Part shown: positions 1 to 64,000 of the stretch, piece by piece | Position numbering within the stretch: the stretch's first letter is position 1 | Layout of the letters: each line of letters starts with the position of its first letter | IMG/VR virus record: IMGVR_UViG_3300029267_002377 | Location: 1-64,000 of that record | DNA length: 64,000 nucleotides | Origin: a virus | Strand: one strand, 5' to 3' | Position numbers and translations under genes: made by a program | The notes under the pieces: model-generated | Told to the model about the DNA's origin: nothing | The model's database searches: none | What the model saw: only the letters and a program-made list of their open reading frames with translations

Positions 1-1
1 A

Positions 2-721
2 TACTTGTGTGTAGACAGCGGCGGCCCTTTGGTTGTACAGGATAGTTGGGCGTCCAGATGCGCTTTTTGGTTTATTGACTCAAGGAGAAACTGCAATCCT
101 GATGTTAGGCAACCAGATGATGATTCCCAGGCTGAAAAGATTTTCAAAGCTGGTGGTTGGGTTTTTCAGGCTCAGTATGAGGATACTTTAAGATTAAGAG
201 ATAAGGGAATAGATTCTACCTGGCTCCCGCTGGCTGCTGATCCCGAGGTCTGGGCTAGCCATCCCAAGGAGAACAAACTTTACGATGTAGCGTTTGTGGG
301 AAATTGTTATGATCCAACCCGCCTAGAGATCTTAGACAAGTTGGGTAAAGAGTTCAACTTCTACTGGCCGGGGATCGAAGGCGCAATTATGGAAGATGGG
401 GCCAAAGTTTACCGGCAGAGTCGAGTTGGATTTAACATTAGCTCCTTCTACGGCCAAAACATCGCCTACGATATAAATATGCGAGTCTTCGAGATCATGT
501 CTTGCGGAATTCCGCTCGTTACAAACTATGTTCTAGGATTGGATCTTCTTCCTGGTTTGGGAAATTGCCCCGGAGTGTTTACCTACCAGAGTTTGGAAGA
601 AATTGTCCCAACCATCAAAGAAGCGTTGGAGTGTGAGACTGTTTACACTCATAATTCGATTGTAGAAAAGCATACGTATAGACACCGAGCACAGCAAATC
701 CTGGAGGTAGTAGGTGTGTGA
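2..721 (+). CDS. Glycosyltransferase, CgeB/Glyco_trans_1_2-like (5' truncated by window edge)
   Basis: WLPLAADP, YDVAFVG and DINMRVFEIMSCG motifs typical of CgeB-type GT-B enzymes; frame open to the left edge. Confidence 0.85.
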   Translation, partial: YLCVDSGGPLVVQDSWASRCAFWFIDSRRNCNPDVRQPDDDSQAEKIFKAGGWVFQAQYEDTLRLRDKGIDSTWLPLAADPEVWASHPKENKLYDVAFVGNCYDPTRLEILDKLGKEFNFYWPGIEGAIMEDGAKVYRQSRVGFNISSFYGQNIAYDINMRVFEIMSCGIPLVTNYVLGLDLLPGLGNCPGVFTYQSLEEIVPTIKEALECETVYTHNSIVEKHTYRHRAQQILEVVGV

Positions 722-1820
722 AAGTATTATCATTGCCAACCACGACGCAATCTCCTACCGAGTTATCTCCCATGAGATTGGAAAGGTTTTGGGGAGAGAC
801 TATGATGTCTATATTATTGACTGCGGCTACAAAGGAGAATACCACACTTATCCATTTTCATTGATCTCTGGAATCTATCAAGCCCTCCCCGCCCACGTAA
901 ACCACCTAAGAGATGCAGTTAAAGCTAAGTACACTATTTTCATCTTTGACCTTCACAAACACCTTAGGCTAGAGAACGCGCTGCAAGATAGAGATTGGGA
1001 ATACACAGCAGTTTTTCCTATAGAAAGTTGGCCCCTCCTTTGGCCGGAGGCAGCAGAGAAGTTAGATAGACGGTTTGTTATTTCTCGTTTTGGAGTTGAA
1101 GTTTGTAAGAAAGCAGGATTAGAGACTACCTACCTACCTCTTGGTTTAGATATAGACTACTGGACTCCCGGGGACAATAACCTAGCTAGAGGAAAGTGTG
1201 GGCAACTTTGGCTCAAGCACATAGCGATCAAATCAAATGAACCTCCTGTGGATGTTTTAAGTCGCGTAGCAAATAGTAAAATCGTTTTGACAGTTGCAGA
1301 CAACAATGACCGCAAGAACCTCCCCGCCTGCTTTGAGATTGTGTCTAGACTCAAAGAAGAAGCGATGCTAGTCATTGTAGCCCCGAGCAAAGAGCACAAG
1401 GGGAGCCCCTACGAGGGGTGGGATCTGCACGCTCTGGCAAGAGATTACGACCTACAGAACCGCTTTGTCTGGGTAGGGGGATTATCAAAAGATTTACTAA
1501 GAGAGCACTACAGAGCAGCAGATGTGTTCCTACTTCCTAGTCAGGCGGAGGGGTATGGGTTAATCTTAAGGGAGGCAGCAGCTTGTGGGCTTCCTTGGGT
1601 GGCAACGGATTGTACTGCCATCAGTGAGGCTCCTGGAGGAATAAAAATTCCGCCTAAGGGACCCCCCACGATATTTCCACTCGGCAACCAAAGGAGATAC
1701 TGGATAGATGAGGAAGCTGCTGCCGAAGCAATCGACCATATTTTCAATCATCCGGAAATGGTGGGAGATTTTAGTGACTACCCAACTTGGGAGGATTGTG
1801 TGGAGATCTTAGTTGACTAA
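714..1820 (+). CDS. GT4 (GT-B) glycosyltransferase
   Basis: NNDRKNL and ADVFLLPSQAEGYGLILREAAACG (E-x7-E) motifs. Confidence 0.9.
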   Translation: MCESIIIANHDAISYRVISHEIGKVLGRDYDVYIIDCGYKGEYHTYPFSLISGIYQALPAHVNHLRDAVKAKYTIFIFDLHKHLRLENALQDRDWEYTAVFPIESWPLLWPEAAEKLDRRFVISRFGVEVCKKAGLETTYLPLGLDIDYWTPGDNNLARGKCGQLWLKHIAIKSNEPPVDVLSRVANSKIVLTVADNNDRKNLPACFEIVSRLKEEAMLVIVAPSKEHKGSPYEGWDLHALARDYDLQNRFVWVGGLSKDLLREHYRAADVFLLPSQAEGYGLILREAAACGLPWVATDCTAISEAPGGIKIPPKGPPTIFPLGNQRRYWIDEEAAAEAIDHIFNHPEMVGDFSDYPTWEDCVEILVD

Positions 1821-2035
1821 GGGCAATAATCTCGGTATACGTAGAACGCAAGGTCGAATAGCCAATCCTCCGGGTAGATACTGCCCTCTTTGTCCTTCAC
1901 ATATAGGCCGAACTTATCAGCAGCATCTTCTACCAATGTGGCTGTGTTCGTCTCATCTGTGAGGGGGTCAATATGCTCGTCCATAACTTCAATCATGTAG
2001 GCTTTGATCTTATCAAATAACTCTTTATCAGCCAT
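1817..2035 (-). CDS. Small hypothetical protein in an antisense promoter cassette
   Basis: ATG at 2035 after AAAGGAG RBS, with its own TTGACA/TATAAT promoter at 2066-2115. Confidence 0.75.
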   Translation of the reverse strand: MADKELFDKIKAYMIEVMDEHIDPLTDETNTATLVEDAADKFGLYVKDKEGSIYPEDWLFDLAFYVYRDYCP

Positions 2036-2065
2036 TCTAATTCTCCTTTCATTGTTTGTACTTAC

Positions 2066-2115
2066 ATTATAACACAAAAACATCATTTTGTCAAGGGGTC
2101 GAACCTTAAAATTTT
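2066..2115 (-). promoter_or_regulatory. Sigma70 promoter with conserved upstream box AAAATTTTAAGGTTCGAC
   Basis: Minus strand reads AAAATTTTAAGGTTCGACCCC-TTGACA-N17-TATAAT. Confidence 0.9.
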
Positions 2116-2994
2116 ATGAGAAAAAAAAGAAAGAGAAAACCAACCGGCGCTCCTGTAGACATCATAGTTGCAGTTTATGGTGGGCTAAAATTTTTAAAAA
2201 GCCTGTTAAATACTCTGGACCAGTTCGATGCAGGAGTACCCTATAATCTCATCATAGCAGACGATTGTACTCCCAACAAACGGGGACGAGGAGAGCTTTA
2301 TAAATATTATGACAGTATCCAATCCCGTCCCCACACCAAAGTTCTGAGATCTGGCCAGAACAGAGGGTTTGCTGGAATAAACAACTGGGCTAGCAAGAAA
2401 TGTTCTGCCCCACTAATCTTATTTCTCAATAGCGACATCGAGATCATTGAAGACGGTTGGTTGAAGCATATGGTAGATGAGTTTGACGACTGGAGTGTTG
2501 GGGTCGTAGGAGCCAAACTCATTTTTCCAGAAGACACTGGGGGAGACACCAAACGGCCTGCAGGAACAATCCAGCACGCAGGGGTGGCTGTGAATATTCT
2601 AGGTCAGCCATTCCATATCTGCGTAGGTTGGCCACCAGATGACCCGAGAGTTAACATTCGCAGAGAACACCAGATTGTAACTGGCGCTTGTTTGATGGTT
2701 AGGAGAAATATTTTCAAACAAGTTGGGGGATTCAATGAGATTTACGGTCCAGGAAACTTTGAAGATTGTGAGTTGTGCATCCTGACTCAGAGGCTAGGCT
2801 ACAAGGTAGTTTATCAACCAAAAGCACAATTGGTGCACTACGCTGGTGGGAGCGGTAACACAGCAACTGCTCAGAAGAACGAACAGATTTTCCGGTTTAG
2901 AATGAGCCAACTTATGAAGTACGACGACTACAAATTCGCTCTGCCGTGGAAGGAGGAGTATGAAAGAAGCGAAGGAAATTTACAAACTAATTGA
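2116..2994 (+). CDS. GT2 (GT-A) glycosyltransferase
   Basis: IIADD, NRGFA, FLNSD, VTGACLMVRR, GGFNE and EDCELC motifs. Confidence 0.92.
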   Translation: MRKKRKRKPTGAPVDIIVAVYGGLKFLKSLLNTLDQFDAGVPYNLIIADDCTPNKRGRGELYKYYDSIQSRPHTKVLRSGQNRGFAGINNWASKKCSAPLILFLNSDIEIIEDGWLKHMVDEFDDWSVGVVGAKLIFPEDTGGDTKRPAGTIQHAGVAVNILGQPFHICVGWPPDDPRVNIRREHQIVTGACLMVRRNIFKQVGGFNEIYGPGNFEDCELCILTQRLGYKVVYQPKAQLVHYAGGSGNTATAQKNEQIFRFRMSQLMKYDDYKFALPWKEEYERSEGNLQTN

Positions 2995-3160
2995 GCAGTC
3001 GGGATTATCAAAAGAAGAGCAGGAACGACTGCATGATTGGTACAGAGAAGCTCATATCAAAGTAACAGAGAAGCACAAGGCCAAACTGCAAAAGCTAAAG
3101 CAGCAGCGAATAAAGAAGATTGAGAAGCTACAGAATAAAGTCCTGAGGAGGTTAAAGTGA
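2960..3160 (+). CDS. Small basic hypothetical protein
   Basis: AGGAGGAG RBS; overlaps both neighbours. Confidence 0.6.
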   Translation: MKEAKEIYKLIEQSGLSKEEQERLHDWYREAHIKVTEKHKAKLQKLKQQRIKKIEKLQNKVLRRLK

Positions 3161-4212
3161 AGGTTGATCTGCATTATAGCAACAACCCCCCATTTACTGA
3201 CTCCGACCTAGAACAAAAAGGCTTAGGTGGAACTGAGGGGTTTATCGTCCAGTCAGCAAGGGAACTAGCCAGACAGGGCCACCAAGTGAGGCTCTATAAC
3301 CGCTCTCCCATTGAAACTACATCCAGTGAAGTTTTCTGGTCTAACATCTCTCGTTTCAACCCCCAGGAGGACCGAGATGTCTTCGTCAGTTTCCGGATGA
3401 GGGAGATTTTCAAAGAGCGCCCTAAGGGACTCAAGGTCATTATCCTGGCTGACACGGAAAGTGTTGGACTAGGAGATGATGTTAGAAATGGGTTGGTTGA
3501 TTTGGTGATGTTTGTGTCTCAGTGGCAAAAAGACAAAATTGCCACTGAGGAGAATATTCCAGATGAATACTGCATGGTTACAGCCAACGGAATCAAGTTA
3601 GAGGAGTTTGAGAAGAAAATTGACAAAGTTCGAGGCATGTGCATCCATACCAGTACTCCTGAACGTGGCTTGTCTCATATCCTCGACATCTGGCCCAAAA
3701 TCCAAGTCCTCCAGCCAGAGGCTTCTTTACACTTATTTTCAAGTTACTACGGCTGGGGAGCGAAACCCGAGGAGAACCAGAATATGTGCGCTGCTCAGTA
3801 CGCTCAAGCTGAATTTTTAGAAAAGACCGGGCACAACATTGTCAACCATGTCCACGTTGGAGCAGAGGAGTTGAGAGAGTGGCAGCTTAAATCTGAACTG
3901 TTTTTGTACCCCACCGCCTTTAAGGAGACGTGTTGTATATCGGCATTAGAGGCAGCAGCAGCAGGATCTGTTTTGGTTTGTTCCGACGTGGCTGCTCTAC
4001 ACGAGCGAGTGGTAGATGGAGAAACGGGTTATTTGATTCCAGGAGAAGTTGGGACTTCTGAGCACGACTGGAACTTTGTGTCGAAAGTTAATTCGCTCCT
4101 AATGGATCAAGCCAAACTAATGAATATGGCGCACACTGCTCAGGAATGTGCTAGGAGTTACGACTTTGAGGTTCTGGTGAGGGATTGGGTGGAAAAATGG
4201 CAAAGCCCCTAG
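3157..4212 (+). CDS. GT4 glycosyltransferase
   Basis: GLGGTE, TSTPERGL and YPTAFKETCCISALEAAAAG motifs. Confidence 0.9.
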   Translation: MKVDLHYSNNPPFTDSDLEQKGLGGTEGFIVQSARELARQGHQVRLYNRSPIETTSSEVFWSNISRFNPQEDRDVFVSFRMREIFKERPKGLKVIILADTESVGLGDDVRNGLVDLVMFVSQWQKDKIATEENIPDEYCMVTANGIKLEEFEKKIDKVRGMCIHTSTPERGLSHILDIWPKIQVLQPEASLHLFSSYYGWGAKPEENQNMCAAQYAQAEFLEKTGHNIVNHVHVGAEELREWQLKSELFLYPTAFKETCCISALEAAAAGSVLVCSDVAALHERVVDGETGYLIPGEVGTSEHDWNFVSKVNSLLMDQAKLMNMAHTAQECARSYDFEVLVRDWVEKWQSP

Positions 4213-4232
4213 CTTTCGCTAGAGGACTTTGC
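4200..4232. terminator. Hairpin between convergent genes, probable terminator
   Basis: GCAAAGCCCCTAGC-TTTC-GCTAGAGGACTTTGC imperfect inverted repeat. Confidence 0.55.
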
Positions 4233-4290
4233 TCTTCCCCAAAGGTGTCCACACTCTAAGGTGCAACCTACTCAATGGAGTTATGCTTAG

Positions 4291-4455
4291 CTAGTCAAAC
4301 TCTGAGGTTCTTTCGTTGTCATATTCAATGTTAATATCTGCCTTCTTACCGCAGGTTTTACATACTACGTACATGTCATCGAACCGATTGGCTGACATCC
4401 TGATGACTATTGTTATTTTACTCCCACAAAAATCACATATCGCTATTCTATTCAT
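4291..4455 (-). CDS. Small zinc-ribbon protein (CxxC...CxxC) in an antisense promoter cassette
   Basis: CDFC and CKTC; AAAGGAG RBS; own promoter at 4486-4535. Confidence 0.7.
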   Translation of the reverse strand: MNRIAICDFCGSKITIVIRMSANRFDDMYVVCKTCGKKADINIEYDNERTSEFD

Positions 4456-4485
4456 GATCTGCGCTCCTTTCATTGTTGTGATTAC

Positions 4486-4535
4486 ATTATAACACAGAAT
4501 TCAGTTTTTGTCAAGAGGTGGAACCTTAAAATTTT
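4486..4535 (-). promoter_or_regulatory. Sigma70 promoter with conserved upstream box
   Basis: AAAATTTTAAGGTTCCACCTC-TTGACA-N17-TATAAT on the minus strand. Confidence 0.9.
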
Positions 4536-4588
4536 CAGAACTCGAGGCGAAACATTTTGATTTTCGCCCTTTCTGTGTTAAAATATGA

Positions 4589-4801
4589 GTGATGGGAAAA
4601 TTAAAGGAAGCAGCCCAAGGAACTTGGATACTTGAAGTAGTCAAAGAAGCTCTGGCCGTAGAAATGACCACACGGGAAGTTATGACTTTAGAGATCCTGG
4701 CTGAGAACTTTGATTTTACAGAAGAAGATTTAAACAAGTACGCTGAGTTGAAAATGAAAAAGATGAGGGAGGCACGAGAGGCCCAATCCAATGAGGTCTA
4801 A
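4589..4801 (+). CDS. Hypothetical protein
   Basis: ORF coupled (TAATG) to the next gene. Confidence 0.55.
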   Translation: MMGKLKEAAQGTWILEVVKEALAVEMTTREVMTLEILAENFDFTEEDLNKYAELKMKKMREAREAQSNEV

Positions 4802-5493
4802 TGTCAGATATCGTCACCACCTCGGATTTCTCTGACTATTGTGGAGATTCGACAGGTTCATACACATCTACTCAGGTTCAGTTAGCTCTTGACATTGGGG
4901 AGTGGTTGGCTGAGGAGTACCTGATGACTCCTCTAACTCCCACGGCTCAGACTGAGGAGTACCCTTGGCCGTTCCAGAAGGAACTACAATTAAAGAAAAG
5001 ACGTATAATATCCATAGACACTGTGACCTCTTTACATTTTTTAGACTGTGATTGTGAATGGCAAGACGATGAAGAATGCGCAGTTACTCTCGACGCAGAA
5101 CAAGGAATTATCTTGGCCGTAGCCTGTAGCGCATTTCCCTGCTGCACGGCTAGGGGGAGGTGGTGTGGGTGCGAGTGTCCTGCTAGAGTAAGGGTAACGT
5201 ACACGGCGGGGTTTGCTTCAGGAGCGTTTACAGGCACTAAACTTGGATCTGTGCTTCGAATGGCTGTTTGCCAGATTGCGAAGTATCTACTCCCTCAAAT
5301 TACTAGCTTAACTGCTGAGGGTGAGAAGTTTATCAAGTCCTGGTCGAGTATGGATTACTCGGAGAGCTATGGAGAAACTGCTACCTGGATGAACAGTATT
5401 AGCTCAGATCCTAGAGTGGTGCAGGCCCTAAACCTTCTAAACATGATAAAGAAAAAGAGATTCCTGGGGATTACTGGAAGAGGTTACCCATGA
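4801..5493 (+). CDS. Head-tail adaptor/connector protein
   Basis: VRVTYTAG motif, helical C-terminus with S-x-x-DYSESY; first gene of the neck module. Confidence 0.7.
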   Translation: MSDIVTTSDFSDYCGDSTGSYTSTQVQLALDIGEWLAEEYLMTPLTPTAQTEEYPWPFQKELQLKKRRIISIDTVTSLHFLDCDCEWQDDEECAVTLDAEQGIILAVACSAFPCCTARGRWCGCECPARVRVTYTAGFASGAFTGTKLGSVLRMAVCQIAKYLLPQITSLTAEGEKFIKSWSSMDYSESYGETATWMNSISSDPRVVQALNLLNMIKKKRFLGITGRGYP

Positions 5494-5792
5494 CTCAACA
5501 ATACAAAAGCTTTGACTTAGGTTACAAAGGCCGAGCAGTTAACCTTGGTTTTATAGATATCAAGTGGGATACTAACTCTCTTGCTGAAAAGGAAGAAGAG
5601 GTTCCCAGAACTCTATGGGAACGATTATTTTCATTTCCTTGGCAACCATTTAAGAAAACCAAGGTTATAAAGATCAAAGAGCCAGCAATGTACTCTTACA
5701 TGGATCCTATCAAGTTTAAGATGATGTTTATATGTCATCCAGCATTCAAAGAAAGGATTTTCAGAGAATTTAGTATGTTTGAGGTACAATAG
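5490..5792 (+). CDS. Hypothetical protein
   Basis: Coupled ORF inside the operon. Confidence 0.6.
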   Translation: MTQQYKSFDLGYKGRAVNLGFIDIKWDTNSLAEKEEEVPRTLWERLFSFPWQPFKKTKVIKIKEPAMYSYMDPIKFKMMFICHPAFKERIFREFSMFEVQ

Positions 5793-6160
5793 TGTCTCTC
5801 CAAGGCCAAAACATCCTAGTCACTATCAAAAGAGAAGACGCCTCAGCAGATACAGCTTCCGGCGGACGACAATACACATTATCAACCATTGCAGAACACG
5901 TTGAGGCAAGGATCTCAGCAGTTAGGCCCAGCGCTGATCTAAGAGCTCAAGGAGTCCAAACTGGGAAGGTGTTCTCAATGGTCGTTCAGCCAAGTGATAG
6001 AAACATCACTGAAAGGGATATAATAACTCCCGAGACTGGTGCCTGGGCTGATTACGACTTTCGAGTTACAGGAGTACAAGTAGATAGTTTACTCCCTAGC
6101 GACCCACGGAGCCACTTGTCTGTGGGACTAGAAAGGATGGATAGGAGGATAGTACAATGA
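5792..6160 (+). CDS. Head closure (stopper) protein
   Basis: Size, position, D-x-x-GG near the N-terminus and DII...FRVTGV pattern of SPP1 gp16-like proteins. Confidence 0.65.
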   Translation: MSLQGQNILVTIKREDASADTASGGRQYTLSTIAEHVEARISAVRPSADLRAQGVQTGKVFSMVVQPSDRNITERDIITPETGAWADYDFRVTGVQVDSLLPSDPRSHLSVGLERMDRRIVQ

Positions 6161-6645
6161 GTTGGGATATTTTCAAAGAAGTTACAGAAACGATCGATTT
6201 TATCGAGAGAGGTGGTCCTGGGTCTGGTAACTGGGGCCACAAGGGGAGAAAAGGTAAACGAGGAGGCTCAGCCCCTCGGAAGGGTGGTGGAGTAGCCGCC
6301 CAACGCAAACAGGCAGGTAAAAAGACATACACTCGTCAGAATGTAACTTGGAAGAAGGATAGATGGGGGGATGAACGAGCAGAGATTGATACTCCCAAAG
6401 GTAAGATCCGAGGGGGAGTGTATAAGAAGGTGTCATATACCGGGAAAGGTAAATCGCGCAAACAGCAAGTAAAGTATCTGGGTCAGGTACTTGGGCCAGG
6501 TACAATGGGCCAGTGGACTGGCTCAAACAAAGACCGAAGCAAAGTTAAGGAGTGGGTAGAATCTGCTATGAATGAACGAGTACATGGACTCAACCCACTG
6601 GATATCCAAACATACTTCAGCAGTCCCAAACTCAGAAGGTTGTAG
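6157..6645 (+). CDS. GGPGSG-tag protein with unknown basic C-terminal domain
   Basis: Carries GGPGSGNWGHKGRKGKRGGS at 6211, shared with three other genes in the window. Confidence 0.8.
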   Translation: MSWDIFKEVTETIDFIERGGPGSGNWGHKGRKGKRGGSAPRKGGGVAAQRKQAGKKTYTRQNVTWKKDRWGDERAEIDTPKGKIRGGVYKKVSYTGKGKSRKQQVKYLGQVLGPGTMGQWTGSNKDRSKVKEWVESAMNERVHGLNPLDIQTYFSSPKLRRL

Positions 6646-6654
6646 TTAGAACAG

Positions 6655-6873
6655 ATGAGTTTAGTTTCCACTGTCCGTGGCTTAACCCAAGAGCTCGAAT
6701 TCTGCCGGGGCCACGAAGAAGCTCTCGAAGTTCTTAATATTATCGCTAGCACACTGGAGACTTCTCCAATCGCTTTGGGGTTTTGGTATTTGTGGCCACC
6801 AGAGTTGTATAAAGCTTACCTAGATGCTATGAGGGTTTATGTCTGGACGTGTATGGAGCGAAGGAAAAATTGA
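6655..6873 (+). CDS. Small hypothetical protein
   Basis: ORF track; lies in operon. Confidence 0.5.
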   Translation: MSLVSTVRGLTQELEFCRGHEEALEVLNIIASTLETSPIALGFWYLWPPELYKAYLDAMRVYVWTCMERRKN

Positions 6874-7330
6874 CGACCTTCCAGCTTTAGTTGATGCTGG
6901 GATGAGAAAGGGTCTCCATACTGCTGGAGTTCGAGTAGCTTCTCGAGCGAAGCGAGTATTCGAGATTTTCAGACCTAGGGGAACAGCCACTGGAGCGACA
7001 GTTCGGTCTATTACAGTTGGGCGAGTCCGATCTTCTGGAGTAACATATAGTGTTAGAATTGGTCCTGGAACACACCAAGCAATTTATTTGCATGAGAAAA
7101 CTCCTCCGCAGAGATGGCCTAAGTTTAAGAACATTGTCGAGTGGTTAAAGGTAAAACCAGGAACACCTCCTAAAGATGCCTTATATGCAGTAGCACGAGC
7201 AGTCCAGTTGAAAATATCCAGGTTTGGGACAGAAGCATTTCCATTTATGAGTACTGCACTGAAACTAGAAGGGCTTGAGGTAAAAGATATTATCTTAAAC
7301 TCAATTATACGGGAGATTAGAAGAGGATGA
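6839..7330 (+). CDS. HK97 gp10-like neck/tail completion protein
   Basis: TGATVRSI and GTEAFPFM motifs; position. Confidence 0.75.
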   Translation: MSGRVWSEGKIDDLPALVDAGMRKGLHTAGVRVASRAKRVFEIFRPRGTATGATVRSITVGRVRSSGVTYSVRIGPGTHQAIYLHEKTPPQRWPKFKNIVEWLKVKPGTPPKDALYAVARAVQLKISRFGTEAFPFMSTALKLEGLEVKDIILNSIIREIRRG

Positions 7331-7575
7331 AAGACGTTAGATGCCGGAGAAGTCCATACAACACTCTCTTATTTAGATATGACGAGAGAGGGATCCTAGT
7401 TTACTGCAAGGATTGCTACTCTCACAATCAGAACAAGAAAGGGACTCAGCACCTCATCCCCTGGTCAGCGCTTTTAGGTCTTATGTTTAGATTTATTTTC
7501 AATATTGAACCCACTAAACTCCCAGAGGGGTTGTCTGATGGCTTTGATCCTGATAGTTTCGATGTTGAACCTTGA
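7327..7575 (+). CDS. Small protein with degenerate Com-like zinc ribbon
   Basis: DVRC...LLF...YCKDC pattern. Confidence 0.5.
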   Translation: MKDVRCRRSPYNTLLFRYDERGILVYCKDCYSHNQNKKGTQHLIPWSALLGLMFRFIFNIEPTKLPEGLSDGFDPDSFDVEP

Positions 7576-7595
7576 ATTACTAAAAGAGGTTTTGT

Positions 7596-8042
7596 ATGCT
7601 CAATGGCTCCGACGTCCAGAGCGCAGTAATTACTGTGTTAAAAGCTGATACCGACTTAGTTGCAGTGGTAGGAGATGAGATCCGAGAAGATGAGTGGCCA
7701 GGAACGGACTGGGCCTATCCTTGTGTGCGAGTGGCTCTTAATCTCCTCACCCCCAACAGTACAGGAAACTGTCACTTAAAAAACTGGACAGTGACATTTT
7801 CAACCTTGGTACTAACTCAACCTACATCGTCTGGTGGAGTGTACAACTTCTCGTCAGACCAGTGTAATCAGATTATGAACCTTTGTACAGCAGCGCTATT
7901 TGGAGAGAAGGTTGAGTCATCTGGGAACTTTGTGGCTGAGACAGCAGTCAACATAACGGGACAAAATTCTCCTGTTCCAGAGCCTCCTCCAGGTGGTTGG
8001 CGGGGAGAAGTCCTTTGTGAGATGAGGTTGAAAGAGGTTTGA
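7596..8042 (+). CDS. Tail terminator protein
   Basis: Q-x-AV-x-x-L-x-AD-x-x-L...G-x-x-I...YP pattern; position before the tail tube gene. Confidence 0.7.
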   Translation: MLNGSDVQSAVITVLKADTDLVAVVGDEIREDEWPGTDWAYPCVRVALNLLTPNSTGNCHLKNWTVTFSTLVLTQPTSSGGVYNFSSDQCNQIMNLCTAALFGEKVESSGNFVAETAVNITGQNSPVPEPPPGGWRGEVLCEMRLKEV

Positions 8043-8290
8043 AAAAGCTATGCTACATACGAGGCATCTCGAAAGGCGGTTCTGTCATCTACGAAGGACC
8101 CGAGACGGGTAATATCTATAGGTTCTACCACAATGCTCCCTGCCTAATAATTGGGGAGGAGCTTGATGAAAGAGACATCCACGGGCTCCTACAAAAAGTA
8201 AAAATCCAAAGGGGGAGCTGTGGGGGATGTGGTGGGGGAGGGGGTAAGAAAGCTGTCACCTACCCAGTGTTTGCATTGAGAAATTTTTAA
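8039..8290 (+). CDS. Hypothetical protein (CGGC, Gly-rich)
   Basis: Coupled ORF. Confidence 0.55.
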   Translation: MKKLCYIRGISKGGSVIYEGPETGNIYRFYHNAPCLIIGEELDERDIHGLLQKVKIQRGSCGGCGGGGGKKAVTYPVFALRNF

Positions 8291-8333
8291 AAATTCTTTC
8301 AAAAGCCTGTTAGGCCATATTTTAGATAAACGG

Positions 8334-8380
8334 AAGCGCGTTGACGCAGCTAGTATATGTGTTAGCGCGCTTTTTCATTT
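8334..8380 (+). terminator. Intrinsic terminator-like hairpin upstream of the tail tube gene
   Basis: AAGCGCGTTGACGCA / TGTGTTAGCGCGCTT stem with G-U pairs, followed by a T tract. Confidence 0.6.
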
Positions 8381-8400
8381 TCAATAGGAGGTAAACAAAA

Positions 8401-9033
8401 ATGCCGCTAAACTCAAGTTATTGTGAGCCTACAGGCACAACCACCTCGTCAGAAGATCTTTTCTTGGAGGGCGGTCCCGAGTTTTGGATTGGGGGAGTTC
8501 CACAGAACAACCCCGACTCCGACGGGTTCTACTGGGGTATTGCGGGAACCGCAGCAGACCCCGCCTATCAGATTGGGTGCTACGAGGATTTCCGGTTCCG
8601 TGACAACGTGACGATGAATGACATCCAATGTGATACGATTGGTGTTAAGTCAGTCACCCAGAAGCGGAACTACCTGGAATGCACGTTCACCCTCAAGAGT
8701 CTTCTACCCTTCGAGCACCTTAGTATCTTTATGAAGGGTAGCGGAGTCACCAATAACACCTCCGAAGGTACAAGTAAGTTCGGTCTCGGTGAGATTGACA
8801 ACGATACCTATTACATGTGCTTCTGGAGTCGTGTTTATGACGACTCCACGGGAGACTGCTTCTCAGTAACAGGACACAGGTGTCAGGTTGTAGATGCTTG
8901 GGAGTTAGCAACGGTTTGGGGTCAGCCATGGACGTTGACCGGGTTCACTGTCAGGTTCTATGCAGATGACACAAAGCCGGATGCTCAGGCGTTTGCAACA
9001 GTTGTCAGGCTAGATCCCAGTGAACTAAGTTAG
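8401..9033 (+). CDS. Major tail tube protein
   Basis: Strong AGGAGG RBS, 210 aa beta-rich protein, position before chaperones and tape measure. Confidence 0.7.
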   Translation: MPLNSSYCEPTGTTTSSEDLFLEGGPEFWIGGVPQNNPDSDGFYWGIAGTAADPAYQIGCYEDFRFRDNVTMNDIQCDTIGVKSVTQKRNYLECTFTLKSLLPFEHLSIFMKGSGVTNNTSEGTSKFGLGEIDNDTYYMCFWSRVYDDSTGDCFSVTGHRCQVVDAWELATVWGQPWTLTGFTVRFYADDTKPDAQAFATVVRLDPSELS

Positions 9034-9043
9034 GAGGAGCTCA

Positions 9044-9682
9044 GTGGACTTCTTGAAAGCATTGGAGCTCGAAAACAAGACAGAAACCATCGCCTTTGGT
9101 GGGGAGTTCTTTGTAGTTCCCCGCCAAAGGTTGAGGGGGTATTATGCCCTGGAAGCAACTATGGGGAAGCTCAAGGAGTGGATGGACATCGGGCTTTATG
9201 ACACTGTAGATTGCTACCTGGAATGGTTTTCCCATGCAACGGGGTTCTCTGAGGATTGGACTGAGGGCCAGGATCCGGTTGAGTTTGCTGAGGCTTTTAT
9301 CAAACTTGTCGCCCTAAACGAGCCTTTAGCCACTCTCCCTTGGATGACCATCCAACCCAAAGTCGCTAAAACAAATGCTGACTACCCCAACCGTGGCCTA
9401 GCCTCAATCGTCCACCAACTAGCCGAAGCCTACTCCTGGGCCCAAGAAACAATCTTGAATCTAGTTCCCGAGGTGGCTTGGTGCTACTTGCAGGAAGTTC
9501 AGTTATCGAGGCATGAAAGGGAGGAATTTGAGTACGGTTTATCTGAGGTCGCCTACGACAAGAAAGGCCAGTACAAGGATTATCAAAAACTCCCTTGGCA
9601 ACGAACGACTCAGGGTGGAGCTAATATTCCTAACAACCTAAAGCCAACTGGAAATGTTGTGACTGGGGGTGCAGATGGTTGA
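9044..9682 (+). CDS. Probable tail assembly chaperone
   Basis: Position; LAEAYSW...I-x-x-L pattern of chaperone C-terminal domains. Confidence 0.55.
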   Translation: MDFLKALELENKTETIAFGGEFFVVPRQRLRGYYALEATMGKLKEWMDIGLYDTVDCYLEWFSHATGFSEDWTEGQDPVEFAEAFIKLVALNEPLATLPWMTIQPKVAKTNADYPNRGLASIVHQLAEAYSWAQETILNLVPEVAWCYLQEVQLSRHEREEFEYGLSEVAYDKKGQYKDYQKLPWQRTTQGGANIPNNLKPTGNVVTGGADG

Positions 9683-10037
9683 ACCAATGAACCTCCGGAA
9701 CGGCTTAAAGGCTATCTGTGTGGTGGCGAGGCACTTAGATCAGTTGGCTCCTTACATTCTAGCTTTCCAGAAGGAAAAAAATCCTCAAGTTAAACTAACT
9801 CTATTATCAAAAGCCCTCACTGAAGTAGTGGAAGAGAACACAGAAAGTGTAGTGGCATTTATGGCCTATGCGTTAGGGATCCCAACGTCTGAGGCTGGGG
9901 AGTTGGATTTTCATTATGTGCTCGAAGTACTCCCAGAGATCCTAAAAGTCAATCATCTTGATCGACTTATGGACGCAGCGATTAAACTTAATTTGGTCGA
10001 ACCAAAGCAGGGTATAAAATTATGGTTTCTTAAATAA
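9669..10037 (+). CDS. Probable tail assembly chaperone / hypothetical
   Basis: Lies between tube and tape measure genes. Confidence 0.45.
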   Translation: MQMVEPMNLRNGLKAICVVARHLDQLAPYILAFQKEKNPQVKLTLLSKALTEVVEENTESVVAFMAYALGIPTSEAGELDFHYVLEVLPEILKVNHLDRLMDAAIKLNLVEPKQGIKLWFLK

Positions 10038-12619
10038 TGCCAGGTGAACCTGTAGAGACGTTATTCGTCGAATTGATCGCAAGAACAGACAAGTTAATAG
10101 AAGAAGCACAACGTGCCCGAGACGTGGCAAAAAAGCGGATGGAAGAGATCAGCAAAGATGCAGAAGGGACTGAGAAATCCTTCCTATCTGTAGGTGAGGC
10201 GATTAAGATCGCTTTCGCTTTTAAGGGCGTCCAGATGTTTCTCGGAGTTTTGAAACAGGTGGGAGCTACACTCCTCGGAATAACTCAGCAAGCCGTTGGC
10301 TTAGCTAGCGGGATGCAAGGGGTTACACTAACGTTCAACCGCCTTCTGGGCAGCGAAGTCAAGGCTCAAGAATTCCTGGAGGCGATGAGAGAAGAGGCAT
10401 CCAAAACCGGGCAGAGCGTCGTAGATATGGCCTTGGCTGCTAAGCAGTTCCTACCTTACGCCGAGGGAAGCAAGGATGCCTTCCTCGATATGATTCGAGC
10501 CCAGCAGGGGTTGGCAGCAGCAGATCCAATTCAGGGTATGATAGGGGCTGCGTTCGCCTTGCGTGAGTTTTTGTCTGGTAGCTATACCTCTCTGGCTATG
10601 AGGTTCGAGCTCCCAAAGAAAAAGCTGGCTGAGATTACCAAGATGCAAGGCACCATGGAAGAAAAAATGGCAGCCCTAAACCAGCTCCTAGAGGAGTATG
10701 GTATGGGTTGGGGCCTTGTTCAAGATCAGTTGGGAACATTTGCTGGTCAGATGGGGTTCTTGCGCGGGCTCTGGAGTGAGGTGCTGCTTGAGTTTGGGAA
10801 ACCAGTATTTGCTGAACTAGAAGACGCACTTAAGGGGGTAGTAGGCTGGGTCAAGGAAAATAAAGAAGAGATCATCGCCACTGCAGTTAAACTAGGTGAG
10901 CTTGTGGCGACACTATTATCAAATATGTGGGATCTAGCTTCTAGGGTTGCCGACTTTGTGAGTTTCTTAGTCGAGAGTAGAGATGAGGTCGCAGCTATAC
11001 TCGATTTTGTAATAAAACTCAACCCAGTCACTCAGGGTCTGGTAGAGGCATGGGGATTGATTGCAATGAAGATTGGGCTAACTTCTGACTACCTTGATAA
11101 CATATCCGCCAAACCGACTGCTCTTATTACTAGCTTCCAACAGTTGGGTTTTGTTATTACAAACGCAGTCTTGTCTCAGATCGATCAGTTAATTATTGAT
11201 GTTTTGATGTTAGCAGATTTAATTGATCGGATCCGACGAGGGGAGGGAATCAGGGGATTTGCTGAGCGGAAACGCACACTAGAGGAGGCGTTTAAGAGGA
11301 GTCGAATACAGACTGTCCGTAAGATGTGGGGGTTAGAACCAACAGCAAAAGCTCCAAAGGAAGCTCCTGAAGAAGAACCGACGGAAAAGGCTCCTCCTGG
11401 TCTAGATGAGAAGGCTGAGAAAGCGGCCCTCAAAGGCGCCAAGAAGATCGAAGATATTATCAAAGATCACCAAAAGCGCGTCGAGAAGTTAAACCAAGAT
11501 CACAGCAAAAAGCTGGCCGATATCGATAAGAAGTACCAAAAGCAGCATGAAAAAGCAATCGAGAAAGCCCAAAAGAGTGAAGCCGACGCAATCTCAGATT
11601 ATCAAAAAGATTTAACTCGGATCCGGGAGGAGTACAACCGAGAGAAAGTTGACGAACAAGAGGACTTTAACAGGCAGTGGAAACGGCTCATCCGCGACCA
11701 GCATCAGGAGGTTATTGATGCCGAGTGGGAGTTCCAGTTTGAGGAGGAGCGCTTAATTGCTGAAGGTGACACTCTCGCCCTAAGGGAGTTGAGGCTTCGG
11801 TACGCCCACGAAAAGGATGTCCGGGCTCGGGAGCAAGAAGATGCTCGGTCTGATATGCAAGAGGACCGAGAGACACAACGCCAGGAGCGAGAGCAGGACT
11901 TCCGGCGTGAGATGGCGGATCGGGAATCCCAATTCCAGGAGCGGATGTCTGACATCCAAACCCAACTCCAAGAGACACTTTCTACCATTGCTGAGAATGC
12001 AGCAGAAGCTCGAGCTACAGAACAGCAAAACTACCAAGAGCGGATGAACGACCTCCTCCAAAGCCGTGATGAAAAACTCCAGGCGGTGGGCGAATCTCTG
12101 ATGTCTGAGAAAGATATGAATACAGAAACAGCCAACACCATAATGAACCTATGGCGAGAAGCTTATGGAGATTATGTGGATCAAGTCCAACTTGGAATAG
12201 ACGCAGATCAGCGGCGTAGAGAGAGCTTAGGTTTGCTGAAGAAGGAGGCCAAAGAAACGGCAGAGGCTTTGGAGGAGATAGCCGATGCGGATCCTTGGAG
12301 TGTATCTGCTGCTCGGCGTCGCCAGGAGGAAAGAACAGGGCGTTCTCCTACGGGCCGAGGTGAGATTGAGTTTGCTCAACATGGCTTAGACGCAGTATTT
12401 TCAAGACCTACCACCCTAGTTGTGGGCGAAGGGGGAGTGGCAGAGCACGTCCGAGTGACTCCTTTGACCGGTGGTGCTGTTGGAGGAGGTCGGGTATCTG
12501 TGGATGTATCTGGAAGTATCAATGTCACTGGGAGCGCCCTATCCCCTGAGGCCGCTAATATGTTAATCATCGGAGTAACAGAAGCAATAGAGGAAGGGAT
12601 TTCGAGGAGGCCTGACTAA
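10037..12619 (+). CDS. Tape measure protein
   Basis: 860 aa helical/coiled-coil protein; N-terminal L-x-VEL-x-A-x-T; C-terminal PTTLVVGEGG-x-x-E motif. Confidence 0.88.
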   Translation: MPGEPVETLFVELIARTDKLIEEAQRARDVAKKRMEEISKDAEGTEKSFLSVGEAIKIAFAFKGVQMFLGVLKQVGATLLGITQQAVGLASGMQGVTLTFNRLLGSEVKAQEFLEAMREEASKTGQSVVDMALAAKQFLPYAEGSKDAFLDMIRAQQGLAAADPIQGMIGAAFALREFLSGSYTSLAMRFELPKKKLAEITKMQGTMEEKMAALNQLLEEYGMGWGLVQDQLGTFAGQMGFLRGLWSEVLLEFGKPVFAELEDALKGVVGWVKENKEEIIATAVKLGELVATLLSNMWDLASRVADFVSFLVESRDEVAAILDFVIKLNPVTQGLVEAWGLIAMKIGLTSDYLDNISAKPTALITSFQQLGFVITNAVLSQIDQLIIDVLMLADLIDRIRRGEGIRGFAERKRTLEEAFKRSRIQTVRKMWGLEPTAKAPKEAPEEEPTEKAPPGLDEKAEKAALKGAKKIEDIIKDHQKRVEKLNQDHSKKLADIDKKYQKQHEKAIEKAQKSEADAISDYQKDLTRIREEYNREKVDEQEDFNRQWKRLIRDQHQEVIDAEWEFQFEEERLIAEGDTLALRELRLRYAHEKDVRAREQEDARSDMQEDRETQRQEREQDFRREMADRESQFQERMSDIQTQLQETLSTIAENAAEARATEQQNYQERMNDLLQSRDEKLQAVGESLMSEKDMNTETANTIMNLWREAYGDYVDQVQLGIDADQRRRESLGLLKKEAKETAEALEEIADADPWSVSAARRRQEERTGRSPTGRGEIEFAQHGLDAVFSRPTTLVVGEGGVAEHVRVTPLTGGAVGGGRVSVDVSGSINVTGSALSPEAANMLIIGVTEAIEEGISRRPD

Positions 12620-12963
12620 TGGCTACATTTGCTATAAACGGATCGAGTACAATCGCCCAGCCGGAATCTGTCACTCCTATCGAATATAACCAAATCGGTA
12701 CTCGAACTGACGGTGCTGGGATTTGGAATGAGGTCGGCAAGGTCGTCTGGGAGAGATCTTCTTGCGATTTGACTCAACTCCAATCGTGGACGCAATACCA
12801 ACAGTCCGTCTTAACTTCCTTTGACACTCTGGTGAATGGTGCTATCCAGAGAATCACAAGCCCTACTATGGGTCGAGTTGAGTACCGAGTGGCTGACCCT
12901 TCTGGAAACTCCTCAATGAGATTTACCAACGTTAGGGTCGAGTTTTGGAATGTTAACGTCTAA
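12619..12963 (+). CDS. Distal tail-like protein
   Basis: Directly after the tape measure gene; RTDG motif. Confidence 0.55.
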   Translation: MATFAINGSSTIAQPESVTPIEYNQIGTRTDGAGIWNEVGKVVWERSSCDLTQLQSWTQYQQSVLTSFDTLVNGAIQRITSPTMGRVEYRVADPSGNSSMRFTNVRVEFWNVNV

Positions 12964-13169
12964 CTCTAGCAGACGGGCGCAGACTAGTTAAGCTTCCAAT
13001 GTGTGTATAAAATGACACCCCCCGAATTATAGGGGAGTTTTGAGTGTTTTTCTTTATACACTGAAAGATATTAAAGGGGATTTTTACACAATTACTAAAG
13101 AAACTTTAGCACAACTGTAAAAATCAAGCAGCCAGAAGGACTGGAAAAATTTAAACAGATTTCACAGAT

Positions 13170-14003
13170 ATGGGAACCTCACTCAGTGACCTCCAAAAAA
13201 CAAGGCTAATTGCCACCAAACTCGCAGGAGAGATGGAAGTAATCCTCGGACCCGTAGTGAGCCCGAGGTTCTTTTGTTGTACTGCTGGAAACGTAACGGG
13301 AGTAGTCAAAGAGCCAGTTGCGGTTATTAGCTTGACTCCTACAGTCATCTGTGTGAACGACTCTGTGACCTACGATGGGAGAAGCTCGTACGACCCAGAC
13401 GGAACAGTAACCAGCTACTCTTGGTCCTTTGGCGACGGCGGGTCATCCAACGCATCCAACGGAACCCACCAGTACACTTCAGCAGGGACTTACACTGTCA
13501 CCCTAACAGTTACAGATGGAACTGGGCTCCAAGGCAGTGCCTATGCGCAGGTCGTAGTTAATACATCTTTGGTTACAGACATTTTCATTGGCCACAAATC
13601 CGCTGGTGTTTTTTATATGGAGTATAGTAGCTGCTCTGGAGGTACTTGGGAGTCGAAGAACACCGGTTTGACAGGAAACTGGCTAAATGTGCGGGATATG
13701 AAAATAGATCCTGCTACTAAATATGATTACGTTAAGACTCTTTGGATCGCGACTCAGGCGGGGGTGGCTAGGAGTACTGATGAAGGAACTAGTTGGACTC
13801 AGTTTACCATGTCTACTCCTGAGAACGATGCAGGAGATTCCCCTGCTCCCGCTGTAAGCGATTTGGATTGGTACTGTATTGCATTTAACCCAGCTTACGA
13901 GGATGAGGTCTATGTGCTAGCCGGGTCGGCTACTCGGGTGTGGGTTTATTGGACAGATGATTACGGGACAACTTGGTATAACTGGCAAGTACGTTTTGCA
14001 TAG
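13170..14003 (+). CDS. Tail protein with PKD domain and BNR/Asp-box repeats
   Basis: SYDPDG-x-x-x-SYSWSFGDG...H-x-Y...GTYTVTLTVTD; STDEGTSW and TDDYGTTW Asp boxes. Confidence 0.85.
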   Translation: MGTSLSDLQKTRLIATKLAGEMEVILGPVVSPRFFCCTAGNVTGVVKEPVAVISLTPTVICVNDSVTYDGRSSYDPDGTVTSYSWSFGDGGSSNASNGTHQYTSAGTYTVTLTVTDGTGLQGSAYAQVVVNTSLVTDIFIGHKSAGVFYMEYSSCSGGTWESKNTGLTGNWLNVRDMKIDPATKYDYVKTLWIATQAGVARSTDEGTSWTQFTMSTPENDAGDSPAPAVSDLDWYCIAFNPAYEDEVYVLAGSATRVWVYWTDDYGTTWYNWQVRFA

Positions 14004-14029
14004 AGTTGTCAATATGAGAGGATACTTTT

Positions 14030-15568
14030 ATGGCGTGGGCTAATGATTCTGGGCCACATAGAGCAAAACAATTTTTCATCTACGGTGGTAAACTCTGGTG
14101 TCAGGGAGGCACTTCCGATGGTGACCGTGGGCTGTATGAGCGGACGGGTGATGCTACTTGGACAAAAAGGAATCCCGCAGGAGCTTCTGACCTAGAACGC
14201 GTTTTCATTTGGAACGGCCGAATCTGGGGGGCATCCATCAACGATCTGTACTACACCACAAACGGAACGAGCTGGACTAAGGATCTAGATGTTTCAACTG
14301 TAGATGCTGCGTACACAATACGCAGCGCCAATGCGTACGGAAGCTATTTATATATTGTGTGTGGAAAACTGATTGGACACTTAATCCAAGAAGCTCACTT
14401 CTCCAGAAGAACGTTGGGGGGAAGTTGGTCTCACGATGTCCATACCTCATACACTGTAGGTGGGTCGAATAGTATATCTTCGTATGATATTATCAAATTT
14501 GGAACTTATACATATTGGTCAACAGTTATTGGTGGCGAAGGAACTCTCATAAAACGAGTTGTGGGAGCGGGGGCTTGGCAAGATGAACCAACAGTTTCTA
14601 GCCTGGGATACTCAGCTTTCTACACACACAGCGGAGCCCTCTACGCAGTTAGCTATACTCAAGATGAGATCTGGAGGTATGTAGGAAGCTGGACCGAAGA
14701 CCTAGACCCACCTGGGGTGCTGACAACGGGAGCTGCGGAGTTGTCAGGAGGGTCAGACGGGAACCTTTGGATTGGAGTTGACAAAGGATCCACTGCGCAG
14801 CTTTACACCCGATCTGGAGGGAGTTGGTCAACTGCTGTATCTGCTCTTAGTGAATCTGCAGGCTGTGGGGGAATAAAGTGGGACTCTGTTACTTGGTATA
14901 TGGGTGGTGGCGACAATATTTTCCGAAACGGCCCCACTTACACCCTGTCCCCAATCGGTGCTGGCTCAGATCTTCCACCACAATCTATGGATGTAGACGG
15001 GGATGGAGACATTTTGTACCTAGGGATTTATGACTCCTCAAACAACCCTATTATGGTCACAGCAGACCTCCCACTTGTAGATGACCATGTGGGGACCAAA
15101 GCCTTTGACCCAGGAGCAGGGGACTCGATCAATGTCAAAGCAACAGAGTATACCGGTGAGCGGGTAGTTATCTCTGGGTATTTTGGAAATAACGAACAAA
15201 CAGAGTTGTCTACAGATGGTGGAGCTACTACAACCGGAATTGACCCCGGTTCTTGGGGAACCAGCCGAGCCCAGCCTATTGCCATAGACCCAAACGATGA
15301 TAACCATGTATACCTAGCTTTGGATGGAAACGACGACTTGGTTGAAACGGACGATGTAGCAAGCTGGTCAACTTTAGATGCTGCACTTCCTTATGACCTC
15401 TCGGCTATCGCTGTTTTGGATGAAGATCCCAATGAGATTGTCATTGCTCGAACCGATGCGGGAGCGCAGTTAATCCAACACTCCCCCAACCAAGGAACTA
15501 CCTGGACCGATATTACTGGGACATTGGATGTTACTGCTGGTATAGCTAACGTAGAAATCACCACATGA
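14030..15568 (+). CDS. Beta-propeller tail protein
   Basis: Repeated Trp-terminated blades (GDATW, NGTSW, GGSW) and Asp-box-like STDGG and SPNQGTTW. Confidence 0.7.
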   Translation: MAWANDSGPHRAKQFFIYGGKLWCQGGTSDGDRGLYERTGDATWTKRNPAGASDLERVFIWNGRIWGASINDLYYTTNGTSWTKDLDVSTVDAAYTIRSANAYGSYLYIVCGKLIGHLIQEAHFSRRTLGGSWSHDVHTSYTVGGSNSISSYDIIKFGTYTYWSTVIGGEGTLIKRVVGAGAWQDEPTVSSLGYSAFYTHSGALYAVSYTQDEIWRYVGSWTEDLDPPGVLTTGAAELSGGSDGNLWIGVDKGSTAQLYTRSGGSWSTAVSALSESAGCGGIKWDSVTWYMGGGDNIFRNGPTYTLSPIGAGSDLPPQSMDVDGDGDILYLGIYDSSNNPIMVTADLPLVDDHVGTKAFDPGAGDSINVKATEYTGERVVISGYFGNNEQTELSTDGGATTTGIDPGSWGTSRAQPIAIDPNDDNHVYLALDGNDDLVETDDVASWSTLDAALPYDLSAIAVLDEDPNEIVIARTDAGAQLIQHSPNQGTTWTDITGTLDVTAGIANVEITT

Positions 15569-16635
15569 GAACTTACAAAACTGTAGAAATTCAACAACTA
15601 AACGGAGATATAGACCGGGGTGGGTGGCAGATTCGGGGCACTATTTTCAATGACGGAGATGCCATAGACGAGAACGAGAAGGTCCAGGTCTTTGTGCGGC
15701 TAAAGGCGGATGGGGCCTGGGACTTTAATTTTTACCGGCGGTTTGTGGGCTATGCCCTGCCCCAGAACATCCGCCGCTATCACGACCGGTCTGAGACTAC
15801 TTTCATCGCCAATACCTCTGATGCTTACTTGAAACGAGGTCGGGTCCAAGGTATTTACTTCACGGAACAAGCAGCTCCTGCTAATGAGCATCAGATGACC
15901 AACTTGACCTCTGGGAAGGTCGTAGATCACATTATAGACGACCACACCAACATGGGTCCGTCTACTCCTGCTCCCAACGGCTGGCTCGACATCTCAGATA
16001 TTGACCAGACAAACTCCGCCGACTTAACTGTTCTGGCTCTTCACGAGGGAATTATTTGGGAGCGGATTCGGCAGTTGGCAGAGAATGAGTTTTACATCTG
16101 CTACTGTGACAAAGAAGATCAATTTCACTACATCCCCCACCCAGCCTTCGATGCGGTCTTGCCGGCTGTTACAATGGTGTGGGACGATGATTTTTTCACT
16201 GAGCCTTTAGAGATTATCCCCCGAACAGATGCTCGAGTCAACCAAGTCATTCTCAAAGCTTTAACAGACAGTGGGACAATTCTGACATCGTCCTATCCCA
16301 CAAACCCTGCGGTCACTGAACCCGAGGCGTATGGGGAGAAACTAGAACTCACTCGGTTACGTTGCAACACTCAAGCGCAGCTTGACCTCTGGGCCAAGAG
16401 ACGGTACCAGTGGGAGAACAGGGATTACACCGTACGAGTCAACCGCGCTGGGTTGGCAGGAGTTATGTTCGAGCTAATGGATCGGATCCAAATCACCTAT
16501 TCCAGTGCTGAGGATGGAATTAGCTGGAGCCAGAAAGATTTTTTCATTCATAAGATCGCAGTGAACTACAATCAGAAAGAGCGGATTGGAAACTCAACTT
16601 TCGTCTTAGAAGAAGCAGCAGATACGAGTTTATAA
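15565..16635 (+). CDS. Baseplate hub / tail tip protein
   Basis: Position; ELMDRIQI...F-x-I-x-x-I pattern typical of hub proteins. Confidence 0.55.
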   Translation: MRTYKTVEIQQLNGDIDRGGWQIRGTIFNDGDAIDENEKVQVFVRLKADGAWDFNFYRRFVGYALPQNIRRYHDRSETTFIANTSDAYLKRGRVQGIYFTEQAAPANEHQMTNLTSGKVVDHIIDDHTNMGPSTPAPNGWLDISDIDQTNSADLTVLALHEGIIWERIRQLAENEFYICYCDKEDQFHYIPHPAFDAVLPAVTMVWDDDFFTEPLEIIPRTDARVNQVILKALTDSGTILTSSYPTNPAVTEPEAYGEKLELTRLRCNTQAQLDLWAKRRYQWENRDYTVRVNRAGLAGVMFELMDRIQITYSSAEDGISWSQKDFFIHKIAVNYNQKERIGNSTFVLEEAADTSL

Positions 16636-18083
16636 TGTCTGATGAAGTCAGTGTGCGAAATGCAGTAGATAGTTTAATAGACTCTCTCCACCAATGGCTA
16701 ACTCAGTTGGTTTGGTACCCAGGATGCTTGGTCACTAGTGTTGCCGATGCAGATGACGGGTATATCGTTTGTCAAATCTCGGGCGGAACCAACCAGCAAT
16801 GCGGCTGGAAGAAACTATTTTCAATCGCAGTTGGGGACTACGTGGATGTGCTCTACGACCCTCGCTCAATGCGGTGGGAGGTTTTCAAACCCGGCGGTTC
16901 TGTGATTTGGTCAACTTCTAACTGGAACTTGGGATCTGATTGCCTCCGGGCTGAGTACACGAACAATGCCACAGGAACGTTGTCGTTAGGCGAGGTAGTG
17001 GTCTTCGATTCCACTAAGGACAATTCCGTCACCACCACTACCTCCTCGGGAGATATAGATGTAGCTGGGGTTGTTTTGGTCGGCGGAGCCTCTGGGTCAC
17101 TCGTCCAGGTTGCAGTCCTAGGCCGAGCTCCTGTCTATGTGGATGGGAACGTCACTCGCGGGCAGTTTCTCAAGACTAGTGCTGCAAGAGGGTTTGCTAC
17201 ACCCACTGCAACGTTCGACCAAGGAGTTTTCGGGGTTGCTCTCACTGCGAATGCTGCGGGTTCTTCTGGTACTGTGGACGCGTTTCTCGTTGGGCACTGT
17301 TGGGAAGGAGCGGGTGGAGGTGGGGGAGGGGCTCCCACTGATGCCCAATACGTGACTCTGGCGGCCGACGCTACTCTAACTCAAGAGAGAATCCTCACTC
17401 AGGGGACCGGTATTAGCATCGCAGATGGTGGGGCAGGCGGAAATGTAACAGTTACTTTGGGAGACCACGCCCATACTGCCGCGGCAGGCCAAGGTGGTCA
17501 GTTAGATTGGGATAACATATGGTCCGATGCTGTCCACGACCACAGCTCCGCAGCCGAGGGCGGCGATGAGATAATCCCCAATCGCATTGGCCTAGGAACT
17601 TCTGTTGCCGACCAGGACGGGACTCTGGCGTTGTCTGAGGCGACTGCTCCAACCAATGCAGCCAACGAAGGTCGACTCTATGCCAAAGATGTTAGCGCCG
17701 ATACCGAACTGTTCTATATGGATGACGATGGAAATGAGGCACAACTTACTCAGTATGGGTCGGTAAGGTTCTATTCTTATAGGCTCTGTAGCGGCGCTAT
17801 GCACTGGGACTACAGCGCCGTTGATAATATTGCCACAGGTGTCATTACCAACGGGTCTGAGGACGTAACGGAGGTAATGTGGGCGAACTCGATTGCTACC
17901 GAGAACACAGGAGCGGGGAAGGAGCAGCACCAGTGCTGGTTAGAACCCGGAGAAAGCTATAATATCTATGACGATGGTGTAGATACCGTGGCGTTGTCAG
18001 TAAACGCCGATGGCAGTGTTTGGGTACAAAGAACAGCGGGAGCGGACACGTTCAAGGTTGCACTGTGGCTAATGTGGGTTTAA
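16635..18083 (+). CDS. Tail fibre / receptor-binding protein
   Basis: DUF2190-like segment, Gly-rich linker, APTDAQYVTL and HDHS motifs. Confidence 0.7.
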   Translation: MSDEVSVRNAVDSLIDSLHQWLTQLVWYPGCLVTSVADADDGYIVCQISGGTNQQCGWKKLFSIAVGDYVDVLYDPRSMRWEVFKPGGSVIWSTSNWNLGSDCLRAEYTNNATGTLSLGEVVVFDSTKDNSVTTTTSSGDIDVAGVVLVGGASGSLVQVAVLGRAPVYVDGNVTRGQFLKTSAARGFATPTATFDQGVFGVALTANAAGSSGTVDAFLVGHCWEGAGGGGGGAPTDAQYVTLAADATLTQERILTQGTGISIADGGAGGNVTVTLGDHAHTAAAGQGGQLDWDNIWSDAVHDHSSAAEGGDEIIPNRIGLGTSVADQDGTLALSEATAPTNAANEGRLYAKDVSADTELFYMDDDGNEAQLTQYGSVRFYSYRLCSGAMHWDYSAVDNIATGVITNGSEDVTEVMWANSIATENTGAGKEQHQCWLEPGESYNIYDDGVDTVALSVNADGSVWVQRTAGADTFKVALWLMWV

Positions 18084-18102
18084 CCTATAAGGAGAAACCC
18101 AC

Positions 18103-18255
18103 ATCCTAAACGAACAAGAACTCATGGCACTAGTGCAGCTACTCAACAGGACGCCAATGTCGCAGGCGGAACTCATGTGGGCGCAGAGCCTACTCAACAA
18201 GCTGCGGGCAGCCGCAGCAAAGGAGGATACAAATGTCAAGCAAGATAACAGTTGA
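18103..18255 (+). CDS. Small fibre-associated protein (not in ORF track)
   Basis: AAGGAG RBS, then in-frame ATC (18103) or ATG (18124): ...QELMALVQLLNRTPMSQAELMWAQSLL; paralog at 19561. Confidence 0.55.
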   Translation: MLNEQELMALVQLLNRTPMSQAELMWAQSLLNKLRAAAAKEDTNVKQDNS

Positions 18256-19543
18256 TGCAGTGGATGTTGACGGCAACGCCGATGCCGTGATTCTGGATAC
18301 CGACGGTGATACCACGCTATCAGCACCTACCGATGACCAGATAGATTTTGAGGCTGGCGGGTCTGATGTTGCAACGCTGGATGCGAGCGCACTTACTTCG
18401 ACAGTCAATGTCGTCCTAGATGACGGTGCGGGGGATAGTCCGCAGTTGCAATTTGTGGGTGGAAGCAATGATGATACGGCCATATTCTACCTGGCTGACG
18501 ACGCAGTGGCCGGGAACAGCTCTGTGGGGTGGAAATTGTGTGACCAGCAAGACAGCTATCTTTTTACACAGGACTCTACTGGCGCCGATCTGTTTACTGT
18601 TTATGCCTCTGGGAAAATACAGGTCTGGAAAGGCCCTTTGTGGCTTGGGGGCGTTGCAGACTGTCTACAATTAGATGCTGCCCAGGAAACTAGCATCAGT
18701 GATCCAACGGGCGGCAGGATGGATTTTGAGGTGGCCGCCGCTGACCAAATCCACTTGGTAGATGGCAAGCTGTACCCAAATACAGACAATGATGTGGACT
18801 TGGGGGATGCCACGCATGGGTGGGGGGCCGTCTATGTGGCGGGGGATGTGTATGCTGAGAAGGATGAGGCGGGGCTATTCAAAAGGGCGCATAATTTCCT
18901 AATTGATCCACAAGAGGATTTTGACGGGAGTGATTTTGAGTGGCTAACTACTGGGTGGGCTGGCGGAGCTGTTTTTGATGGTACACCAGATGGCCTAGAC
19001 TTTTCGGCAATTCCTGAGAGCTGTGTGTTGCTGACCGATAGTGTTCAAAATGACTTCTTTTATCGCTATCGGAGCATTGGTGATCCGTCCGGTGGCGATT
19101 GGGAAGTTTACATGCGAGTCGCAAGCGTTTGGGGTTCAGATGTAGCTATCCGCATAGATGCTGGCAGTGATGCCAACGAAAATGATTTTGGGGAATTGAT
19201 TGTCAGTCATACAGATGGCCAGACCACAATGGATATAAAGCGAAGGTATCAGGAAAATGGCGGGGGTATCACTTCTAGCACATTGTTGAGCACCATCCCG
19301 TGCGGTCCGGTTGCTATCCGTATTACAGCGGGTGCACCCAATGTTATCTATGTCTATTACGGATTTGGCGATGCCCCATATAATCGCTTGACATTTCTTG
19401 GTAGCAATATCGGCGATTTGGACAATTGGGGTTCGGCAGCCTCCAGAATTGGGATTTCCTATAAGAGAACATCCGCGAGTGCCTCCGGTACTCGCGTGGC
19501 TTGCATAGACTTTTTCCATACCACTGGATTGACACCATCCTAG
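18233..19543 (+). CDS. Second tail fibre / receptor-binding protein
   Basis: LDxDGDT/QIDFE repeats, P-x-TDN-x-x-DLG...W motif, C-terminal lectin-like beta domain. Confidence 0.7.
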   Translation: MSSKITVDAVDVDGNADAVILDTDGDTTLSAPTDDQIDFEAGGSDVATLDASALTSTVNVVLDDGAGDSPQLQFVGGSNDDTAIFYLADDAVAGNSSVGWKLCDQQDSYLFTQDSTGADLFTVYASGKIQVWKGPLWLGGVADCLQLDAAQETSISDPTGGRMDFEVAAADQIHLVDGKLYPNTDNDVDLGDATHGWGAVYVAGDVYAEKDEAGLFKRAHNFLIDPQEDFDGSDFEWLTTGWAGGAVFDGTPDGLDFSAIPESCVLLTDSVQNDFFYRYRSIGDPSGGDWEVYMRVASVWGSDVAIRIDAGSDANENDFGELIVSHTDGQTTMDIKRRYQENGGGITSSTLLSTIPCGPVAIRITAGAPNVIYVYYGFGDAPYNRLTFLGSNIGDLDNWGSAASRIGISYKRTSASASGTRVACIDFFHTTGLTPS

Positions 19544-19560
19544 AAAGGATTTGACAAAAA

Positions 19561-19661
19561 ATGACCAGACAAGAATTGACGGCGCTAATCCAAATTGCGA
19601 ACCGTGCGCCAAAACACTGGCGGAGCAGTTGTGGTTGCAAACTTTGATTGATACAAACTGA
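19561..19661 (+). pseudogene. Frameshifted paralog of 18103-18255
   Basis: MTRQELTALIQIANRAPK continues as TLAEQLWLQTLIDTN only after a 1-nt shift in an A run. Confidence 0.55.
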
Positions 19662-19683
19662 GACCCCACCTCAGGGGGAGGAA

Positions 19684-19938
19684 TTAGAATAGCGCTTCCC
19701 TGTTTAGCTCGCCTTGTTTGATCCTCACTGCCGCAATATGAGAACAGACGCCTCTCATTTGGAACCCAGTGCAGTCACAAGTGTAGAAGAGCTTTTCCTT
19801 CTTTACTAGGTGTGCTTCATGCCCGGGTTGCCAAACTAGCCAACCGTCTTCTTGTGTTTGGACGTGTAGGTTCCCACCTCGTTTTATCATTGACGGGGTG
19901 GGAAACGGGTGTGTTACATCAGGTGGTTTTATTCCCAT
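19684..19938 (-). CDS. SWIM zinc-finger protein
   Basis: YTCDC...CSHI motif. Confidence 0.8.
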   Translation of the reverse strand: MGIKPPDVTHPFPTPSMIKRGGNLHVQTQEDGWLVWQPGHEAHLVKKEKLFYTCDCTGFQMRGVCSHIAAVRIKQGELNREALF

Positions 19939-20769
19939 TTAGAAATCTCCTTTGGGCTCTTCCTTTATTGTAACCTTACCTCGCTCATATAAAATTTTGT
20001 TCTCTTTCTCTAAAGCTTTGTAGTCATTTCTAATAGTTTGGGAGGAAACTCCAAACCTTTTAGCGAGTTGTTCTGAGTCTTGCTCAACGTTTTCAAGTAG
20101 AAGTTTAAATATAGTTTCCCTACGCCTTTTGACTATAACCCTTACTGAAACCTTTGGTTTAGGTTTATCTTCAGATGAAACCTTTGCCAATGTTTGACTA
20201 CCCTTAGATTTAGGTTTGCTAAAGGTTTTAGCCAGCCACTTCCCGAAATCCTCCAAGACTGTGTCTACCTCAAACGCACTCATCAACTTACCCCAACCGT
20301 AGGTGAAGAGTGCACTAATGGTCAGATAGACAACCAGCACCAGAAACTTGACAACTCCCCCCACATAAGGAATCTCATATAGAGCCAAGTCCCGACCAAA
20401 CTCAGTGTAGTAAGCCCAATAGCTAACAGAGATCACTAGAGTCGATGCGATAAAAAGTCTAGGCATCTGTTTGGCGACTGTTTTCTCTATGGTTGGGTAG
20501 GATTGCTTCCAAATGTCAAAGTCAAGTTCCTCTTTATCATCCCTGCGGTTGAAAGAACGCCTTGCTCGGTCGGTGTGTTTGCTGAGAAGTTGGCTTTCAA
20601 CAAACACCACCACTAGCGGAAGGAAGTCAATGATAACCGCCCTTAGGTTGGCAGCGACCCAGTCGAAGTTCCTCTGGCTGTAGTCGGGGACCCAGATAAA
20701 TCTCGTTTGAGGAAGACTGGCTACCAACCACAGGATCATAACCAGAAGTACAAGGATTTTCATTAGCAT
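19939..20769 (-). CDS. Membrane protein with C-terminal DeoR-type HTH
   Basis: About four hydrophobic segments; LAKRFGVSSQTIRNDY-x-x-L. Confidence 0.75.
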   Translation of the reverse strand: MLMKILVLLVMILWLVASLPQTRFIWVPDYSQRNFDWVAANLRAVIIDFLPLVVVFVESQLLSKHTDRARRSFNRRDDKEELDFDIWKQSYPTIEKTVAKQMPRLFIASTLVISVSYWAYYTEFGRDLALYEIPYVGGVVKFLVLVVYLTISALFTYGWGKLMSAFEVDTVLEDFGKWLAKTFSKPKSKGSQTLAKVSSEDKPKPKVSVRVIVKRRRETIFKLLLENVEQDSEQLAKRFGVSSQTIRNDYKALEKENKILYERGKVTIKEEPKGDF

Positions 20770-20951
20770 GATTTAACTTGCTCCAACCACGCTGAGAAGG
20801 TTTCATCCAAGCTATTGTAGTTCACACGTTCCCATCGAAGAAATGCATTCCAATCTGAGAGATGAATCTGACACCAACCAGTGCCGTCAAAAGATTTCTC
20901 CACCGCAGGTCCTTCACAAACACAACATGTATCGCCCCTGCTCGCTTTCAT
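20763..20951 (-). CDS. Small zinc-finger protein
   Basis: CCVC...WCQIH; AGGAGG RBS. Confidence 0.6.
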   Translation of the reverse strand: MKASRGDTCCVCEGPAVEKSFDGTGWCQIHLSDWNAFLRWERVNYNSLDETFSAWLEQVKSC

Positions 20952-21204
20952 TGATTACTCTCCTCCTCTAACAACTTGCTTACCTGTAGGAACTCAAATT
21001 TGGATACCTGAATCTCTCGATCTCCCAACTCAAGTTGGATGCGATCAGCCACAAGCTCTATAATGAGATCGTCGTTTGGTACTGTGTTGTGCGAGTCATA
21101 CAGTAAGGGCAATAGGATTCTCATTTTTCCTCCTCCTTCACTTGGTGAACTTTCCCATTTTTCGTTTTGCGGTTGTAGACAGTTTTCATTTTTCCTCCTT
21201 CCAG

Positions 21205-21498
21205 TTACACCTTGGCAACTGGATTTCTCAAAACTATGTCCAAACCATCGCCACTTATGGCAGATAAGACAATATTACGGATGGAGTTATGAATTGAGCC
21301 ATCCTGGTCAACCAAGTTTAGGTCTTTGAGGTAGCTGCCATTCGATCCGAAAGGCTCATAGTTGCGGTCACGGCACATCATCGCGAGATCATATAGTGCC
21401 AGCGGCCTTTCATCCATGACATGCTCTAGGCTCATCATCGTCATCACAACTGATGGCTTGTCTTCCTCTGTTCCGTTTTTGAGTCTCACGGTTTCCAT
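21205..21498 (-). CDS. Hypothetical protein
   Basis: AGGAGAGAG RBS; ORF track. Confidence 0.65.
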   Translation of the reverse strand: METVRLKNGTEEDKPSVVMTMMSLEHVMDERPLALYDLAMMCRDRNYEPFGSNGSYLKDLNLVDQDGSIHNSIRNIVLSAISGDGLDIVLRNPVAKV

Positions 21499-21514
21499 TG
21501 CTCTCTCCTTTCTT

Positions 21515-24013
21515 TTACTCCACGAATATTAGCTCATTCTTTGATCTGGTTATTGCTACGTATTCCAGATTCTTTTCTTGCACCAGCTCCCACGGCGACT
21601 GTGCCATGGGATGGGGCATCAGGTCTCTACGGATGATAAAAACTCGGTCTGCTTCGAGGCCTTTTGCCCGGTGCACTGACGAACAAACCACTCCCTCAAT
21701 CTCGTCGGAAAAAAGCCCCTCAATCTTGTGAACCAGCTCATCCACTGTCTCAACGTCCTCTCCGATGGCTACGATTGTGTCTAACTTGTCTTGCAACGAT
21801 TGTAACTGATTGAGCTTCTCAAGGCGAAGGAGCTTGCCCGTTTCCCTGGCCTCATACGCTCGGAGTTTCGTCCAGAAATCATGTATTGAACTAGCTTTCA
21901 TTTTCTTGACGATGTGAATAAGACCCTTCCCAATATCCCTACCCCTCATAACGGCTTTTTGTCCTGACCGGATGAGCGAATAGGCCACCTCCACCAAAGG
22001 AGCGTTCGTCCGACAAAGGACCATATCCCCTGTCTCCATATCGCCCAGTGCCTGCCTCATTGCAGCAAAGTCCACAACTCCTTCTCTGGCCTTCTCTGCC
22101 GCCTCGATCTCTGGTACAAGAGTCTGGGCCAGCTCAACAACCGCCCTTGGACACCTGTAGGAGATGCTCAGTGGGAGCGTTTTGGCATTCAAGGTTTTGA
22201 TGACTCTTGGGATCGCTTCAATGTCGGCCCCGCGGAACCCATAAATTGACTGGTTTCTATCACCCACAGCTATCACTCGACCGCCCTCGGCGACTGACCT
22301 TAGAGCCAGCTCAATCTGGGCCTTGTTGAGATCCTGACAGTTGTGAACCAAAATGCCATTTGCATAGAAGTTATGACAATCCTCAACTGATATGTCGTAC
22401 ACGTAGTAACCCTTTATATTGATTGGCTCGACTTTATAAACATAGTAGTCTGTAGGACAATCAGAAAGTGTATGTATCTCCGATACAATTCTTTCTGTGC
22501 ACTTAACTGCCTCCATGTTTGTTACACGAACCACTTTCCACCCAATCTCTCGAAGAAAGTTGTCTTTCTTTTCATCAGTTTCTTGCATCTTCTCGTGCGC
22601 CGGCCCATCAACTTCAACTGCAATCTTCAACTCTGGATTGGCTATATCAATTTTGTAGTGAACAGGAAGGGGTCGAGAATGAACAAATCCAACCTTGTAG
22701 GAGCCAAATCTTTTAATTCCTGTTGGAATGCAAAACTCGGGGGTCCACCCGTCTCCTAATGCTTCAAGGAGGATCTGCTGAGGAAAGGGCAACCTAGCAC
22801 CGTTTCCTCCTCTCTCTCCTGGCCATGGAGCGCCTTTTGGGGGGCAATATGATCCTGTCTTTCCTAAACTGTTTGACTCCCTCATTTTCTCACTTAACCT
22901 GCGTTGACCTTCTCCTGCAATTTTGTACCTTTGGGTACGTTGTGCTGAGGTTTCCACTTGTACTATCATTCCTGGCAGTAATTTTTCGGCATCTATCCAT
23001 TTTCCGTCTGCCCAGATTTTATGGTCAACGGTACACACAACGAAACTACGTGGGCCATGTTTACTTCCTTTTAGCTCTCTAACCGAAACTTTGACCAAAG
23101 GCTTTCGATTGGGCACTTTATGCCAACCTGTTACCCTACAAGGTTTTTGCTGTTTCGTAGTTGTATCGTAGGATAGAACTTCTAAAGGCAACTCATCCTC
23201 TACAATTTTTCCAATAGGCATCGAGGTCCCATCCGAGAGAAGAACAGGCATGTGATAGGGGAGACACTCGTCCACGAACAAATAATCAAACTTCTGACAG
23301 GGGATGTCGAGCACCACCGGAAGCCATGGCATGTCATCAAAATCTACCACCCCCGTCATCCGTTTGCACCTTTCCAAAACCTCAGGAATAAGCCGAAACA
23401 TTTTCATTCCATACCCGTTGAGTTCAATGCCGTATCTATCACACATTGACTCGAGGGCGATTGGGTCATTGGGATCCGTCAGTGTCGCCTTGGCCAAGCT
23501 GACTGCTTTACTCAGGGGCGAAGCCATCTCCCAGTCATCGTCTGTCAGAAGGCTCTCCAAGATGTTCCGGACCTTTTTGGAGTCCACCTGAGGTTTAGCT
23601 CCCAACCAATCAGTGTAGTTTTTCAATCCTAAGGAGTGAAGTGTCCGGACCTGGACATGCTGAGGAGCTCGGTCTGCCAGTTCGAGCGCAATGGCTCGGT
23701 TGAACGCGACAAAAGCCACTCGAGCATCCTCCGGAGTGAATTTGAGAGCCTCGATGATAGTCGTTGTCTTGCCCGAACCTGCTACAGCCTCAACTACGGC
23801 GTTACCTTTGCCAGACTTGACAAACTCGAAAATCGCCTCCTGGTACTTGGAAGGAGTGAACTCCTTGACTTCCTTCTTCCCAAAAGTTGGTTTGTCATTC
23901 CGAGGTCTGGTTCCACGACACTTGGGGTATTTGGGACAACCCCAAAAGTCTCCGTACTTTCCAGACCGCTCAACCATTTCGGCCCCGCAATTGGGGCAAT
24001 TAGGAACTTCCAT
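21515..24013 (-). CDS. UvrD/SF1 helicase with N-terminal topoisomerase zf-C4 ribbon, interrupted by an intein
   Basis: AVAGSGKT, VDE/CQD, VGDRNQSIYGFRGA, SYRC, HRAKGLE and YVAITRS; N-terminal CPNC...FWGC-x-x-YP-x-C. Confidence 0.92.
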   Translation of the reverse strand: MEVPNCPNCGAEMVERSGKYGDFWGCPKYPKCRGTRPRNDKPTFGKKEVKEFTPSKYQEAIFEFVKSGKGNAVVEAVAGSGKTTTIIEALKFTPEDARVAFVAFNRAIALELADRAPQHVQVRTLHSLGLKNYTDWLGAKPQVDSKKVRNILESLLTDDDWEMASPLSKAVSLAKATLTDPNDPIALESMCDRYGIELNGYGMKMFRLIPEVLERCKRMTGVVDFDDMPWLPVVLDIPCQKFDYLFVDECLPYHMPVLLSDGTSMPIGKIVEDELPLEVLSYDTTTKQQKPCRVTGWHKVPNRKPLVKVSVRELKGSKHGPRSFVVCTVDHKIWADGKWIDAEKLLPGMIVQVETSAQRTQRYKIAGEGQRRLSEKMRESNSLGKTGSYCPPKGAPWPGERGGNGARLPFPQQILLEALGDGWTPEFCIPTGIKRFGSYKVGFVHSRPLPVHYKIDIANPELKIAVEVDGPAHEKMQETDEKKDNFLREIGWKVVRVTNMEAVKCTERIVSEIHTLSDCPTDYYVYKVEPINIKGYYVYDISVEDCHNFYANGILVHNCQDLNKAQIELALRSVAEGGRVIAVGDRNQSIYGFRGADIEAIPRVIKTLNAKTLPLSISYRCPRAVVELAQTLVPEIEAAEKAREGVVDFAAMRQALGDMETGDMVLCRTNAPLVEVAYSLIRSGQKAVMRGRDIGKGLIHIVKKMKASSIHDFWTKLRAYEARETGKLLRLEKLNQLQSLQDKLDTIVAIGEDVETVDELVHKIEGLFSDEIEGVVCSSVHRAKGLEADRVFIIRRDLMPHPMAQSPWELVQEKNLEYVAITRSKNELIFVE
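22340..23266 (-). mobile_element. Intein (309 aa) in the helicase Walker B motif, carrying a DUF559/Vsr-like endonuclease
   Basis: Starts CLPYHMPVLL, block B CTVDHKIW, ends YDISVEDCHNFYANGILVHN followed by C(+1); internal IDIA...IAVEVDG-x-x-H...D-x-x-KD-x-FL...GWKVVR. Confidence 0.92.
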
Positions 24014-24044
24014 TCTCAAGACCTCCTTTCATTGTTGTACTTAC

Positions 24045-24094
24045 ATTATAATACAAAACAACTCAAACGTCAAGAGGTCGAGCCTTAAAATTTT
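24045..24094 (-). promoter_or_regulatory. Sigma70 promoter with conserved upstream box
   Basis: AAAATTTTAAGGCTCGACCTC-TTGACG-N17-TATAAT on the minus strand, driving the helicase gene. Confidence 0.85.
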
Positions 24095-24225
24095 CACTCC
24101 TCATATATTCCAGTATGTAGTTAGCAGACCAAGTAGGGTCATGTTTCTTCCACTGAGAAATTGCTGCCTGGGCTACCTGTTTTGCCCAACCAGTATACCT
24201 CATAACAATTTCTAACTCCGTCATA

Positions 24226-24501
24226 CTACCCTCCTTTCTCTAGAATACACCGAGTATCTTGATGACCATAAGTAACACCCTCAACCCGTTCCCGCCACAA
24301 GACTTTAGTCTCTGGAAAACAGTCTCCATACCGGAGGCAATAGAGTCCTGGCTGACCTCTATAGAAAACACAATTCTCACAAGGACCTTGCCGGCCTCTA
24401 GCATCTAGTTGGTCTAATAGATAGCCAGCCTGCTGAGTGGGGCGGCCTATGACTCTGCTCTCAACTGATCTTGAGACGTTGAATGTTTTGCCCATTTTCA
24501 A
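24226..24501 (-). CDS. Cys-rich hypothetical protein
   Basis: CENC...C; AGGAGG RBS. Confidence 0.5.
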   Translation of the reverse strand: MKMGKTFNVSRSVESRVIGRPTQQAGYLLDQLDARGRQGPCENCVFYRGQPGLYCLRYGDCFPETKVLWRERVEGVTYGHQDTRCILEKGG

Positions 24502-24635
24502 TCCTCCTCATATATCAGAGACATCTGATAGTCAGTTGGGGGTTCCGGAGTTTCTAAAGGAACCCACAAGCCTCTCATCTGTCAGTCGGTGGGTGGGGAG
24601 AGTTTGCTCAAATGCTTTCTTTGAGAAAATTTCCA

Positions 24636-25004
24636 CTACCATCCTGACCTCCAATACTGCACCACGAGCTTGTCTTTGTATCGCTCCCAAAACTCAGTAG
24701 CATTCATTGTAGGAACACTCCCGCGTTCCTTCATTCTACGGTATCGAGCAGCGTTGTCAGGTACACAAATCTGCTTGATTGGGAAAATATGATCCATGAC
24801 TTCCTTATCAGCAGCTCCGTTCGCCTGCGCCTCCTTCAGGTTCTCAATCCTACCGTCTTGAGACCAGCGAAAATTCCGGCCAAAGCGGAAAATGACATAT
24901 GTCCAACGACCGCCCTCGATTGGTTTCAGTAGGTAGTCATCAGGGCCGCTACCTCCAGAATTTAGCCAGACTGGACCGCCTTTGAATCTTGCTTTCCTAG
25001 GCAT
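24636..25004 (-). CDS. Hypothetical protein
   Basis: AAAGGAGG RBS before ATG. Confidence 0.65.
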   Translation of the reverse strand: MPRKARFKGGPVWLNSGGSGPDDYLLKPIEGGRWTYVIFRFGRNFRWSQDGRIENLKEAQANGAADKEVMDHIFPIKQICVPDNAARYRRMKERGSVPTMNATEFWERYKDKLVVQYWRSGW

Positions 25005-25017
25005 GCGTAACCTCCTT

Positions 25018-25233
25018 TCAAAACAATCTCATCTGCAGGACTTCCTGGCCGATTTCCGCCCCGACCAGCTCGTCCAGCATTTCTCTCGTATTTTCAATTG
25101 CAGCGTCTAGGCCCTTGCCGTGGTTTCTCCCACCACAACAGCAGACACATTTTTCGTGTTTGGCGTTGTAGCAGGAGGCGTCGCAGCGGCCGATACACTT
25201 GCCGTTTTCGAATACTCGGATTAGAGTTGCCAC
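25018..25233 (-). CDS. Cys-rich protein (RCDASCYNA...CVCCCGG-x-NHG) ending QMRLF
   Basis: Likely GTG start at 25233; metal-binding Cys cluster. Confidence 0.7.
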   Translation of the reverse strand: MATLIRVFENGKCIGRCDASCYNAKHEKCVCCCGGRNHGKGLDAAIENTREMLDELVGAEIGQEVLQMRLF

Positions 25234-25235
25234 GA

Positions 25236-25364
25236 CTACTGTTCCTCTGTAGGTTCCCACTCTTCGATGAGAGCGCCACACTCTACACAACGATAAAATG
25301 TCCAAATACCTTCTGCTGTAACTACTTGACTGACAAACTCTCGCCCTGCTATGCACTCACACAT
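25236..25364 (-). CDS. 42-aa zinc-ribbon protein (not in ORF track)
   Basis: MCECIAG...YRCVECG; AAAGGAG RBS; first gene after the promoter at 25397-25425. Confidence 0.6.
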   Translation of the reverse strand: MCECIAGREFVSQVVTAEGIWTFYRCVECGALIEEWEPTEEQ

Positions 25365-25396
25365 ATTGTCTACTCCTTTCATTTTATTGCATAAAC

Positions 25397-25495
25397 ATTA
25401 TAACACAAAATACTCCAGTTGTCAAGAGGCAATTTGGTGGGTTCTGAAAATTTTAAGGTTCGGCCTCTTGACAAACTCAAATGTCATGTTATAAT
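25397..25495. promoter_or_regulatory. Divergent promoter pair
   Basis: Minus strand: TTGACA-N17-TATAAT (25425-25397). Plus strand: AAAATTTTAAGGTTCGGCCTC-TTGACA-N16-TATAAT (25447-25495). Confidence 0.88.
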
Positions 25496-26436
25496 TGATT
25501 CACAATGAAGTCAGATTTAGCTCAACTAATTGACAAGTTAGATCCAAAAGAAAAGGAGCAGCGGTCACTTATAATCGAACTCTATTTGTTGGACACTGCG
25601 CGCACTATCGCAGAACTAATGGCCACTATAGAGGAGCAGCAAGAAATGCTGGATCTTCTTTGTGAGAATGATTAAGATGAGTACAATAGTTGAAGGAAAT
25701 CCCGAATTGGTCGCTTGTCCCAGATGTGGGCAACCGGTTCTGGCAATGACCACTAAACGAGCCGAGGAGATCGAAAAAGAAGGCTGTGGATGCCAGAAGA
25801 AAAAACAATGAACTGCCCTCATTGCCGGGGCCTAATCCGAGTCCGTGACAAGAAGGATTTAGAATGGATTAAAGAACATGGCTGTGGTAGAACTAACTGC
25901 CCACCAAAACAAAAGAGAACAGAAAAAACTCTGTGATGACTGTAGGCACTCCGAATGGAAAGTCACCAACCAGGATAGAGTTAAGTTATGGTGCAGGAAG
26001 CACAACGTGTTTGTTCCTGCTACACTACAAGGTAGGGAGTGTTGGGAATGAAAATCTACTGCCCCAGTTGCAGAAGAAAAACAGAACACACTGCTCGTGA
26101 GAAAGGAGTTCAATGCAGTGAATGTAAACTTATCCACTACCAAGTCGTTCGTTAAGCTCTATTGTCCTCGATGTAATATGGAGACCAGTCACAAGGTCTT
26201 GGGAAAGAACGTTCTCTAGTGCATTGTCTGCTCCAAGATCCGCAGGATCGAAAAAGTTCTGGAGGAAGGTAGGTAAAGTAGTATGGACAAGAAGAAATGT
26301 CCGGTTTGTGGACACGAAATGAAAGGTAAAGAAAAAGATAGAGGGGTGAGCAATAAGTACAGTGTGATCGTGATTCACTGGAGGTGTACTAAATGCTCGC
26401 ATTATGAGACAGAGTACAAATGAGGGGAAAGAAAAC

Positions 26437-26637
26437 ATGTCTGGATTGAGTAAGGTTGTGCTACGCATCGAACCAGAGAAAGGAGCAGATCACGCGTCCG
26501 CTCTGAGGGAGGCGGCTATCTTAGCATTGAGTGAAGAACGGGATGCTGTTCTAGAATTCAGCCAATGTACATACTACATCGCTCCGTGGAAAATAGTGGA
26601 ATTTCTGATGGGTGAGCAAACTGAATTTGACAAATGA
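26437..26637 (+). CDS. Hypothetical protein
   Basis: ORF track; ATG after GAGGGG. Confidence 0.5.
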   Translation: MSGLSKVVLRIEPEKGADHASALREAAILALSEERDAVLEFSQCTYYIAPWKIVEFLMGEQTEFDK

Positions 26638-26655
26638 CTCCTCCTATGTTACAAT
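26627..26655 (+). promoter_or_regulatory. Sigma70 promoter upstream of the replication initiator
   Basis: TTGACA-N17-TACAAT. Confidence 0.7.
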
Positions 26656-26676
26656 ACTGGAAATACAAAGAAGCCC

Positions 26677-26786
26677 GTCTGCTCACGGGTAGGAGAAAGA
26701 GTTAAGCCCCCATCTCAGGGGCCTGGGCAATGAGGTTTTAGCTCTTTCTCCTCATGAGCAGGCCTAGGCTTCTGAGATGGGGGCTT
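26677..26786 (+). promoter_or_regulatory. Structured leader with two interleaved inverted repeats
   Basis: 26691-26705 pairs with 26738-26752 and 26704-26728 pairs with 26762-26786; all non-Watson-Crick positions are G-U on the plus strand. Confidence 0.7.
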
Positions 26787-27260
26787 CTTTATTTGAGAAT
26801 TCTAAATTATGGAAGGGTATTAAAGGAAAGCGGCAACCAGTGGAGTGAGACTTATGGAGTCAAAAAAGATTTCGTCAAAGTGGCTAGAGCGCTGATAGAT
26901 GAGGTGATGCCCTACCTAACTCCAGAAGCCTTTACAATACTGATATTTATTATCCGTAAGACGGATGGGTGGCAGAAATGTATTGATTATATCAGTATAT
27001 CTCAATTCCAGAGCTGCACTGGGCTATCAGAGCGAAAGGTGTACAAAGCACTAAACGAGCTGGAGGAGGCGGACATTATCTTCCGCCAACAGACGGGAAG
27101 AAAGTTAAAGATCGGCTTAAGTAGAGTAGGTGAGAGACCTTTCAAAGGTGAAAAAATTAACTGGGATAAGCTCAAACAGATGAAGGCTGATAGGATAGAA
27201 GCTAGAAGAAAACAGACAAAGAAAGCTAGGAGCCAGAACTCGAAATTTGGTGATTTCTAG
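26754..27260 (+). CDS. Phage replication initiator, lambda-O-like wHTH (true start probably downstream, e.g. TTG near 26793)
   Basis: IIRKTDGWQK-x-x-D-x-IS-x-SQF-x-x-x-TGLS...V-x-x-AL-x-EL motif. Confidence 0.8.
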   Translation: MSRPRLLRWGLLYLRILNYGRVLKESGNQWSETYGVKKDFVKVARALIDEVMPYLTPEAFTILIFIIRKTDGWQKCIDYISISQFQSCTGLSERKVYKALNELEEADIIFRQQTGRKLKIGLSRVGERPFKGEKINWDKLKQMKADRIEARRKQTKKARSQNSKFGDF

Positions 27261-27383
27261 CTATGTTTGTTAACATACATAGCTAGTCTGTTTGTTAACA
27301 AACAGAGCTGCACTGCATGTTAACAAACAGACAACAATATATACTCATCAATATATACTCATTACTTTACAATAGATACTCAT
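27257..27383. repeat. Candidate replication origin with iteron-like repeats
   Basis: Palindrome TGTTAACA at 27268, 27293 and 27318 (25-nt period); CAATAKATACTCAT at 27335, 27349 and 27370; directly after the initiator stop. Confidence 0.65.
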
Positions 27384-27587
27384 AGAATGCGGCAGGCTCA
27401 CTTCGTTCGCCTTAGCCGCTTCACACAAAATTCTACCACAAAAAGGATTTTCAAAAAATGCTAATTTTACCTGTATTCCTACCCCTGGTTGTAATTGCCT
27501 GTTACGGCTGGTTTGAGCTTGTCGAGGTCCTGTTCGAGGTCTGTTAGGGCCGGACGGGAATTTTTAAAAATAAAAGGAGGATTTAGG

Positions 27588-27812
27588 ATGAGAACAATCA
27601 CTGTTTATGAGAGCTTACAGGAGCTTATAGACGCCTACAAATCCGGCAGTTTGACCAGAGAGCGGTACCTTGTGCTAGATTTTACTGATGGTACATATTT
27701 TCTCAGCGGCGGTGATGCTGAGGATGAGATCGTACTAACTGAGGAACGCCTATTGGATGACATCTTGGAAGAGGCTTTCAGCGCGCTTGAGATTCCTGTT
27801 CACTTAACTTAG
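27588..27812 (+). CDS. Hypothetical protein
   Basis: AGGAGG RBS before ATG 27588. Confidence 0.65.
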   Translation: MRTITVYESLQELIDAYKSGSLTRERYLVLDFTDGTYFLSGGDAEDEIVLTEERLLDDILEEAFSALEIPVHLT

Positions 27813-27823
27813 GGGGATTTCTG

Positions 27824-28060
27824 ATGATATACGTAACCGGGAATGAAGAAATTTTCGATGAGTGGAGAACCCTTGGTGCTCACATTTCTACTCTAGCCTC
27901 TGTAGCTCAGAATGATATGATGGTATCTGAGGAACAAATCCAGGAGTGGGTTAAGCTGACAGAAGAGTTAAACGATAAGTTTAATCGCTTAGTTACTGAA
28001 ACTCTTCATCATATAGGATACACACCTCTAAGTCATCTTTGGAGAGACAGAAATGGATGA
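27824..28060 (+). CDS. Hypothetical protein
   Basis: ORF track; RBS. Confidence 0.55.
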   Translation: MIYVTGNEEIFDEWRTLGAHISTLASVAQNDMMVSEEQIQEWVKLTEELNDKFNRLVTETLHHIGYTPLSHLWRDRNG

Positions 28061-28185
28061 GAGAACTAAGTTAGCATATACTTATTGGTGTGTAGTGCTG
28101 GTTGTAAGTTTGGTCTACCTTACCTTAGTCTGCTGCGGTTCTGGTTTGTTGTTTGCAGCAATAGTTTTGATTAGGGAGTGGTGAA

Positions 28186-28746
28186 ATGATCTATTTTACT
28201 GCAGATCAGCATTTTGGGCACGAGAATATTATTAAGTATTGCAACCGTCCATTCTCATCCGCCGAGGAGATGGATGAGGAGATGATCTGGCGGTGGAATG
28301 AACAAGTCTCTCCAGAGGATGTAGTTTATCATTTGGGAGATTTTACTCTGAGTGGGTTGAGGGTTGCAAAAGGTTACTTTAGTAAGCTGCACGGGTTGAT
28401 AAATGTTCTATCGAACTCTTGGCACCACGACAAAAGGTGGATTCAGACAGCTCCAATGGTTTCAGATTGTCGTTCCTTTACTGGATTTTCAATCAATGTT
28501 CTACCACCAATGGCTGTACTGGAGCCTCAGGGAAAGCATCCAGCGATTGTGCTGTGTCACTATCCCCTAGCCCGATGGGATCGGGATCATTACGGCTCCT
28601 GGCACCTACATGGGCACAGTCATGAGCAGTATCAGGCTCCTGGGCTGATTTACGATGTAGGGGTAGACAATAATGATTTTTATCCTGTATCTCTAGATCA
28701 AATTGTGGAGATTATGAAAAGGAAAGAAAGGATTCTAGCGAGATGA
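28186..28746 (+). CDS. Calcineurin-like metallophosphoesterase
   Basis: ADQHFGH, HLGDF, CHYP and LHGHSH motifs. Confidence 0.92.
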   Translation: MIYFTADQHFGHENIIKYCNRPFSSAEEMDEEMIWRWNEQVSPEDVVYHLGDFTLSGLRVAKGYFSKLHGLINVLSNSWHHDKRWIQTAPMVSDCRSFTGFSINVLPPMAVLEPQGKHPAIVLCHYPLARWDRDHYGSWHLHGHSHEQYQAPGLIYDVGVDNNDFYPVSLDQIVEIMKRKERILAR

Positions 28747-28991
28747 GATGTCCATCTAAGGTAGCAGAACAAATACGGGATGTGGTTCCTGAGGCTCATT
28801 GGGAGCGGTTTGACAAACTGATCTCTGATTTTAGCTATAAACCTCCTGAAGAAAAAAGGATTTGTTGGATTCGCCTCAGTACTATGTGCAATGAGCTCCT
28901 GCCAGAGGGTTTGGTTGAGGATTGGCAGTTTAAGATGATTTCTATTCTAACCACGAGGAGTATTGAGGAACTGAAAAATGACTTGTCCTAA
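28743..28991 (+). CDS. Hypothetical protein
   Basis: Coupled ORF. Confidence 0.55.
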   Translation: MRCPSKVAEQIRDVVPEAHWERFDKLISDFSYKPPEEKRICWIRLSTMCNELLPEGLVEDWQFKMISILTTRSIEELKNDLS

Positions 28992-29099
28992 ATGTGGTGA
29001 CCAAATGACTCCAATCTACACCTACAAAGAAAAGGGCAAAACTAAAACTTATTACGAATGCCTTGAGTGTGGATTTGGTAAAACAGTTGAGGTGGAGAC

Positions 29100-29663
29100 G
29101 TGACTTGTCGAAAACACAACCACCTACGAACCAGTCACTTATGTGCTTATTGTTTACTGGAAGAGCGTAAAGAATTAGCTAGCCTAGTGAACAGTTTGGC
29201 AAATATTGTCATTGACGGCGATATATCGTCAAACGATCTGGATGTGGCAAATGATGCTATTGACCGAGTGGTTGACCTATTGGAAGGAGATCGTCAGTGG
29301 ATAGTCATTGGGACTGTGACTACTTAAGATATGACGAATGGTGGGATGAGGAAACTGGAGAGGAGTGGGATTATTTCGGTTGTGCTCATCCCAATAACGC
29401 TGCTAATTCCAGTAGTGAGGGATTATGCTTGGTAGCTTATGACTATGTTGCTTGTCCATTTTTAGAGGAAGGGCTTGGAAATGATCTTTGAGGTCGAGTT
29501 CGAATTGTACTCCGCCCAGTGTGGAGAAAAATTAGAATTAGAGAGGGGTAGACAACCTACAGCTATTCCTTACTTTGAAGTTGAACCATGCCCCGAGTGT
29601 GTAGAGAACATTCGTGATGAAGGTTACGATGAGGGTTTCTACGACGGACAAGAAGAGGGCTGA
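29100..29663 (+). other. Three small Cys-containing hypothetical ORFs (29100-29327, 29297-29491, 29475-29663)
   Basis: Overlapping ORFs in the track, same strand as the operon. Confidence 0.5.
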
Positions 29664-29711
29664 AAATTTTAAGGTTCGACCTCTTGACAAAATAGAAAAC
29701 TGTGTTATAAT
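29663..29711 (+). promoter_or_regulatory. Sigma70 promoter with conserved upstream box, driving the ncRNA cluster and TROVE gene
   Basis: AAAATTTTAAGGTTCGACCTC-TTGACA-N16-TATAAT. Confidence 0.88.
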
Positions 29712-29875
29712 TGATTTACAATTGAGATGTAGGCTGCGCCCGTTCACAGGTATGATTGTTAAGAATACCAACTGAGGGATTGAAATCACAGTAAGTGAGT
29801 GCAGAAAGCATCGCGTCGGGCGGTCGGGTGGTGGTGATTGGGTAGGGTCGGCGGCGGGGTGGCTTACATTCTCAT

Positions 29876-29988
29876 GGGCCGGTGGTCGAATGGTAGACAG
29901 TGCTGGATGAGATGGGTTACAAACAACCATATGAGGTTGGCTCATTCGTACATGGCCAAAGATGCAGGTTCGAATCCTGCCCGGCCCT
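29876..29988 (+). ncRNA. tRNA-like RNA with expanded anticodon arm
   Basis: Acceptor GGGCCGG/CCGGCCC, D-like TGGTCGAATGGTAGAC, T arm GCAGG-TTCGAAT-CCTGC; about 60 nt in place of an anticodon arm. Confidence 0.75.
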
Positions 29989-29990
29989 TT

Positions 29991-30223
29991 GGGCGATGCG
30001 GCGGCGTGGCAGCGCTGGGTAAGGGTCAGCTACAAGACCGAGTAACCCTCAGGGGGAGGACCATAACATGATTACCTCATTGGGTCGGTTGAAGCTGGGA
30101 TACGAAAGTATCGGCGGAATGCCTAAGAACGCCAGGTGGGCAACAAGTTCTCTGTCAAGGCTTGTCCCTTCTGGGTAATGGGCATATCGGAGGCCGTGGT
30201 GGGGAATCCGGCCCGCATCGCCC
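29991..30223 (+). ncRNA. About 230-nt structured RNA with long closing stem
   Basis: GGGCGATGCGG/CCGCATCGCCC closing stem; 5' TGCGGCGGCGTGGC and 3' GGCCCGCA shared with 53355-53474. Confidence 0.6.
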
Positions 30224-30234
30224 CTCAACAACAT

Positions 30235-30358
30235 GGGAGTGTAGCCCAATTGACAGAGGCGCGAAAAATTCCCTTTCCGTCCTTCGCCTTATGGGCCGCT
30301 GGAATAGGGTTATCCTTTAGGAGGTCGTACAGTGCTGGTTTGAATCCAGCCGCTCCCA
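30235..30358 (+). ncRNA. YrlA-like (tRNA-mimic) Y RNA candidate
   Basis: Acceptor GGGAGTG/CGCTCCC, D arm, T arm GCTGG-TTTGAAT-CCAGC; long arm with GGGCCG...GGGTTATC; upstream of TROVE. Confidence 0.75.
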
Positions 30359-30364
30359 AATCGT

Positions 30365-30488
30365 GGGGCATGTAGCTCAGAGGCAGAGCGCGTAAATTCC
30401 CTTGCCAACAACTTATCTGCAAGGGTCGAATGGTGAGGGTTATCTCTTGGGGAGACGAGGTCGTGAGTTCAAATCTCACCATGCCCCA
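30365..30488 (+). ncRNA. YrlA-like (tRNA-mimic) Y RNA candidate
   Basis: Acceptor GGGCATG/CATGCCC, TAGCTCAGAGGCAGAGC D arm, T arm GTGAG-TTCAAAT-CTCAC; long arm with AACAACTT and GGTCGAATG...GGGTTATC. Confidence 0.8.
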
Positions 30489-30490
30489 AT

Positions 30491-30551
30491 AGGCGGGCCG
30501 GAGTGCATTGGTTATCGCAGAGAATTCCGATGCACAACAACTTGCCCGCCT
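30491..30551 (+). ncRNA. Minimal Y RNA-like stem
   Basis: AGGCGGGC-CGGA-GTGCATTGG-TTATC...CCGATGCAC-AACAACTT-GCCCGCCT. Confidence 0.7.
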
Positions 30552-30563
30552 TCACTGGAAACA

Positions 30564-30636
30564 AATTCGGGCCGGAGGCAGTCGGTTATCATACTGAAAA
30601 TGTGAACACACCCGACTACCAATATTTGCCCGAATT
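30564..30636 (+). ncRNA. Minimal Y RNA-like stem
   Basis: AATTCGGGC-CGGA-GGCAGTCGG-TTATC...CCGACTACC-AATATTT-GCCCGAATT; same architecture as 30491-30551. Confidence 0.7.
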
Positions 30637-30652
30637 ACAAAGGAGGGTCGAA

Positions 30653-32293
30653 ATGCAGAAGTTTCACCAACACTACTCAACCAAAGAGACAAAGCAATCA
30701 GAGCCTATTCCTGGTCGAGACATGGTTGAGAATTCAGCAGGGGGTTATGTTTTTCCTGTCGATGACTGGGTCCGCCTAGACCGTTTTTTGATTTTAGGGA
30801 CGGAGGGTGGTTCTTATTATGCTACTGAGCAGAAGTTGACAGTTGAGAACGCTCAAGCAGTCGCCCGATGTATCCAAGAAGATGGAGTCAGAACGGTCAA
30901 TCGGATCGTGGAGGTTAGCGAAGCCGGAAGAGCTCCCAAGAACGATCCTGCCCTGTTTGCTCTGGCAATGTGCTGTGGTGCTAGCAACTCGGTTACTCGG
31001 ACGGCAGCACTGGATGTCCTTCCTCGTGTGGCTCGCATTGGAACCCACCTTTTTCATTTCCTCGAGTATGTCCAGCATTTCCGGGGTTGGGGTAGGGGGT
31101 TGCGCGATGCAGTGGGCGCTTGGTATAATGAAAAGGATCTCAATCGGTTAGCTTACCAGGTTGTGAAGTACCGCCAGCGCGATGGGTGGACACACCGAGA
31201 TGCCTTGAGGTTGTCGCATCCAGAGCCTAAGGATGCATCGAGAGATGCCCTTTATTATTGGGTTACCACAGGGGAACTGGTGGGAGATTATGAGGGGGTG
31301 GGCCTAATTCCCGCATTTGAGTTGGCTCAGAAGGCCCCCCATAAAAATGCTATCATTGGTCTGATTGAGGAATGGAATCTGACTAGGGAAATGATCCCCA
31401 CCGAGTTTCTCAAAGAGCCTGATGTTTGGGAAGCTCTCCTTGAGAAAATGCCCATGTGGGCGATGATCCGCAACTTAGCGACTATGACTCGAGTGGGATT
31501 AATTGCTCCACTGTCAGATGCCACTCGGAGGGTTTGCAATGAGCTGAGGGATGAGGATCGAATCCGCAAAGCCAGAGTTCACCCTATCGCTGTTCTGGCA
31601 GCTTTGAGAACCTACCAATCTGGTCATAGTGCTAGGGGCAAACACTCCTGGCAACCAGTGAGTCAAGTGGTAGATGCACTTGATGACGCCTTTTACTTGG
31701 CGTTTGATAACGTGGAGTCGACTGGAAAGAGAATGGTTCTGGCTTTGGATGTGTCTGGTTCGATGACCTGGACTGACATTGCTGGTATTCCTAGTCTGAC
31801 TCCTCGGGATGGGGCAGCGGCGATGTGCATGGTGACTGCTAAGACTGAGTCAGATTACCACATTATGGCTTTTGCTCATGAGCTGATTCCCATTGAAGTT
31901 AGTCCTCGAGAGCGCCTGGATGATGTGATTAGAAAAGTTAGTGGGCTGGCTGCTGGTGGGACGGATTGTGCGTTGCCTATGATGTGGGCTCTCGGATACA
32001 ACAGAGAGCGGACGTCCATTTGGAGCTCTGGGCAGTATGTAAAAAAGGGACCGGCGGTTAGTGCAGATACTTTTGTAGTGTATACTGACAATGAGACCTG
32101 GGCGGGTAGTATTCATCCCCAGCAGGCTTTGCAGAAGTATCGCAGGGAGACTGAGATCCCCGCTAAGCTAGTTGTTGTGGGGATGGTTAGCAATGGGTTT
32201 TCAATTGCAGACCCCCAAGATGCTGGGATGCTCGACGTGGTGGGATTCGATACTGCTACCCCGCAGCTAATCAGTGACTTTGTGAAGGAGTAA
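30653..32293 (+). CDS. rsr: Ro60/Rsr TROVE + vWA RNA-binding protein
   Basis: NSAGGYVF, RFLILGTEGGSYYA, KYRQRDGWTHRD, ALDVSGSM, GGTDC and YTDNETW; start moved to ATG 30653 after AGGAGG. Confidence 0.95.
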   Translation: MQKFHQHYSTKETKQSEPIPGRDMVENSAGGYVFPVDDWVRLDRFLILGTEGGSYYATEQKLTVENAQAVARCIQEDGVRTVNRIVEVSEAGRAPKNDPALFALAMCCGASNSVTRTAALDVLPRVARIGTHLFHFLEYVQHFRGWGRGLRDAVGAWYNEKDLNRLAYQVVKYRQRDGWTHRDALRLSHPEPKDASRDALYYWVTTGELVGDYEGVGLIPAFELAQKAPHKNAIIGLIEEWNLTREMIPTEFLKEPDVWEALLEKMPMWAMIRNLATMTRVGLIAPLSDATRRVCNELRDEDRIRKARVHPIAVLAALRTYQSGHSARGKHSWQPVSQVVDALDDAFYLAFDNVESTGKRMVLALDVSGSMTWTDIAGIPSLTPRDGAAAMCMVTAKTESDYHIMAFAHELIPIEVSPRERLDDVIRKVSGLAAGGTDCALPMMWALGYNRERTSIWSSGQYVKKGPAVSADTFVVYTDNETWAGSIHPQQALQKYRRETEIPAKLVVVGMVSNGFSIADPQDAGMLDVVGFDTATPQLISDFVKE

Positions 32294-32296
32294 CCA

Positions 32297-32605
32297 ATGG
32301 CAGTTTATAAAGGAACTAGAATCGAGCCACTACAGTGTGAAGTGACAGTTGACGGAGAGCCACTAGATCCCCGGCTGGACCTTTGGAACCACTCCCCAAC
32401 AGGATTTGAGTGGGGTTATGGGGGTTCGGGTCCTGCTCAATTGGCACTGGCGATCCTGGCTCATCACTTGGGAGATGATGAAGAAGCAGTTCGTCTCCAT
32501 CAGAGGTTCAAGTGGTTGGTTACTTCTGGTCTGGACCACGAAGGTTGGGAACTGACTTCTGGAGAAGTTGACACTGCAATCAAGTTTTTGAAAGAATCAG
32601 ATTGA
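32297..32605 (+). CDS. DUF6166-like protein
   Basis: NHSPTGFEWGYGGSGPAQLALAIL motif. Confidence 0.8.
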   Translation: MAVYKGTRIEPLQCEVTVDGEPLDPRLDLWNHSPTGFEWGYGGSGPAQLALAILAHHLGDDEEAVRLHQRFKWLVTSGLDHEGWELTSGEVDTAIKFLKESD

Positions 32606-32607
32606 GC

Positions 32608-32656
32608 AAAATTTTAAGATTGGGGCTATTGACAAACACTGATTCTATGTTATAAT
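32608..32656 (+). promoter_or_regulatory. Sigma70 promoter with degenerate upstream box
   Basis: AAAATTTTAAGATTGGGGCTA-TTGACA-N16-TATAAT. Confidence 0.85.
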
Positions 32657-32671
32657 TGGTGTGAAGGAGGA

Positions 32672-32977
32672 TTGATGGAGAAAAAGTGGGATTGGTTGGT
32701 AAAGTTTTTATTGTCAGACGCAGATGCAGACCCAAATGACCTTGAGGTGTATGTTCTAGGCGAGGCTAAAGTTCAGGAAAAGCTTATTCAATGGATGCAC
32801 TCGCTACATCCCAAGCACAAGGATCCGATGGTTGCGTACTACTGGAACGACGCCGAGAGAGACGACATGACTGCTCAGGGGATTTACCACGGTCGAATGG
32901 CTCTTTGGGCAGCGTTGCGGTGGCCGCAGAGCATTCGCCTTGAGGAATTGAAGGAGCTGGTGTCAGTTGGAAATTAA
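32672..32977 (+). CDS. Hypothetical protein
   Basis: AGGAGG RBS. Confidence 0.6.
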   Translation: MMEKKWDWLVKFLLSDADADPNDLEVYVLGEAKVQEKLIQWMHSLHPKHKDPMVAYYWNDAERDDMTAQGIYHGRMALWAALRWPQSIRLEELKELVSVGN

Positions 32978-33290
32978 GACTGAAACTCAACCAGTGTACG
33001 AGGTGTGGGTGAACCGAGAGTCTGCTATTGAAGATGGGTCTGCTCACTTTTGGGTTGAGAAGTTTATTATGTATGTAGATCTGAAGGTCCGAGGGTCTGA
33101 GCTGCGGACAGGATATACTCTGTTCCCAAGGGGTCAGTGCATTGTCAAATTTGCTGTGGAGAATGAGGAACTGACCCCTGAGGACCTAGCGAAGATATTG
33201 GAACAGATGGTTCAGGCATTGACTGAGCCGTTTAGGATGTTTGTAAAAATTGAGGATAAGCAAGAGAACATGAGGAAGGAGGATTTCTAA
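32967..33290 (+). CDS. Hypothetical protein ending EDF
   Basis: AAGGAG RBS; coupled to the next gene. Confidence 0.6.
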   Translation: MEIKTETQPVYEVWVNRESAIEDGSAHFWVEKFIMYVDLKVRGSELRTGYTLFPRGQCIVKFAVENEELTPEDLAKILEQMVQALTEPFRMFVKIEDKQENMRKEDF

Positions 33291-34519
33291 TGGGAATTGG
33301 TGGAGTACCGAGTCAAGAAGATATCGAACGAGCTGCTCAAGGAGCAGCTCGGCAGTGGGACGATGGTCAGTACACAGTTGTCGGTCTCAAATGGTTTGAT
33401 GACGAGCAGCACACCGACAATGGGCAGCCTATTTACGTCCCACAACAAGGAGAACTAGTTGCACGGGCTAGGCTTTTGGTCAAAGGAGAAGAGGATGACG
33501 GACCGCCAATAAGTGTCCGCCCGGGGCAGATCGTGGCTTTGGCAAGGGCACTGGGAGCTGAGGTAGACCGGAAGTGGCCGGACTCAATCAAGGACAGCTC
33601 TCGGTTCTTGACAGAAGTGGAAAGAGCGGTCGAAAAAGCTGACAAAGAAGTTGAAGTCACAGTCTCTGGTGGCTGGGTTTCGGATGTGCCTGGGTGGTCA
33701 TTGCCGAGAGATCAGTCGTTCCAACTGGTGTACTCAGGTTGTGAAACTAAAGATGAGGGAGGGAACCTGACCTGGCGAGACTATGGTTATGGTCGGTCTG
33801 TCATTTTCAAGTTTAAGATCATCGGCGACCTGGATGGAGATTCAACTCCATACGATGGTTGGGAGGAGCGTATCTTTGTCCCCTACCGTGTCGCTCCAGA
33901 TCCTGAAAATCCAGATATGCCGACCTTTGTCATTGACGAAGGAGACGATGGGCGCAATACAGCCCAAGTCAACTGCTACAATTTAATCCAGGCAATGTGT
34001 CCAGCTCTTCTTGAGAATGAGGGCTGGTCGGATGTAAACAATGTCGTTCCTGAGTGGGACCAGTTTGCTCGGGAGGCCAGTGTCATTCTCAAGGGGGATA
34101 CGATCTGGAGCAAGCGGGCCAATAAGGTCAAACTCCCTATCTGGATGATTAAGCAACGGTATAAGGATGGGCGGTCGGTTGAGGAAGAAGAAGCGGTCGA
34201 GGAGCAAGAAGAGGAAGTCATCGAACAAGCTCCTTCTGTCGAACACCTCTACCAAGCTATGACTGAAGAAGTCCGGAAGCGGACAAAGAAGACAGCAAAA
34301 GCTTTCGGTCCTGATGGTAAACTTAATAAAGCTGGTATTGACATTGCTCGTGAGGTCTTTGCTCCCTTGATCGAGAAAAAAGAGTTACCCGGCAATGTTT
34401 TCGCCGAGTGGTCAGATGAGCATGTTGTCATCGCTTTGGAGGCTATGGGGTACAAAGACATAGCTAAGATGGTTCAGGAGAACTATGTCGAAAAGCCAGA
34501 CGAGGGAGCCGATTTTTAG
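33290..34519 (+). CDS. Acidic hypothetical protein, possible ssDNA-binding/recombination protein
   Basis: 409 aa, acidic linker and SSB-like acidic-Phe tail DEGADF; function inferred only from context. Confidence 0.45.
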   Translation: MGIGGVPSQEDIERAAQGAARQWDDGQYTVVGLKWFDDEQHTDNGQPIYVPQQGELVARARLLVKGEEDDGPPISVRPGQIVALARALGAEVDRKWPDSIKDSSRFLTEVERAVEKADKEVEVTVSGGWVSDVPGWSLPRDQSFQLVYSGCETKDEGGNLTWRDYGYGRSVIFKFKIIGDLDGDSTPYDGWEERIFVPYRVAPDPENPDMPTFVIDEGDDGRNTAQVNCYNLIQAMCPALLENEGWSDVNNVVPEWDQFAREASVILKGDTIWSKRANKVKLPIWMIKQRYKDGRSVEEEEAVEEQEEEVIEQAPSVEHLYQAMTEEVRKRTKKTAKAFGPDGKLNKAGIDIAREVFAPLIEKKELPGNVFAEWSDEHVVIALEAMGYKDIAKMVQENYVEKPDEGADF

Positions 34520-34859
34520 GCGAAACCAAATAGATTACTCTCCTCCTTTCATTGTTGACGGGTCGGATCCAATCGGCCTGACCGAGGGTAAACGGTCCGA
34601 CCCGTCCAGTGTTTATTTTGAGTACCCCGACGATCTTTTACCCTTAACTCCTTGGAAGTTGACGGGGTGGTTGAAGGAGTGCCACAAAGAGGCGGGGTTA
34701 AAGTTTCTGGAACCATTTGGCAGACATCTAAAGCCTGCGAAGAAACTTATGGCTAAGCATGGGTACGATGATCTGATTCGAGCGGTGAAGAGAGCCAGTC
34801 AACTTTCGAGGTTCCCTTTTACTTTTCGGTTTGTAGAAAGGATTATCAATGAGCACTAG
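34485..34859 (+). CDS. Hypothetical protein (start uncertain)
   Basis: ORF track; 5' part overlaps a hairpin. Confidence 0.45.
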   Translation: MSKSQTREPIFRRNQIDYSPPFIVDGSDPIGLTEGKRSDPSSVYFEYPDDLLPLTPWKLTGWLKECHKEAGLKFLEPFGRHLKPAKKLMAKHGYDDLIRAVKRASQLSRFPFTFRFVERIINEH

Positions 34860-35217
34860 CTTCTTGATGGTTTTGGTTTATTTGTCGGTAACTGCAGCGA
34901 TAATCTGGCGGTTGGAAGTAATCTCCAATAAACTGGATCAGGCTAGGTTAGCTTATTTTGATAGCTACCAGAGAGCATCTAGCAAACGATACAAACCTTA
35001 CAAGCTAATCATCGCCGGCAACTATGGGCAGTTTAGGAACTGGGTTCAATCCCATGTTGTCAACGTCTTTGGAGAGCAGCACTTCATAAGGAGAGACCTT
35101 GATGAGGTTGAGTTTATCAAGGTGGGGGATTGGAGGGCGAATCCAAACCTTGACCGGTTGCAGGAACTTATGACCAAGGAGCAGTGGGAGCAATTTCTAA
35201 ATGACCCTGTATATTAA
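34849..35217 (+). CDS. Hypothetical protein with N-terminal transmembrane segment
   Basis: FLMVLVYLSVTAAIIW. Confidence 0.55.
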   Translation: MSTSFLMVLVYLSVTAAIIWRLEVISNKLDQARLAYFDSYQRASSKRYKPYKLIIAGNYGQFRNWVQSHVVNVFGEQHFIRRDLDEVEFIKVGDWRANPNLDRLQELMTKEQWEQFLNDPVY

Positions 35218-36211
35218 ATACCGCCCCTCAGAATGGTCAGAAGTAGCGGCCCAAAACCACATAGTCACTCCCCTGATGAACGCCCTCAAAAGAGGCGAAG
35301 TTGCTCAAACTCTTTTGTTCACCGGACGGCATGGGACAGGCAAGACCACAGTAGCTCGGATCCTAGCCGAGAAGTTGGGAGCAAAAGGGACTGATATTGT
35401 TGAGATTGACGCGGCCTCAAACCGAGGAATAGACGACGCCCGTCGTCTAAAAGAGGAAAGCTTTTTCATCCCCATCCACGGGGAGACAAAGGTTTTCATC
35501 ATTGACGAATGTCACATGTTAACGAAAGAGGCCAACAATGCCCTACTGAAGATCCTCGAAGAACCACCGCAAGGAGTTTATTTCGTTTTGTGTACAACAG
35601 AAATCTCAAAGATCCCCGCAACTATTAAATCTAGGTGCCAGCAGCACAGTTTTAAACCTATTGGGAGTACCGCTATTGAGGAAAGACTCCAGTTGATCTG
35701 TGAGAAGGAAGGGATTGAGTTTGAAAATGATGCTCTTCATATGATTGCTCGGCAGGTACAAGGTTCAATGCGTGATGGCATCTCAGTGCTGGATCTCCTC
35801 TCCAACTTTGGGTTTGTCAGCACAACAAAGACAAAAGAAGTGCTAGGGATGGCTGATATTGCTCTGGTTAGAAAAATGATAAGCTCACTTGCAAGCGAGC
35901 AGCTGGACTTGTGTTTAAACACAGTGGCCGAGGTGACAACCAGTGGAGTTAATTTGAAAGAATTCTGTTCTCAGGTGACTCAATATTTTCACGAACTATT
36001 ACTTATACAGGCAGGACAAGGCGATCAAGCAGTAATTGCTAATGCAGAGGACGCTAAAAGGTTTAGTTATCAAGGAGTAGTTAAGGCGGTTGAGATTTGG
36101 AATGCTTCTGGTAACAACCTTCACAAATATGCCTGGCCGGAGCTAGAATTGGAACTTGCTGCTATTGAGTGCTTGGATTATGGCATATCCTCAATACAAG
36201 GAGATTTCTAG
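35201..36211 (+). CDS. dnaX: DNA polymerase III gamma/tau-like clamp loader subunit
   Basis: LYIKYRP, GTGKTT, EIDAASNRG, IIDECHML, NALLKILEEPP, TIKSRC and GSMRD motifs. Confidence 0.95.
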   Translation: MTLYIKYRPSEWSEVAAQNHIVTPLMNALKRGEVAQTLLFTGRHGTGKTTVARILAEKLGAKGTDIVEIDAASNRGIDDARRLKEESFFIPIHGETKVFIIDECHMLTKEANNALLKILEEPPQGVYFVLCTTEISKIPATIKSRCQQHSFKPIGSTAIEERLQLICEKEGIEFENDALHMIARQVQGSMRDGISVLDLLSNFGFVSTTKTKEVLGMADIALVRKMISSLASEQLDLCLNTVAEVTTSGVNLKEFCSQVTQYFHELLLIQAGQGDQAVIANAEDAKRFSYQGVVKAVEIWNASGNNLHKYAWPELELELAAIECLDYGISSIQGDF

Positions 36212-36290
36212 GTATGGCAAGGCTTGACTCGGTGGGGCTTGACGTGGCGTGGTCAGGCAGTGCACAGTAAGGCTAGGCACGGTTTGGCAG
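36211..36290 (+). repeat. GGY-NN pentamer array 1 (16 units), candidate guide RNA
   Basis: ggtat ggcaa ggctt gactc ggtgg ggctt gacgt ggcgt ggtca ggcag tgcac agtaa ggcta ggcac ggttt ggcag. Confidence 0.9.
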
Positions 36291-36324
36291 GGGGTAAGAA
36301 GGCATCATTTTTATTGATGTTCGA

Positions 36325-36389
36325 GGCCGGCTGTGGTAGGGTGGGGCGGGATTTGTTATGGTGAGGTGGGGCGAGGTTGGGCCGGGCAA
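36325..36389 (+). repeat. GGY-NN pentamer array 2 (13 units)
   Basis: ggccg gctgt ggtag ggtgg ggcgg gattt gttat ggtga ggtgg ggcga ggttg ggccg ggcaa. Confidence 0.88.
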
Positions 36390-36418
36390 GGAACATTATC
36401 AAAGGGGGTAAATTCTAT

Positions 36419-36904
36419 GTGAGCGATTGGAGACAGAAAGTCTTAGAAAGGGACAGCTTTGAGTGTCAGTTATCAAAGTTGTTCGGAATCACTGAACTGA
36501 CTGGTGTACCTTGTTCAGAGGAGTTAGAAGTACACCATAAAACATACAAAAGGTATGGATACGAACTCCTCAAAGATGGAATAACCGTTTGTAGGCGGTG
36601 CCATGACATTCTAACTGATGGGATAAGACGAGAGCGCTATTTGGCTCGAGATATTACTCCCCAAAGAGAAAGAAAAGTCAAAGTGGTTACACCGCCCGAA
36701 AGGAAAAAGAAAAGTGAAAAAGTTGAACTTTACAATCGTAGGAATAGCACCTCTGCTGATGCACAACGGGCGGCTGGCAGACAGAGACGACCCGTACGCT
36801 CGAAAGATGGGGGAGATCACATCCAAGAGGAAAAAGACCGACGCCGACTTCGAAGAGCTGGATCGCTTAGCCTTCCTAGGCGCCCTCTACCTGGACGAAA
36901 ATGA
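36419..36904 (+). CDS. HNH endonuclease (C-terminal tail overlaps the RAMP gene)
   Basis: WRQKVLERD-x-F-x-CQ...LEVHH-x-x-Y...GITVCRRCH; likely GTG start at 36419 after GGGGG. Confidence 0.8.
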   Translation: MSDWRQKVLERDSFECQLSKLFGITELTGVPCSEELEVHHKTYKRYGYELLKDGITVCRRCHDILTDGIRRERYLARDITPQRERKVKVVTPPERKKKSEKVELYNRRNSTSADAQRAAGRQRRPVRSKDGGDHIQEEKDRRRLRRAGSLSLPRRPLPGRK

Positions 36905-37292
36905 TGAACCCTGTATACCTAGCTATGTATTCGAGGCTTGCATTATCGGAAAGGGTGGAGCTGCTAGGAAAGAGAGAATGGGCAAGGAATCCGCAGCGGC
37001 TTTCTGGGTTCTAGATGATGCTCCACTGAAGTATGAAGGCTCTAGGATTCCACAGGAACTACAAAAGAACAAGAAGTTTGTATTTGAGGCCCTTGTAAAT
37101 GTTGGGCAAAGCAAGGTTAAGCGGATACGACCTATTTTCAAACAGTGGTCGGCTGATATTACTGCTGAGTTCAATGAGAACCTCTTGGATGAGGAAGCCG
37201 TTAGGCGGTGGATTGAGGTTGCTGGTGAGCAGGTGGGACTAATGGACTGGCGACCTCGGTTTGGTCGGTTCACTGTTGAGTGGAAGGATTAG
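36714..37292 (+). CDS. Stand-alone Cas7/RAMP-like protein (Vipr-like candidate)
   Basis: Beta1 FTIVGIAPLLMH, PCIP (compare RAMP P-x-IP), R-x-RP-x-F-x-x-W and C-terminal G-loop GLMDWRPRFGRFTV; flanked by pentamer arrays. Confidence 0.75.
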   Translation: MKKLNFTIVGIAPLLMHNGRLADRDDPYARKMGEITSKRKKTDADFEELDRLAFLGALYLDENDEPCIPSYVFEACIIGKGGAARKERMGKESAAAFWVLDDAPLKYEGSRIPQELQKNKKFVFEALVNVGQSKVKRIRPIFKQWSADITAEFNENLLDEEAVRRWIEVAGEQVGLMDWRPRFGRFTVEWKD

Positions 37293-37297
37293 TGAAA

Positions 37298-37332
37298 TTG
37301 GTGAGTATGGGTTCGATTCCTATACTCGCCAA
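37298..37332 (+). ncRNA. T-loop minihelix hairpin
   Basis: 14-bp stem TTGGTGAGTATGGG/CCTATACTCGCCAA with loop TTCGATT. Confidence 0.7.
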
Positions 37333-37339
37333 ATCTCGA

Positions 37340-37419
37340 GGCTGGGTTTGGCTCGCTCCGGCAGGGTAGGACAAGATCAGGTCGGGCTAGGTCAGGTATG
37401 GCGGGCCCCGGCTAGGCAG
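37340..37419 (+). repeat. GGY-NN pentamer array 3 (16 units)
   Basis: ggctg ggttt ggctc gctcc ggcag ggtag gacaa gatca ggtcg ggcta ggtca ggtat ggcgg gcccc ggcta ggcag. Confidence 0.9.
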
Positions 37420-37446
37420 GGGATTTTCAATCATCTACAAAACCAA

Positions 37447-37526
37447 GGCGTGGACCGGCCCGGTAAGGTGGGGCAGAGCTCGGCAAGACGAGGTTCGCCT
37501 GGGCATGTTCAGGCTGGCCAAGGCAA
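37447..37526 (+). repeat. GGY-NN pentamer array 4 (16 units)
   Basis: ggcgt ggacc ggccc ggtaa ggtgg ggcag agctc ggcaa gacga ggttc gcctg ggcat gttca ggctg gccaa ggcaa. Confidence 0.88.
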
Positions 37527-37530
37527 GGGT

Positions 37531-38415
37531 ATGTTAACTTCAGCATCCGCCATCTCCCAATTTGTCAAACTACAGCCGTCAGGTGAACGTCTCACTGGGC
37601 TTTGTCCCTTTCACAACGACGAAGTTAGTAGTTTAGTTGTTTACCCGGGAGACCGTGGTTGGTACTGCTTCGGTTGTGGTCGTGGGGGTGGAGTTATTCA
37701 ATTCCTCATAGAAAGGGGAATGACCTACTCCCAAGCCAAGCAATGGTGCGACCTAAGAGAAGGCAAGATCCCCGAACCGCAGTTCACCCCACAGTTCAAA
37801 AAGAAAAAGAAAGCCAAACCTTCTCACCAGGTTGTAGATTACTGGCATTCGCTTCTAGGAGATCACAGAGAATATTTTCATTCAAGGTTGTTAACAGATG
37901 AAACAATTAACAAATACCGACTTGGGTGGACAGGTATACGTTTCTCAATTCCCTTCTGGTCAAGGGAACCGGGTAATAGCCAAGTTGTAGCAGTTCAAAG
38001 TAGGAGGAACAGTGGTGGAGGACCAAAGTACAGGTGGGAGTTGGGGAGTCAGCCTCATGTATTCAACTTGGGTGATGTTAAGGGATCTGGAACTATTTTG
38101 GTCTTTTTCTCAACGTTGGATGCGCTCTTGGCAAGACAGGACGGATTACGAGCGGTCGCAGCTCCTGGACAGACAGTGGGAGTTTCGTCGTGCCGTGCTG
38201 AGCTCGCCTCAAAAACGAAGGATATGCTAGGATCTAGGGATATGATTGTCATTCCTGACCGAGGAGAGGAGCAGATGGGTTATAAGCTAGCTCATCTCCT
38301 AAGTTGTGAAGTGTTTGAGTGGCCGGAAGGTCTGTTCACAGATTATTGTGAGTTTCGTTTACAGAATGAAGCGAGAATTTTTAAAAATTTATTGGGAGGG
38401 TATTATGGCGACTGA
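37531..38415 (+). CDS. DnaG-like primase (CHC2 zinc finger plus divergent TOPRIM)
   Basis: GLCPFHND...WYCFGC; PKY motif; start moved to ATG 37531 just after array 4. Confidence 0.82.
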   Translation: MLTSASAISQFVKLQPSGERLTGLCPFHNDEVSSLVVYPGDRGWYCFGCGRGGGVIQFLIERGMTYSQAKQWCDLREGKIPEPQFTPQFKKKKKAKPSHQVVDYWHSLLGDHREYFHSRLLTDETINKYRLGWTGIRFSIPFWSREPGNSQVVAVQSRRNSGGGPKYRWELGSQPHVFNLGDVKGSGTILVFFSTLDALLARQDGLRAVAAPGQTVGVSSCRAELASKTKDMLGSRDMIVIPDRGEEQMGYKLAHLLSCEVFEWPEGLFTDYCEFRLQNEARIFKNLLGGYYGD

Positions 38416-38602
38416 TAGAGAGCTAATTGACTTTAAAAATTTGGCGACGAGCTCAAAAGTACTAGAGGAGCCAGATGAGGAGCAAGCCGCAATTAACGGT
38501 CAGTTTTTTGTGGAGGCTATTGATCTAGTCCCGGCGCTAGTTGATGAGGTTATAAGTTATAGAAAATTCCAACGAGTTAAGCTTTTCGACGATGAGTATT
38601 AA
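38405..38602 (+). CDS. Hypothetical protein
   Basis: GGAGG RBS before ATG 38405. Confidence 0.55.
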   Translation: MATDRELIDFKNLATSSKVLEEPDEEQAAINGQFFVEAIDLVPALVDEVISYRKFQRVKLFDDEY

Positions 38603-38604
38603 AA

Positions 38605-38787
38605 ATGGATCCAAACTGGTATGGTTGTCAAACCTGCGCAAAAAAAGAAGAGTGCGACTTAGTACCTAAGAAAACAGAGGGAAAGAAGACCTTGCTATGG
38701 CCTATGACATATTGTCCGGAGCGTGTAGATGAAAGTCGCAGATTACGAGAGGGCGGTGATAGCGGGGATTCTGCTAAACCCGAGTGA
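38605..38787 (+). CDS. Small Cys-containing protein
   Basis: CQTC...C...C. Confidence 0.4.
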   Translation: MDPNWYGCQTCAKKEECDLVPKKTEGKKTLLWPMTYCPERVDESRRLREGGDSGDSAKPE

Positions 38788-40183
38788 GTTGCTAAATCCA
38801 ATAGCAGCTGAACTGTCAGAAGACAAGTTCGGCTATGGGCCAGGTCACGAAAGAGCAGACAGTCACAAGTTAATATATCAAGGAATACTGGACTTAAAAA
38901 TCAATAAGAAACCTATAGACCTGGCCAACCTTGAAAAACAACTAGGCGACACTCTAGAGATGGCAGGAGGTTCAGTATATTTGAGAAGCATACTGGATGT
39001 TCCTGAAAAATTGAGATTGTCAATAAATAGACCTGCGGTATTTAGTTGGGCGCAGGTAGTGGACGATGCGGGTCGACTGAGACATTTGGGAATGGTGATT
39101 GACACTTACCACCAAAAGTATCAGGATTTTGAGAATCTTGTATCAACTGTCTCCGATGTGGATGCTTTTATGAGTGACGTGGTGGGAGATATTCAAAAAG
39201 CGCAGGGGTTGCTGAGGCATGAGTATAGACCATTCCGAGAGGGTGTGGAGGAGTTTAGGCGGCACTTGGCGCATAACATCGTGGGAGAGGTTACACAGAT
39301 ACTTCCTATGGGATGGCCAGCGCTTTTTCAAATGGGGATACCTCCGAAGCAGGGCTTAATGGTGATCTCAGGGCTTGAGGGCTCGGGCAAGACTCAGTTG
39401 CTCCTACAGATTCTCCTAGGCCGAGTAATTCAGATGAAAGCCAACAACCAACCAGGTTGCGTCGCGTTCAATTCGTACGAGATGCCGGGGTGGAAGTTAG
39501 CAAAGAGGTTAGCGTGTTGCCTGGCGGGGGTAGATGGGCACCAACTGGCATTGGGACAGTATGAAGAAGACAGCGATGAAGTTCGGCGAGTTCAGGAGGC
39601 TTTGGAGTTTCTTGAGACTTTACCAATTTACTATGATGATTCTCAAATGATGACCTCAGATGCTATTCACTGGCAATCAAACGCCTTACATGCCAATTGT
39701 GGGCCACTGACAGATTTGGGAATTGATTATGCTGAGCTGGTTCCCGATAAAGCAGAAACAGAGGAGTTGAGGGTATCTAGAATCTATAAAAACGCAGCAA
39801 GGTTGGTTGCGATTGGTGCTACATCGTACATGGTGTCCCAACTCAACCGAGGGGCACAGATGACTACTTCAAAACTGGGGGGCAAGGGTAGATTGCGCTA
39901 CACCGGAGTTGCTCAGCATGTGTCTCATGCCATCGGGGAGTTGTATAATATACCCGCTATGCTTGCTGCGGGGGAGGAGTTCTCTATCCCCGATGAGTAC
40001 GATAAAGACAAGGCTTATTTTATTTTGGAAAAGAACCGAGATGGCCCAACAGGGGCGATTCCTTTGACCTGGGATGGACCTTGCACGAGATTTGCTGATG
40101 ACTCATTATCAAAGAAGTTTGGACCGTCTTCGTTGTATGAAAATCTAGACAGAGTAAGATCAATGACAGTAGGAGATTTTTAA
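38729..40183 (+). CDS. dnaB: DnaB-like replicative helicase
   Basis: GLEGSGKT, SYEM, IDYAEL, SQLNR and LEKNRDGPTG motifs. Confidence 0.92.
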   Translation: MKVADYERAVIAGILLNPSELLNPIAAELSEDKFGYGPGHERADSHKLIYQGILDLKINKKPIDLANLEKQLGDTLEMAGGSVYLRSILDVPEKLRLSINRPAVFSWAQVVDDAGRLRHLGMVIDTYHQKYQDFENLVSTVSDVDAFMSDVVGDIQKAQGLLRHEYRPFREGVEEFRRHLAHNIVGEVTQILPMGWPALFQMGIPPKQGLMVISGLEGSGKTQLLLQILLGRVIQMKANNQPGCVAFNSYEMPGWKLAKRLACCLAGVDGHQLALGQYEEDSDEVRRVQEALEFLETLPIYYDDSQMMTSDAIHWQSNALHANCGPLTDLGIDYAELVPDKAETEELRVSRIYKNAARLVAIGATSYMVSQLNRGAQMTTSKLGGKGRLRYTGVAQHVSHAIGELYNIPAMLAAGEEFSIPDEYDKDKAYFILEKNRDGPTGAIPLTWDGPCTRFADDSLSKKFGPSSLYENLDRVRSMTVGDF

Positions 40184-40453
40184 GTGCCGAGGATTGTGGT
40201 GACAATAGCTCTACTAATAATTGTTTTCCTTATGAGTTGTGCTCCATCTCCAGGAGGTCCAAGTTATTGTAACTCTTTATGGGCCGATTGTCCAGGAGTG
40301 GTAAACGACTACATGATCTGTAGTAGGGCAAAAGACCTGGAACAAGAAGTTCACGGAGACACAAGGTTTTTCAGTTATTACAACTGCAACATAAACCGCC
40401 GCACCCCTACACTGTCTGTTCCTGTAGAATGTGATGTTAGATTTAAGTATTGA
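40184..40453 (+). CDS. Putative lipoprotein
   Basis: Signal peptide with LMSC lipobox-like site. Confidence 0.5.
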   Translation: MPRIVVTIALLIIVFLMSCAPSPGGPSYCNSLWADCPGVVNDYMICSRAKDLEQEVHGDTRFFSYYNCNINRRTPTLSVPVECDVRFKY

Positions 40454-40593
40454 GAAGGATTGAAAATGTACGCTAAGGTTGCTACTGAGACTCGTGTGGG
40501 CCCAGTGGTTTGGAAAGGGATGTTTGAGTTTTCTGTTAGACATATAATTGCTTCTATCTGTATACTATTTTTTGCAGGAGTCCTGAGAGACCT

Positions 40594-40881
40594 ATGGAAG
40601 AAGCCTTATTAAGCGCAGCTAAGTCTCCAGCGGGCGGTGCGTCTGTTATCGCTAAGTTAATACAGAAAAGACCTAAGGAAGCTGGAAAGGCTTTGGCGGA
40701 GGTTGGAAAAGAGGTACTTATGCTGCTATCTCGCTCTCCTAGGGACCTGGCGGATTTGTTTGAGAGCGTGAACAAAGATGCTAGGGTAATTCTGTGTGCT
40801 GAGATGCCATACGAAGCTTTAATGAATATGGCAAGATCTCCAGGTGACTGGAGAAGAGTTCAGAAGTCATTGGAGGATTGA
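40594..40881 (+). CDS. Hypothetical protein
   Basis: ORF coupled to queD. Confidence 0.55.
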   Translation: MEEALLSAAKSPAGGASVIAKLIQKRPKEAGKALAEVGKEVLMLLSRSPRDLADLFESVNKDARVILCAEMPYEALMNMARSPGDWRRVQKSLED

Positions 40882-41444
40882 AGATGTACACCATGAGAGT
40901 GAAGAGTCATTTTGACGCCGCTCACCTTCTACCCCACTATGGAGGCAAGTGCAGACGGCTACACGGGCACCGGTGGGAGGTGGAGGTAGTGTTGGAATCA
41001 AATAAACTAAATAAAGACGGCTTTGTAGTTGACTTTGCGATTGTTAAAGATCTCATTGAGCAAGTGATACCCGATCACAAACCATTAAACGCTGGACAGT
41101 ATATTTTTAGTCTTCTTTCCATGTTTCCTGAATATGAGGCAGAACTGACAATGGTGGCCAGCGTATTAGGGAACTGGCTTTCAGATCCAACTGCTGAGAG
41201 GATTGCAGAGGCGATATATATGGGGATGCAAAAGGAGGTAGATCTCCAGGAACTTAATGTTAATCTAACTGAGGTGACCGTTTGGGAATCTCCTAACTGC
41301 TCAGTAACATATAGACCAGATTCCCTTCCTATATTTTGTGACTCAGGGGATTACTATTCTAAATTTGGACACATTCCTATAGTGTTTGAAAAGGATCGTG
41401 TTATAGTGGAACCTGTGAAAGGAGATAAAATTGAGAATCCATGA
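40878..41444 (+). CDS. queD: 6-carboxytetrahydropterin synthase
   Basis: FDAAH...KC-x-RLHGH, VDF, DH, PTAE and VWES motifs. Confidence 0.95.
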   Translation: MKMYTMRVKSHFDAAHLLPHYGGKCRRLHGHRWEVEVVLESNKLNKDGFVVDFAIVKDLIEQVIPDHKPLNAGQYIFSLLSMFPEYEAELTMVASVLGNWLSDPTAERIAEAIYMGMQKEVDLQELNVNLTEVTVWESPNCSVTYRPDSLPIFCDSGDYYSKFGHIPIVFEKDRVIVEPVKGDKIENP

Positions 41445-42009
41445 GATCTTTCAAAGTATCCAAGGTGAAGGCGCTAACACAGGTTTGCCCATGACCTTCA
41501 TCCGTACCTACGGCTGTAATCTAAGTTGCCGGTGGTGCGACACCCCGCAGGATGGTTATACTGAGATGGAGATTAACGATATTGTTGCTCATATCCGGGA
41601 CGATTGGGTTTGTATCACAGGAGGAGAACCTACCATTCATTCAGAACTTTTCTTGCTCAGTGAGGCTCTATGTAACGCAGGTTATATGGTTTCACTAGAG
41701 ACAAACGGCACAAATCCAATTCCGTTTGGTTTTCACTGGGTTTGTGTGTCTCCCAAAAGCCAATGGCCAGAGCAAGAAGTTTTTGACGCTGCAGATGAGG
41801 TAAAGTTGCTTGTTGGGGCTGATTTCTATGATGCAAAGACAATAGTCCGAGACTTTGCCGGGGGTTGGATTAAGGAGCAAAAGGTCGTCTCTGTTCAACC
41901 TGTGTGGGATGAAAATTATGAGCAGAACCTGGAAGATGCGATTAAGATCGCTCAGTTCTATGGGGTGCGGTTGAGTGTGCAGGTCCATAAGTATATTCAG
42001 GTGAAATAA
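41431..42009 (+). CDS. queE: 7-carboxy-7-deazaguanine synthase (radical SAM)
   Basis: EIFQSIQGEG, CNLSCRWCDT, TGGEP, ETNG, SPK and QVHK motifs. Confidence 0.95.
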   Translation: MRIHEIFQSIQGEGANTGLPMTFIRTYGCNLSCRWCDTPQDGYTEMEINDIVAHIRDDWVCITGGEPTIHSELFLLSEALCNAGYMVSLETNGTNPIPFGFHWVCVSPKSQWPEQEVFDAADEVKLLVGADFYDAKTIVRDFAGGWIKEQKVVSVQPVWDENYEQNLEDAIKIAQFYGVRLSVQVHKYIQVK

Positions 42010-42590
42010 TGAAATATGACGAGACTTTAGTAGAGTTAGCAGTCTACAACCTAATAAAGGGCTTGGGAATTAACCTTAAAGATCCTGATATAGATTCTAT
42101 TTTCAAAGACAATTTCCAAGGCACTCCGAAACGAGTGGCTAGAGCCTTTCGGGAACTTTGTCGAGGACTCTATGAGCGAGACAAAATAGAGGAAATTCTA
42201 TCAACTACCTTCCCTTGTGATTATGATGAGATGGTAGTGGTTACGGATATTGAGGCGGTGGGAGTTTGTCCCCATCACCTGATGCCTGTGAGGTATAAAA
42301 TCCACGTGGGGTACATTCCCAGCAAGAACGGAATGGTTTTGGGGTTGTCAAAGATTCCTCGGCTTGTGTGTCTACTGGCTGCTCGTCCAGTTCTGCAAGA
42401 GCAATTGACTAAAGACATCGCAGACATTTTCGAGGCAAATTTAGAGCCTTTGGGAGTGATGGTTGTAGTTAATGGCGTGCGTTCTTGCATACAACGTCAG
42501 GTAGACGGGCTAAGGATAACATCAGTTACTAGGGGGGTATTTGAGGATGCTTTGGCTAAGACTGAGTTTTTAAATCTAACAGGTAAATGA
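42009..42590 (+). CDS. folE: GTP cyclohydrolase I (C-terminal region divergent)
   Basis: TPKRVA, CPHH-x-x-P, GLSK-x-x-R and LQEQLT motifs. Confidence 0.9.
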   Translation: MKYDETLVELAVYNLIKGLGINLKDPDIDSIFKDNFQGTPKRVARAFRELCRGLYERDKIEEILSTTFPCDYDEMVVVTDIEAVGVCPHHLMPVRYKIHVGYIPSKNGMVLGLSKIPRLVCLLAARPVLQEQLTKDIADIFEANLEPLGVMVVVNGVRSCIQRQVDGLRITSVTRGVFEDALAKTEFLNLTGK

Positions 42591-43633
42591 GAGATATGTC
42601 CAGGAAGATAATACGCGAGTTAGCGGGGCACCAAAAAGAAAAATTAGTGAGTTTAATGTTCGATTACCACCGCTCCCACGGGTTCCCTTACCCAGAAATG
42701 AGAGATTATGAAATTTGGAAAGATTTCTTTGTTCTGCAGAATATGGATGCAAAAATAACAGAGCATTATGAACCCCTTTTTGATTGCACCAGCAGGTCTA
42801 TTGAGATTAGAAGTGAAGGCATGAGGGCGGCGACCTATTTTCACTCACATATTTGGGACAGCTATGCTATTGGAATGAGATCACCTATGGGTTCCTACGT
42901 GGATGATGGTCTGCTACAAAGGGCCATTGAGCTGGCCATTGAGATTGATGGAGATATAGGTGACTTGTATGTGAGAAATAAATTAGGGTTGGTAAGGGGC
43001 GCCCAAAGGTGCAGCAATTTCCGTCCATCCGCTGCAAAAGCAATCTACAAAAGATATGTACCTCTGGATGCGGAGTGTGTGCTTGACCCTAGCTCTGGAT
43101 ATGGTGGTCGTCTGTTGGGTTTTTTGTCCTTGGAAATGGGTGCCAAATACGTGGGTGTGGACCCGTCATTGCCGAGTTGTGAGGGTAACGAGAAAATGGC
43201 GGAATTCTTTGGTAGAAGCAATAAGGTTGAAATGGTGAATTCGCCGTTTGAGGATGTGGATTTGGGTGGCCGTAAATTTGATTTCGCTTTTACCAGCCCA
43301 CCTTACTTTAAGAAGGAGATTTACTCAGAAGAGGATACCCAAAGTTGTCATCGGTACCCAGATTATCAATCGTGGTTGGATGGTTTCCTACTACCTATGG
43401 TAACCAAGGTATTTGAGCATTTAAAGCCAGGGTGTCTTTTTGCACTGAATATCAACGATGTCAATATCAAATCGAAGCACTATCCCCTGGTGCAAGACAC
43501 AATCAAGCTGTTTACGGCTGTGGGGTTTACCGAGTTCGAGAGGTTGGAGATGTGCTTCAGTACCTTGGGCAAAAACCTTGAGAAAACAAAATCGGAGCCT
43601 ATTCTTGTTTTCTGTAAACCTTCTTACATATAG
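42587..43633 (+). CDS. Amino-DNA methyltransferase
   Basis: NFRP, LDPSSGYGGRL and FTSPPY motifs. Confidence 0.85.
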   Translation: MRDMSRKIIRELAGHQKEKLVSLMFDYHRSHGFPYPEMRDYEIWKDFFVLQNMDAKITEHYEPLFDCTSRSIEIRSEGMRAATYFHSHIWDSYAIGMRSPMGSYVDDGLLQRAIELAIEIDGDIGDLYVRNKLGLVRGAQRCSNFRPSAAKAIYKRYVPLDAECVLDPSSGYGGRLLGFLSLEMGAKYVGVDPSLPSCEGNEKMAEFFGRSNKVEMVNSPFEDVDLGGRKFDFAFTSPPYFKKEIYSEEDTQSCHRYPDYQSWLDGFLLPMVTKVFEHLKPGCLFALNINDVNIKSKHYPLVQDTIKLFTAVGFTEFERLEMCFSTLGKNLEKTKSEPILVFCKPSYI

Positions 43634-43833
43634 GGTCCTTTGCCTCTGCTTATAGTTGCGTTAGCTATCGCCTCATCTCGGGTTTCTTTCTCAAACCTAT
43701 CTACGTTAAACTCGCTGATCTGTTCGCGCAGAGCCTCCTCGGGAGAAAGTATGGGTCGTTCTTTTAACAATGCCTCTAGCTCTTCTTGGGACAATTTTCG
43801 TTTTGTTATTGGGGAACATTTCCTACGGGACAT
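43624..43833 (-). CDS. Small protein in an antisense promoter cassette
   Basis: AGGAGG RBS; promoter at 43852-43900. Confidence 0.65.
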   Translation of the reverse strand: MSRRKCSPITKRKLSQEELEALLKERPILSPEEALREQISEFNVDRFEKETRDEAIANATISRGKGPYM

Positions 43834-43851
43834 TTTGCACCTCCTGACTAT

Positions 43852-43900
43852 ATTATAACACAAATTATGGGATTTGTCAAGTGGTAAACCTTAAAGATTT
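43852..43900 (-). promoter_or_regulatory. Sigma70 promoter with degenerate upstream box
   Basis: AAATCTTTAAGGTTTACCAC-TTGACA-N17-TATAAT on the minus strand. Confidence 0.8.
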
Positions 43901-44813
43901 CCCTGCGTACGCGGAAGACGGCTATAGGCAACTTATGAACTACTATACCCCCGTTGAGAGGGTGGATGGTTATTACTACAAACGAGACGATTATTTTTCC
44001 CTGGGAGGGTTGTTAGGTGGTAAAGTACGTCAATGTTTATCTCTAGTGCATCACAATTTGCCAGACATACGATCAAGGTGCAGTGGAGGATTAGCAACCT
44101 CTGCCGGTTTGCCTTCTCCACAATCTTGCATAATGGCGGGTGTGGCGAGATATTTTGGTTTGCAATCCGCCGTAGCGGTATTTCGGTATGACAATACTGT
44201 TGTAGATTTTAATCGCATAAACGTGTCGTTGGCGCAGAAGCTGGGAGCTACCATTTATGGAGTTGATTGCCCACGGAAATCATCAGTGGACAAGGCAGGT
44301 AGAGAACTAGCCCGTTCTCTAAATTATTACCACGTTGATTTTGGTATGGCCGGTACTTTTGTAATGGATGTGGTCGCCAATCAGTGTAACAATATACCAG
44401 ATGATGTTGAAAGCATTGTTATTGTCGCCGGTAGTGGGTTTTCGGCGTTGGGTGTGGCGTTGGGTGCTAAGAAATTTGACAAAAACATTTCCACAATATA
44501 CGTTGTGTGCTTAAGTAACTACTTTAACAAGAACAAACGCCAGTGGTACGATGTCTTAGATGGTAATGTTAAGTTTAAAGGTGATTTGGTTGAAATAAAA
44601 TCTCCTATACCCTACCATAGGCTGTATAACCCCGGCAATGATTTCCGCTTTGACTTGACCTACGAAAGCAAGGCACACCAATGGATGTTGAACTATATAA
44701 AACCGAATGGTAAAACACTCTTTTGGGTGGTAGGTAAGCGGGAATACAATATAAACTATGTTGAGCCGATAAATTGGCACGAGTTGCCCCCTAGAAAAGG
44801 TCTACTGTTTTGA
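43881..44813 (+). CDS. PLP-dependent enzyme, ACC deaminase/D-cysteine desulfhydrase-like fold (start uncertain)
   Basis: TPVE, KRDD...GGKVRQ, SPQ, AGSG-x-S-x-x-G and D-x-x-YE-x-K motifs. Confidence 0.8.
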   Translation: MVNLKDFPAYAEDGYRQLMNYYTPVERVDGYYYKRDDYFSLGGLLGGKVRQCLSLVHHNLPDIRSRCSGGLATSAGLPSPQSCIMAGVARYFGLQSAVAVFRYDNTVVDFNRINVSLAQKLGATIYGVDCPRKSSVDKAGRELARSLNYYHVDFGMAGTFVMDVVANQCNNIPDDVESIVIVAGSGFSALGVALGAKKFDKNISTIYVVCLSNYFNKNKRQWYDVLDGNVKFKGDLVEIKSPIPYHRLYNPGNDFRFDLTYESKAHQWMLNYIKPNGKTLFWVVGKREYNINYVEPINWHELPPRKGLLF

Positions 44814-46978
44814 ATTATCAAAAATTTTTAGAATCGAAGATACTCCTACACAAATCCGCTGGAATTGAAATACTAGATAGTGATGTTCACTCAATACTGT
44901 TCCCTTTCCAAAGGGATCTCACCAAATGGGCCGTGAGAAAGGGCCGGGCCGCTATTTTTGCGGATACTGGTCTTGGTAAAACTTTAATGCAACTAGAATG
45001 GGCCAGACTCATTGGTAAAGATACTTTGATTATTGCTCCCCTGACTGTAGCTAGGCAGACTGTCAAGGAAGGTAGAAAATTAGGTTTGAATGTGACCTAT
45101 GTTAGATCGGAGGATGAGCTAAATGGTAAATTGAACATCACAAATTACGAGATGGTAGAGAAGTTTGATCCGGGTTTATTTGGGGCGGTTGTTTTAGACG
45201 AGTCAAGTATTTTGAAATCTCTCACTGGGAAAACACGTCAAAAAGTAACCGAGATGTTCGCCCAGACCCCATATAAGCTTTGCTGTACAGCTACTCCAGC
45301 TCCCAATGATATTGCCGAGATAGCCAATCATTCTGAGTTTTTAGGAATTATGACTCGTGTGGATATGATGGCCGCGTTTTTTGTCCATGATGATAAGGGT
45401 TGGCGATTAAAGGGTCATGCGGTGGAGCCATTTTATCGTTGGATGGCCAGTTGGGGTATGAGTGTTAAGAAGCCTTCTGATCTGGGATATGATGATGATG
45501 GATTCGTTTTGCCCCCACTGGAAATCAAACCAATTTTCGTTGAATCGAATTATTGTCCCCCGGGCCAGCTTTTTTTCACGGGGCTAAGGGGGATTCAGGA
45601 TCGTCTGGCAGTTCGCAGAGAAACGATTGACGCTAGAGCTGGGACCGTTGCCGATTTGATAAATGGATGTAATGAACAATGGATTGTTTGGTGTGGACTA
45701 AATGATGAGAGCAAAAGAGTATCTGGTTTGATCTCTGATTCAATCGAAGTATCAGGAAGTGATGATATTGAGACTAAAATTAAAGCCATAGAGGGGTTTC
45801 AAGATGGTAAATATAGAGTACTAGTAACCAAACCCAAAATTGCTGGATTTGGAATGAATTTTCAAAACTCTCACAAGATGGCGTTTATGGGATTATCGGA
45901 TTCTTGGGAGAGCTATTATCAGTGTATACGTCGCCAATATCGTTTTATGCAAAAACACCCTGTTGACGTTTATATTGTTTTGTCAGATGTGGAGGAGGCA
46001 ATATGGCAAAATATAAAGAGTAAGGAAAATCAGGCGGACCGTATGAGCGAGAAATTGATTAACTATGTTAAGGAATTCGAGAAAGCAGAGATTGGGAGGC
46101 TACAATTGAATGGCCATTACATAGAGGATACGACAAGTGGTAACGGGTGGAAAATGATGCTTGGGGATAGCGTAGAAGGTATGGGAGAGATTGAGGATGG
46201 GTCGGTTGACTTGTCTGTCTTCTCCCCACCGTTTCTTTCTCTTTATACGTATTCCCCAACGGAGAGAGACGTTGGCAATTGTTCATCGGATGAGGAGTTT
46301 TTTCAACATTTCTCCTATATTATTGAACATTTGTTAAGAGTAACAAAACCTGGGAGGCTATGCGCAGTTCACTGTGCTGATGTCGCAGCAACCTTAGTTA
46401 AGGATGGGTTTATCGGTGTGAAGGATTTTTCAGGTAACCTAATTGATGCCTATCTGGATAAAGGATGGATATATCATGGTCGTGTAACGATTGATAAAAA
46501 CCCCCAAGCAGTGGCTGTTAGAACTCATGCAAAGGGATTAATGTTTAAACAGCTAGAGAAAGATAGCTCTTGGTTATCCCCAGCCTTAGCTGATTATATT
46601 TTGGTTTTTCGCAAGCCCGGTGAGAACCAAATTCCGATCAAATCGGATATTGACCGCGAGACGTGGATTGAGTGGGCACACCCAATCTGGTACAATATCC
46701 GCGAATCGGATACCTTACAATACAGGAGTGCAAAAGAACACAGGGATGATCGCCATATTTGTCCCCTCCAATTAGAAACTATTGAGCGTTGTATCCGTTT
46801 GTGGTCAAACCCAGGGGAATTGATTTGTTCGCCTTTTGCAGGGATTGGCAGTGAGGGTTACGTGGCACTTAAATTTGGGCGTAGGTTTGTTGGGATTGAG
46901 TTAAAAAAGAGTTATTACGATCAGGCAGTTGGTAATCTTAGAGATGTTGTTCATAAGGTAGGGAACAGGTTATTTTGA
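44810..46978 (+). CDS. SF2 (SNF2-like) helicase fused to an N4C/N6A DNA methyltransferase
   Basis: DTGLGKT, LDESS, TATPAPND, GFGMNFQ, then FSPPF and SPFAGIGSE. Confidence 0.9.
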   Translation: MNYQKFLESKILLHKSAGIEILDSDVHSILFPFQRDLTKWAVRKGRAAIFADTGLGKTLMQLEWARLIGKDTLIIAPLTVARQTVKEGRKLGLNVTYVRSEDELNGKLNITNYEMVEKFDPGLFGAVVLDESSILKSLTGKTRQKVTEMFAQTPYKLCCTATPAPNDIAEIANHSEFLGIMTRVDMMAAFFVHDDKGWRLKGHAVEPFYRWMASWGMSVKKPSDLGYDDDGFVLPPLEIKPIFVESNYCPPGQLFFTGLRGIQDRLAVRRETIDARAGTVADLINGCNEQWIVWCGLNDESKRVSGLISDSIEVSGSDDIETKIKAIEGFQDGKYRVLVTKPKIAGFGMNFQNSHKMAFMGLSDSWESYYQCIRRQYRFMQKHPVDVYIVLSDVEEAIWQNIKSKENQADRMSEKLINYVKEFEKAEIGRLQLNGHYIEDTTSGNGWKMMLGDSVEGMGEIEDGSVDLSVFSPPFLSLYTYSPTERDVGNCSSDEEFFQHFSYIIEHLLRVTKPGRLCAVHCADVAATLVKDGFIGVKDFSGNLIDAYLDKGWIYHGRVTIDKNPQAVAVRTHAKGLMFKQLEKDSSWLSPALADYILVFRKPGENQIPIKSDIDRETWIEWAHPIWYNIRESDTLQYRSAKEHRDDRHICPLQLETIERCIRLWSNPGELICSPFAGIGSEGYVALKFGRRFVGIELKKSYYDQAVGNLRDVVHKVGNRLF

Positions 46979-48690
46979 TACATATTAACAAGCTTCCGGA
47001 TTGGTGGCCATCAGTTGTGGGGCTGGATATCGAAGTTGAGGTGGGAGGGGGCTTTCCTAACCCTTTTGAAAATAAAATCGCTACTATTCAGGTGGGCTGT
47101 CCTGACGGGGATGTTTACCTACTAACTGAAGATTTTGAGAGACTTAACACACTCCTGTATAATACCAGTATTTTAAAGGTAATCCATAACGCTGGCTTTG
47201 ATGCAAAATGGATAAAACGACAGTTAGGTATAAATGTATCCCCAATCTGGGATACCTTTCTAATGGAACGGATTCTAACCGCTGGGACGTTATTGAGATG
47301 CGATTTAGCTTCTACAATCTGGAGGAGAACAGAGATTCTAATTGAAAAGCCAGAGGTAAAGTTCCGGCTAGGCCAGCAGTTATCTGAGAGGCAGTTGGGT
47401 TATGTTGAAGATGATGTGAAGCACTTAGTTGGGATATATGAAGTACAGAAAAAAGGGGTTAAGAAGGAAGATTTAAGCAAAATCTGTGGGTTAGAGCATG
47501 ATTTACTTCCTGTTTTAATTGATATGGAGTTGCATGGTGTTCAACTGGATGTGAATGCTTGGGAGGAAGTAGTTCAAGGTGAGTTAGGGCTTGCTAACGA
47601 GGCTGCACAGACTATGTGCAAGGGTCTCAATTTGCCAGCTCATATGGACAGCTTATTCAGCGGGTTTGTTCCGCCTATCAACTTAGATTCCTGGCAGCAA
47701 GTGTTGGGAGTAATGGAGCGGTCTGGTATACGTTTGCCAAACGCTCGAGATGCTACATTGGAAGAGTACCTTAAAAAACATCCTAATTGTATCCCCGTTA
47801 GAGCCTGGAGGAGTTATAAGGAACATAAGAAACTTGCTTCTTGGGATTATCCTAAATACATTAACAGAGTGACAAGCCGGGTTCACACTAGCTACAATCA
47901 GGTTGGCGCTGATACAGGTCGGCTATCAAGCAGAAATCCCAACTTGCAGAATGTACCTCGAAAATCAAGGGTACGCAGGATTTTCATTCCTAGCAAGGGA
48001 TATGTGTTTGTTTGTGCAGATTACAGCCAGCAAGAGATGCGGGTTATGGCTGAGGTTTCTGGAGATAAAGCCCTTAGACAAGTTTGTAGGGAAAGCGATC
48101 CACATTTGGCGAATGCCCGGGTCATTTTCAACGATCCAGGTTTGGAGGAACTGGTAGGTGAAAAACGAACTGTAGTCAAGAACACAGGATTTGCAATGAA
48201 TTATGGTGCAGGGCCTGAGACGTTTGCTCAAAGTTCTGGTATTAGTATCGGTGATGCAAAAGTAATCTTACATATATTGAGATCAAGGTATCCGGATGTT
48301 TTCAAATGGGGAGACAGTCAGATCAAGCTCCTGCACAGAAATGGCTATGTCCAGACGATCTGGGGTCGTAAAAGGTGGTTCCCAGAGGCAACAGAGCTTA
48401 ATTCTAAAGAGATAGGAAAGTACAGCACACTTGCCCGTAATACCCCTATTCAATCATCCTCGGCTGATATGATGAAAAGAGCGATGGTTAGAATCGCAAA
48501 AGCGTTAAAAGACTGTGATGCTCATTTAGTTTTATCAATCCATGATGAGGTTGTAGTTGAGGCCAGGGAGGAGCAGGCACAGGAAGTTGCTCGAATTGTT
48601 GAAAATGAGATGGAATCGGCAGCAGGGGAAATGGTTAAATCAATTCCTTGCCCTGCAGAAGCAAAAGTTGCCCCATGTTGGGTAAAATAG
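46975..48690 (+). CDS. polA: Family A DNA polymerase with 3'-5' exonuclease
   Basis: LDIE, HNA-x-FD, TGRLSS-x-x-PNLQN, DYSQQEMR, K-x-x-x-F-x-x-x-YG and HDE motifs. Confidence 0.95.
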   Translation: MIHINKLPDWWPSVVGLDIEVEVGGGFPNPFENKIATIQVGCPDGDVYLLTEDFERLNTLLYNTSILKVIHNAGFDAKWIKRQLGINVSPIWDTFLMERILTAGTLLRCDLASTIWRRTEILIEKPEVKFRLGQQLSERQLGYVEDDVKHLVGIYEVQKKGVKKEDLSKICGLEHDLLPVLIDMELHGVQLDVNAWEEVVQGELGLANEAAQTMCKGLNLPAHMDSLFSGFVPPINLDSWQQVLGVMERSGIRLPNARDATLEEYLKKHPNCIPVRAWRSYKEHKKLASWDYPKYINRVTSRVHTSYNQVGADTGRLSSRNPNLQNVPRKSRVRRIFIPSKGYVFVCADYSQQEMRVMAEVSGDKALRQVCRESDPHLANARVIFNDPGLEELVGEKRTVVKNTGFAMNYGAGPETFAQSSGISIGDAKVILHILRSRYPDVFKWGDSQIKLLHRNGYVQTIWGRKRWFPEATELNSKEIGKYSTLARNTPIQSSSADMMKRAMVRIAKALKDCDAHLVLSIHDEVVVEAREEQAQEVARIVENEMESAAGEMVKSIPCPAEAKVAPCWVK

Positions 48691-48699
48691 GAGGTCAAA

Positions 48700-49872
48700 G
48701 TGAACCTAACTGTAAGTGCAAGTCAATTAAGAGACGTAGTTAATTTTATGGCTGGGAACGTCCCGAACCGGCCCATAGAGCCTATCCTAAAGGCAACCCG
48801 TTTGAACGCCCAAGGAGATTTGCTCACCCTGTCTGCTACAGATCATATAGTCTGGGTCCGCCAAGCCATTCCTGCCCAAGTCAAAACCCCAGGAGAGATT
48901 TATGTAGATGCTGAGCTCCTCAGCGGTATTGCAAAATCCCTGGGCGAGGGGGAGGTCAAACTATCCTCCAAGAAGAGATTAACTATCACTCAGTCAGGGA
49001 AGCGACGGTCCCTACCACCAATGGATGGAGAGGGGTTTCCAGAAGAACCGTGCCCGGAGTTCAAGGTAGGTTGGGATCAGTCAGTGCAGTCATTTATTTA
49101 CCGAGCAGAGCAGGTTGGGTTTGCTGTTTCTCAAGATATGTCTCGGCCCATTCTCATGGGAATCAATATGGACATGAAGAATCAGCTTATGGTTGGCGCT
49201 GATGGCTTCCGTATGGCTATTTACAAAACCGACTTTGGGGACGCCGATCTAAAACCTACTTTTTCAATGAGGTTTCTTCAGGAGGTTAAGCGGTCGGGGA
49301 TGGGAGGGACAATCTTAATTTCTGTATCCGAAACCTGGATCCGAGGATTGAGTGAGGACGGGCTAATTGCAGTGTGGGCCAAAGGGCTGTCTGGAGCCTA
49401 CCCCACAGAGGCAGCTCAAATCACCAAAGCTATGTTAGAAAAGGATGGCATAGAGTTAGAGATTGAGAAGGCGCCGCTTGTGCAATCATTAAGCTTGGCC
49501 TGCCTCTACTCAGACCGAGCTAGGAACTCTAGTGAAGATGCAATCCTCTACCTGGTAGCTGACAAGGGAAAGGTCCGACTGGAGATGACAGTTCCTAGTA
49601 TCGCGGAGCTTAAGGACAATATTCCGGGAGAAGCTGGTGGAGACCTGATGGTTAAGTTGGAGCCTCACTACTTCCTAGGGATTGTCAATCATGTGGATGC
49701 AGACACAGTTAAAATCCGCTACTTTGATGCAGGCAAGCCTATTCTAATTACAGACCCAAACAGTGTTGGCTGGGCCGCTGTGCTGACTCAGATGATTGTC
49801 CGAGAGCCTTCGAGCCCAGTTCAGCAAGTTGTAGACAAGTATACTGAGGAGGATAATGAAGGAGATTTCTAA
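48700..49872 (+). CDS. dnaN: Beta sliding clamp
   Basis: PIL...LTLSATD, FAVSQD-x-SRPIL-x-G, ADGFRMA and G-x-YP motifs. Confidence 0.9.
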   Translation: MNLTVSASQLRDVVNFMAGNVPNRPIEPILKATRLNAQGDLLTLSATDHIVWVRQAIPAQVKTPGEIYVDAELLSGIAKSLGEGEVKLSSKKRLTITQSGKRRSLPPMDGEGFPEEPCPEFKVGWDQSVQSFIYRAEQVGFAVSQDMSRPILMGINMDMKNQLMVGADGFRMAIYKTDFGDADLKPTFSMRFLQEVKRSGMGGTILISVSETWIRGLSEDGLIAVWAKGLSGAYPTEAAQITKAMLEKDGIELEIEKAPLVQSLSLACLYSDRARNSSEDAILYLVADKGKVRLEMTVPSIAELKDNIPGEAGGDLMVKLEPHYFLGIVNHVDADTVKIRYFDAGKPILITDPNSVGWAAVLTQMIVREPSSPVQQVVDKYTEEDNEGDF

Positions 49873-50641
49873 AGTTCCGCCCCATATCGCCCCGTGTGAT
49901 TTGTGGGATCTAAAGGCTCAAAAAGAAACTCCGGATTATCGGTTCCTCGGTGAGTTTATCAAAACTCACGCAGAAGGGGAGAAACTGCATGGAACTGCCT
50001 TGGCTTACGCTCTCTATCTCGGTGAATTCTATTGGGCAAAGAGCCCTCCAGAGGTTGGAAAGCCTTTCAAGTATGACTACGACAAGTGGGCGATGTCGTG
50101 GTCTGGCAAACCAGATATCCGTCCCTACGTTCGGGTTGGCGAGCTCCTTTATCAAATGCGGTACGGGCTACTCCCTATCCCAGATCAGGTTATATTGCGA
50201 GATGCAGATGGAGAGGAAGTTACAGCAGTCGATAAGGAGACTCAGGAGGAATCTCTTGTTGTAGTAGAACCAGACGTATTTTCAACCGGTGTGAATTATA
50301 CCAAACTACTTTTATCTAAGAGAAAGGCGCAGGATCCAGATACTGGGCTAACAGACGAGGATTGGGGATTACTGTTAAACCCAGATGTGACTGTTGAGCA
50401 GTACCGTCAGCACTTATTGCAAGGCCCGGGGTATGGATGGGATACAGATCCTGGAAGGTTTCGAGCCAGGCAAGAAGGACCCATGATTCTTGTCAGCGAG
50501 GGAGGAAGGGAAGTTGAGTATATAGGTATGGATGGGCTTAATACTCAAGGTTTAGAAGATAGAGACCCGCTTTTGTTGAAAGCCCACTCAAAGTTGTGTA
50601 GATCTTTAGGAATGAGGGATGAATACGCAGGAGATTTCTGA
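49856..50641 (+). CDS. Hypothetical protein ending GDF
   Basis: 261-aa ORF in operon. Confidence 0.65.
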   Translation: MKEISKVPPHIAPCDLWDLKAQKETPDYRFLGEFIKTHAEGEKLHGTALAYALYLGEFYWAKSPPEVGKPFKYDYDKWAMSWSGKPDIRPYVRVGELLYQMRYGLLPIPDQVILRDADGEEVTAVDKETQEESLVVVEPDVFSTGVNYTKLLLSKRKAQDPDTGLTDEDWGLLLNPDVTVEQYRQHLLQGPGYGWDTDPGRFRARQEGPMILVSEGGREVEYIGMDGLNTQGLEDRDPLLLKAHSKLCRSLGMRDEYAGDF

Positions 50642-50978
50642 GTTAGGTTCCGACCTAGAGCGCGCCTTCGAGACGCAGGTCAAAATAGCAGGTCTCCCAG
50701 AGCCAGTGCGGGAGTACCATTTTCATCCCTTTAGAGACTATAGAGCAGACTTCGCCTGGCCAGGACATTTGATTTTAGTAGAGTGTCAGGGACTGACTTG
50801 GGTGCCTGGAAAAGGTCACGCTAGGGGGTCGCAGTACGAGAAAGACGTCAAGAAGCACAACTCGGCCGTTCGCTTGGGATGGAGAGTGTTTTGGATTACA
50901 ACTTCGATGTTAAGAGTAGATCCAGCCTCATTTATGGAGATGCTGGGAGAAATGATGGGAGTGGAAACTTATGACTGA
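50619..50978 (+). CDS. Vsr/DUF559-like PD-(D/E)XK endonuclease
   Basis: EYHFHP-x-R-x-x-RADFAWP...VECQG...D-x-x-K-x-N...GWRV. Confidence 0.85.
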   Translation: MNTQEISELGSDLERAFETQVKIAGLPEPVREYHFHPFRDYRADFAWPGHLILVECQGLTWVPGKGHARGSQYEKDVKKHNSAVRLGWRVFWITTSMLRVDPASFMEMLGEMMGVETYD

Positions 50979-51113
50979 GATTCAATGGAGAGCATTCTCA
51001 CTAATTGTGAGGGCCTTGGGCATATTGCTATTCGAACTAGTAGGGAGGGATGATCCCCTTGTGGACACTTGGCAAAATGATATTGTCTCCTTTTTCGAGC
51101 AGGAGAGAGACAA

Positions 51114-51848
51114 ATGAGGTATCTGAGTCATAGCCAGATAAGTTCGTACGAAAGATGTCCTTTCCAGTGGTACGCTTCCTACGTTTTGAGGTACAGAAGA
51201 GAATCCAACGCTGATTTTGCAGAGGGCCGAGCAGTTCACGCTGCGATAGCTTCTCACTGGCAAGGGAACAAATACTGGGAGAAGACCTTACGGGCTAACT
51301 TGGATAAGGAGCTCGAGGGTATCGAATTGGAGCCCCCTCCAGGATTTGGGCAAGTTGAGAAAGCTGAATTAGTAAACTCTATTTTCACTCGAGACAGTGT
51401 TCTGATTCGCAATATGCTTGACTTATTGGAAACAAAGTTCGGAGATGGAGTTGAGACGATAGAAGTTGAAAGGAAACAGAAGAAAAATGGGTTTGTTGGG
51501 GTTATAGACTGGCGAGGCAGGCTCAATTCTGTTGAGTACATTATTGACTGGAAGACTTCGGGCAAAGCCTACAAGGAAGAACGAGTTCACGAAGATGAGC
51601 AGTTGACGGCTTACGCTGCCTTAACTGGGGTTCGGCACGTTGCGTTTGGAGTGATGAATAAAAGCGACTTGACGGTTCAATTTCTGACCAGTGCCCGGAC
51701 CAAAGATGAGTGTACTGCTTATTGGGAAAAGGTTGAGTACATTCGGAGCTTAATGGACGCCGAGGGGCCCTACGCTCCTTGTAACGAGGGGTGGTGGTGT
51801 AATTGGTGTTCTTTTCAGCGAATGTGCCCGCTATTTGGGGACTTCTAA
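51114..51848 (+). CDS. Cas4/AddB-like PD-(D/E)XK exonuclease
   Basis: LS-x-S...CP, G-x-x-x-H, G-x-ID, IIDWKT, QL-x-x-Y and CNWC-x5-C motifs. Confidence 0.88.
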   Translation: MRYLSHSQISSYERCPFQWYASYVLRYRRESNADFAEGRAVHAAIASHWQGNKYWEKTLRANLDKELEGIELEPPPGFGQVEKAELVNSIFTRDSVLIRNMLDLLETKFGDGVETIEVERKQKKNGFVGVIDWRGRLNSVEYIIDWKTSGKAYKEERVHEDEQLTAYAALTGVRHVAFGVMNKSDLTVQFLTSARTKDECTAYWEKVEYIRSLMDAEGPYAPCNEGWWCNWCSFQRMCPLFGDF

Positions 51849-51852
51849 ACAA

Positions 51853-51937
51853 GGCTGGGTTGGGCAGGATTTGGCCAGGTAAGGCCGAGTTGGGCCCGGC
51901 TTGGTAAGGTGGGGCGAGGCTTGGTTAGGCAGGGCAA
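51853..51937 (+). repeat. GGY-NN pentamer array 5 (17 units), orphan copy
   Basis: ggctg ggttg ggcag gattt ggcca ggtaa ggccg agttg ggccc ggctt ggtaa ggtgg ggcga ggctt ggtta ggcag ggcaa. Confidence 0.9.
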
Positions 51938-52256
51938 GGACAGACTGAGGTTAAAACAGAACTTAGTAACAGAACGAGGATCTAAATGCGAATGCTGCGG
52001 TGAGAATGCGATTTTGGACCTGCACGAGGGCATCGTCACCAGGGCTGATGCTGGGAGAGACTGGAAGGATCTAATATTTGTTCCTTACAACTGTTTTCTC
52101 CTGTGTCGAAATTGTCACACAAATTGGGGTAAAGTCTTTCCTAGGGAGAAAGCGTGGGAAGTTTCTTGCGAGCGGTATGGAGAGGAGGCAGTGAGAGAAT
52201 GGTATAAAACTTTGCCGTGGAAAATAGGAGTGCCGAGGAGGTTTTGGGATGAATGA
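51909..52256 (+). CDS. HNH-like endonuclease (start lies within array 5)
   Basis: KCECCG...DLHE...NCFLLCRNCH. Confidence 0.75.
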   Translation: MGRGLVRQGKDRLRLKQNLVTERGSKCECCGENAILDLHEGIVTRADAGRDWKDLIFVPYNCFLLCRNCHTNWGKVFPREKAWEVSCERYGEEAVREWYKTLPWKIGVPRRFWDE

Positions 52257-52593
52257 AGAGAAATTTCGAGATGTTTTAGAATCAACCGTTCCTGTTATAG
52301 TCTGCTTCTACACTCCTTGGTGTCACGCCTGCCATCAAATGGATCCAGTCATAGGAAAATTGGCGGAGGAGTACAGAGGTCGGGTCAGGTTTGCAGTTGT
52401 TGATGCTTCTAAATATCCCCAGGCGGTGGCTGAGTATTATGTCAGGGCAGTCCCAACTTACATTGTTTTTGTTGACGGGAACCCTGAGGAGCGCCGAGTT
52501 GGAATCGTTTACGAGCCAGTTTTTAGGGAGTGGATAGAGAAGTGGGCACCTCTTACCAAACAAAATTCTATCAGGGAGGACCCACAAGCTTAG
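52249..52593 (+). CDS. Thioredoxin
   Basis: FYTPWCHACH; VPT cis-Pro motif. Confidence 0.9.
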   Translation: MNEEKFRDVLESTVPVIVCFYTPWCHACHQMDPVIGKLAEEYRGRVRFAVVDASKYPQAVAEYYVRAVPTYIVFVDGNPEERRVGIVYEPVFREWIEKWAPLTKQNSIREDPQA

Positions 52594-52882
52594 CCGCCTC
52601 CACGATCCAAAGCTTGGGAGTTCCTAAATGGGCTTTAAATTATTTATGTCCTTATTGGGGGACATTAAAATGTTTAGAGTGTGGGGAGGATTTTCGTTTG
52701 GTGAGAGAGTGTAACTCGGAGTGTTGGGATTGTGAAAGTAATTATTTGTGCCCCTGTTGGCGGTGTGACCGGTTATGTGATTCTTGTCCTGATTTGTCAA
52801 GTTGTGAGCATATTAAGCTCAAATCTCAGCGGAGAGCGAATTTAGAGTGGTTGGCTGAGCTCCTAGGAGACGATGGGTTTTG

Positions 52883-52911
52883 TTGAAAAAATTCTCAGAA
52901 TGTGATATAAT
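52883..52911 (+). promoter_or_regulatory. Sigma70 promoter
   Basis: TTGAAA-N17-TATAAT with TG extension. Confidence 0.65.
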
Positions 52912-52926
52912 TAAGGGTGAAGACAC

Positions 52927-53316
52927 ATGGATTGGAATACAGATTATAGATATGGAATATACATAGATTATACTTGGTGGCCCCACACTACTGATGGTAA
53001 TAGTGACTATTATCCTCGTTACGTTAAGGAAGTGTATCCTCCAATAGAGGAATTGCCGCGGTCTATAAACATCACTACTGTTCTCGATCAGATAGAAAGG
53101 AGGGATAAAATGATCTCAAAAAGTGTATTCAACGAAGCTCTGGCAGAAGCTGGAGTAGCAAAGAATGTTCGTCGGAAAGTTGAAAAGCTTTCCTCGAATG
53201 ACTTTGAGTTTTTGATTGCTACTCTGCTAGTCAAGGCCTTTGACCCCGAGATGCTCAAGGTTTTTGAAGAGCCCGTGCAAAAGGTCAAGGTCGTTGAAGA
53301 AGAACTTCCGTTTTAG
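52927..53316 (+). CDS. Hypothetical protein ending EEELPF (possible internal start at 53110)
   Basis: ORF track. Confidence 0.5.
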   Translation: MDWNTDYRYGIYIDYTWWPHTTDGNSDYYPRYVKEVYPPIEELPRSINITTVLDQIERRDKMISKSVFNEALAEAGVAKNVRRKVEKLSSNDFEFLIATLLVKAFDPEMLKVFEEPVQKVKVVEEELPF

Positions 53317-53354
53317 GCTTATCAGGCACAAGGATCGAAACCCACATCGTTAGG

Positions 53355-53474
53355 AGCAGTGCGGCGGCGTGGCGCTTATGACACGCACTGGCGAACACTT
53401 TATGCTTCGCGCTGAGTCAATGGTCACAGGTCGGACGTGAGCCGAAGCCAGGTGAAAGACTGGCCCGCACTGCT
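53355..53474 (+). ncRNA. Structured intergenic RNA related to 29991-30223
   Basis: AGCAGTGCGG/CCGCACTGCT closing stem, GCGTG...CACGC arm, GCCAG-GTGAAAGA-CTGGC T-like arm. Confidence 0.65.
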
Positions 53475-53480
53475 GGAATT

Positions 53481-53693
53481 ATGAGAATTATTTTAGTTTT
53501 AATGTTGTTTCTGTGTGGCTGTAGTCCACAGGAACCAAAGTGCTACAACCTAACAATTAGTTGCCCTAGCTATAGGCAGACCTACTCAGTCAAGAGTCAT
53601 TGGGTTAGCTATACCCCAACAAAGACGCTGAACTGGGTCGAGTGTGATGGGGACTATGGGAGTGTGTCTATAGCTGGTTGTCAGTATTGGTGA
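53481..53693 (+). CDS. Putative lipoprotein
   Basis: MRIILVLMLFLCGC signal/lipobox. Confidence 0.55.
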   Translation: MRIILVLMLFLCGCSPQEPKCYNLTISCPSYRQTYSVKSHWVSYTPTKTLNWVECDGDYGSVSIAGCQYW

Positions 53694-53821
53694 GAATTTT
53701 TAAAAATTTCTGGGAGAAAGTTATGGGGGACAAAGAAGGAAAGAAAAAGGTGAAAAAGCCTGAGAAAAAGAAAGTGAAGTTGGCTCCTCCCACTAAGTGG
53801 GGACCTTGGGGGCTGTGCTGA

Positions 53822-54463
53822 TTGGTCACTTGCAAAGAGTGTGAGGCACAAATCGGGGAGGGCCCTGGGTCACAGTTTAAGGCGATTACACATAGGCACC
53901 TCAAATATGCTCACGATATGACTGTGGATGAGTATACTGCAAAGTGGCCGGACGCTCCGCTACGGGATACTCGACTAGTTGTGAAAGATGAGCTTCCACC
54001 AGAAGTAGATGAAGATTGTCAAGCTTTGATTGGCCACCTGAGACCGGTGCAGCAAGAGTATATCGCCGCTAGGCTCCAGTGCAAAACCAAAGATGCGGCT
54101 GCCAGGATGGTCGGGTTGTCTCCTACGACGATCTACAACTGGAAAGAGCGCCACATTATTGAGGCACTGATTAACCGGATCCAGACAGATCACGTGTTTA
54201 AGGCGATGCACATGGTCTTGGAAGCCGCTCCTGAGGCGATACGAAACATTCGAGATTTACAATTCTCACCAGATGACCGAGTGGCTTTAAGTGCCTCAAA
54301 AGACCTAGCAGACCGAGCAGGAATCCAAGCGAGTAAGTCTGAGACGACGATTGATATTGCAATCTATAGGGAAATGCCCACTGAGCAACTAGACCAAGAA
54401 ATTACCCGGATGATAGAGAAGGAGCAAGCGCTAGAGGCACAGTACAAAGAGGTGGAAGGATGA
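53822..54463 (+). CDS. Probable terminase small subunit (zinc finger + HTH)
   Basis: CKEC...HL-x-x-x-H-x-M-x-x-x-EY, HTH AARMVGLSPTTIYNW, ASKDLADRAG; upstream of terL. Confidence 0.65.
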   Translation: MVTCKECEAQIGEGPGSQFKAITHRHLKYAHDMTVDEYTAKWPDAPLRDTRLVVKDELPPEVDEDCQALIGHLRPVQQEYIAARLQCKTKDAAARMVGLSPTTIYNWKERHIIEALINRIQTDHVFKAMHMVLEAAPEAIRNIRDLQFSPDDRVALSASKDLADRAGIQASKSETTIDIAIYREMPTEQLDQEITRMIEKEQALEAQYKEVEG

Positions 54464-54654
54464 ATAGGCAACTGGTTATTGTCGAGGGACCCGACCGGGG
54501 AGATGTGATTAGTGACTTTTTAGGTATTATAAATCCCCTCCTTCAAGACAACTGGTGGATCGTTGGGGGGACATTGATCGAGTTTGTAGCGCCGCGGAAG
54601 GGCGGTTACAGGTACGCCTGGACAGTAGAGCTGGAGCAAGAGGTTGTTACCTAA
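54460..54654 (+). CDS. Hypothetical protein
   Basis: Coupled ORF. Confidence 0.5.
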   Translation: MNRQLVIVEGPDRGDVISDFLGIINPLLQDNWWIVGGTLIEFVAPRKGGYRYAWTVELEQEVVT

Positions 54655-55603
54655 TCAGATAGTTGGTGAGATTGAAAACGAACTCAACCTAGAGAAGTGG
54701 TTCCAAAAGGGTGGACCCGGCTCTGGTCACTGGGGTCATAGGGGTCGGAAGGGGAAACGAGGGGGTAGTGCTCCTTCTAGAGGGTTGGCTAAGTTGTCTG
54801 CTCCAGTTGGGAACGCTGGTGTTGAGGGTAATAGGGGAGTTGACAAGTTGCTCACTGACACCTTATTTCCTGGGGAGGAGGTAGTTACCAAACCAAAACC
54901 AGGGGATTGGGAATACGCTACTACCAATGAAAGAGCCAAACTCAAAGCCCAAGTGGCAAGAGACCTTTCTGAGGTATCTGGGGTTACAGAACAAGAAGCA
55001 GCTGACTTTGTGAGGCAGTGGGCGCACTCCTCTAACGACAACGATATGCGCTCTTTGGCTGTGCAGCAAGATGCGGCGAAGGAGTTTGGCCTTAAGACAT
55101 CGGAGTTTACTCAAGGTAAGATTGATAACATGAAAGAATACAGACAGAAACAGCTAAAAAGACTAGAGGAGGGATATACTATAGAGCAACTTGGAGTGCG
55201 ATGGGCAAGTGTAAATCCTTTGATGGAGAGTGATAAACAGCGAGCCCTCCTGAGAAGCATGTACAACGAGACACAAGCCGAACTGAAAGCGAGGGGAATT
55301 AAGGAGGTTCGGCTGTATAGGGGAGCTAGATTGCCGGATGATGGAAAATGGCCAGATAGAATCGGTGGTGCTATACCGGTTGAGACAAATGCAGTGGAGA
55401 GTTGGTCTGTTAGCGCACGTGTTGCGAGGAATTTTGCTACTCCTCAGAGTGGTGGTGACATAGGGGTGGTATTTGTAACGGTGGTTCCAGCCAATCGCAT
55501 TCTGTCAACTCCTGCAACTGGTTTTGGCTGTCTAAGAGAGGGAGAGGTTGTTGTCTTGGGGGGAATTGATGGAGATAATGCTAGAGTGGCGGGGATAAGA
55601 TGA
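54644..55603 (+). CDS. GGPGSG-tag protein with ADP-ribosyltransferase (R-S-E) domain
   Basis: Tag at 54710; LYRG, ESWS...A-x-x-FA and REGEVVVL motifs. Confidence 0.8.
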   Translation: MLPNQIVGEIENELNLEKWFQKGGPGSGHWGHRGRKGKRGGSAPSRGLAKLSAPVGNAGVEGNRGVDKLLTDTLFPGEEVVTKPKPGDWEYATTNERAKLKAQVARDLSEVSGVTEQEAADFVRQWAHSSNDNDMRSLAVQQDAAKEFGLKTSEFTQGKIDNMKEYRQKQLKRLEEGYTIEQLGVRWASVNPLMESDKQRALLRSMYNETQAELKARGIKEVRLYRGARLPDDGKWPDRIGGAIPVETNAVESWSVSARVARNFATPQSGGDIGVVFVTVVPANRILSTPATGFGCLREGEVVVLGGIDGDNARVAGIR

Positions 55604-55719
55604 AGGTTATTAAGATAAGTGATACAGATGAGAATGCTGATTGGATCAAAGTTTTATCTGACGATGTAAAAGTCAGTGAAATGGCCAAGAAGCTCTTAAA
55701 AGATTATGTAAAGGAATGA
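55600..55719 (+). CDS. 39-aa protein coupled to the ART gene (not in ORF track)
   Basis: ATGA overlap; MKVIKISDTDENADWIK... Confidence 0.5.
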   Translation: MKVIKISDTDENADWIKVLSDDVKVSEMAKKLLKDYVKE

Positions 55720-55898
55720 AAACCTTTTTATGAATAAGGATTATGCAGCGCAGCTTCTAATTAGCGCATCTCAAGTGGAGGAAGATCCAGAACTCCAACT
55801 GGCGATGTTAATGGGAGCGCGGGAACTAACTCAAGACGAGCTTAAATGGATTCCTGTTGACTTGAGGAAATGGTTTTATCCAGAGTTGGGAGTTTAGA

Positions 55899-56153
55899 AT
55901 GAAGATTAGACGGATATGTCAGATGTGCTGGCACAATAAGTATGAATTTGACCCTAGCAAACCAGAAAGACCAGAAGACAAGTTTTGTCCTACTTGTAGA
56001 CGAAGAATGGGGTTAGGGCCTTCACAACCTGGGGTGGGAGCTTCGGATGGGCTAGACGTCGTGGGGAGACCGGTTCCAACGGGCCCCAAGAGGTCCATTT
56101 CTGAGATCGCGCATAGCAACCCGCCTGAGATTGATTGGAGCCAACTGCAGTGA
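55899..56153 (+). CDS. Small zinc-finger protein
   Basis: CQMC...FCPTC. Confidence 0.55.
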   Translation: MKIRRICQMCWHNKYEFDPSKPERPEDKFCPTCRRRMGLGPSQPGVGASDGLDVVGRPVPTGPKRSISEIAHSNPPEIDWSQLQ

Positions 56154-56433
56154 CAGTTCACTGTCCACTACACGGCAAACAAAGAGCAGAAGATCGCTCT
56201 GGTCAATGCGAAGCCTGTCAATATTCGAGAAACTTGAACGTCAATATAAAGAAGATTTTAATAAGGAGGGCAAAGAAGTGACAGGGGATCCAATCGCTGA
56301 GTGGTCTAGAGAATTTCCGTCGAAGTGGTTAGAGGCGGCTGGGTTTATACAGTTCTTAATAGTACAGGGGATTGAAATCGAGCCCCCAGATTACATGGAG
56401 CTCTTTAAGTATTTGGTTGAGAAAGGTTGAGCT

Positions 56434-56719
56434 GATGTACGATAGTGCAGAGGGCACAAAAGCCCTAAAAGAGATGGGTCCTGCGCTAAAACACCACTAT
56501 GAGAACAACCGGCACCACCCAGAGCACTGGACAGCTGGGGTTAACAAGATGTCTCTATTTGATTTGATTGAGATGTTGGCTGATTGGGCGGTAGCAGTGC
56601 AGAGACATGCAGATGGAGATCTAGAAGAGAGCCTAAAGATCAATAAGGAACGGTTCGAGATCTCAGATCAGCTTTATGAGATCCTAAAGAACACAGCAGA
56701 GGATATGGGGTGGATTTAG
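56434..56719 (+). CDS. DUF5662-like (HD-type) phage protein, possibly 5' truncated
   Basis: HHY-x-x-NRHHPEH...M-x-L-x-DLIEML-x-DW motif. Confidence 0.7.
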
Positions 56720-57012
56720 ATCGGTTGCTGTACAAAATCCTTCCACCGGAGTGGTATCTAAAACTACACGGAATTAAACTGTATTCTGAACCTCCTACAG
56801 CGGCTACAGTAACGTATACGCTACACGGAGAAGAGAAAGCAGCTCAAGTTAAATTTGGAAGTGCATACGCCGTAGTGAAAATGTTCCCGTTGTGGTTGAA
56901 ACACGGGTTCCTTGAGAAGGGACCCGGAGATCGGTACTATATTCCTCCACATGACATTCTAAAGGTAGAGTGGTGGGACCCTATTTTGGAAGATTATTTC
57001 GCTGTTTATTGA
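56710..57012 (+). CDS. Hypothetical protein
   Basis: ORF track. Confidence 0.55.
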   Translation: MDLDRLLYKILPPEWYLKLHGIKLYSEPPTAATVTYTLHGEEKAAQVKFGSAYAVVKMFPLWLKHGFLEKGPGDRYYIPPHDILKVEWWDPILEDYFAVY

Positions 57013-57015
57013 GGG

Positions 57016-57276
57016 ATGAAGATGGACTGGATTCGAGTTGAAGATAAATTACCCAGAAAAACAGACAAAGTGCTAACATACACTAAGAACCGGGGTATAC
57101 TAATAGCTTCCTTTGAGGCAAACGGGAAGCGGTATGATGACAACTACATAGTATACGACATAACTCACTGGATGCCCCTACCAGACCCACCAGGGATTAC
57201 TGTAAAGATATGTGTTACAGGGGTATCGGAAGGTCTAACTAAGCGAATTGAAGAGATGGTGAGGGAGGGGTTATGA
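57016..57276 (+). CDS. DUF551-like protein
   Basis: WI-x-VEDKLP...ITHWMPLPDPP. Confidence 0.85.
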   Translation: MKMDWIRVEDKLPRKTDKVLTYTKNRGILIASFEANGKRYDDNYIVYDITHWMPLPDPPGITVKICVTGVSEGLTKRIEEMVREGL

Positions 57277-57403
57277 GGTACTTCTGGAACTTAGTCACAG
57301 GAGACTTAGTGGCAACTAGGGATAGACATACAATCGCAATCCTTAAAATGGAAGGCTACATTGAGGTCTCATATGAAAGGTACAAGGAGATTGCGAGGGC
57401 AAG

Positions 57404-57970
57404 GTGAGCAATAAAGCTTTCTTGATGAGCTATGTGCATAACAAACTAATGGAAGAGCCACAATGGGGGCCTACTCTGGCAGGTGCAGAGTATGAACCGA
57501 AGTGGATGGATTTTGTAGCACAAGGTTATGGGGCGAATAACCCCCTTCCGTCTATCTACGATACGTATGTGTACTCCTGGTTACATACTGGTTTATGCTT
57601 AGGGGCTATTCTGTATATAAAGATCTATGTAGGCCGAATACCAAAGGGCAACAAATACATAGAAGCAAACAACAAAGCACTAAACAACCTACCGTACTCA
57701 TTTAAAGCTACGTTTATTCCAATGAAAGGCAGAGGACATAATACAGACGGCGAGCTGGTGTGGACTGAGCCAATAGTGCTAGGACAAACACTGCACACAG
57801 GTAAGGTAGTAGAGGAAGAGCTACCTCCTGGCCAAGCTCCCCTGGAGGTAGGTGCTACAGAATCACACAGAACACTCATGCACCTACTAGAGGAGAAGAG
57901 ACTAGCTAGGTGGGCATATGGGGATAAGTACATAAAGCTGGTCTATGTAAGGGATGTGGAGTGGAAGTAG
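57404..57970 (+). CDS. Hypothetical protein
   Basis: 188-aa ORF. Confidence 0.6.
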   Translation: MSNKAFLMSYVHNKLMEEPQWGPTLAGAEYEPKWMDFVAQGYGANNPLPSIYDTYVYSWLHTGLCLGAILYIKIYVGRIPKGNKYIEANNKALNNLPYSFKATFIPMKGRGHNTDGELVWTEPIVLGQTLHTGKVVEEELPPGQAPLEVGATESHRTLMHLLEEKRLARWAYGDKYIKLVYVRDVEWK

Positions 57971-58242
57971 CGATTGCTTTGACAGCTCTCATAGTGAGTG
58001 CGTGGGTGGCGGTGTGTAGCTGGTTGGACAAAGCTGTGGAATCTACTGAAGTTCTACTTCGGCGGAAAGGTGAGGCATTAAGTAGATATCCTCCAAGCAC
58101 AATGTACGCAGCTAGAGAGGAGGCTAAGGTGAGGATGGAGAAGTATAGGGAGGAGATGAGGTTGAGCCGTGATAGTTATAAGAAGACAGAAAGGAGGCTT
58201 AAAAAGCTCAAAGGGTTGAGGAGATACTGCTGTGGGAGGTAA
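57961..58242 (+). CDS. Hypothetical membrane-anchored protein
   Basis: N-terminal hydrophobic segment, basic tail. Confidence 0.4.
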   Translation: MEVAIALTALIVSAWVAVCSWLDKAVESTEVLLRRKGEALSRYPPSTMYAAREEAKVRMEKYREEMRLSRDSYKKTERRLKKLKGLRRYCCGR

Positions 58243-58681
58243 CAGAAGGTCACCCACCACCCCTCTGGCCCCCGCCCCGGATAACTCTGGTGTTATGTAT
58301 GGGCGCTGAGGCGTAGAACAAACATATACATGTTCAGACTATGTATGTTATGTCAACAAATATGCAGTTTATGGGGCGTTTAGGCCAGGTAGGTGTAAAG
58401 ATTGTAAAGGATGACAGTGGGTAGGCAGGAGTTGGAAAAAATTAAAACCAAACGCGAAGGCGCTGCGGGCAATGTCACCTAACTTTTTTATAAAACCCAT
58501 CCCCAGAATAGGACCTTACATAAATTATGACTAACGAACTACACCCAACACACTCGGATGATTGGTGCTTAACCTGCAGTAAGCCGCCCACTTACTTAGT
58601 CCGTCACGAACCCTACCCACCTGTTCCTACAACTGCAAAGGACAATGTGGTTGTAGAAAAGGACTTCTTAAGCGAGGATAG

Positions 58682-58984
58682 ATGAACTACATTATAGGCC
58701 ACCTAGTTGGAGATGTTTTATTCCAAAACAAATGGTTAGCCACCATAAAGCGACAGCACATCTGGGGTATGTGTTTGCACTGTTTCATTGTAACGACGTT
58801 TGTCTTCCTGTTTACAAGTTGGAACCTACTCCAGCTTTCGTTGGCTTTTGCTTCTCACTTCATCATTGATTGGTTTCAGTTTAAGAAGCTTTGGCCCAAG
58901 TTTATTGACCAGTATGAGGGCGTTGGTCCCACGGACGATCAAATCTTCCACATCTTATCTCTATACTTAATAAACTTACTATGA
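58682..58984 (+). CDS. DUF3307-like membrane protein
   Basis: GHLVGD-x-x-FQ...H...SHFIID...DQIFH. Confidence 0.85.
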   Translation: MNYIIGHLVGDVLFQNKWLATIKRQHIWGMCLHCFIVTTFVFLFTSWNLLQLSLAFASHFIIDWFQFKKLWPKFIDQYEGVGPTDDQIFHILSLYLINLL

Positions 58985-59236
58985 AGACATACACTGTCAT
59001 CGGCTCAACTGACAATTACGAAATAAAAGCGTCTAACGAGAAGGAAGCTTGGAGACAAGCTATAGTTAAGAACTTAAAGCCACCTTTCATTAGAGAGAAG
59101 AAGTGATCTACTACAAGTGTAAGAAATGCAAAGGCTGGTTTACCAAGCCATACGGGTGGTTTACTAGAGTCGCTAAACCTAAAGTCTGGACGACCGTCAT
59201 TGAATTTACTTGCCCATCTTGTGTAAAGGAGAAAAA

Positions 59237-60169
59237 ATGAACGAAGTAAGATCTATCAAGTCCGCATACGCTAGCCACTTACTAGCCAAAAAGAACGTCG
59301 TGGCTGTAGGAGTTGGCTACAAGAGAGTCGGAGGAGAGCGGACCGACGACCTAGCTGTCATCGTCTCCGTAGTCCAGAAACAAACAAACCCCGTAGAACC
59401 TGTCCCCAAGTACCTCAATGGAATCAAAACAGACGTCCAGGAAGTTGGTGTCTTGAGAGCGATGCGAACGAGCAAGCACCGCCCCGCTCCTGGTGGAGTG
59501 TCTATTGGTCACGTCGACATCACGGCTGGAACACTTGGTTGCCTCACCTCCGAAGGGTATATTTTGAGCAACAACCACGTCTTGGCCAACTCGAACGCGG
59601 GAGAACCAGGAGACTACATCGTCCAGCCCGGTCCCCACGACGGCGGAACGGTTGATGACCTCATCGCTACGCTTTACCGGTTTGTTCCGGTTGAGTTCAG
59701 TTGTCCCATTTTGGATGGAATCATCGGTGCCGGGAACTTGATTGCCCGAGCCATGAAGTCTCGCTACCGCCTCCGAGGAGTCAACAACTCGGAGAACCTC
59801 GTAGACGCCGCCCTAGCCACTCCACTGTCATCTGACCTCGTCACCCCCGAGATCCTCGAAATCGGCGAACCCGCTGGAGTAGCCGAAGCCGAACTCGGCA
59901 TGAGTATTCAGAAGAGTGGCCGCACAACTGGCCTTACCCACGGAACTATCGAGCAAATTGACGTGACGGCCAACGTTTTGTACGGCTATCAAATGGCCAC
60001 TTTCACCGATCAAGTTATGGCTGGCTACATGTGCGAGGGCGGAGACAGCGGTTCGGCTGTTCTAACCGGCGACCGCGAAGTGGTTGGTTTGTTGTTTGCT
60101 GGATCTGAGTCGACTACCCTATTCAACCGGATCGCCAACGTCACGGACCTGTTAGGAGTCACCATTTGA
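59237..60169 (+). CDS. Trypsin-like (S1, Nal1-like) serine protease
   Basis: GTLG, LSNNHV (His), VDAA (Asp), KSGRTTG and GDSGS (Ser); ATG 59237 after AAGGAG. Confidence 0.92.
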   Translation: MNEVRSIKSAYASHLLAKKNVVAVGVGYKRVGGERTDDLAVIVSVVQKQTNPVEPVPKYLNGIKTDVQEVGVLRAMRTSKHRPAPGGVSIGHVDITAGTLGCLTSEGYILSNNHVLANSNAGEPGDYIVQPGPHDGGTVDDLIATLYRFVPVEFSCPILDGIIGAGNLIARAMKSRYRLRGVNNSENLVDAALATPLSSDLVTPEILEIGEPAGVAEAELGMSIQKSGRTTGLTHGTIEQIDVTANVLYGYQMATFTDQVMAGYMCEGGDSGSAVLTGDREVVGLLFAGSESTTLFNRIANVTDLLGVTI

Positions 60170-60921
60170 CAGACATTGCTATCCAGATCATAGACAACTA
60201 CATAGAACTCGGTGGCCCCGGATCTGGGAATTGGGGACACGCAGGCAGAAAAGGAAAAAGAGGTGGGTCCCTCCCGCGCTCTAGAGCTATGTCTAGACGA
60301 ACAGGCAAGGACTGGAGAAAGCGTCAAGCAGCAGCTAAGAGGATTGCTGCCAAGGGTCACACTCCCCCAACGGATTCGGCTATGCATGAAGACCGTTTGC
60401 ACTCCTCTTTAACTGAAAAAGACAAAGGAGTGATAAGGCGTGCTGTAGCCAATCTCCCCCAGGAGCACCTAGACAAGGTCTATGGGATTGAGAAACGCCA
60501 TATCCCTGGAGCAGAGGGACGGTGCAGAGGGAACTACATCGAGCTAAATAGTGAGACTTATGGAGCTCATAATAGGCGGATTTGGCATAAGGCCACTGTG
60601 GTGCATGAGATTGGTCACGTGGTTCAAAATCATAACTCACAGTATGGAGACCGGCGTTACGTTGAAGATTTTGGAAAGTTCTATAGGGAGAAGAAAGGTC
60701 GAGTCGGAATACACCCCAGTGCACTACGGGCGGAAGCGACAAAGGCAGGAGGTCCGAGGAAGGGATTTCCTTCCCGATACTCTCAGAAAGATCACAAGGA
60801 GTTATTTGCCGAAAGCTACCAAATGTATACAAGCGCCCCGAAGACCTTACAGAAGCGAGCTCCGGAGATTTATGAGTACATGCGAGATGACGTGTTTGGT
60901 GGGGTGGAGTACATAAAATGA
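60166..60921 (+). CDS. GGPGSG-tag protein with zincin metallopeptidase domain
   Basis: Tag at 60211; HEIGH and S-x-YS...E-x-FAE motifs (anthrax lethal-factor-like arrangement). Confidence 0.82.
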   Translation: MTDIAIQIIDNYIELGGPGSGNWGHAGRKGKRGGSLPRSRAMSRRTGKDWRKRQAAAKRIAAKGHTPPTDSAMHEDRLHSSLTEKDKGVIRRAVANLPQEHLDKVYGIEKRHIPGAEGRCRGNYIELNSETYGAHNRRIWHKATVVHEIGHVVQNHNSQYGDRRYVEDFGKFYREKKGRVGIHPSALRAEATKAGGPRKGFPSRYSQKDHKELFAESYQMYTSAPKTLQKRAPEIYEYMRDDVFGGVEYIK

Positions 60922-61178
60922 ATATCCTTAGCGGTGTAACAGGTAAGCAGGTTGGGACTATGGATCGGCTGGGTCGAGTTACTACTTCAGATCGAGGACT
61001 CAAAGGTATTATGGCTGCAGTTAATAAAGATCGGTCTGTGGTTATACCCAGCCGCTCAGACGTCGTAGGTGAGGATAAAATAATAGATTTCGTGGAGATA
61101 GTATCAGATACAGATCCGGATTTTGTCAACGCGCTCATTATCTATCTCCTCCGAGAAGGCTATGAGGTTGTAGTATGA
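60918..61178 (+). CDS. Small protein coupled to the peptidase gene
   Basis: 4-nt overlap with the upstream stop. Confidence 0.6.
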   Translation: MNILSGVTGKQVGTMDRLGRVTTSDRGLKGIMAAVNKDRSVVIPSRSDVVGEDKIIDFVEIVSDTDPDFVNALIIYLLREGYEVVV

Positions 61179-61290
61179 AAGAAGTTACTAAAGGCAAAAA
61201 CTGGCCCGTCCGGATTGAAGTCACCAAAGACGGATCCGGGAAAGTAATCAAACAGAAATCTATTCAAATTCCTAAACTAAGGCGTCTTAG

Positions 61291-61845
61291 GTGATTGAGA
61301 TTCTGGTAGCTTTAATCTTATACACTAGTATCCCACTCCGCATGCCAGATATGGTTGGCTTGGCCACTCCCTACGGTCCTCCAGCTTTTTGTCAGGGTGA
61401 TAGAATGCGCAGCGGCCAGGAGTTGGATCTAGCCGCTCCGACTATGGCAGTCAATGATTGTAGGAAGAACAGTACTGGGCAGTGTGTGTACGACTGGGAC
61501 ATCAGTTACTGGCCGCAGTGGGCGAATAAGAGAGCAATCGTATTCATTCCAGAGTGTGAGAAGTTACTTATTGTAGATATTAAAGACACAGGTCGTCTAC
61601 GGTCTGCTGGTCAGAGACGGTTGGGTATCCGAGATGGAGTGAAGCACTACTGGGGGCTGCCCCTGCCAGAGGAGGAGTACGAGTTGGCCACTAGAGTGCT
61701 GGACGAGCCCGTCTTGGAGCCGAATACAACTTGGTTGGAGGATGAAGTTTATTGGGTAGTAGCTGACTTTCCTGTTGAGTTTTATGAGAGAGAGGTTTTA
61801 TGTGGTTTGCTATGGCCCAAAGTGGCTATTTGGGTTGAGGAGTAA
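61291..61845 (+). CDS. Secreted protein, possible RlpA/DPBB-like cell-wall enzyme
   Basis: Signal peptide; G-x-AT-x-Y, M-x-SG, T-x-AV and V-x-I-x-DTG motifs. Confidence 0.5.
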   Translation: MIEILVALILYTSIPLRMPDMVGLATPYGPPAFCQGDRMRSGQELDLAAPTMAVNDCRKNSTGQCVYDWDISYWPQWANKRAIVFIPECEKLLIVDIKDTGRLRSAGQRRLGIRDGVKHYWGLPLPEEEYELATRVLDEPVLEPNTTWLEDEVYWVVADFPVEFYEREVLCGLLWPKVAIWVEE

Positions 61846-61848
61846 GAT

Positions 61849-62013
61849 ATGGATAAAGTAAAAATATACAATAAGTTGGGCCAACTCGTCGGGTGGTACA
61901 TCAACGGGGTGGTGCAAGTCTACTCCCCCGACCTCCAGAAGGCGAAAAAGGGATGTCCAGAAGGCGCAGACCTTGTAGAATTTCTGAAGAGTCGGGGGTT
62001 TCGTTTTGAGTAG
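61849..62013 (+). CDS. 54-aa protein, copy A of a duplicated gene (not in ORF track)
   Basis: MDKVKIYNKLGQ...QVYSPDLQKAKKGCPEGADLVEFLKSRGFRFE. Confidence 0.7.
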   Translation: MDKVKIYNKLGQLVGWYINGVVQVYSPDLQKAKKGCPEGADLVEFLKSRGFRFE

Positions 62014-63358
62014 AGACCTCTTTGCCGAAGTAGGCGCCATACTAACTGAGATGGGCGGCCCCGGTTCTGGCCACCATGGTCACAAAGGCCGCAAAGGTAA
62101 GCGCGGTGGATCGGCCCCTTCTAAAGCTGGTGGGATTTCTAGCCCTCAACCGGTAGGTGGTGCTTGGTCTTCTTGGCACGCATTCGAGGTGGATGTTATT
62201 CAGGGGAATATAGACCCTGATTTCTCGATACAGGCTGAGGTGGATAACACTTTGTACGAGGTTAAGCTTGAAAGCTGGTGGGAAGGATGCATGGAGTCTC
62301 GAGGGTTGGGTAAAACTTCTTGGGGATCTATAGATAGGAGGTTTGAGGAGTTAATGGCAGCGGAAGCTGGTTGGGATAGGGTTGATATATCGGGTTTTAT
62401 AGATAATACCCACATAGCTCCATATGGTGCCACATACATCGGAAGAAAAGTCCTGCGGGTAAAAAGCGACTTTATCATTTCTCAAGTCGAATCCCAACTC
62501 GTTCTCAGCCCCGAAGGTGGATGGGTAGAGAAAGGCGGACCAGGAAGTGGCCATTGGGGTCACGCTGGTCGAAAAGGAAAGAGGGGAGGGAGTTTGCCGG
62601 GGGCAGTCGGCGTTCTTGGCGCTGCGGTTGTAAGCCAGTTGGAGAAGGATGGTTACGATCCGGGTATACTGGTGTCTATAGGTCGAGATGCCCGCGACCG
62701 GGGTTTTACCTCCCTTCTGGGGGATCTGCATGATGAGGTACCCGAGAATGAGTACATGAAGTATGCAGATGCCTACGCAGAAGCAAGGTTATTCACCAGC
62801 GGGGGATTTAGTGGTCAAAGCGACCCAGGATTTAGGCATGTGTCTCTCAAACGTTTCGAGAGGGACTTAGCAAATCCAGAGCGTCGGTGGATACCAAAGC
62901 AATTGGCAGCAGCAGCTATAATCAAAAGTATGGTAGAGCAAGATTTAAGAAGTACTCCTCGTTTATACCGCGGTTCAGATTGGGAGGGCTCTCTATCTGT
63001 GGGAGACAAGGTAGATTTTGGGACCTTGGGGCGTGAGTTTTCGAGCCTTAGTCCCGCTGGTGGGGCTTTTGGGGCTCGTAAATATACGTTTATTTTGGAT
63101 AACCCACAGAGAGGAGCAAACCTTAAGAATTTTTCTAATCACCCCGAGGAGAAACCTTGGTTGATAAAAGGAAACTATAAGGTATCTTCTATCAAAGGTA
63201 AAAATATTACTATAGTACCGGGTGGGGTATCTAAGAGTGATTTTATCATTTCTCAAATCGAATCCCAACTCGTTCTCAGTCCCGAAGGTGGGTGGGTGGA
63301 AGACGTGCTTGTTTCCGAACAACGGGTGGCAACATCTCTATCGAGCTTATTTGAGTGA
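62006..63358 (+). CDS. Double GGPGSG-tag protein; second module has an ART-like domain
   Basis: Tags at 62054 and 62534; LYRG...FSSLS...HPEEKPWLI; internal repeat KSDFIISQ(V/I)ESQLVLSPEGGWVE twice. Confidence 0.75.
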   Translation: MSRDLFAEVGAILTEMGGPGSGHHGHKGRKGKRGGSAPSKAGGISSPQPVGGAWSSWHAFEVDVIQGNIDPDFSIQAEVDNTLYEVKLESWWEGCMESRGLGKTSWGSIDRRFEELMAAEAGWDRVDISGFIDNTHIAPYGATYIGRKVLRVKSDFIISQVESQLVLSPEGGWVEKGGPGSGHWGHAGRKGKRGGSLPGAVGVLGAAVVSQLEKDGYDPGILVSIGRDARDRGFTSLLGDLHDEVPENEYMKYADAYAEARLFTSGGFSGQSDPGFRHVSLKRFERDLANPERRWIPKQLAAAAIIKSMVEQDLRSTPRLYRGSDWEGSLSVGDKVDFGTLGREFSSLSPAGGAFGARKYTFILDNPQRGANLKNFSNHPEEKPWLIKGNYKVSSIKGKNITIVPGGVSKSDFIISQIESQLVLSPEGGWVEDVLVSEQRVATSLSSLFE

Positions 63359-63573
63359 GGGAGACTTGTATTATGCTTACTAGTGAACTAATCGATCATC
63401 TAGAAGAGATTCGAAAGCAGCATGGAGACTTACCTATCTATATATTTACTGATGGGACGGGCCCATCAACTTGCATGGATCTCGAGCGAGTAGATGTAGG
63501 TGAGGCTTGGTTCGCGAACAGTCCCGAGACGGTACGAAGTGCAGTGATTCTAAGTTTGTATGGAGTGGATTAG
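63355..63573 (+). CDS. Small hypothetical protein
   Basis: SELI-x-x-L...HGDLPI pattern common in phage small proteins. Confidence 0.6.
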   Translation: MRETCIMLTSELIDHLEEIRKQHGDLPIYIFTDGTGPSTCMDLERVDVGEAWFANSPETVRSAVILSLYGVD

Positions 63574-63585
63574 AAAGGTAGCAGT

Positions 63586-63741
63586 ATGGGCAAAGTAAAA
63601 ATCTATAACAAGCTGGGCCAGCTCACTGGCTGGCTTGTAGTACAAGTCTACTCCCCCGACCTCAAGAAGGCGAAAAAGGGATGTCCAGAAGGCGCAGACC
63701 TTGTAGAATTTCTGAAGAGTCGGGGGTTTCGTTTTGACTAG
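63586..63741 (+). CDS. 51-aa protein, copy B of a duplicated gene (not in ORF track)
   Basis: MGKVKIYNKLGQ...QVYSPDLKKAKKGCPEGADLVEFLKSRGFRFD; 3' half nearly identical in DNA to copy A. Confidence 0.7.
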   Translation: MGKVKIYNKLGQLTGWLVVQVYSPDLKKAKKGCPEGADLVEFLKSRGFRFD

Positions 63742-64000
63742 GGCTCCCGACTGGCTAGATTCTCTCCCACCAAACTGGGAGGAAAAATACGACCGAAGAC
63801 TTGTCGCAATGATTAGGGAACGGATGAACCGGGACAAATCCTTGGCCGTTCCTAAGAAGTATGCGAAGTACGTCGAGAGCATCCAAGAGTACGCCCGGGA
63901 AGTTCTCAAAGTTGAGTGGTGGGACAAACAAGTGGCGGTTGCTTTGTCATTCCAGATGAACAAATATACAATCGTCCCAGCATCGTTCGGTGTGGGCAAA
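63734..64000 (+). CDS. terL: Terminase large subunit, N-terminal part (runs off the window)
   Basis: Hand translation: ...YAREVLKVEWWDKQ...YTIVPASFGVGK, an adenine-binding Q followed by a Walker A. Confidence 0.8.
   Translation, partial: MTRAPDWLDSLPPNWEEKYDRRLVAMIRERMNRDKSLAVPKKYAKYVESIQEYAREVLKVEWWDKQVAVALSFQMNKYTIVPASFGVGK

What the first reader, a model, noticed from the sequence alone, without database searches (positions are those of the whole stretch)
36211..37530. Stand-alone Cas7/RAMP-like gene flanked by four GGY-NN pentamer arrays: candidate phage RNA-guided system with a non-contiguous code
Seen: between dnaX and the primase lie arrays of 16, 13, 16 and 16 pentamers (36211-36290, 36325-36389, 37340-37419, 37447-37526), in pairs separated by AT-rich linkers. 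With array 5, 59 of 78 units begin with exact GGY, every other unit differs by one base, 77 of 78 have a pyrimidine at position 3, and positions 4-5 vary freely. Every array ends GGCAR-GG. The NN strings differ: A1 AT AA TT TC GG TT GT GT CA AG AC AA TA AC TT AG; A2 CG GT AG GG GG TT AT GA GG GA TG CG AA; A3 TG TT TC CC AG AG AA CA CG TA CA AT GG CC TA AG; A4 GT CC CC AA GG AG TC AA GA TC TG AT CA TG AA AA. The enclosed 192-aa protein has RAMP-like hallmarks (beta1 ending PLLMH, P-x-IP, C-terminal G-loop). No CRISPR repeat-spacer array or cas1/2/3 is present in the window. Established: Cas7-family RAMPs polymerise along guide RNA with a fixed nucleotide period. Inference: each array is a 65-85 nt guide bound by one subunit per pentamer, with GGY as scaffold and NN specifying a possibly gapped target such as a rival phage or host gene. 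This matches my unverified recollection of VIPR systems (Vipr protein plus GGY/NN RNAs), so it may be a new member rather than a new class.
Basis: partly seen in the sequence, partly recalled or inferred. Interest (0 to 1): 0.96.

Follow-up and report, generated by a model that had tools for sequence, protein, structure and literature searches.

The report
Phage VIPR locus with HNH nuclease
This is a real member of the recently published VIPR family of phage RNA-guided DNA-binding systems (a Cas7-like protein plus GGY-NN pentamer guide RNAs), so it is not a new class, and one of its guides appears aimed at the clamp-loader gene of rival phages.

Summary
The complete 108,853-bp phage genome has five GGY-NN pentamer arrays, all on the + strand: four flank the 192-aa gene and one lies 14 kb away. 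They hold 78 units: 59 exact GGY, 19 one base off, and 77 with a pyrimidine at position 3. Shuffled sequence gives none.

The protein is a Vipr. It matches the solved SUSP1 Vipr protein (PDB 36pp) over its full length (E 6e-29; profile 4e-57). It keeps the residues that hold G1, G2 and Y3, and its model (pLDDT 97.7) resembles Csm3/Cas7.

This is a new member of a known kind.

- An HNH nuclease gene sits directly upstream of vipr and overlaps it. The pair is conserved in 15 of 16 related viral contigs.
- The arrays end in GGCAR-GGR, with no SUSP1-type tail.
- Under the published one-base-skip rule, guide A1 spells the sensor-1 block of phage clamp loaders, matching 25-28 of 32 positions in four viral loci (three distinct contigs). 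The phage's own dnaX, just upstream, matches only 20 of 32.
- Guide A5 resembles the last codons of the adjacent Cas4-like gene.

No targets were found for A2-A4. No expression data exist. The host is unknown.

The parts
36211..36290 (+). vrRNA array A1: 16 GGYNN units. Its first G is the last base of the dnaX stop codon. It ends GGCAG and is followed by GG.
   Evidence: Under the one-base-skip rule it matches the clamp-loader sensor-1 block of other viral contigs at 25-28 of 32 positions.
36325..36389 (+). vrRNA array A2: 13 units, ending GGCAA and followed by GG. It lies 34 nt after A1 and 29 nt before the HNH start.
   Evidence: No target found.
36419..36904 (+). HNH endonuclease gene, the candidate vipr-accessory (vap) gene. 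It has a GTG start, encodes 161 aa, and its last 191 nt (stop codon included) overlap the vipr start, with vipr in the +1 frame.
   Evidence: Pfam HNH E 4e-4, just below the curated cut-off. PHROG HNH families score down to E 2e-9. A homolog lies directly upstream of vipr in 15 of 16 IMG/VR loci, and it overlaps vipr in all 12 loci examined.
36714..37292 (+). vipr gene, encoding the 192-aa RAMP protein that is the VIPR effector.
   Evidence: PDB 36pp_D 'SUSP1 Vipr protein' E 5.8e-29; profile E 3.8e-57. phrog_4652 E 5.5e-52. AF2 pLDDT 97.7. Top Foldseek hits are Csm3/Cas7 subunits.
37340..37419 (+). vrRNA array A3: 16 units, ending GGCAG and followed by GG.
   Evidence: No target found.
37447..37526 (+). 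vrRNA array A4: 16 units, ending GGCAA and followed by GG, 4 nt before the primase ATG.
   Evidence: The seed scan gave only chance hits.
51853..51937 (+). Solo vrRNA array A5: 17 units (15 exact GGY). It starts 5 nt after the stop of a Cas4-like nuclease gene and lies inside the open frame of a second HNH-like gene.
   Evidence: Its best match in the phage's own genome is the last codons of the adjacent Cas4-like gene.
35570..35616 (-). The phage's own dnaX sensor-1 site, homologous to the predicted A1 target. It matches A1 at only 20 of 32 NN positions.
   Evidence: The own protein reads EISKI where 63 of 65 phage homologs have a Pro at the second of these five residues.
51804..51853 (+). 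The 3' end of the phage's own Cas4-like gene (51114-51848) plus the stop codon. It matches A5 at 23 of 34 positions, in codon phase.
   Evidence: P times positions 0.044. Cas4 family match.
36120..36149 (+). Promoter-like site (10 of 12 matches to the consensus hexamers) inside the dnaX 3' end, about 60 nt before A1. It is a consensus match only.
   Evidence: The number of such sites in the region is not above shuffles.

Best explanation
The locus is a VIPR (Viral Interference Programmable Repeat) system carried by a complete 108.9-kb phage with direct terminal repeats, recovered from sediment and seawater metagenomes. By homology with SUSP1 VIPR, Vipr protomers are expected to coat each array transcript, one protomer per pentamer. 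They would hold G1, G2 and Y3 and expose the NN dinucleotides, which pair with double-stranded DNA while every third target base is skipped. The phage carries five guides: four around an HNH-vipr gene pair inserted between dnaX and the primase gene, and one solo guide 14 kb away. Guide A1 is predicted to bind the antisense strand of the sensor-1 block of clamp-loader genes of other phages, while the phage's own diverged dnaX escapes. Guide A5 probably targets the 3' end of the Cas4-like nuclease gene of close relatives. The conserved, overlapping HNH gene suggests that this clade cuts bound DNA rather than only silencing it. What is shown: the array anatomy, Vipr homology, conserved GGY-contact residues, the Cas7-like fold, HNH-vipr linkage, and the in-silico A1 target with controls. 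What is inferred: transcription and processing of the arrays, filament formation, DNA binding, HNH recruitment, and the benefit in competition between phages.
For: Arrays: exact counts and no equivalents in shuffles.

Protein:
- The match to PDB 36pp_D 'SUSP1 Vipr protein' covers the full length, E 5.8e-29 alone and 3.8e-57 as a profile.
- The SUSP1 GGY-contact residues H17, R138, D177, W178 and R179 (paper 10.64898/2026.04.26.720927) align to H17, R139, D178, W179 and R180 here. Four of these five (H17, R139, R180 and D178's neighbour excluded) are nearly invariant in 132 homologs: H17, R139 and R180 are listed as such; D178 and W179 are not.
- The model has pLDDT 97.7. The listed Foldseek hits at E <= 0.001 are CRISPR effector-complex chains, mostly type III Csm backbone subunits, at probability about 1.0.

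Family context: 14 of 19 homolog loci show same-strand GGY arrays, including Felixounavirus wV8 and the Gordonia and Mycobacterium phages.

HNH: it is conserved upstream of vipr in 15 of 16 loci, and it overlaps vipr in all 12 loci examined.

Target of A1:
- An 18-base seed scan of IMG/VR gave 4 loci (three distinct contigs). All lie in DnaX-like genes at the same motif, with the skipped base on the codon wobble position, and the whole guide matches 25-28 of 32.
- Chance seed hits for A4 and A5 extended by only 2-4 of 14-16 further positions, apart from one hit in a low-complexity tail gene, and were out of codon phase.
- On 80 further DnaX loci the best A1 site is the sensor-1 block in all of the top-scoring loci I inspected (mean 0.71). 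Guides A2-A5 average 0.54-0.59, and 100 unit-order shuffles of A1 never exceed 0.69.

No site in the phage's own genome reaches 80%.
Against: There are no RNA data. No RNA run holds the phage, so transcription and processing are unproven. No conserved 3' tail like the SUSP1 pseudoknot is present, only GGCAR-GGR. SUSP1 K33, which is needed for repression, aligns to G33 here, although R30 and K31 are nearby. A 28 of 32 match in a database of this size is only marginally significant by itself; I estimate E of about 0.03-0.2 per guide. The support therefore rests on the codon phase, the family-wide control and the adjacency to the phage's own homolog. The A1 target contigs encode DnaX proteins only about 34% identical to this phage's, and it is unknown whether they share a host. 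Guides A2-A4 have no target. The Pfam HNH score is just under the curated cut-off.
Confidence: 0.9

Rival explanations
1. Self-regulation. The guides bind the phage's own genes through partial complementarity (A1 on dnaX, A5 on the Cas4-like gene) and tune or time their expression, rather than attacking rivals.
For: The best A5 match in the phage's own genome is the adjacent Cas4-like 3' end (23 of 34, in phase, P times positions 0.044). A1 matches the phage's own dnaX at 20 of 32, which ties the genome maximum.
Against: Both matches fall below the published threshold of 80%. A1 matches foreign clamp loaders better (25-28 of 32) than the phage's own gene. The A5 mismatches to the phage's own gene include synonymous recodings of Ser and Leu, which looks like avoidance. 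The papers report no self-targeting in other VIPR loci.
Confidence: 0.07
2. RNA-guided homing or marker exclusion. Each guide is linked to the phage's own resistant allele of the gene it targets. During co-infection Vipr-HNH cuts the rival allele, and repair from the VIPR phage copies the resistant allele together with the guide or cassette into the rival genome.
For: A1 lies next to the phage's own diverged dnaX and A5 abuts the phage's own diverged Cas4-like gene. An HNH gene follows both A2 and A5. The HNH-vipr cassette sits in unrelated gene neighbourhoods in L002 and L003, so it is mobile. Guides of L002 and L003 also have their best partial self-matches close by in their own loci (P times positions 0.004 and 0.03).
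Against: The A1 target genes that were found are too diverged (34% amino-acid identity) for homologous repair. The two HNH proteins are unrelated to each other. The L002 partial match is not in wobble phase. There is no evidence that the HNH cleaves or is recruited.
Confidence: 0.15
3. The arrays are not guides. They are G-rich pentamer tracts with another role, such as ribosome-binding mimicry, transcript stabilisation or a DNA structure, and the RAMP-like protein acts independently.
For: No expression data exist. The arrays lie tightly between genes of one operon with no terminators. An HNH start codon may lie inside A5.
Against: Arrays co-occur with Vipr homologs on the same strand in most loci, including the experimentally studied Felixounavirus type (papers). 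The GGY-contact residues are conserved. A1 has a specific target that passes controls.
Confidence: 0.03

Closest known systems
Type II VIPR of Escherichia phage SUSP1 (bioRxiv 10.64898/2026.04.26.720920, 10.64898/2026.04.26.720927 and 10.64898/2026.10.15.759431; PDB 36pp)
   Same: A homologous Vipr protein of the same length and fold, with conserved GGY-contact residues. GGY-NN arrays of 13-17 units lie on both sides of vipr on the same strand. It is phage-borne and there is no CRISPR array. Solo vrRNAs occur elsewhere in the genome. The guide matches coding DNA with the skipped base on the wobble position, and the self-match is lower than the non-self match.
   Different: Sequence identity is only about 37%. 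The accessory gene is an HNH nuclease upstream of vipr and overlapping it, not a DNA-binding vap1 downstream. There is no conserved pseudoknot tail, only GGCAR-GGR. K33 is not conserved. The predicted target is a core replication gene of other phages, not a satellite recombinase or prophage regulator. The system is embedded between dnaX and primase with no room for its own promoters or terminators.
Nuclease-associated VIPR types III-V (same preprint; HNH vap shown in its fig. S21)
   Same: A Vipr protein plus a predicted nuclease accessory gene. The guides match viral sequences in IMG/VR.
   Different: The paper reports these types as enriched in cellular defence islands and interprets them as host immunity. 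Here the HNH-vipr pair lies in a complete DTR phage, and its 15 relatives are on IMG/VR viral contigs. I could not assign a type because the paper's tree and tables are not held.
Class 1 CRISPR backbone RAMPs (Csm3/Cas7)
   Same: An RRM core, a thumb hairpin and a glycine-rich loop. The best structural matches are Csm3 chains.
   Different: About 12-14% identity. Binding has a 5-nt period, not 6-nt. No repeat-spacer array was found, and I did not screen all ORFs for cas1/2 or large or small subunits.
Free-standing phage homing HNH endonucleases (for example T4 Mob/Seg-type marker exclusion)
   Same: A small HNH gene inserted between conserved replication genes, next to an allele that differs from the rivals' allele.
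   Different: Specificity here would come from an RNA-guided partner. No cleavage site or homing has been shown. This is analogy only.

Membership tests
VIPR system | Vipr protein: a minimal RAMP homologous to characterised Vipr | tested here: met
   Full-length match to PDB 36pp_D SUSP1 Vipr, E 5.8e-29; profile E 3.8e-57. 2,494 representative homologs.
VIPR system | RRM core with thumb and G-loop (RAMP fold) | tested here: met
   AF2 pLDDT 97.7, with a beta-hairpin at 123-142 and a Gly-rich loop at 175-185. Foldseek top hits are Csm3/Cas7, probability 1.0, TM about 0.5.
VIPR system | Residues that read G1, G2 and Y3 (SUSP1 H17, R138, D177, W178, R179) | tested here: met
   They align to H17, R139, D178, W179 and R180 (residues from the paper).
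VIPR system | Target-backbone contact K33 of SUSP1 | tested here: not met
   It aligns to G33, with R30 and K31 nearby. The paper does not state this as a family-defining residue.
VIPR system | Tandem YNNGG/GGYNN repeats (9-16 units in the SUSP1 and P. fulva clades) next to vipr on the same strand, with GGY conserved and NN variable | tested here: met
   13-17 units; 59 of 78 exact GGY; 77 of 78 with Y at position 3; mixed NN. The same holds at homolog loci.
VIPR system | Invariable structured 3' tail after the repeats (a pseudoknot in the SUSP1 clade) | tested here: not met
   Only GGCAR-GGR is shared by nine array ends in the window, L002 and L003. No Rfam match and no hammerhead. The paper describes the tail for type II only.
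VIPR system | Minimal locus with an accessory vap gene and no CRISPR array | tested here: met
   The HNH gene is conserved next to vipr in 15 of 16 loci. No CRISPR-like repeats.
VIPR system | Guides match DNA by the one-base-skip rule at 80% of NN positions or more, with no self-target | tested here: met
   A1 matches 26, 26 and 28 of 32 on three of the four loci (two of which are identical at the site), and 25 of 32 on the fourth. Control. No site in the phage's own genome reaches 80%. A2-A5 have no hit at 80% or more.
VIPR system | vrRNAs are expressed and co-purify with Vipr, and changing NN redirects binding | not testable with these tools
   No RNA run holds this phage.
CRISPR-Cas (class 1) | Repeat-spacer array plus cas1/cas2 and multi-subunit effector genes | tested here: not met
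   No such repeats in the window. The only Cas-like hit is a phage Cas4-type exonuclease. A full cas gene screen was not run.

The most novel reading that the evidence does not exclude
In this HNH-bearing clade, VIPR would work as an RNA-guided homing or marker-exclusion cassette. Each guide is kept physically linked to the phage's own resistant allele of the essential gene it attacks in relatives (A1 with dnaX, A5 with the Cas4-like gene). Cutting of the rival allele during co-infection would then drive the resistant allele plus guide into the rival genome. The paper views nuclease-associated VIPRs as host defence; this would instead place one at work inside a phage replication module.
Probability: 0.15. 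Interest if true: 0.8.

Novelty: new member of a known kind. Interest (0 to 1): 0.45.

Why it matters
The finding shows that a reader working from sequence alone can recover a VIPR locus, and it adds a well-resolved natural example from an uncultured marine or sediment phage. Three points would interest people working on VIPR. First, an HNH nuclease is tightly and conservedly coupled to vipr on viral contigs, whereas the discovery paper linked nuclease-type VIPRs to cellular defence islands. Second, a natural guide is predicted to hit the most conserved block of a core replication gene (clamp-loader sensor-1) across a broad phage family, while the carrier's own allele has lost the near-invariant proline there. 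Third, guides sit next to the carrier's own diverged copy of the gene they appear to target, which hints at how guide and immunity stay linked. None of this changes the known mechanism.

Tried and rejected
I could not fetch the long contigs of the closest Vipr relatives (P0005, P0023, P0024, P0045) or of the Cas4-like relatives.
- Seed scans of IMG/VR, each using 9 units (18 fixed bases): A3 middle, 0 hits. A5 middle, 0 hits. A2 middle, 0 hits. A4 middle, 5 chance hits. A5 first nine, 6 chance hits.
- The metagenome scan for Cas4-like relatives returned only a fragment of the same phage.
- The genome-collection scan for Vipr gave one contig of a Phycisphaerae MAG, identical to L002. This is a weak hint to the host of a relative, not of this phage.
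- The A4 pattern with up to 3 mismatches was not found in 401 genomes of that MAG's phylum.
- Sequencing runs: only DNA runs from sediment and seawater were listed, and no RNA holder.
- Complex prediction of Vipr with the HNH protein returned no verdict.
- Apparent N-terminal fusions on some Vipr homologs are not HNH domains. Several are visibly upstream arrays translated by gene callers.
- The two HNH proteins of this phage are not detectably related to each other.
- tblastn of DnaB and of a target DnaX against cultured phages gave only distant hits, so no host could be inferred.
- The partial A3 matches on the A1-target contigs are out of phase and at chance level.
- The paper's supplementary tables are not held, so no type I-VII assignment was possible.
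Full report
**Observation**

The sequence at 36211-37530 is as described. A script cut the four arrays, plus a fifth at 51853-51937, into pentamers. It returned 78 units: 59 exact GGY, 19 one base off, and 77 with C or T at position 3. Positions 4 and 5 use all four bases.

A scan for 5-nt-phased GGY finds only these five places in the window. All are on the + strand, none on the - strand, and none appear in 20 shuffles. The window is the first 64 kb of a complete 108,853-bp virus record with direct terminal repeats. In the whole genome a looser scan adds only one weak 5-of-8 site, at 98275.

All larger ORFs in the neighbourhood run on the + strand. They are a DnaX-like clamp loader (35201-36211), a CHC2 primase (37531-38415) and a DnaB helicase (38729-40183). 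A1 starts on the last base of the dnaX stop codon, and A4 ends 4 nt before the primase ATG.

**What the protein is**

The 192-aa product has no Pfam family, but it matches phrog_4652, of unknown function, at E 5.5e-52. It has 2,494 representative homologs. Against the PDB sequences it matches one entry, 36pp chain D, 'SUSP1 Vipr protein'. The match covers the full length, with E 5.8e-29 for the single sequence and 3.8e-57 for a profile of 132 homologs.

The structure preprint names the residues that hold the GGY bases as H17, R138, D177, W178 and R179. In the alignment these are H17, R139, D178, W179 and R180 here. H17, R139 and R180 are nearly invariant in the family. K33 of SUSP1 aligns to G33.

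AlphaFold2 gives pLDDT 97.7. Foldseek against the PDB returns type III Csm3/Cas7 subunits as the top matches, with probability 1.0 and 12-14% identity.

**What is known**

Three preprints of 2026 describe VIPR. A Vipr RAMP oligomerises, one protomer per repeat, on vrRNAs made of alternating GGY and NN. The NN dinucleotides pair with double-stranded DNA while one target base in three is skipped. Natural targets are satellites, prophages and rival phages. Seven types are defined by Vipr phylogeny, array architecture and accessory (vap) genes. A fourth preprint recovers VIPR arrays from 5-nt entropy periodicity.

**Relatives**

Sixteen IMG/VR loci and three cultured phages (Felixounavirus wV8, Gordonia phage Trine, Mycobacterium phage LittleE) encode homologs. 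Fourteen of the 19 show GGY-phased arrays on the vipr strand next to the gene.

**The HNH gene**

An ORF from 36419 (GTG) to 36904 has an HNH motif (Pfam E 4e-4, just under the cut-off; PHROG HNH families down to 2e-9). It overlaps the first 191 nt of vipr, stop codon included; vipr lies in the +1 frame.

A homolog lies directly upstream of vipr in 15 of the 16 IMG/VR loci. It is absent from L015, wV8, Trine and LittleE. In all 12 loci I examined it overlaps the vipr start by 70-190 nt in the same relative frame. In L002 and L003 nothing but HNH and vipr is shared with this phage, so the pair moves as a cassette.

This is a true accessory gene. Whether the two proteins touch is open. The conservation of the HNH tail is largely explained by the conserved vipr codons beneath it.

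**Array ends**

All nine array ends in the window, L002 and L003 read GGCAR (once GGCAT) followed by GGR. Beyond that the flanks differ, apart from similarity between arrays at equivalent positions. There is no Rfam match and no hammerhead. A promoter-like site lies at 36120-36149, but such sites are no more frequent than in shuffles, and no + strand terminator was found.

I infer that the guides are cut or trimmed out of the replication-operon transcript, with the last unit serving as a constant cap. This is inference only.

**Targets**

I applied the published one-base-skip rule. In the phage's own genome no site reaches 80% for any guide.

An 18-base seed from the middle of A1 found four IMG/VR loci, representing three distinct contigs because L021 and L023 are identical at the site.
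- All four hits lie in DnaX-like genes, on the antisense strand, at the sensor-1 block, with the skipped base on the codon wobble position.
- The whole guide matches 26, 25, 26 and 28 of 32 positions. The three distinct target proteins are only 37-39% identical to each other yet share this block exactly.
- Of the 14 positions outside the seed, 7-10 match, against 3.5 expected. My binomial estimate for 10 of 14 is about 3e-4.
- Chance seed hits obtained with A4 and A5 extend by only 2-4 positions and are out of phase. One exception lies in a low-complexity tail gene.
- On 80 further DnaX loci, the best A1 site in every top-scoring locus I inspected is this block, and scores are 19-26 of 32 (mean fraction 0.71). 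The other four guides average 0.54-0.59, and 100 unit-order shuffles of A1 never exceed 0.69.

The phage's own dnaX, immediately upstream of A1, keeps the first eight residues of the block but reads EISKI afterwards. Of 65 homologs, 63 have Pro at the second of these five positions. The phage's own site scores 20 of 32.

A5 has its best match in the phage's own genome at the last 14 codons plus the stop codon of the adjacent Cas4-like gene. The match is 23 of 34, in phase, and P times positions is 0.044. Its mismatches include Ser and Leu codons recoded synonymously. Several residues that the guide encodes but the phage's own gene lacks occur in relatives' C-termini. The exact target was not found.

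A2, A3 and A4 gave nothing above chance.

**Interpretation**

The best-supported reading is a VIPR system used against other phages, aimed at conserved blocks of replication and recombination genes. The carrier's own alleles would be protected by a few changed codons. This extends the published finding that self-match scores are lower than non-self scores.

The HNH partner suggests cleavage. Each decodable guide lies next to the carrier's own copy of its target gene. Weaker signs of the same pattern appear in L002 and L003. Together these allow, but do not show, a homing or marker-exclusion mode.

**Limits**

There is no RNA evidence. The host is unknown; the only cellular hit is a Phycisphaerae MAG contig that looks like phage DNA. 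It is not known whether the A1 target phages share a host with this one. Type assignment was not possible.

**Verdict**

This is a new member of a known kind, with some features worth the attention of VIPR specialists.

Noticed in passing
window 51849-52256: The second HNH-like ORF is open from the stop of the Cas4-like gene straight through array A5. It has no ATG, GTG or TTG between the array end and its CxxC motif, so its start codon, if it is translated, lies inside the array. It is unrelated to the vipr-linked HNH (E 0.14).
   Followed up: partly
proteins P0151, P0161, P0235, P0195 and P0190 (homolog lists): Several database Vipr homologs carry N-terminal 'extensions' of 40-100 aa that are visibly translated upstream GGY-NN arrays (Gly/Trp/Ala/Arg-rich repeats). 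Gene callers absorb vrRNA arrays into the vipr ORF.
   Followed up: yes
L019 3585-4388 (Gordonia phage Trine gp40): The annotated CDS downstream of the Trine vipr homolog overlaps two GGY-phased arrays (3613-3702 and 3747-3796). Its 5' part may be a mis-annotated vrRNA region.
   Followed up: no
window 35570-35617 (dnaX codons 124-139): The phage's clamp loader lacks the near-invariant Pro of the sensor-1 flank (63 of 65 phage homologs have it) and reads EISKI instead of the usual D/E/N-P-x-K-L.
   Followed up: partly
L037 / L002 (LJUF01000001.1, MAG Phycisphaerae bacterium SM23_33): The IMG/VR contig with the 76%-identical Vipr is the same DNA (99.95%) as a 34-kb contig binned into a Phycisphaerae MAG. 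Its neighbours look like phage head-tail genes, so it is a prophage or a mis-binned phage.
   Followed up: partly
window 36923-37273, minus strand: A 116-aa antisense ORF inside vipr is also 'conserved' in L002 and L003 (52-62% identity). This is most likely a by-product of vipr conservation, not a gene.
   Followed up: no
L003 6877-6920: The single guide of the L003 phage matches its own ribonucleotide-reductase-like gene at 20 of 30 positions in codon phase (P times positions 0.03). This fits the pattern of a guide resembling the carrier's own diverged copy of an essential gene.
   Followed up: partly
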